NCBI GenBank assembly: GCA_035297365.1
Contig: DATGZA010000053.1
Span: 1 to 21,560 of the forward strand
Origin: Nitrososphaeraceae archaeon
GTDB lineage: Archaea > Thermoproteota > Nitrososphaeria > Nitrososphaerales > Nitrososphaeraceae
Direction: 5' to 3'
DNA length: 21,560 nucleotides
Shown here in pieces: positions 1-21,560 of this stretch. The position numbers were made by a program, and so were the translations under genes. Within the stretch, counting starts at the first letter, position 1; every line of letters begins with the position of its first letter. Below the pieces are notes generated by a model. It made no database searches. It had not been told where the DNA came from and saw nothing but the letters and a program-made list of their open reading frames with translations.

Positions 1-236
1 GAAACTCTTGTCCTATAGATTTGAAAAGATCCAACTTGATTCAATTTGAGATGTAACTTCTTTTGTTTTCATCTTTAGAAGATTTCAATGTCTTTATTTT
101 TCAGACTGACAGGGAACAAGAAAGTAAATAAATACAGAGAAAAATACATCATTATCATCAATCATGGATTGTTAGAAAGAAATAGGACCTTATAGATGAA
201 TAAATATCGTTAAACTAACACAACGATGATATCTGA

Positions 237-1631
237 TCAGGCCTTTTCATCAGTTGTATTAACAAAGTTTTTGTAGATAAAAAGTGCGTCTTTTTCGTCT
301 TTTGCACCGACAATAGTTGCTGCACCACTGGTCATAAAACTTACAGATAATTGTTGAGATGGATTAGTGTTATTAGATATAACAGTTATTCCCAAAGTTC
401 CACGAGTTTTCAAGTTATAACCTAACAATTCTGCATTTTGTATTATTTTATTTAGATTTATATCAGAAGGTATTTCCATTGGTGTAACAGTATAGGTCCT
501 TTTTCCTCTATCTCTACCACATAATTCCTCAATTATGAGATTATGTTCTGTTTCTAGGTGTTTAATCATATCTACCTTTTCTTTTCCACATGACGGGCAT
601 TCATCATGTCTAAACATCCTAATACGTTCGAATGATAACTCGTTAAGATCGATGTACAATAGTGTATTTACCAAAGTTGGTTTCTGGTTCAATAATATTT
701 TTACTGCTTCTGAGACTTGAAGGCCCGCCACTAAATAAAGAATAGATGGATGAACTCCTTCTGTACTACAAGTTGGCATATCATCTTCAGACAATGCAGG
801 AAAGATGCATCTTAGACAGGCAGAATTGTTTGGAAGAATTGTACAAACTGATCCCAACATTCCTAATGCACCTGCATAGATCAAAGGAATGTTGTGCTTA
901 ATGCATGCATCGTTTAATGCATATCTAGCATCAACACTATCTAAAGCATCAATAACAATATCAAAGCCTTTAACAATATTTTCTGCTGTATAGGGAGTAA
1001 CTGAAATTGGAAGTGCTTCAATTTCTACGTCTGTATTCCTTTTTTTCAGATGCTCTATAGCTGCTTCAACTTTAACTTTTCCAATATCTTGTTCAGTATA
1101 CAAATGCTGTCTATGTAAATTAGATATTTCAACTACATCTCTATCAACAATACGGATCTTTCCTATACCCATAGCTGTTAATTGAGTTACAACTGGATTT
1201 CCAATGCCACCAACACCGACCACACAAACTTTGGAATTTCTTAATTTCTCCATTCCAATAAATCCTATTTCTTCTAACATTATTTGTCTAGAATAACGCT
1301 GAATGTCTTTACTATCTAGTTCATTACGAGTTACTACGGTGGGTTTGTTTGAACCTCCGGCTACTGCAGGAAGGATATAGATAGAATCACCTTCATTAAG
1401 AGATGTGGTCATTCCATCCTTGTTAAAACGCATATTTTTTCCATTAATATATATGTTAATTAGAGCACGAGGTTTGCCATTAAGATCAAATACCCTACGT
1501 TTGAAATCATCACCCAAGATATCTGAAGCCTTATTGAAAGCATTTTGTAGATTGTCAGCTTCTAATGATACTTTTTTTTCTCCAGCTCCCTTGTTTAAAA
1601 CAGATGGAATTATAAACTCGACTTTAACCAT
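237..1631 (-). CDS. Fusion protein: N-terminal MoaD/ThiS/SAMP ubiquitin-like domain + ThiF/MoeB/UbaA E1-like adenylyltransferase + small C-terminal domain
   Basis: aa 1-93 look like a beta-grasp domain ending INIYINGKN...LNEGDSIYILPAVAGG. E1 motifs follow: RYSRQI, VVGVGGIG, DRDVVEISNLHRQ, DALDS, Zn ligands CLRC/CPSC and the catalytic-loop Cys in PTCSTEGV. The ~100 aa tail ending SGAATIVGAKDEKDA resembles the TBP-like tail of some MoeB proteins. Confidence 0.93.
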   Translation of the reverse strand: MVKVEFIIPSVLNKGAGEKKVSLEADNLQNAFNKASDILGDDFKRRVFDLNGKPRALINIYINGKNMRFNKDGMTTSLNEGDSIYILPAVAGGSNKPTVVTRNELDSKDIQRYSRQIMLEEIGFIGMEKLRNSKVCVVGVGGIGNPVVTQLTAMGIGKIRIVDRDVVEISNLHRQHLYTEQDIGKVKVEAAIEHLKKRNTDVEIEALPISVTPYTAENIVKGFDIVIDALDSVDARYALNDACIKHNIPLIYAGALGMLGSVCTILPNNSACLRCIFPALSEDDMPTCSTEGVHPSILYLVAGLQVSEAVKILLNQKPTLVNTLLYIDLNELSFERIRMFRHDECPSCGKEKVDMIKHLETEHNLIIEELCGRDRGKRTYTVTPMEIPSDINLNKIIQNAELLGYNLKTRGTLGITVISNNTNPSQQLSVSFMTSGAATIVGAKDEKDALFIYKNFVNTTDEKA

Positions 1632-1678
1632 TTATATCTATCTCACTTACCTTTCACATATATTATTTATTCATTTTA

Positions 1679-2902
1679 TTATCTTATCATTGCTGAGACT
1701 ATTTGAACATCTGGTTTAATGATTGAAGGTTTAGGTAATATCTCTGTAATTGCCTCAATAGATTTGAGACCATTTCCAGTAATATAACAAACTATATTAG
1801 AATCTCGATCTATCTTTCCTTCATCAATTAACTTTTGCATTACAGCAACGGACACACCGCCTGCAGGTTCCGTAAAAATGCCTTCTGTTTTAGATAGTTT
1901 TAATATTCCAGCTATAATTTCTTGATTTGTAGCTGATTCAGCAAAACCATGATATTGTTTTAATCTTTTTAAAACGTATATTCCATCTCCAGGATCGCCT
2001 ATAGCAAGACTTTTTGCTATTGTATCAGGCTTTTCTACCGGAAATACTTCATCACTATTGGATTTAAAAGCATCAACTACAGGCGAACAACCATGAGGTT
2101 GTGCTGCAATTATCTTCAAATTGGAAACATCTTCGATTAATCCAATCTCATTTAATTCTTCAAATCCCTTACAAATTGCATTTAGCATTGCACCACTTCC
2201 AACAGGTATTATCAAGTAATCAGGTACTTTCCAATTAAGTTGTTCGGCTACTTCATAGGCAAGTGTTTTTGATCCCTCTACATAATATGGCCGCATATTA
2301 ATATTTACTATACCTATACCTTTTGAATCTCCTATTACAGAAGCTACTCTATTAGCATCATCATAAGTTCCATCAACAGCAACAAATTTACCGCCGTAAG
2401 CTAATGCTTGGGCAATCTTTGCATATTCTAAATCAGCGGGAGCAAATATGTAACAAGGCATGTTAGCTACAGCTGCATGTGCAGCAGTAGCAGATGCTAG
2501 ATTACCGGTTGAGGCACATCCCACTGCCTTAAGATTAGTTTCTTTTGCTCTTGATACAGCCACACCAGCTGGTCTATCCTTGAATGAAAATGTTGGATTA
2601 ACAGAATCATTTTTTACATATAATGTTGTTAATTTTAGATCCTTACCAAGATTATTTGCTTTTTGTAATGGAGTAAATCCTGAGTTAATACTCACAATAT
2701 TATTTTTATTTTTAATTGGTAATAATTCAAAATATCTCCAATATGTCTTTTCTGTCCTAGACTCGAAGGTCTCTCTTTTTATTGAATCTGGATAAATATA
2801 TTTAACATCGAGTGGACCAAAACATTCTTCGCATACATATCTAAATGATGGTTCATATTCCTTTCCACATTCTCGACACTTTAATGATTGTATTATTCCC
2901 AT
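1679..2902 (-). CDS. thrC: Threonine synthase-like PLP enzyme (fold type II) with N-terminal Zn ribbon
   Basis: CRECG...CEECFGPL; PLP-lysine motif NPTFSFKDR; ASTGNLA; EGSKTLAYE; PVGSG; EGIFTEPAGG; ITGNGLK. Ends 47 bp upstream of the Ubl-E1 gene on the same strand. Confidence 0.88.
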   Translation of the reverse strand: MGIIQSLKCRECGKEYEPSFRYVCEECFGPLDVKYIYPDSIKRETFESRTEKTYWRYFELLPIKNKNNIVSINSGFTPLQKANNLGKDLKLTTLYVKNDSVNPTFSFKDRPAGVAVSRAKETNLKAVGCASTGNLASATAAHAAVANMPCYIFAPADLEYAKIAQALAYGGKFVAVDGTYDDANRVASVIGDSKGIGIVNINMRPYYVEGSKTLAYEVAEQLNWKVPDYLIIPVGSGAMLNAICKGFEELNEIGLIEDVSNLKIIAAQPHGCSPVVDAFKSNSDEVFPVEKPDTIAKSLAIGDPGDGIYVLKRLKQYHGFAESATNQEIIAGILKLSKTEGIFTEPAGGVSVAVMQKLIDEGKIDRDSNIVCYITGNGLKSIEAITEILPKPSIIKPDVQIVSAMIR

Positions 2903-3081
2903 TTATGATAATTTGAATAAAAATCCATTGTAGATAAGGTTCTCTAAACACAAATTTAGTAATACTATAATTTTATATTATTAAAAAAATAGAATATTAA
3001 AACAAAATAGTATCATAAAACTTCATATTATAGATATTATATAAAAATTTTTCCAAATTTGTGATAATTTTTTAATGATTT

Positions 3082-3414
3082 TTATTTTTTTAGAATATTA
3101 TGAAAACAAGAATTGTGACCTGTATGACATGCTGGTTTTTCTGAATTTACTATATAGATTAGCGCATCTGAATCACAATCAACTAAGATTTCTTGAACTG
3201 GTTGAATATTTCCTGATTCCTCACCTTTCATCCATAATTTATTATGAGAAGTACTCCAAAACCATGCCTTTCCAGTTTTGACTGTATTTTCGAGTGCAAT
3301 TCTATTTACATATGCAAGCATAAGGATATCTTTAGAAATCTTATCTTGAACAATTACTGGTAACAGACCACCCCTTTTTGCAAAATCTATTTCATCTATT
3401 ATTTTTAAAGACAT
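3082..3414 (-). CDS. hisI: Phosphoribosyl-AMP cyclohydrolase
   Basis: GLLPVIVQD, LMLAY, LWMKGEESGN, DCDSDAL, ACHTGHNSCF motifs. Confidence 0.96.
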   Translation of the reverse strand: MSLKIIDEIDFAKRGGLLPVIVQDKISKDILMLAYVNRIALENTVKTGKAWFWSTSHNKLWMKGEESGNIQPVQEILVDCDSDALIYIVNSEKPACHTGHNSCFHNILKK

Positions 3415-3604
3415 TATCTTGTAATGTTATTTTTAGATATAAAAAAGTAATCGTAAAAGTAGTAAGGGTAAAGGTAATTATCATACAAATTTATAGATTT
3501 CCCAAATACTGAATATTTGCAATATATTAAAATAAATTCGTTCTAAAATAAATTTGTAGAAAAATTAAGCATTCTTTAATATAGGATAGAAGAAATATAA
3601 AAAG

Positions 3605-4981
3605 ATGATGGATAAAAGTACAAAAGCAGATAATAATATTCTCCATATTGGTTTTGATGACACAGATTCTAGATCTGGTAGATGTACAACTCATTTAGCT
3701 TTTAAAATATTATCGAATTTAAAAAGAAATCAATCTATAAAATTTTTAGATTATCCATTGTTAATTAGATTAAATCCAAATATACCTTGGAAAACTCGAG
3801 GTAATGGTGCTGTCTGTATCAGATTGAGAACTAGAAATAGCAAAGATATTGAAAGGATAATAGAATATATCAAAAATGAGATAGAACAAAATTCTGACAT
3901 AGGAATAGGGGCTAATCCTGGTCTTGTTTTTTTTGAAGGAAGAAACATTCCCAATGAAATTATAGAATTTAATAGAATTGCAATGTTTGATATCTTAAGT
4001 AAACAAAAAGCAATCAAAATTGCTGAAAAGAATAAGATGAAATTTTTCTGTTATGGAAATGGACAGGGATTAGTTGGCGCAACAGCTGCAATTGGGTGCT
4101 TGTTAGATTCAGATTATACATTTGAAGTAATAGCATATAGAAAAATAGAGAATTGTCAAACTCCAAGAAAGATCGATTCCATAAAGGTTATTTATCTTGA
4201 CCGTTCTACATTTCCGTCAACTTATAATTGCTATGATCATGTCCATGAACGAATATTGATTACGCCGCATGGACCGGATCCGGTTTTCTGTGGTATAAGA
4301 GGAGAAGATCCGGAAATTGTATTAGAGGGATTAAAGATGTTGAAAATAGAAGAAAAATTAGAAGGCTATCTGATTTATAGATCTAACCAAGGAACAGGGA
4401 TGCATTTAATAAATGAAATCAAATTAGGTGATGTTAAGGCGTATACATCAGGTATTTCTAGGTGTAGAGTGACAACAAATCCTTACACTATGCAAGGAGG
4501 TCATGTATTTTTTACGGTAGAAGATGATTCAAAGAATAGTTGTCTGGCAGCAGTATATGAGCCAACTGGATTAACAAAAGTTGCTGCACAATTGCAGAAA
4601 GGCGATTTAATAGAAATTGGATTTGGAGTAAGGAAAGCAACCATCAAACATCCAACGGTATTAAACATAGAATATATCTCAATATTGGAAACTATCCAAA
4701 TTTATGAATTTGTTAATCCTAGTTGTGTAAATTGTGGAAAAAGAATGAAATCTGAAGGAAAGGATAAAGGTTTTCAGTGTAAAAGATGTAAAACTTTAGA
4801 CAGGTATGGGAAAAAAGTGCCTTTATTAAATCCACGAACAATTAAAGAAGGTTTATATGTTCCAACTCCAAAGGCACATAGACATCTGACTAAACCTAGA
4901 CATAGATACGGAATTGAAAAAAAAGGATGGGATATATCAAAGAATAATATTTTTCCAAAATGGTTTGGAATTATTGGATAA
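3605..4981 (+). CDS. tiaS: tRNA(Ile2) agmatinylcytidine synthetase
   Basis: IGFDDTDS..CTTH, RLNPNIPWKTRGNGA, PHGPDPVFCGIRG, OB-fold GGHVFF...AAVYEPTG, Zn ribbon CVNC..CKRC, HRHLTKP. Confidence 0.96.
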   Translation: MMDKSTKADNNILHIGFDDTDSRSGRCTTHLAFKILSNLKRNQSIKFLDYPLLIRLNPNIPWKTRGNGAVCIRLRTRNSKDIERIIEYIKNEIEQNSDIGIGANPGLVFFEGRNIPNEIIEFNRIAMFDILSKQKAIKIAEKNKMKFFCYGNGQGLVGATAAIGCLLDSDYTFEVIAYRKIENCQTPRKIDSIKVIYLDRSTFPSTYNCYDHVHERILITPHGPDPVFCGIRGEDPEIVLEGLKMLKIEEKLEGYLIYRSNQGTGMHLINEIKLGDVKAYTSGISRCRVTTNPYTMQGGHVFFTVEDDSKNSCLAAVYEPTGLTKVAAQLQKGDLIEIGFGVRKATIKHPTVLNIEYISILETIQIYEFVNPSCVNCGKRMKSEGKDKGFQCKRCKTLDRYGKKVPLLNPRTIKEGLYVPTPKAHRHLTKPRHRYGIEKKGWDISKNNIFPKWFGIIG

Positions 4982-4993
4982 CATTTAAATAAG

Positions 4994-5115
4994 TAGCGGG
5001 GGGTTGATTTGAACTTACGGCCACCAACATATCGATTTTGGCGGAAACCGCTCTGCGGGTTATGAGCCCGCCGGGATAACTTTGCCTATTAAATATCTGG
5101 CTTCCCCACCCCGCT
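4994..5115 (-). tRNA. Initiator tRNA-Met (CAT) with two non-canonical introns (5081-5096 at position 18/19; 5015-5045 at position 52/53)
   Basis: Spliced 75 nt: AGCGGGG TG GGGA AGCCAGGTTA TCCC G GCGGG CTCATAA CCCGC AGAGC GGTTG TTCAAAT CAACC CCCCGCT A. A1:U72 and three consecutive G-C pairs in the anticodon stem are initiator hallmarks. CCA is not encoded. Confidence 0.92.
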
Positions 5116-5319
5116 GAATCATTTTTGTATTTTACAACTATATATCTCTGTCTATTTAGTTCATAAAAATTTTTTTTTAAATAATATACCTTTTTTTACA
5201 TTAACAATACAAAAATTCAAGAAAATAGTTTTTATTTTTTATTTTCAAGAAATTTTTAACAAATATTGTATTTATAGTTAAAAGATTACTGAATAAGATA
5301 CAATTAATAAAACAAAAGA

Positions 5320-5439
5320 TGCGGGAGGTGGGATTCGAACCCACGAACCCCTAAGAGATGAGGTTTCTAAGCCATGCTTCTGAGCATCGTGTTATATGAA
5401 AATAATCTCACGCCTTTGACCAAGCTTGGCAACTCCCGC
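5320..5439 (-). tRNA. tRNA-Leu, probably CAG, with two introns (5386-5406 at 30/31; 5365-5378 at 37/38)
   Basis: Spliced 85 nt: GCGGGAG TT GCC AAGCTTGGTCAAA GGC G TGAGG CTCAGAA CCTCA TCTCTTAGGGGTTC GTGGG TTCGAAT CCCAC CTCCCGC A. Long variable arm and A73 indicate Leu. The anticodon call depends on the inferred splice sites. Confidence 0.88.
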
Positions 5440-5589
5440 TTTGAGTAAGAACAATTATCTAAGAAGTCAAATAATAGTTTTTTTTATTATAAAACAATAC
5501 AAAAATTGAGATATATGAAATATATCTAATAAAAACTAAATTTATTATCCGATAAACATGGTATTCCTACATCATTACATGCAATTTAT

Positions 5590-5735
5590 TTGTCGAACAG
5601 CCTGCTTATGAATGGCAAAATAGTTCATTTTTGTTATGTAGATGGTACACAATCTTCTTGTAATCATATTTCATCTTTTATCTTTCTGTATCTTATCTTT
5701 ATGTATCTCCCGAGTTTTTCGTACTGAGGTACAAG
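5590..5735 (-). pseudogene. Degraded C-terminal fragment of an IS5/IS4-superfamily DDE transposase
   Basis: Frameshifted translation VPQYE..RYRKIK / YDYKKIVYHLHNKNE / TILPFISRLFD resembles the Y..R...E..F..IKR.F region of archaeal DDE_Tnp_1 transposases. Recognised from memory, not searched. Confidence 0.5.
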
Positions 5736-5764
5736 ACATATCTCCTTGTATCGTTTAAGCACAA

Positions 5765-5990
5765 TTCAAAATAATATATTCATCATGCCTTTACACCAAA
5801 AGAACAAAACTACAAAAAAAATACACTAAATTATCTATTGTGGATGTAATAAAAAGATAATCTGATTTTTAAACAAAAATAAGAAGAGTATTTATACATC
5901 ACGATAACACAGATTTCAAATCCGCTGTAACATACTGTTGCACTATTACAAATACTTACTATATGTTGCTCGACTATGTATATATTTGAA
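5765..5990 (+). pseudogene. Degraded central fragment of an IS5/IS4-superfamily DDE transposase
   Basis: Single frame with two stops: FKIIYSSCLYTKRTKLQKKYTKLSIVDVIKR*SDF*TKIRRVFIHHDNTDFKSAV...MLLDYVY. This matches the order GFK...Y.KL.I..D...KIRR...HD..DF...(A)DKGY of archaeal IS5-like transposases. Confidence 0.62.
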
Positions 5991-6229
5991 CTCTAGAATA
6001 TTTTAGAATATGATATAGTGATTATCCTAATTTAATGTATTCGAGAAATTTTTGTTCAATAATATTGCATGGCATTTTCTGAGTCTAATATCAAGTTGAA
6101 AAAAATGTAATCACTATATATTGATTAACAAAACTTCATTTACAAATTCTTTCTATAAAAAATGTTTATTATGCTTGAAAATGATATCTTCAATATCTAT
6201 AGAATACGAAATTTAGTTAGTTACTGTAG

Positions 6230-6895
6230 TTATACCTTAAACGCTCTACTTAACATTATTAATTCTGGTCCAGTTGTTAAATTTCCAACTATAATAGATT
6301 TAGAATTGGCAATTATCCCTGATGCCGGATATGGTATACCACCATTAATTGTTACCGGCTCTACATTGACATTTAAAATCTCAGATATAGATTTTATTTC
6401 TTCTTCACTGGCACTAGGATGAATAACTGCACCTTTATTTGTAGTAACAACCATCGATCCAGTTTGTACAAAACCACAGACACTTATAGTACTCACTGGA
6501 ACATCCAATACATTGTGTACTTGTTCCACAACATCAGAACACAATGGAGATATAATTGCTCCATGATCATTGGCAGCTATTAAATTTCCTATTGCAGTAT
6601 ATTTACTCTCTAAACGTTCAACTTTTAATTTACTTCCTTTTCTTATAATATTAATTTCTTCATCAGAAGCTATCGAAGAAACTAATATTCCATGGTTATT
6701 CATGACCATCATAGGTCCCAATAATCTTGTTCCTGCTATAGAAATGTAAGTTGGCTCAGATATTTCAAGATATTTCACCAACGTATCAGATTTTGTTGAA
6801 GCAAATCCTAATGGTAACATTATTGAAGTGTCGTTACATTTTACAAAAATTCCTATATTAGGACTTCTGTAAAAAGAATATTTGTAAATTCCCAA
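6230..6895 (-). CDS. eif6: Translation initiation factor 6 (aIF-6)
   Basis: SPNIGIF, IAGTRLLG, TAIGNLIAANDHGAIISP, TNKGAVIHP, ANSKSIIVGNLTTGPEL. TTG start. Confidence 0.95.
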   Translation of the reverse strand: MGIYKYSFYRSPNIGIFVKCNDTSIMLPLGFASTKSDTLVKYLEISEPTYISIAGTRLLGPMMVMNNHGILVSSIASDEEINIIRKGSKLKVERLESKYTAIGNLIAANDHGAIISPLCSDVVEQVHNVLDVPVSTISVCGFVQTGSMVVTTNKGAVIHPSASEEEIKSISEILNVNVEPVTINGGIPYPASGIIANSKSIIVGNLTTGPELIMLSRAFKV

Positions 6896-6985
6896 ATTAT
6901 AACAGTGTTAATTAATGTATGAATATGAACTTTTGGAAAAGTGTTACCTATCGTTATCGAATTGAAATTGTTACAAAAAATATTA

Positions 6986-7453
6986 TTATTTATCTATGAT
7001 TTCTCCGAGATTAAGATTTATTGTTACTGGATTAGATAGGGGTTGTGTTTTTTCTAGGTTTGTAATTTGTAATGTAGCATTAATTGATGTTATTGAATTG
7101 TCAACTATATTAGTTGCAAGCTGTACAGGTTGCGAAGAATTATAGACAAACCCATCTGGAAAAGAGGTTGTTTTTAATAATGTACCATTAGTTGAATACA
7201 CTTTCATTATTGCATTTATAGATTTATTATTTATTTCAGTAATATCATTAATATTGCTTTGAAGATATTTTAATAGAACTTTTACTTGGTTATCTTGATT
7301 TAAAGGTGAAATAAAATGAGCATAATCTATCGCAATTTCAAGTTTCTGCTCAGATACTGCAAATGATTTCATTAATATATCATTCAGATTAAGAGGGAAA
7401 AATGATGATGAAAAATAACATAACAGTATTAGTAAAAAAACTTTAGAATTCAT
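6986..7453 (-). CDS. Hypothetical secreted or membrane-anchored protein
   Basis: 155 aa ORF with an N-terminal hydrophobic stretch and a beta-rich, Asn/Thr-rich body. No family recognised. Confidence 0.7.
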   Translation of the reverse strand: MNSKVFLLILLCYFSSSFFPLNLNDILMKSFAVSEQKLEIAIDYAHFISPLNQDNQVKVLLKYLQSNINDITEINNKSINAIMKVYSTNGTLLKTTSFPDGFVYNSSQPVQLATNIVDNSITSINATLQITNLEKTQPLSNPVTINLNLGEIIDK

Positions 7454-7571
7454 TTAATAATCCGATTATTTCATTAATATAATTTAGAATAATATCTATG
7501 TTAAATTAATTTGACAAAAAAGATATAATTAGTTATTAAAAACATAAATTTTCAATAATTATCTTATTAAA

Positions 7572-7715
7572 TCATGTTTCATGAATTACAGAAAATTTAC
7601 CATCGATTATTCTTATAATATATTTACCTTCTTTGAATATGAGTTCTATCTCATTATTGTTATTTTCTTTTATGTCTACGAGTTCTTTTCCTTTCATTTC
7701 AGTCAATTCTATCAT
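7572..7715 (-). CDS. Small hypothetical protein (47 aa), absent from the ORF track
   Basis: Hand translation: MIELTEMKGKELVDIKENNNNEIELIFKEGKYIIRIIDGKFSVIHET*. ATG start, purine-rich coding strand, protein-like composition; more plausible than the antisense ORF 7581-7766. Confidence 0.6.
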   Translation of the reverse strand: MIELTEMKGKELVDIKENNNNEIELIFKEGKYIIRIIDGKFSVIHET

Positions 7716-7807
7716 ATATGTATAACAAGAAAACTAATATTTAGATTATTTGAAATTAATTTATAATTAGAGTAATATTGAACATTCATGTTATATGCAT
7801 TTAGTAG

Positions 7808-8734
7808 ATGTTAGCTATCGAAGCTCAGAATGTTTCAAAGACCTATAAAGGAATACATGTACCTGCTTTAGATAGAATCTCACTACAAGTAGAACAAGGA
7901 CAGATTTTTACATTATTAGGAAGAAATGGTGCAGGTAAAACTACATTTGTAAGATTATGTGCGACTCAATTATTACCCAGCTCAGGATCATTAAAAGTGT
8001 TCGAATATGATGTAAAAAATTGTGCTAAAAAAATAAGAGAACTAATATCTATTGTTCCTCAAGAAGGAAGACCATTACGTGCCCTTACACCATGGGATCA
8101 TGTTTATAATTGGCTTAAAATTCGAGGGGATAGTAGACAGGAGGCAAGAATAAAGACAGAAAATATACTTCAAAAGTTAGAATTATTTAAGGTAAAGGAT
8201 AAACCTGCAATGAACTTGTCTGGAGGTATGAAACAAAAAATTCTTGTTGCTATGGCTATGGCGGTCAATACAGAATTAATGTTCTTGGATGAACCTACAA
8301 TTGGTCTTGATCCTGTTTCTAGACGACAGGTATGGAGTCTAATTCAGGAACTAAAAAAAAGAGGTACAACGATTTTACTTACAACTCATTATATGGATGA
8401 AGCAGAAATATTATCTGATAAAATATTTATAATTGAAAATGGACGAGGAATCAAAGAAGGAACTGTTAGTGATTTAAGAAACACAATTCCACAAAATATT
8501 CGTGTGGATTTATCAAAAAAAAATTTTGATGTAGAGTTATTTAAATCATATGGCACAATAATAGAGACTGGAACTAATATATTACGATTATTTACATTTA
8601 AATCATATGTAAGTGAGATATCTGAATTGGCAATAAAGAAAGATATTTCATTTAATATTTCTCCTATAACACTTGATGATGTGTTTGTATATTTAGTTCA
8701 AAAGAAAATAAAAAATGATGAAAAATTTGTATGA
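7808..8734 (+). CDS. ABC-2/DrrA-type exporter ATP-binding subunit
   Basis: Walker A GRNGAGKTT, signature LSGGMKQK, Walker B FLDEPTIGLDP, H-loop TTHYMDEAE, C-terminal TLDDVF. Confidence 0.93.
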   Translation: MLAIEAQNVSKTYKGIHVPALDRISLQVEQGQIFTLLGRNGAGKTTFVRLCATQLLPSSGSLKVFEYDVKNCAKKIRELISIVPQEGRPLRALTPWDHVYNWLKIRGDSRQEARIKTENILQKLELFKVKDKPAMNLSGGMKQKILVAMAMAVNTELMFLDEPTIGLDPVSRRQVWSLIQELKKRGTTILLTTHYMDEAEILSDKIFIIENGRGIKEGTVSDLRNTIPQNIRVDLSKKNFDVELFKSYGTIIETGTNILRLFTFKSYVSEISELAIKKDISFNISPITLDDVFVYLVQKKIKNDEKFV

Positions 8735-8987
8735 AATCTTTTGTAAACCAAGATAATTTCTTTTTATATCAATAGAATAAATATATGTGTTCTTGGATTT
8801 GTATTCTTGCAAAATATATATCTTTATTTTAACTAAAGATTATAATGTGATTTAATTGTAAAAATTTTCAAATATAATCGATCAATCTTTGGAATTAATT
8901 AAAATATGTGATGTAAGAAGATAGAAATATTCGTATTAAAATATTTGTATCTGAATATATGCTTAGTAGTAAAAAATTGAAAAATTA

Positions 8988-9605
8988 TCAAGTAAATTGA
9001 ATTTTTATATCATTTACTTCTTTAACAGCTTTGTTGATTTGATCCTCTGTTTCATTTCCATATATTAATAATAAACGATCGTTATTATTGATTATATAAT
9101 TAGAGATAGCCGAAGTTAGATTTCCATTTATGAATGCATTTAATTTATGTTGACTATCGTCGCAATATTGTGTTCCATTATCAAACAGTAAACAATTATT
9201 ATTATTTTCTCGATCGATACTCATTTTAACACTGTCAAGAAAATCTGCAAAAGTAACATTTGTGGCATGTCTATGTAATGTAGTACCATCCCCATTTTCT
9301 ACATGAATATAATCTGACTGTACTTGATATTTCGGTAGACTAAAATCTATATTTTTTCCATTTATTTTTACTAAAAATGCGGCGTGCTCATGTGCAGAAC
9401 CCAATGCTCCAAAGCTTGATTTAGACGTATTGGGAGAAAATAAAAACATAGAAACTACTAAAAGTATGCCTATTCCTCCTACTATTGGAAGCACAAAGGT
9501 TTTTAGATTTTTAGTGCGTTTTTTTCTATTTATGTCAAAATAGCTCTTTTTCTTCTCAGCATTTTCTTTGGTATTTTTACTATTTTTATTATTTTTACTA
9601 GACAT
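8988..9605 (-). CDS. Membrane-anchored hypothetical protein with His-rich motifs
   Basis: Lys-rich N-terminus, one TM helix (FVLPIVGGIGILLVVSMFLF), then AHEHAAF, YIHVE, LHRHA and a Cys pair. Confidence 0.8.
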   Translation of the reverse strand: MSSKNNKNSKNTKENAEKKKSYFDINRKKRTKNLKTFVLPIVGGIGILLVVSMFLFSPNTSKSSFGALGSAHEHAAFLVKINGKNIDFSLPKYQVQSDYIHVENGDGTTLHRHATNVTFADFLDSVKMSIDRENNNNCLLFDNGTQYCDDSQHKLNAFINGNLTSAISNYIINNNDRLLLIYGNETEDQINKAVKEVNDIKIQFT

Positions 9606-9713
9606 ACTAATCTAATTAATTTGAGTTAATATACATTATATATAATATATTAGCTTTAAAGTATTTTATTTTAACATGAAAAAATTTAAAAAAGCAAGAT
9701 AAAAATAAAAAGA

Positions 9714-10766
9714 ATGAAATTAAATAAATATAGATATATGCTTTTCTTTACTAGCCCGATAGGTCTAGGTCATGCCACACGTGATATAGCAATAGCTCAG
9801 AATTTAGATATTAAAGATATATCATTAAAATTTGTTACTGGATCAAAGGCATATAATTTTATAGCAAATTGTGGATATGAAGTTTTTAATTTATATAATC
9901 CACCTAAATTTAATATTGAAAATGGAGTACTGAATAATTCTTTCAATTGGCTAATAAAATATTTTTTATATTATAAGAAATGTAAAAATGCTGCTAGAAC
10001 CATAATTGATTCTGAAGATAATGACAAAATTTTAGTTAGCGATGAGGATTTTGCATCTATTGCGGTAGCAGAAGAAAGAAAAAGGAAAAAAATTTTAATC
10101 ACGGATATCATTAATACCACTTTTACAAGTGGCTTTTTATCTTTACTAGAAAAACAAATGAACAAAAAATTGTGCCGAATGATTAGCAGATGTGATTGTG
10201 TAATTATTCCAGATTTTGGAGAAGATAGTGAAAATTTAAGATACGTCGGACCAATTGTTAGAAATATTTATGATAGTAAAGAAAATTTAAGGAAAAAATT
10301 TAATTTTAATAAAAAAACAATCCTTGTTTGCATAGGTGGTACTAATTATGGTAAATTTTTAATAGAAAAAACAAAAGAATCTTTCGAAAAGATAAAGAAG
10401 AGATTGGACGTCGATCTTGTAATAGTTGCTGGTCCATCATTAACAATAAAACCATCAGATGATTGCAGGTTGTTAGGATTTGTACCAAATTTAAATGAGT
10501 ATATCTATGCTTGTGATCTTGTTATTTCTCTTGCAGGGAGATCTACCATGGATGAATCCATAGTATACAATACTCCTGGAATATTCATTCCTTTAAAGAA
10601 TCATTTTGAACAAGAAGAAGGTGCTAGAAGAATGGGATTTGAATTCAATGATATTTTTAGACTCAAGGAATTAATTGAAGAAAGACTTGGTTTCAATAAG
10701 GATAACAGAAAAATTGTGAATAATGGAGCTCAAAAAGCAGCAGAAATCATCCTAGAGTTTCTCTAA
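9714..10766 (+). CDS. GT-B fold glycosyltransferase, family 28-like (MurG-like)
   Basis: SPIGLGHATRD, YVGPIVR, ILVCIGGT, CDLVISLAGRSTMDE, IPLKNHFEQ. Confidence 0.85.
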   Translation: MKLNKYRYMLFFTSPIGLGHATRDIAIAQNLDIKDISLKFVTGSKAYNFIANCGYEVFNLYNPPKFNIENGVLNNSFNWLIKYFLYYKKCKNAARTIIDSEDNDKILVSDEDFASIAVAEERKRKKILITDIINTTFTSGFLSLLEKQMNKKLCRMISRCDCVIIPDFGEDSENLRYVGPIVRNIYDSKENLRKKFNFNKKTILVCIGGTNYGKFLIEKTKESFEKIKKRLDVDLVIVAGPSLTIKPSDDCRLLGFVPNLNEYIYACDLVISLAGRSTMDESIVYNTPGIFIPLKNHFEQEEGARRMGFEFNDIFRLKELIEERLGFNKDNRKIVNNGAQKAAEIILEFL

Positions 10767-10824
10767 ATATTTATTACATTAATACTATATCAATTCAAGT
10801 AAATAATACCTAGGAACAAGAGAT

Positions 10825-12297
10825 ATGACTGAAGTAATAATTGCAAAGTTTGGAGGAAGTACTATTGGACAAAATGGTGAACAGATACCAAAGGTGATAG
10901 AAAGAATAAAACTAATCAAAAATGAAGGAAACAAAATTGTAGTAGTTTTTTCTGCTCCTTTAATGGAATACGAAGGAAAAATAAGATCCATGACAGATAT
11001 TGCTATAAATATTGGTAGAAAGTATGCATCAGGACAAAAAGTAGATACGAAAATTTTTTATGATACATACCTAAACATTGCAATGAATTATGTGTCTGAG
11101 AAATATTTGAATGAATTTGAATATCACCTCGAAGAATTTTATCATTATGTTACTGTCTCTTTGAATAATTCAATTGAAAATAAAAGATTCATAGATGTTA
11201 ATAGAGCAAGAACTCTTGCATATGGAGGGGAAATTACTATGTCATATCTAATGGACTATATTATGAGAAGTAATGGATTAAAATCGAATCATGTAGATAT
11301 TGAAAAATGGCCTATAATTACTGATGATAATTTTGAAGCTGCAAATTTTATGATTGAAGAATCCAAGGAACGCAAAAAACATCTTCTTCAATTAATAGAA
11401 GAAAATGAAGTAATATCTATTGGTGGTTTTATTGGTAAAACTACAGATGGTTTAGAAACTACATATGAAAGGGGAGGTTCCGATAGAACTGCTGCAGATA
11501 TTGCTATTATTCTTCATGATAATTATAAGACACAAATAGATTTTGAAAAAGATAATATTGTTCTTAGTGCAGATCCAAAAATTGTAAAAGACAATCTAGA
11601 ATCAATAAAATATTTATCGTATAATGAAGCTAAATTAGCTGGGATGTTCGGAATGAAAATTCTAGACCCTATAGCAATAAAAGAAATAGATGATAATAAA
11701 TTGGATATCCCAATAGTTATAACCTCGATCATTAATCCTTTAAACGTTACAATAATTCAAAAATCTTTAGATAACAATAAGAAAATTTTTGAACATAAGG
11801 ATAATAAGAAGGATAGGAATGTTTCAAATTCTTTAATCAAAATAGTAACAGGAAAAAGAAATTGTGCTATAGTTAGAATGGAGAGCATAAACGCATCTTA
11901 TTTAATAGCATCACTGGAGAAAGATAAACAATATTATAATTTCTTAAAATTATCCCCATATAAAATTGATGACATGGAGATTACTAGACTATTATTTTTG
12001 GATGCAGATTATGTAAAGCGTCATGAGCGACATTTCAAAGCATTCTATCCGAAAACAGAATTTTCATATGGAAGAGGTGTAGTTACATTAATAGGAGATT
12101 CTATGTGGAAAATGCCAAAAATTGTGTCTTCCGCAAGTAGAACTTTAGGAGATAATGATATAAATATATTGAATTTAGATGCTCAAGAAGAAACATCAAG
12201 GATTTTAATAATAGTTGAAGATATAGACAATAATGTTGCCAATGCAATAAAGGCAGTTCATTTACAAAGAATTACTAATAATAGTAAGAACAACTAG
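10825..12297 (+). CDS. lysC: Aspartate kinase with C-terminal ACT-like domain
   Basis: IAKFGGST, VVVFSA, GGFIG, ERGGSDRTAA, SADPKIV, LSYNEA..GMKIL; ACT-like VTLIGDSM...NINI. Confidence 0.88.
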   Translation: MTEVIIAKFGGSTIGQNGEQIPKVIERIKLIKNEGNKIVVVFSAPLMEYEGKIRSMTDIAINIGRKYASGQKVDTKIFYDTYLNIAMNYVSEKYLNEFEYHLEEFYHYVTVSLNNSIENKRFIDVNRARTLAYGGEITMSYLMDYIMRSNGLKSNHVDIEKWPIITDDNFEAANFMIEESKERKKHLLQLIEENEVISIGGFIGKTTDGLETTYERGGSDRTAADIAIILHDNYKTQIDFEKDNIVLSADPKIVKDNLESIKYLSYNEAKLAGMFGMKILDPIAIKEIDDNKLDIPIVITSIINPLNVTIIQKSLDNNKKIFEHKDNKKDRNVSNSLIKIVTGKRNCAIVRMESINASYLIASLEKDKQYYNFLKLSPYKIDDMEITRLLFLDADYVKRHERHFKAFYPKTEFSYGRGVVTLIGDSMWKMPKIVSSASRTLGDNDINILNLDAQEETSRILIIVEDIDNNVANAIKAVHLQRITNNSKNN

Positions 12298-12332
12298 TCT
12301 TGAATTATTTGATATGAAAAGAATGAAATGTT

Positions 12333-13253
12333 ATGAATAATGGTCATATTTGGATAGATGGATCTTTCTATAAATGGGATGAAGCAAAAATACATGTTTT
12401 AACCCATTCTCTACATTATGGAACGGCGGTATTTGAGGGAATCCGTTGTTATAATACTGTTAAAGGTCCTGCAATATTCAGATTAGAAGATCATGTAAAT
12501 AGACTATTTAATAGTGCCAAAATATATTTCATGAATATTGAATTTTCCAAAGAACAAATAGAAGATGCAATAATTGATACTACCAAAAAAAATAGAATAG
12601 ATGAATGCTATATTCGGCCGTTAGCTTACTTTGGTTATGGAAAAATGGGAATTAATCCATTAAGCAATAAGGTATCTGTAGCTATTGCGTTATGGAGGTG
12701 GGATGAATATCTAAAGAAAGAAGATGTCAATCATGGAGTCAGAGTAATGGTATCAGGATGGATGAGAATAGATGCAAGAACGATGCCTATTCATGCAAAA
12801 GCAACTGCCAATTATGCGAATTCAGCTTTAGCAAGAATTGAAGCTATAAAAGCTGGATTTGATGAAGCTCTCATGCTAAATACTGATGGAATGGTAGTCG
12901 AAGCTAGCGGGGAAAATATTTTTATTGTTAAAAATAATGTTTTAATTACTCCTCCGACGGCTTCCGGTGCATTAGAGGGAATAACACGTGATACAGTATT
13001 AAGATTAGCTAAGGATGATAATATAATTACTGAAATTCGTGATATATCAAAAGATGAGTTGTATTTAGCAGATGAAGTATTTTTGACAGGTACTGCTGCT
13101 GAGATAAAGGCAGTGGGAGAAATAGATAACAGACGTATAGGAAATGGTGGTATAGAAAAAATCACTCTTCAGTTAAAAAGTTTATTTGATGATCTAACAA
13201 GAGGCAACCACAAATACAGTACCGAGTGGCTTAGCTACATAAACATAGATTAA
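12333..13253 (+). CDS. ilvE: Branched-chain amino acid aminotransferase
   Basis: HSLHYGTAVFEGIR, FRLEDHVNRL, YIRP, AKATANY, EASGENIF, LEGITR, ADEVFLTGTAAE. Confidence 0.95.
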   Translation: MNNGHIWIDGSFYKWDEAKIHVLTHSLHYGTAVFEGIRCYNTVKGPAIFRLEDHVNRLFNSAKIYFMNIEFSKEQIEDAIIDTTKKNRIDECYIRPLAYFGYGKMGINPLSNKVSVAIALWRWDEYLKKEDVNHGVRVMVSGWMRIDARTMPIHAKATANYANSALARIEAIKAGFDEALMLNTDGMVVEASGENIFIVKNNVLITPPTASGALEGITRDTVLRLAKDDNIITEIRDISKDELYLADEVFLTGTAAEIKAVGEIDNRRIGNGGIEKITLQLKSLFDDLTRGNHKYSTEWLSYINID

Positions 13254-13338
13254 TTAAACAACAGATGTTTGTTTCAATATCAAAAATAAGCCAATTTTCC
13301 TTTAAAATATATATGAAATAAGCATAATCTTTCAAAAT

Positions 13339-13809
13339 TTGATCCGAATAAAGAAAAAGACTAACAATAACTCTGAAACTGATTTGTTTAGGGAATATCT
13401 GAGCTGGATCGATATTGAAAATCTTATTGACATAATTAGTAACAAAATTAGAAAAGGCAATAAAAAATATGATACAATAATTGGAATAAAAAATGGAGGA
13501 ATAGTTCCTGCAAGATTAATATCAAGAGAACTAGAAATTAACGAGATTGAATTTATCTCTACTAAATCTGTTGAAACAAATGAATTTTGTCATAGAATAA
13601 AAAACAATAAAAAATATCTTTTAATCGACGAAATATATGATACCGGTAAAACTTTTCTTGCAATTAAGGAAGGTTTGAAAAATATTGAATATGATTTTAC
13701 ATGTTTGATAAGTAGATATAGAATGCAGGATGACAATATAATCGTAGGAAGAGTTTTGAATAATACAAATTGGATTGTTTTTCCTTGGGAAAGTAGAAAT
13801 ATAAAGTAG
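13339..13809 (+). CDS. Type I phosphoribosyltransferase (xanthine/guanine PRT-like)
   Basis: YLSW, IIGIKNGGIVPA, PRPP loop LLIDEIYDTGKT, C-terminal WIVFPWE. Start codon uncertain (TTG). Confidence 0.85.
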   Translation: MIRIKKKTNNNSETDLFREYLSWIDIENLIDIISNKIRKGNKKYDTIIGIKNGGIVPARLISRELEINEIEFISTKSVETNEFCHRIKNNKKYLLIDEIYDTGKTFLAIKEGLKNIEYDFTCLISRYRMQDDNIIVGRVLNNTNWIVFPWESRNIK

Positions 13810-13843
13810 AAAAAATATTTCGTTTAGTTTCATATAGAACTAA

Positions 13844-13859
13844 TGACATTATAATGTCA
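13844..13859. promoter_or_regulatory. Perfect 16-bp palindrome containing the putative pstS TATA box (candidate operator)
   Basis: TGACATTATAATGTCA is its own reverse complement. Its central TTATAA lies about 32-37 nt upstream of the pstS TTG. Confidence 0.55.
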
Positions 13860-13885
13860 AAATATTAATCACACCATCATGTACC

Positions 13886-14983
13886 TTGGATATGCAGAAT
13901 AACTATAGACCATTGATCTGGTTGATAGCTGGTGTATTCTTGACAGCAAATTTGCCAACTATATTAGAACAAACATACGCACAGATCACTATAAATGGAG
14001 CAGGAGCAACGTTCCCATTTCCATTAATAGACACGTGGAGGGTTGAATATCAAAATGTTAAACCTGACGTAAATATCAATTATCAATCTATTGGAAGTGG
14101 GGGAGGAATAAAACAGTTTACAGAAAAAACAGTGGATTTTGGAGCGACTGATGCTCCGTTAAATGAGGAAGAAGAGAAGAAAGTTACTGGTGCAGTACAT
14201 ATTCCTGAGACTATTGGATCTGTTGTAGTTGCCTATAACTTGCCACAGATATCAGATAAGGAGCTCAAATTAACTGGTCCTGTAATTGCTGAAATATTTA
14301 TGGGTAAGATAACCAATTGGAATGATCCAAAAATCAAAGAGATCAATCCTGATTTAGATCTACCTGCAGATAGCATACATGTGGTACATAGATCTGATGG
14401 ATCTGGCACAACATTTGTATTTACAGATTATTTATCTAATGTTAGCTCACAATGGGAAGCAGAGATAGGCAAAGGAAAGTCAGTTCCATGGCCTATAGGA
14501 GTAGGTTCTCCAGGAAACGAGGGTGTTAGTGGTTCAGTAATAAGTACACCTAATTCAATTGGATATGTTGAATTAAGTTATGAATTGACTACCGATCTTG
14601 ATTCTGCTTCTATTCAAAACAAGGAGGGTAATTTTATAAAACCATCTTTGAATTCTACTGCAGCTGCCATATCAGCCTCAGCGACAGGTCTACCTAAAGG
14701 TACTGATTCATGGAAAGATGTTTCAGTGGTCAATGCCCACGGCGGTGATTCGTATCCTATAGCAAGCTTCACTTATCTGTTACTCTTTAAAGAACTAGGT
14801 ACTAATCCATCTATTGATGAGGCCAAAGCCAAGGCATTAGTTGATTTTATATCTTGGGCCATTACTGATGGACAGAAATTTGGTTCAGAGCTAGGATATG
14901 TTCCTTTGCCTGATCAAGTCGTAAAACTTGATCAAGAAACACTCAAATCATTGACATTTAAAGGAAACCCAATACTTCAATAG
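13886..14983 (+). CDS. pstS: Phosphate ABC transporter substrate-binding protein
   Basis: GAGATFP, YQSIGSGGG, VDFGATD, HRSDGSGTT, IGYVE, YPIASFTY, GYVPLP. Start is TTG 13886 or ATG 13892. Confidence 0.97.
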   Translation: MDMQNNYRPLIWLIAGVFLTANLPTILEQTYAQITINGAGATFPFPLIDTWRVEYQNVKPDVNINYQSIGSGGGIKQFTEKTVDFGATDAPLNEEEEKKVTGAVHIPETIGSVVVAYNLPQISDKELKLTGPVIAEIFMGKITNWNDPKIKEINPDLDLPADSIHVVHRSDGSGTTFVFTDYLSNVSSQWEAEIGKGKSVPWPIGVGSPGNEGVSGSVISTPNSIGYVELSYELTTDLDSASIQNKEGNFIKPSLNSTAAAISASATGLPKGTDSWKDVSVVNAHGGDSYPIASFTYLLLFKELGTNPSIDEAKAKALVDFISWAITDGQKFGSELGYVPLPDQVVKLDQETLKSLTFKGNPILQ

Positions 14984-15002
14984 CTAATAACAAAAACACC
15001 AA

Positions 15003-15009
15003 TTTTTTT
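15003..15009 (+). terminator. Oligo-T archaeal terminator candidate after pstS
   Basis: T7 run about 20 nt after the pstS stop codon. Weak evidence in AT-rich DNA. Confidence 0.4.
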
Positions 15010-15266
15010 GCATTCATTATATTTGATACTTTAGATGAAAGTAATTTTCAATAATACTCTTAAATTTAATGTTTAGCAAAAGTAACAATAAATGTACAAC
15101 ACTGAAATTTTCGTATGTTTCATTTAAAGTTTTATTTAGAAAAAGAAAATCAGTGTTATTATGTTTGAAAGACATTTTTAATAATGTTGATAGAGAATGT
15201 GATATTATATCTTAGCAATATAGAAATTTTATAAAAATTTTATAATTTATATGAACTGCCAAAGAT

Positions 15267-16349
15267 CTAAATCTTGTAACTTGATGGTCTTTTTTCTATA
15301 GTTATTACTTCTCCGATAGTTTGATTTAATGCCTCTTCTGCTATGTCACTAGCATGTTCTGCAGAACGTCTTAGATGTTCGAGTACAAGTTTAATGTAAA
15401 TCTTGTTTTGATTAAAGGAATCACCAAATTTATCTAGAAGTAACACGATTTCATTTTCAAGAAGTCTCACATTTTCAACTCGATCCACTATTCTATCTGC
15501 CATCAAATAATCTCTTCTTAAAAATGCTTCAACTGAATCATTAAGATCTTGTAATGACAGATCGCTCATTTTTTTCACGTTTTCAAGAATATCAGTAGGA
15601 ATCATATCTTTTATAAACAAACATTGTTCAGTTATTTTAGAAGCATGATCTGCAATTCTCTCAATACTTTTTACGGCTGATCTATAACTTAAACAATCTG
15701 AACTATTTTTTAAGCCGATTTCACTTAACATTCTATCGTTTTTTGTAGCAATAACTAGATTTCTCAATATATAAAGACTAAACCTGTCAACTTCATCATC
15801 AGATCTAATAACAGCATTAGCTAGATCATAGTTCAACTCTGTCAAAGCAACAATCGCGTCTTTATGCATTGAAGTAGCAAGTAGAAACATTCGTCTGACT
15901 GCAGTATTTACAGAAAGCTCTGGAAGAGTAATTAAAACTTGTATTGTTATCAAATCGGAGGAATCAGCAATAATTTCTGTACCTACCAGATTTCTACGAA
16001 CAACTTCTCTAGCTGCTTCACGCTGTGATGGATTAATTCTTCCTATTTTCGATTTTAAATTTATTATATTATATCCTGCTAGATACATGGATACCAATTT
16101 ACGTTTTAGGGAATTGGCACTATCATCTTTTAGCACTTGAACAGTAGCTTCATCAACTGATTCTTTTGATGATCTAGCAATATCAGATATTATTGATAAT
16201 GTATTATCTGGTTCTCTAATGATTGTAACTGGGTCTCCTGGTTTCAAATGTAGTTCTGTTACCCATTTTTTAGGTAATGATAATACATATGTAGATTTCC
16301 CAGTAAATTGTATTTTTCTTACTTCTCCACTGTCTGAATATATTGGCAA
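15267..16349 (-). CDS. phoU: Archaeal phosphate uptake regulator: AbrB DNA-binding domain + PhoU domains
   Basis: RKIQFTGKSTYVLSLPKKWV (AbrB-like); PhoU motifs DDEVDR and ERIADHA, with a second repeat RRSAEHASDIAE. Confidence 0.93.
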   Translation of the reverse strand: MPIYSDSGEVRKIQFTGKSTYVLSLPKKWVTELHLKPGDPVTIIREPDNTLSIISDIARSSKESVDEATVQVLKDDSANSLKRKLVSMYLAGYNIINLKSKIGRINPSQREAAREVVRRNLVGTEIIADSSDLITIQVLITLPELSVNTAVRRMFLLATSMHKDAIVALTELNYDLANAVIRSDDEVDRFSLYILRNLVIATKNDRMLSEIGLKNSSDCLSYRSAVKSIERIADHASKITEQCLFIKDMIPTDILENVKKMSDLSLQDLNDSVEAFLRRDYLMADRIVDRVENVRLLENEIVLLLDKFGDSFNQNKIYIKLVLEHLRRSAEHASDIAEEALNQTIGEVITIEKRPSSYKI

Positions 16350-16485
16350 TAGTTAGAGAAAGAGAAATACTATTTGTATAGTTTATGTTAGTTGATAATA
16401 TAGATCTATCAAATATATATAGACTATATAATATATTACTAGATCAAACTATTCATAACAACACTACATAGAAGAAAATTAAAGC

Positions 16486-17412
16486 CTAATAACTTTTAAT
16501 TGAAAAGTTTTTTCGCTGAGACAATAATCGGAGAACGACATTCAAGGTTAATACAATCATAATTAGAATAAGTGCTGCACCCCATCCTTGAGCATGAGCA
16601 GATTCGTATGGTTGAGATGCCAATCTCCATATTCTAAGAGGAAGAGCATCGACAGGACCAGTAAGAGACGAGAAAAATAGACTTGTTCCTAAAATAGTCA
16701 TAATTAAAGGAGCGGTCTCACCAGCAATTCTTGCGACTGATAGAACTATTCCTGTTATAACACCACTCATGGCAGTCTTTAATACAATAAATAAAGTAAT
16801 CTTCCATTTTGGTATACCGAGAGAATGAGCTGCCTCTCTAATAGAGTTAGGTATTACTTTGAGTGTCTCTTCAGTTATTCTGCTTAAAATTGGAATCATT
16901 ATTAATGATAATGAGAAAGCTCCTGCAATAACAGAAAAAGATCCTATAGTCAAGACAATAGTGATATATCCGACAATACCAACAATAATTGAGGGAAGAC
17001 CTGTTAGAACGTCATTAAAGAATCTAACTGCAAAAGCAAATTTACTGTTACTTTTTGCATATTCTGATAGATATATTCCTGTAAGTACGCCCACAGGAAC
17101 AGCCATTAGAGAAGCTAAACCTACAACTATTAATGTTCCTTGAATGGCTGGTCCAATACCCCCTTTTCCTGATCCGATTGAACCTGGTGGTTTTACTAAA
17201 AATTCAAAACTGATAGCTGATACTCCGTTTTTCACTACCTCAAAGAGAATGCTAGCGAGTGGAATTATTGCTAGGATGACACAAGCAATTGATATAACAG
17301 TTAGTATTTTATTGACATATACTCTTTTTTTTGAATGTTTTAACATAATTTCTTCAAGATTTTTTTTTCTAATTGAGTATTGAATATCTGAATTTTTTAT
17401 ATCGTCGGACAT
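16486..17412 (-). CDS. pstA: Phosphate ABC transporter permease PstA
   Basis: GGIGPAIQGT, GIYLSEY, PSIIVG, EAA loop IREAAHSLG, ARIAGETAPL. Confidence 0.96.
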   Translation of the reverse strand: MSDDIKNSDIQYSIRKKNLEEIMLKHSKKRVYVNKILTVISIACVILAIIPLASILFEVVKNGVSAISFEFLVKPPGSIGSGKGGIGPAIQGTLIVVGLASLMAVPVGVLTGIYLSEYAKSNSKFAFAVRFFNDVLTGLPSIIVGIVGYITIVLTIGSFSVIAGAFSLSLIMIPILSRITEETLKVIPNSIREAAHSLGIPKWKITLFIVLKTAMSGVITGIVLSVARIAGETAPLIMTILGTSLFFSSLTGPVDALPLRIWRLASQPYESAHAQGWGAALILIMIVLTLNVVLRLLSQRKNFSIKSY

Positions 17413-17420
17413 TTTCTACA

Positions 17421-18413
17421 TTATTCCTCCTGAATTTTAATAGTTTTAAACACAATAGCACGCGCTACAACATTGATAGCCATTGCAAGAATGAGTAAAA
17501 CTGCTCCTAAACCGATTAAAGCAGAAAGATGCAGATCTGATGATGCTTCATTGAATTCGTTGGCAATTAGACTAGACAAAGTTTGACTCTGCGAAAAAAG
17601 AGATGTTGGTATGGCATTCAATCCAATTGTGTTTCCAATGATCAAAGTAACTAGCATTGTTTCTCCAATAGCCCGTCCTAAACCGATTATTGTAGCACCT
17701 ATAATTCCAGATTTAATATATGGTAAAACAGCCATATTTGTTGTCTCATATCTTGTAGCACCTAAACTATATGCTGCCTCTCTTTGAGAATCTGGAACTA
17801 CTTGTAACAATTCTCTGATTATTGACGAGACAATAGGGATAATCATTATTGCTAATACCACACCAGCAGTAAAAACATCTAATCCAAAAGGGGTTTTGGC
17901 GAAAAAAGGTAATGTTCCTCCAAATAAATTATGTAAAGGTTTTTCTACATAATCTACCATCCAAAATCTAAATACAAATAGTGCCCAGAATCCATAAATA
18001 ATGCTAGGAACAGCAGCTAATAGCTCTATGACAAAAGATAACAAAGTTTTCAACTTGGTTCCAGCTATTTCAGAGAGGAAGATGGCTATCGCTAAACTTA
18101 TTGGTACACCTATAAGCATTGCAATGCCAGAACTAACCAAAGTTCCTATAATATAAGGTAACGCTCCAAATGATTCTCTTCCAGGTACTGCATTCCAATC
18201 TGTACCAGTGATGAAACCAAGTCCTTCCTTTGAAAAAATTTCTTTAGAACCATCACCGACTGAAAAAACTATTAATGATAAAATAAAAAGAGTATAGATA
18301 GAAGCTCCAATTATAATCCATTTGAAAATTTTGTCAAATTTTGATGTTTGTTTTAATCCAGTTAGAGACTGGTGATTACTAATATTGTCATTTAATATGG
18401 AACCCGTGATAAT
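17421..18413 (-). CDS. pstC: Phosphate ABC transporter permease PstC; N-terminus extends about 91 codons beyond the ORF-track start, probable ATT/ATC start
   Basis: Core motifs ELLAAVPSIIYG, REAAYSLGAT, GRAIGET, IANEFNEA. The frame stays open upstream of 18140 to 18422 and encodes DKIFKWIIIGASIYTLFILSLIVF...TDWNAV..FGALPYIIGTL, a typical PstC first TM segment. Exact start is inferred. Confidence 0.9.
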   Translation of the reverse strand: MITGSILNDNISNHQSLTGLKQTSKFDKIFKWIIIGASIYTLFILSLIVFSVGDGSKEIFSKEGLGFITGTDWNAVPGRESFGALPYIIGTLVSSGIAMLIGVPISLAIAIFLSEIAGTKLKTLLSFVIELLAAVPSIIYGFWALFVFRFWMVDYVEKPLHNLFGGTLPFFAKTPFGLDVFTAGVVLAIMIIPIVSSIIRELLQVVPDSQREAAYSLGATRYETTNMAVLPYIKSGIIGATIIGLGRAIGETMLVTLIIGNTIGLNAIPTSLFSQSQTLSSLIANEFNEASSDLHLSALIGLGAVLLILAMAINVVARAIVFKTIKIQEE

Positions 18414-18627
18414 ACTACGCCTCTACTAACTAAGAAGATTGTATATTTTTAGTTATCGTATATTTCTAATGTAGAACAATATAGTCTATGACATGTATAT
18501 AGTATAACGATTTTTATAAAATAATAAAAAATATATTGTTAAAAATCAAACTTCAAAATTAAAGTTCTATTTTTATACAATTAATTACCACGATTAATTA
18601 AAATAAGAAAATGAACAAATTGTATAA

Positions 18628-19278
18628 ATGAAAATAAGGATAGACCAGCAATCACCTGTTAATATAATTGATGAAAAAATAGATGGATTTAAAATTTTAG
18701 GGATTGGTGCAAGTTTACGTAAAAATTCTACAAGTACTAAAATACTACAAATGACTCTTAAAGAGTGTGAGAAATACGGTGCAATTATTGGTATCATTGA
18801 TCTAAGACAAATAGAGTTACCAATTTTCAGTCCAAATAAACCTAAAGAAATTACAGAAAATGTCAGAAAGATAAATGATGAGGTAATTGAATCTGACGCA
18901 TTTATTTTGGCCACACCTGACTATCATGGATCAATGTCTGGCGGAATGAAGAATTTTTTAGATTATTATTGGTATGAATTTTCTGGTAAACTATTTGGAT
19001 ATATAGTATCATCACATGAAAAAGGTTTAACTGTCATTGATCATATGAGAACAGCAGTACGTCAATGTTATGGGTGGAGTTTACCATATGGTCTATCTAT
19101 ACATGGTGAAAATGATTTTGATGATCAAGGTAATTTAAAAAATACTTATTTGAATCAACGTATGAAAAACATGGGAAGAGATATGGTAACTTACGGAAAA
19201 TTAATAGCTACTCAGTTTTTATATGATAAAAATCTAAAAGAAAATAATACTTTTGCATTTCAATTTGTAAAAAAATGA
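18628..19278 (+). CDS. NADPH-dependent FMN reductase (SsuE-like flavodoxin fold)
   Basis: GASLRKNSTS, DAFILATPDYHGSMSGGMKNFLD, FSGKLFG. Confidence 0.9.
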   Translation: MKIRIDQQSPVNIIDEKIDGFKILGIGASLRKNSTSTKILQMTLKECEKYGAIIGIIDLRQIELPIFSPNKPKEITENVRKINDEVIESDAFILATPDYHGSMSGGMKNFLDYYWYEFSGKLFGYIVSSHEKGLTVIDHMRTAVRQCYGWSLPYGLSIHGENDFDDQGNLKNTYLNQRMKNMGRDMVTYGKLIATQFLYDKNLKENNTFAFQFVKK

Positions 19279-19482
19279 TGTCCGCAATAATATTATTTTT
19301 TAATTGTGTATATGTATATTAGACCTATTATGCATTTAGTGACAATATTAAAATCTGTGAGGTTGAATATGTTTCACCGTAAAAACTAATGTAATATTTA
19401 TAATATTCTTAGTTTTTGGTCTAGGGTCTATAAAAATTTCAATTATTCATTTTAATATATCTCTATGAATAGTATTGTGTAT

Positions 19483-19875
19483 CTAACATGGTACTGATAT
19501 TGTTAATATTTTTTGTATCTTATTGTTATCAGGTAGACTGTCTTGATCTAAATCATTAAACAATTGAATTTCGTACGATCCTTTGATTAATGGACCTTCA
19601 ATGAATGCGTCTTCATTGAATCCACCCGTATTGTTGGTGGAAAAATATCCGTATGAGGCAATAGTTTTGCTCTCAGGATGGACTACTTGCCACTGGACAT
19701 TCCCATTTGGTTCAAAACCATTGACCTTGAGTATCATTGAATAGCCTTCAAGTTCGCCGCATTCTGGAGATACCATTACATTAGGTTCGGATTCTGTACT
19801 AACATTTACTAATATCGTTGATAAAGATGATACCAATAATGTTATTACTAGAATTGGAGCTATTGTTAATTTCAT
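19483..19875 (-). CDS. Hypothetical secreted protein
   Basis: Signal-like N-terminus, beta-rich body and a DLDQDSLPD acidic loop. No family recognised. Confidence 0.7.
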   Translation of the reverse strand: MKLTIAPILVITLLVSSLSTILVNVSTESEPNVMVSPECGELEGYSMILKVNGFEPNGNVQWQVVHPESKTIASYGYFSTNNTGGFNEDAFIEGPLIKGSYEIQLFNDLDQDSLPDNNKIQKILTISVPC

Positions 19876-19963
19876 TGGTATACTAATAGATTTTTGTTTA
19901 TTTAATTTTGCTTTCGAAATTCTTGTTAAAGAGATAAAAAATTATTCAGATATTGGTTAAGAA

Positions 19964-20081
19964 TTAAGTCAAGTGTCATCATGAATGTTATCACCCCCAT
20001 CTTATAATTTTCTATATGAAAATGCAGAAATTTAGATCTGTAATTAAAAGGATTTCACATCCATCAAGACATTTGACTTAA
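19964..20081. repeat. 118-bp segment bounded by 25-bp imperfect inverted repeats (MITE-like)
   Basis: Left arm 19964-19988 TTAAGTCAAGTGTCATCATGAATGT versus reverse complement of 20057-20081 TTAAGTCAAATGTCTTGATGGATGT: 21/25 identical. TTGACTTAAA is tandemly duplicated at 20073-20092. Confidence 0.55.
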
Positions 20082-20505
20082 ATTGACTTAAATTAAATAA
20101 TTCAAATATGATGATTATTTTAAATTGTCTCTAGATAATAATAAAATTGTAATGAAAAGGGTGGAAGTAAAAATGACAAATCATTTTAATTTCTATGAAA
20201 AATACACAAATTGACCTACAAAGTGTGCCATACTAAACACAACAGCTAGACATATTCTTGATAATTAAGTAGGCAGTTAGAACCATTAGTTAATAGATTA
20301 AATGTACAAACCAATATTGCAAAAGAGTTAATAGCTGATTCTATGATTAAAGAGCTCATACAAAGATATTTTGATTAAAGTTGATACTCATGAAAATGTT
20401 TGGGTTAAGCGAAATGCTCTATCAATTCAATTAAATGGGAATTTTAAAATTTATTTATTATTATAGAACATTTTTAATATTACTCTTTTATAATTTCACT
20501 TAACA

Positions 20506-20751
20506 TTGAAAGTAAAAATTACTTCAATTTTGATGGTCATGTTTGTTTCAAGTTTAACTTTTTTTTCTTTTACTATTACTAAAACAGAAGCACAATTTGG
20601 TGATTGTGATTCTTCATATCCGGATGTATGTATACCATCTCCACCACCGGATCTTGACTGTACTGACATTTCAGATAAAAAATTTACTGTTTTGCCACCA
20701 GATCCGCATGGATTTGATCGCGACGGAGACGGTATAGGATGTGAATCATAA
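20506..20751 (+). CDS. Small secreted protein with Excalibur-like Ca-binding domain
   Basis: Signal peptide followed by CDSSYPDVCIPSPPPDLDC...DPHGFDRDGDGIGCE (DxDxDG loop + CE). Confidence 0.85.
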   Translation: MKVKITSILMVMFVSSLTFFSFTITKTEAQFGDCDSSYPDVCIPSPPPDLDCTDISDKKFTVLPPDPHGFDRDGDGIGCES

Positions 20752-20799
20752 CCATCTTATGGTTTCAAAATACAATAATATATCAAATTTTTAATTCAG

Positions 20800-21255
20800 T
20801 TGGATAAGAGAGAATATTTTATAATATTTTCAATCATTATAGTAAGTCTTTTTTCTTTTGCTCTTCTTGTTTCAAATCTGTACAGTAACCGAGACGAACA
20901 AGACGATATAGAATTTCAGGGTATAGTAAATTATGTTGTAGATGGTGATACTCTAGACATCAACGATATTAGAATAAGATTAGCATTAGTTGATACACCC
21001 GAACGTGGGCAAGATGTATATAAAGAAGCAAGAGAATTTGTTAAGAATTTATGTCTTAATAAAAAAGGCGAAGTTGATATTGATGATGGTCAGCGTAGAG
21101 GTGACAGGTATGGAAGAGAAATGGGTGTTATCTATTGTGATGGTATAAATGTCAATAAAGCGTTAGTAGAGAACAATTTAACAAAAATCTATACAGAATA
21201 TTGTGTCATTTCTGAATTTAAAAATAAGAAATGGGCTAAACCTTTTTGTAATTAA
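20800..21255 (+). CDS. Membrane-anchored thermonuclease (staphylococcal nuclease family)
   Basis: N-terminal TM helix; VVDGDT, IRLALVDTPE, DRYGR, VNKALVENNL motifs. Confidence 0.9.
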   Translation: MDKREYFIIFSIIIVSLFSFALLVSNLYSNRDEQDDIEFQGIVNYVVDGDTLDINDIRIRLALVDTPERGQDVYKEAREFVKNLCLNKKGEVDIDDGQRRGDRYGREMGVIYCDGINVNKALVENNLTKIYTEYCVISEFKNKKWAKPFCN

Positions 21256-21305
21256 GTCAACATTAAGATATATTAGATGTAGTTTCGACTTATATTTCCA
21301 GACAA

Positions 21306-21560
21306 TTATTTTATATAGTCATTCGTCAGAAAATAGAAATAAGAATTAACGCCGCTTGAAAGACCCTGACTGTCTCCTGTCTTATCTTCATCTATTGCCT
21401 TCAGTTCATATTCATCTGCAGTCAAATCATCAAATGCTATGATAAATTCAACTTGTGCTCCATAATGCCTCTGTAGTTTGCTATTCTTTCATTTTTCAAT
21501 TGAATTATGCCATTTTTATCCCATTGTTTTTTGTATTCTGGAGTTCTTGCTAGAAATTGT
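21306..21560 (-). pseudogene. 3' end of a gene entering from the right edge, apparently frameshifted near 21478
   Basis: Frame A reads QFLARTPEYKKQWDKNGIIQLKNERIA... and stops at 21437. An overlapping frame with no start codon of its own reads KLQRHYGAQVEFIIAFDDLTADEYELKAIDEDKTGDSQGLSS... to the stop at 21306. Confidence 0.45.

Follow-up and report, generated by a model that had tools for sequence, protein, structure and literature searches.

In Mycobacterium tuberculosis, the CysM/CysO/MoeZ/Mec system makes cysteine from O-phosphoserine via a thiocarboxylated Ubl. A protein thiocarboxylate is reportedly also the sulfur source for homocysteine in Wolinella succinogenes, where Krishnamoorthy and Begley are said to have described the HcyS/HcyF/HcyD/MetY system in 2011 (reference 34 of PMC5764234). 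We know of no link between the SAMP/UbaA/HvJAMM1 system and a ThrC-like enzyme. To our knowledge, the thiocarboxylate-dependent route to homocysteine via a ThrC-like enzyme has so far been shown only in Streptomyces. That pathway, MetM/MetO/MoeZ/Mec, was described in Streptomyces albulus by Hasebe et al. (2024, Appl Environ Microbiol), according to papers that cite the work (PMC13759103, PMC12172450 and a bioRxiv preprint). The UniProt accessions of its MetM and MetO are A0A059WBP2 and A0A059W7F4. According to one citing paper, a SAM riboswitch is located upstream of metM in S. albulus. In a survey entitled 'Fusion/fission protein family identification in Archaea' (PMC11237513), a MoaD-MoeB fusion was found in 61 of 98 Thaumarchaeota assemblies; the relevant passages of that survey file the fusion under molybdenum-cofactor synthesis and link it neither to a ThrC-like neighbour nor to methionine.

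In this study, a window of 21,560 nucleotides from a Nitrososphaeraceae archaeon was analyzed (contig DATGZA010000053.1 of assembly GCA_035297365.1, positions 1 to 21,560 of the forward strand). Two of its genes probably form an operon for homocysteine synthesis via a protein thiocarboxylate, the archaeal counterpart of Streptomyces MetM/MetO; judged from sequence comparisons, the probability of this reading is roughly 0.75. The operon would most likely be the means by which this soil ammonia-oxidizing archaeon makes homocysteine, the precursor of methionine. No text on the operon in ammonia oxidizers turned up in the literature searched.

The enzyme gene and its carrier-E1 neighbor

The sequence-only reading of this DNA had described a ThrC-like gene 47 bp upstream of a gene encoding both a MoaD/SAMP-like carrier and its E1. 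The ORF list returned both genes at exactly the positions it gave, the enzyme gene upstream and the Ubl-E1 gene downstream, both on the minus strand (Table 1).

Table 1. Features of the two-gene locus, in window coordinates
Feature	Position	Strand	Basis
Candidate MetM-type (ThrC-family, fold-type II PLP) enzyme, 407 aa	1679..2902	-	ORF list, profile matches, trees
N-terminal four-cysteine zinc-ribbon motif CxxC...CxxC (C9, C12, C24, C27)	2822..2878	-	sequence, alignment
SFKDR motif, residues 106-110, with presumed PLP-binding lysine K108	2573..2587	-	alignment
Spacer between enzyme and Ubl-E1 genes, 47 bp	1632..1678	.	
Ubl-E1 fusion protein, 464 aa	237..1631	-	ORF list
MoaD/ThiS-like sulfur-carrier (Ubl) domain, residues 1-93, ending in AGG (91-93)	1353..1631	-	ThiS match
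Linker from Ubl to E1, residues 94-112, with proposed proteolytic release after G93	1296..1352	-	alignment; cleavage inferred
ThiF/MoeB-type E1 adenylation domain, residues 113-346	594..1295	-	ThiF 255.7 bits
C-terminal domain of no named family, residues 347-464, with invariant C371-G372-R373...G376	240..593	-	alignment

No terminator-like site was found in the spacer by a scan for bacterial-type promoters and terminators, which performed at chance level. No riboswitch or other Rfam family was found in positions 1-6000 of the window. Soil RNA-library contigs from two studies (X1 record 2, X3 record 23) span the spacer, and RNA-library contigs also cross the joint between Ubl and E1 without insertions or deletions; positions 1-120 and 3001-3600 of the window are uncovered by such contigs. 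Several of them, from three studies, start at position 1269. We take this to reflect a conserved E1 motif at which the assembly breaks, and not an RNA end. Since the same fusion is seen again in relatives, both within the genus and in two other families (G021, G030), and since the RNA contigs cross the joint cleanly, the Ubl-E1 fusion is real and not a sequencing artefact.

The pairing of enzyme and carrier is conserved. All 13 orthologous loci extracted from the order have a Ubl gene directly downstream of the enzyme gene. Of 20 loci sampled in other families of the phylum, 16 have the same arrangement, and the adjacency is far above chance. The carrier is free-standing and GG-ending in some lineages and fused to E1 in others. 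An adjacent Ubl was found in only two of 80 actinobacterial loci. At actinobacterial loci L103 and L104, the downstream Ubl is 31-32% identical to that of the 464-aa protein.

The 407-aa product matched Pfam PALP (240 bits), PRK08197 (287.8 bits) and the NCBIfam thrC model TIGR00260 (281.5 bits, above the cut-off of 167.1), and the public records label it threonine synthase. It is a fold-type II PLP enzyme of the ThrC family by its PLP-lysine motif: S106, K108, D109 and R110 occur in all 27 sequences compared, and the SFKDR motif aligns with that of solved threonine synthases. We take K108 to be the PLP lysine. Of the four N-terminal cysteines, C9 and C24 are strictly conserved among 27 aligned relatives, and C12 and C27 almost so; the zinc ribbon itself gave only a weak match to a NinF zinc ribbon (24.9 bits, below cut-off). 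A word-indexed homologue search returned only near-identical Nitrososphaeraceae proteins. Domain fusions among relatives comprise LeuA_dimer, PadR and one Inositol_P, with no Ubl or E1 among them.

In the 464-aa protein, the ThiS match covers residues 54-93 (29.9 bits, cut-off 22.5), and the scores of the Ubl against SAMP1 (40 bits, cut-off 60) and moaD_arch (34.8 bits) both fall below cut-off. Residues 87-93 read LPAVAGG, and all 12 orthologues compared keep G92 and G93. Several orthologous carriers are free-standing and stop directly after the GG, and one has a short tail beyond it; in the encoded 464-aa protein, the Gly-Gly is internal (residues 92-93). The linker varies in length and sequence in the alignment and is missing where Ubl and E1 are separate genes. 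The closest solved relatives of the E1 are E. coli ThiF and MoeB, and no solved relative was found past about residue 257 of the E1 part. The C-terminal domain stands where MoeZ-type E1s have their rhodanese domain. It belongs to no Pfam family (best match TBP, E 0.02) and matched only unnamed clusters in the Atlas; its C371-G372-R373...G376 columns are invariant in nine fused and split orthologues. No rhodanese match was found in the 464-aa protein with Pfam. The MoeZ model covers residues 97-348 only (148 bits, cut-off 647), and the UbaA model also scored below its cut-off (220 bits against 450).

Phylogeny and genomic complement

In the 90-row tree (LG+G4), the 13 Ubl-linked Nitrososphaerales enzymes (all of them), 12 actinobacterial paralogues and 21 unnamed representatives formed one clade with an SH-aLRT of 99. 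The other clade, also at 99, comprised canonical actinobacterial ThrC, clade B and the 450-aa D type. A 63-row site-heterogeneous tree gave the identical split (99 and 99); the UFBoot value of the enzyme clade under LG+G4 was 88, below 95. Forcing the enzyme clade together with canonical ThrC made the tree 152.2 log-likelihood units worse and was rejected (AU p 4.5e-8, the group having been chosen after the tree was seen). The phylogeny against bona fide ThrC called for in the sequence-only reading places the enzyme in a separate clade. In these sequence comparisons, the 407-aa enzyme groups with MetM-type actinobacterial paralogues, apart from canonical ThrC. Eighteen signature alignment columns distinguish the enzyme clade from the canonical ThrC clade, among them N-x-R-P-Y-Y in the 407-aa enzyme versus N-x-N-P-[FY]-R in canonical ThrC; the D type has the canonical residue at most of the 18.

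A SAM riboswitch (RF00162, 56-87 bits) is located directly upstream of the paralogue in 16/16 actinobacterial loci scanned, out of 80 fetched, and a separate canonical ThrC is present in 5/5 of those actinobacterial genomes. Because these SAM-riboswitch paralogues also pass the TIGR00260 cut-off (238-246 bits), the model fails to separate the two functions. S. albulus MetM probably belongs to the same clade, judging from its SAM riboswitch, its taxon and the statements of citing papers.

The distribution of homocysteine routes was compared in 151 genomes of the order, 99 with the enzyme and 52 without it. Neither PF01053 (MetB/Y/Z) nor HcyBio occurs in 91 of the 99 enzyme-bearing genomes, and one or the other occurs in 46 of the 52 enzyme-less genomes. 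Another homocysteine route besides the enzyme is present in 8/99, and six of the 52 enzyme-less genomes have none of the three routes.

The genome studied here encodes the homoserine kinase ThrB (233 bits) and a MetH-type homocysteine-methyltransferase domain (256.6 bits). Neither MetX nor HcyBio was found in it, nor any real match to PF01053 (best 32 bits); it does contain a separate CysK/CysM-like gene (273 bits). Two Prok-JAB (JAMM) genes (51.1 and 44.6 bits) are present, on contigs C75 and C28 and neither near the operon, and one of them is weakly desampylase-like (37.5 bits, below the cut-off of 130); they may take part in carrier maturation. Two observations, the internal Gly-Gly and the lack of a JAMM gene inside the operon, count against the thiocarboxylate reading.

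The E1 of the fusion is the sole ThiF-family gene found in the genome. A second ThiF match proved to be a malic enzyme, so there is no further sulfur-carrier E1; the second E1 of relatives was rejected as a sulfur-carrier E1, as it sits in a JAB-E1-E2 operon. A separate, dedicated MoaD is located in the molybdenum-cofactor operon, and a TtuA/NcsA-like tRNA thiolase is also encoded. Since the sole E1 must also serve this MoaD, and since the thiolase exists, the carrier system need not be a dedicated one.

Proposed route to homocysteine and alternative explanations

The central idea of the sequence-only reading, that the enzyme combines the Ubl thiocarboxylate with O-phosphohomoserine to give homocysteine, gains support from four independent lines of comparison: phylogeny, operon conservation, phyletic complementarity and pathway context. 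In the proposed route, homoserine kinase, encoded elsewhere and judged from the presence of its gene, would provide O-phosphohomoserine. Cleavage of the 464-aa product behind Gly93, for which one of the two genomic JAMM proteases is the probable agent, would yield a MoaD-like carrier of 93 residues that ends in Gly-Gly. The E1 domain would adenylate the C-terminal glycine of this carrier; the separate MoaD in the molybdenum-cofactor operon is probably another of its substrates. A persulfide would then convert the carrier's adenylated glycine into a thiocarboxylate, with the invariant Cys371 in the C-terminal domain as a possible relay. The PLP enzyme would remove phosphate from O-phosphohomoserine, the carrier thiocarboxylate would join at C-gamma, and an acyl shift and hydrolysis would give free homocysteine. 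Finally, a MetH-type methyltransferase, again judged from gene presence, would convert homocysteine to methionine.

In lineages without the D-type ThrC, this one included, the enzyme might be bifunctional, giving threonine in its reaction with water and homocysteine in its reaction with the carrier thiocarboxylate. This is unlikely. The threonine and homocysteine reactions of ThrC-family chemistry do share O-phosphohomoserine and a PLP intermediate, and a second ThrC was not found in this assembly (G000) or in G012, G014 and G093, of which G012 is 98% complete in 20 contigs. However, a near-identical relative (G017, 99%) carries a canonical-type D gene in a 19-kb region, and none of the 12 ORFs of that region (0/12) has a close copy in the present assembly, so the absence of the D gene looks like missing assembly. 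In G012, the genes flanking the D locus lie 5.7 kb from a contig end; a multi-copy element within the D-gene region makes assemblies break there, and the phosphate-site motif of the enzyme is unlike that of canonical ThrC. The sequence-only reading had named a sole thrC in the genome as a sign against its proposal. No further ThrC-family gene was found in this assembly, so the 407-aa enzyme is literally the only one; this objection loses force, as 96 of 99 relatives with the enzyme have a second ThrC-family gene, with canonical signature residues, and as the G017 region is missing here wholesale.

It is quite improbable that the enzyme is an ordinary threonine synthase, with the Ubl-E1 protein serving molybdenum-cofactor synthesis and/or tRNA thiolation and its adjacency unrelated to catalysis. 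The TIGR00260 score, the public label and the lack of another ThrC-family gene in the assembly all agree with such a role; in addition, the E1 of the fusion is the only one on hand for MoaD, and the survey, in the passages concerned, classes the fusion as MoaD-MoeB (PMC11237513). Against this, the trees and the AU test separate the enzyme from canonical ThrC, and nearly all relatives have the second, canonical-type gene. An ordinary threonine synthase would also leave homocysteine synthesis unexplained in the 91 enzyme-bearing genomes that lack the other routes, and the molybdenum-cofactor operon already has its own MoaD.

Little credence is given to a more far-reaching picture, in which a single PLP enzyme would be the branch point of the aspartate family (water giving threonine, thiocarboxylate giving homocysteine), the split between methionine and threonine would be set by the amount of carrier released from its own E1 and charged with sulfur, and the C-terminal domain with Cys371 would in addition be a new persulfide-relay module replacing rhodanese.

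A different product of the same carrier chemistry, either cysteine from O-phosphoserine as with CysM/CysO, an option that the sequence-only reading had kept beside homocysteine, or another gamma-substituted amino acid, is very unlikely: thiocarboxylate-dependent cysteine synthesis is known in mycobacteria and substrate specificity is not readable from sequence here, but the enzyme is of the ThrC and not the CysK/CysM lineage, CysM-type models are absent among its best 25 matches, the cysteate synthase model gives 82 bits against a cut-off of 325, the complementarity is with homocysteine routes, and cysteine is disfavored because a separate CysK/CysM-like gene exists and the relatives are SAM-regulated, lying behind SAM riboswitches and not cysteine signals.

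Significance and comparison with known systems

Ammonia-oxidizing archaea are among the most abundant microbes of soil and ocean and grow on mineral media. Textbook homocysteine genes are missing from most of the ammonia-oxidizing archaea in our sample, and the operon is the obvious candidate to fill this gap. If thiocarboxylate-dependent homocysteine synthesis by this operon is true, the 'threonine synthase' label of the enzyme gene in these genomes would be wrong, threonine would in fact be made by the divergent 450-aa paralogue, and metabolic models of nitrifiers would need correction. The Streptomyces pathway of 2024 would then be a widespread archaeal one, with a distinct mode of carrier delivery, the carrier being synthesized joined to the enzyme that activates it.

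Several known systems share parts of this arrangement. As with SAMP/UbaA/HvJAMM1 of Haloferax volcanii, a single E1 would serve several MoaD-like carriers and a JAMM desampylase-like gene is present; unlike the fusion, Haloferax UbaA has neither a fused carrier nor the C-terminal domain. The W. succinogenes HcyS system likewise is said to lead from a protein thiocarboxylate to homocysteine, with a metalloprotease maturing the carrier. Its condensing enzyme is reportedly a MetY-type (PF01053) sulfhydrylase acting on O-acetylhomoserine, whereas PF01053 and MetX were not found in this genome. M. tuberculosis CysM/CysO resembles the proposed system in its fold-type II PLP enzyme, its use of sulfur from a thiocarboxylated Ubl and the JAMM protease that frees the amino acid; it differs in that the enzyme is of the CysK/CysM lineage there and of the ThrC lineage here, and in its O-phosphoserine substrate and cysteine product. 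The enzyme is like canonical threonine synthases (2ZSJ, 6CGQ, 2D1F, 1UIM) in fold, PLP-lysine motif and, probably, substrate, with scores of 188-209 bits, but it carries an additional zinc ribbon at its N-terminus, branches in a different clade and differs at the 18 signature columns. The MoaD-MoeB fusion, as given in the passages of the survey, has the same architecture as the 464-aa protein (PMC11237513).

The closest likeness is to S. albulus MetM/MetO. Going by the citing papers, both systems bring together a ThrC homologue, a MoaD-like carrier and an E1; both probably act on O-phosphohomoserine, and the carrier would in each case require proteolytic maturation. The enzyme shares a clade with actinobacterial paralogues controlled by SAM riboswitches, as MetM probably does. 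Unlike S. albulus metM, as described in the same sources, the locus lies in an archaeon and has no riboswitch and no JAMM gene nearby. The archaeal carrier, unlike that of S. albulus in those accounts, is fused to the N-terminus of its own E1, and this E1, unlike MoeZ, lacks rhodanese and has a family-less C-terminal domain with an invariant cysteine. The three functions lie in one operon across Thermoproteota, whereas the carrier is adjacent in only 2/80 actinobacterial loci. The finding is less novel than the sequence-only reading held, because MetM/MetO has, according to the citing papers, been characterized in S. albulus: the reaction type is already known from bacteria. In sum, the kind of system is known (MetM/MetO, 2024), and the locus described here is probably an uncharacterized archaeal variant of it, whose carrier forms one protein with an E1 that lacks rhodanese.

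The gene pair, its conservation and RNA-library contigs

The sequence-only reading described a ThrC-like gene 47 bp upstream of a gene fusing a ubiquitin-like sulfur carrier (Ubl) to its activating enzyme (E1). This was confirmed, and both open reading frames lie where first reported. The 407-aa protein matches Pfam PALP (240 bits) and NCBIfam thrC TIGR00260 (281.5 bits, cut-off 167.1), reaches 287.8 bits against NCBIfam PRK08197 (cut-off 303), and has a four-cysteine motif at its N-terminus; public records label proteins 86-89% identical to it 'threonine synthase [Nitrososphaeraceae archaeon]', which makes the host an uncultured representative of this ammonia-oxidising family. The last ~118 residues of the 464-aa protein match no Pfam family. 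About 8 kb off the operon lie a class IV aminotransferase gene and an amino-acid-kinase-family gene, possibly aspartate kinase, the enzyme that opens the path to threonine and methionine. The PhoU-domain protein of a more distant phosphate-uptake-like cluster has an N-terminal MazE/AbrB-like domain.

Features in the window and in related genomes (G000, the window's own assembly; other G numbers, relatives' genomes; C, contigs; L, extracted loci)
Feature	Position	Strand	Remark
ThrC-family enzyme	1679..2902	minus	407 aa
Ubl-E1 fusion	237..1631	minus	464 aa
ThiS/MoaD-type domain	in 464-aa protein	minus	AGG end at residues 91-93
ThiF-type E1 domain	residues 113-346 of 464-aa protein	minus	255.7 bits
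hisI	3082..3414	minus	upstream of operon, same strand
tiaS	window	opposite to operon	
Amino-acid-kinase-family gene	window 10825-12297	plus	490 aa
Class IV aminotransferase	window 12333-13253	plus	
Phosphate-uptake-like cluster	window 13886-18140		PBP_like_2 binding protein, two BPD_transp_1 permeases, PhoU-domain protein
D-type ThrC-family gene	G017:C10:144286-145626 (L013 1284-2627)		also in L014, L015
~0.9-kb element	L139 7950-8888 (G017:C10)		333-aa ORF; adjoins D-type gene
Desampylase-like JAMM gene and cysteine-desulfurase-like ORF	G000:C75:63997-64578 and C75:68409-68837		~4 kb apart
JAB, E1, E2-like three-gene operon	L161 1082-3777 (G012:C15)		Prok-JAB 30.8 bits; ThiF 97 bits

The pairing is conserved in relatives. 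The enzyme gene adjoins the Ubl-E1 gene in congeners and in members of other families alike, and Ubl is directly downstream of it in 13/13 orthologous loci extracted from the order Nitrososphaerales. Among these, Ubl and E1 are fused in the genus, G021 and G030; G020, G022, G023, G028 and G029 have a separate Ubl gene of 91-95 aa that stops directly after GG, and G026 has one of 100 aa with a seven-residue tail past GG. Outside the order, homologues at E 1e-95 or better occur in 78 of 251 genomes of the phylum. When 20 such loci from other families were fetched and inspected, 16 had Ubl directly downstream (one as a Ubl-E1 fusion, six more with an adjacent E1), one was ended by a contig edge, and three, all from family f25, had no Ubl downstream.

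The stretch with both genes is also present in soil metatranscriptome assemblies. RNA-library contigs from two studies span the 47-bp spacer (X1 record 2, 1269-2889; X3 record 23, 1269-2372) and a third crosses the Ubl/E1 joint (X10 record 6, 1249-1604), with no insertions or deletions across spacer and joint. This is only consistent with co-transcription; a contig over two genes is no proof of a single transcript, and the libraries may hold DNA. RNA-library contigs from three studies start exactly at window 1269, inside the E1 coding region, which is taken to mean that assembly broke off at a conserved motif; it may instead mark an RNA processing site.

Two clades of ThrC-family enzymes

The closest cluster representatives outside the order are 41-48% identical to the window's enzyme and include P0130 (Micromonosporaceae, 43%) and proteins from Euryarchaeota and Thermoplasmatota MAGs. 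Of 80 Actinomycetota loci fetched with P0130, 16 were scanned for riboswitches, and in each of the 16 a SAM riboswitch directly precedes the ThrC paralogue; a separate canonical ThrC is present in 5/5 tested Actinomycetota genomes. A passage of a citing paper (PMC12172450) places a SAM riboswitch upstream of metM of Streptomyces albulus, whose product pairs with the carrier MetO for homocysteine. Identity to the window's enzyme is 42-44% for the SAM-linked actinobacterial paralogues, 36-39% for clade B, which belongs to the same order, and 30-33% for canonical actinobacterial ThrC.

Phylogeny, which the sequence-only reading had suggested as a check, placed the enzyme with the SAM-linked paralogues, apart from canonical ThrC. 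In a 90-row tree (all labelled rows and 40 representatives, the first of 99 kept by a length filter; quick search under LG+G4), one clade, here called MetM-type, held 13 Ubl-linked enzymes, 12 SAM-linked enzymes and 21 representatives (SH-aLRT 99), and the other held clade B, canonical actinobacterial ThrC and the D type, a divergent ThrC-family protein of relatives (SH-aLRT 99). Both recurred in a 63-row site-heterogeneous tree (SH-aLRT 99 and 99), whose 20 representatives were chosen after the first tree had been seen; UFBoot under LG+G4 was 88 for the window's clade and 77 for the other. Forcing the window's clade, a group defined with the tree already in hand, into the canonical clade was rejected (log-likelihood difference 152.2, AU p 4.5e-8).

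Eighteen alignment columns tell the two clades apart. At positions 135, 204, 207, 307 and 348 (window numbering), the MetM-type clade has L, R, Y, G and G, and canonical ThrC has T, N, R, W and S. Positions 204 and 207 fall within an N-x-x-P-x-R-x-E-G-x-K-T motif, which we take to include phosphate-binding residues in Thermus ThrC. Other ThrC-family relatives carry an extra fused domain of the LeuA allosteric, PadR winged-helix or inositol-monophosphatase/CysQ-like type (the last in P0264); P0143, P0147 and eight others have ~610-627 aa, and P0161 and eight others 478-502 aa. Fusions of cysH and thrC in Thermoplasmata are reported in an archaeal fusion survey (PMC11237513).

A search for a second thrC, also proposed earlier, found none in this assembly, where TIGR00260 matched the window gene, one IlvA (473 bits to ilvA_1Cterm) and one CysK/CysM-like gene; yet 96 of 99 order genomes carrying the window-type enzyme have at least two ThrC-family matches. 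Most relatives have the D type (~450 aa, range 447-454; TIGR00260 179 bits), which has its own zinc-ribbon N-terminus and is absent from G000, G012 and G014. The enzyme of G017 shares 99% identity with the window's, and in that genome a 19-kb stretch surrounds the D gene. The stretch contains a multi-copy element, and only 805 of its bases match G000; 0/12 of its ORFs have a close copy there (five have no match, and the best of the rest reaches 71% identity across 80 residues). A contig end lies 5.7 kb from the right-hand flank of the D-gene region in G012. For these reasons, and given the 96 genomes, absence of the D type from G000 is weak evidence on whether the species has a single thrC. 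The ~0.9-kb element recurs in many copies at 65-87% identity in G012, G018, G001 and others, and is probably an insertion sequence at which these assemblies break up.

The D type has the canonical residue at most of the 18 signature columns, which fits a real threonine synthase; it groups inside the canonical clade, but its exact position is less sure because of its long branch (1.3-2.0 changes per column). In ammonia oxidisers, this divergent paralogue is probably the true threonine synthase.

Routes to homocysteine

The genome that the window comes from, 97.1% complete in 110 contigs, encodes a homoserine kinase (233.4 bits, above cut-off) and a MetH-type homocysteine S-methyltransferase domain (256.6 bits), which predict that O-phosphohomoserine is made and homocysteine consumed. 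MetX (best 22.7 bits), a true PF01053 enzyme (MetB/C/Y/Z; the top match, 32 bits, covers a third of the model), HcyBio and MetE were not found in this genome. By these searches the organism has none of the three known homocysteine-making routes, though it would consume homocysteine.

The distribution of these routes was compared in 151 order genomes, each at least 85% complete, with the enzyme called present at a best match of at least 50% identity (next group 41% or below). Where the enzyme is present (99 genomes), PF01053 occurs in 3, HcyBio only in 5 and neither in 91; where it is absent (52), PF01053 occurs in 39 (one also with HcyBio), HcyBio only in 7 and neither in 6. Because the sampled genomes are kin, a tally by family is fairer: f1, f4, f8, f9, f11, f13 and f15 carry the enzyme without PF01053 or HcyBio; f2, f7 and f10 have PF01053 in 31/32 genomes and lack the enzyme save in one f10 genome; HcyBio occurs in f6, f12 and f14, some members of which also carry the enzyme. 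Six genomes lack all three (G066, G120, G099, G104, G039 and G122), which could reflect auxotrophy, assembly gaps or a further route; G066 and G120, both f13, are 99% complete.

The earlier proposal of carrier-dependent homocysteine synthesis is supported by comparative sequence evidence, and ammonia-oxidiser genes now annotated as threonine synthase probably encode the homocysteine synthase.

The activating enzyme and comparison with Streptomyces

The window's E1 is the sole ThiF-family gene in its genome; a weak second match proved to be malic enzyme. A second MoaD-like gene, with an SGG end, lies within a MOSC-MoaD-MoaE-MoaC/MoCF operon, and two JAMM genes and a TtuA/NcsA-like gene occur elsewhere. 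The proposed pathway would require both a JAMM protease and a cysteine desulfurase. The desulfurase likeness of the ORF near the desampylase-like JAMM gene was judged by eye from its N-terminus. The fusion survey (PMC11237513) cites a Deinococcus MoaD-MoaE fusion that is cut by JAMM, a precedent for carrier release by such a protease. Relatives also have a JAB-E1-E2-like operon, found nowhere in the window's own genome, which is similar to cassettes for ubiquitin-like conjugation or defence in bacteria; the E2-like gene of L161 scores 23.5 bits to UQ_con, below cut-off.

Over ~250 residues, the E1 adenylation domain can be aligned with ThiF and MoeB of E. coli. MoeZ-type E1s have a rhodanese domain, whereas the window's E1 has its family-less C-terminal domain in that place; there, C371-G-R...G376 is invariant in nine fused and split orthologues, and a persulfide-relay role may be suggested. 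The survey (PMC11237513) files MoaD-MoeB fusions, found in 61/98 Thaumarchaeota, under cofactor synthesis.

In sum, homocysteine is probably made by the product of the gene now called 'threonine synthase', and threonine probably by the 450-aa paralogue. A system of this kind is already known from Streptomyces, and the link to it here runs through the SAM-riboswitch-linked paralogues rather than the MetM sequence itself. Compared with that system, the archaeal host and an operon widespread across Thermoproteota are new, as are the fusion of the carrier to its own E1 and the different C-terminal domain that replaces rhodanese.
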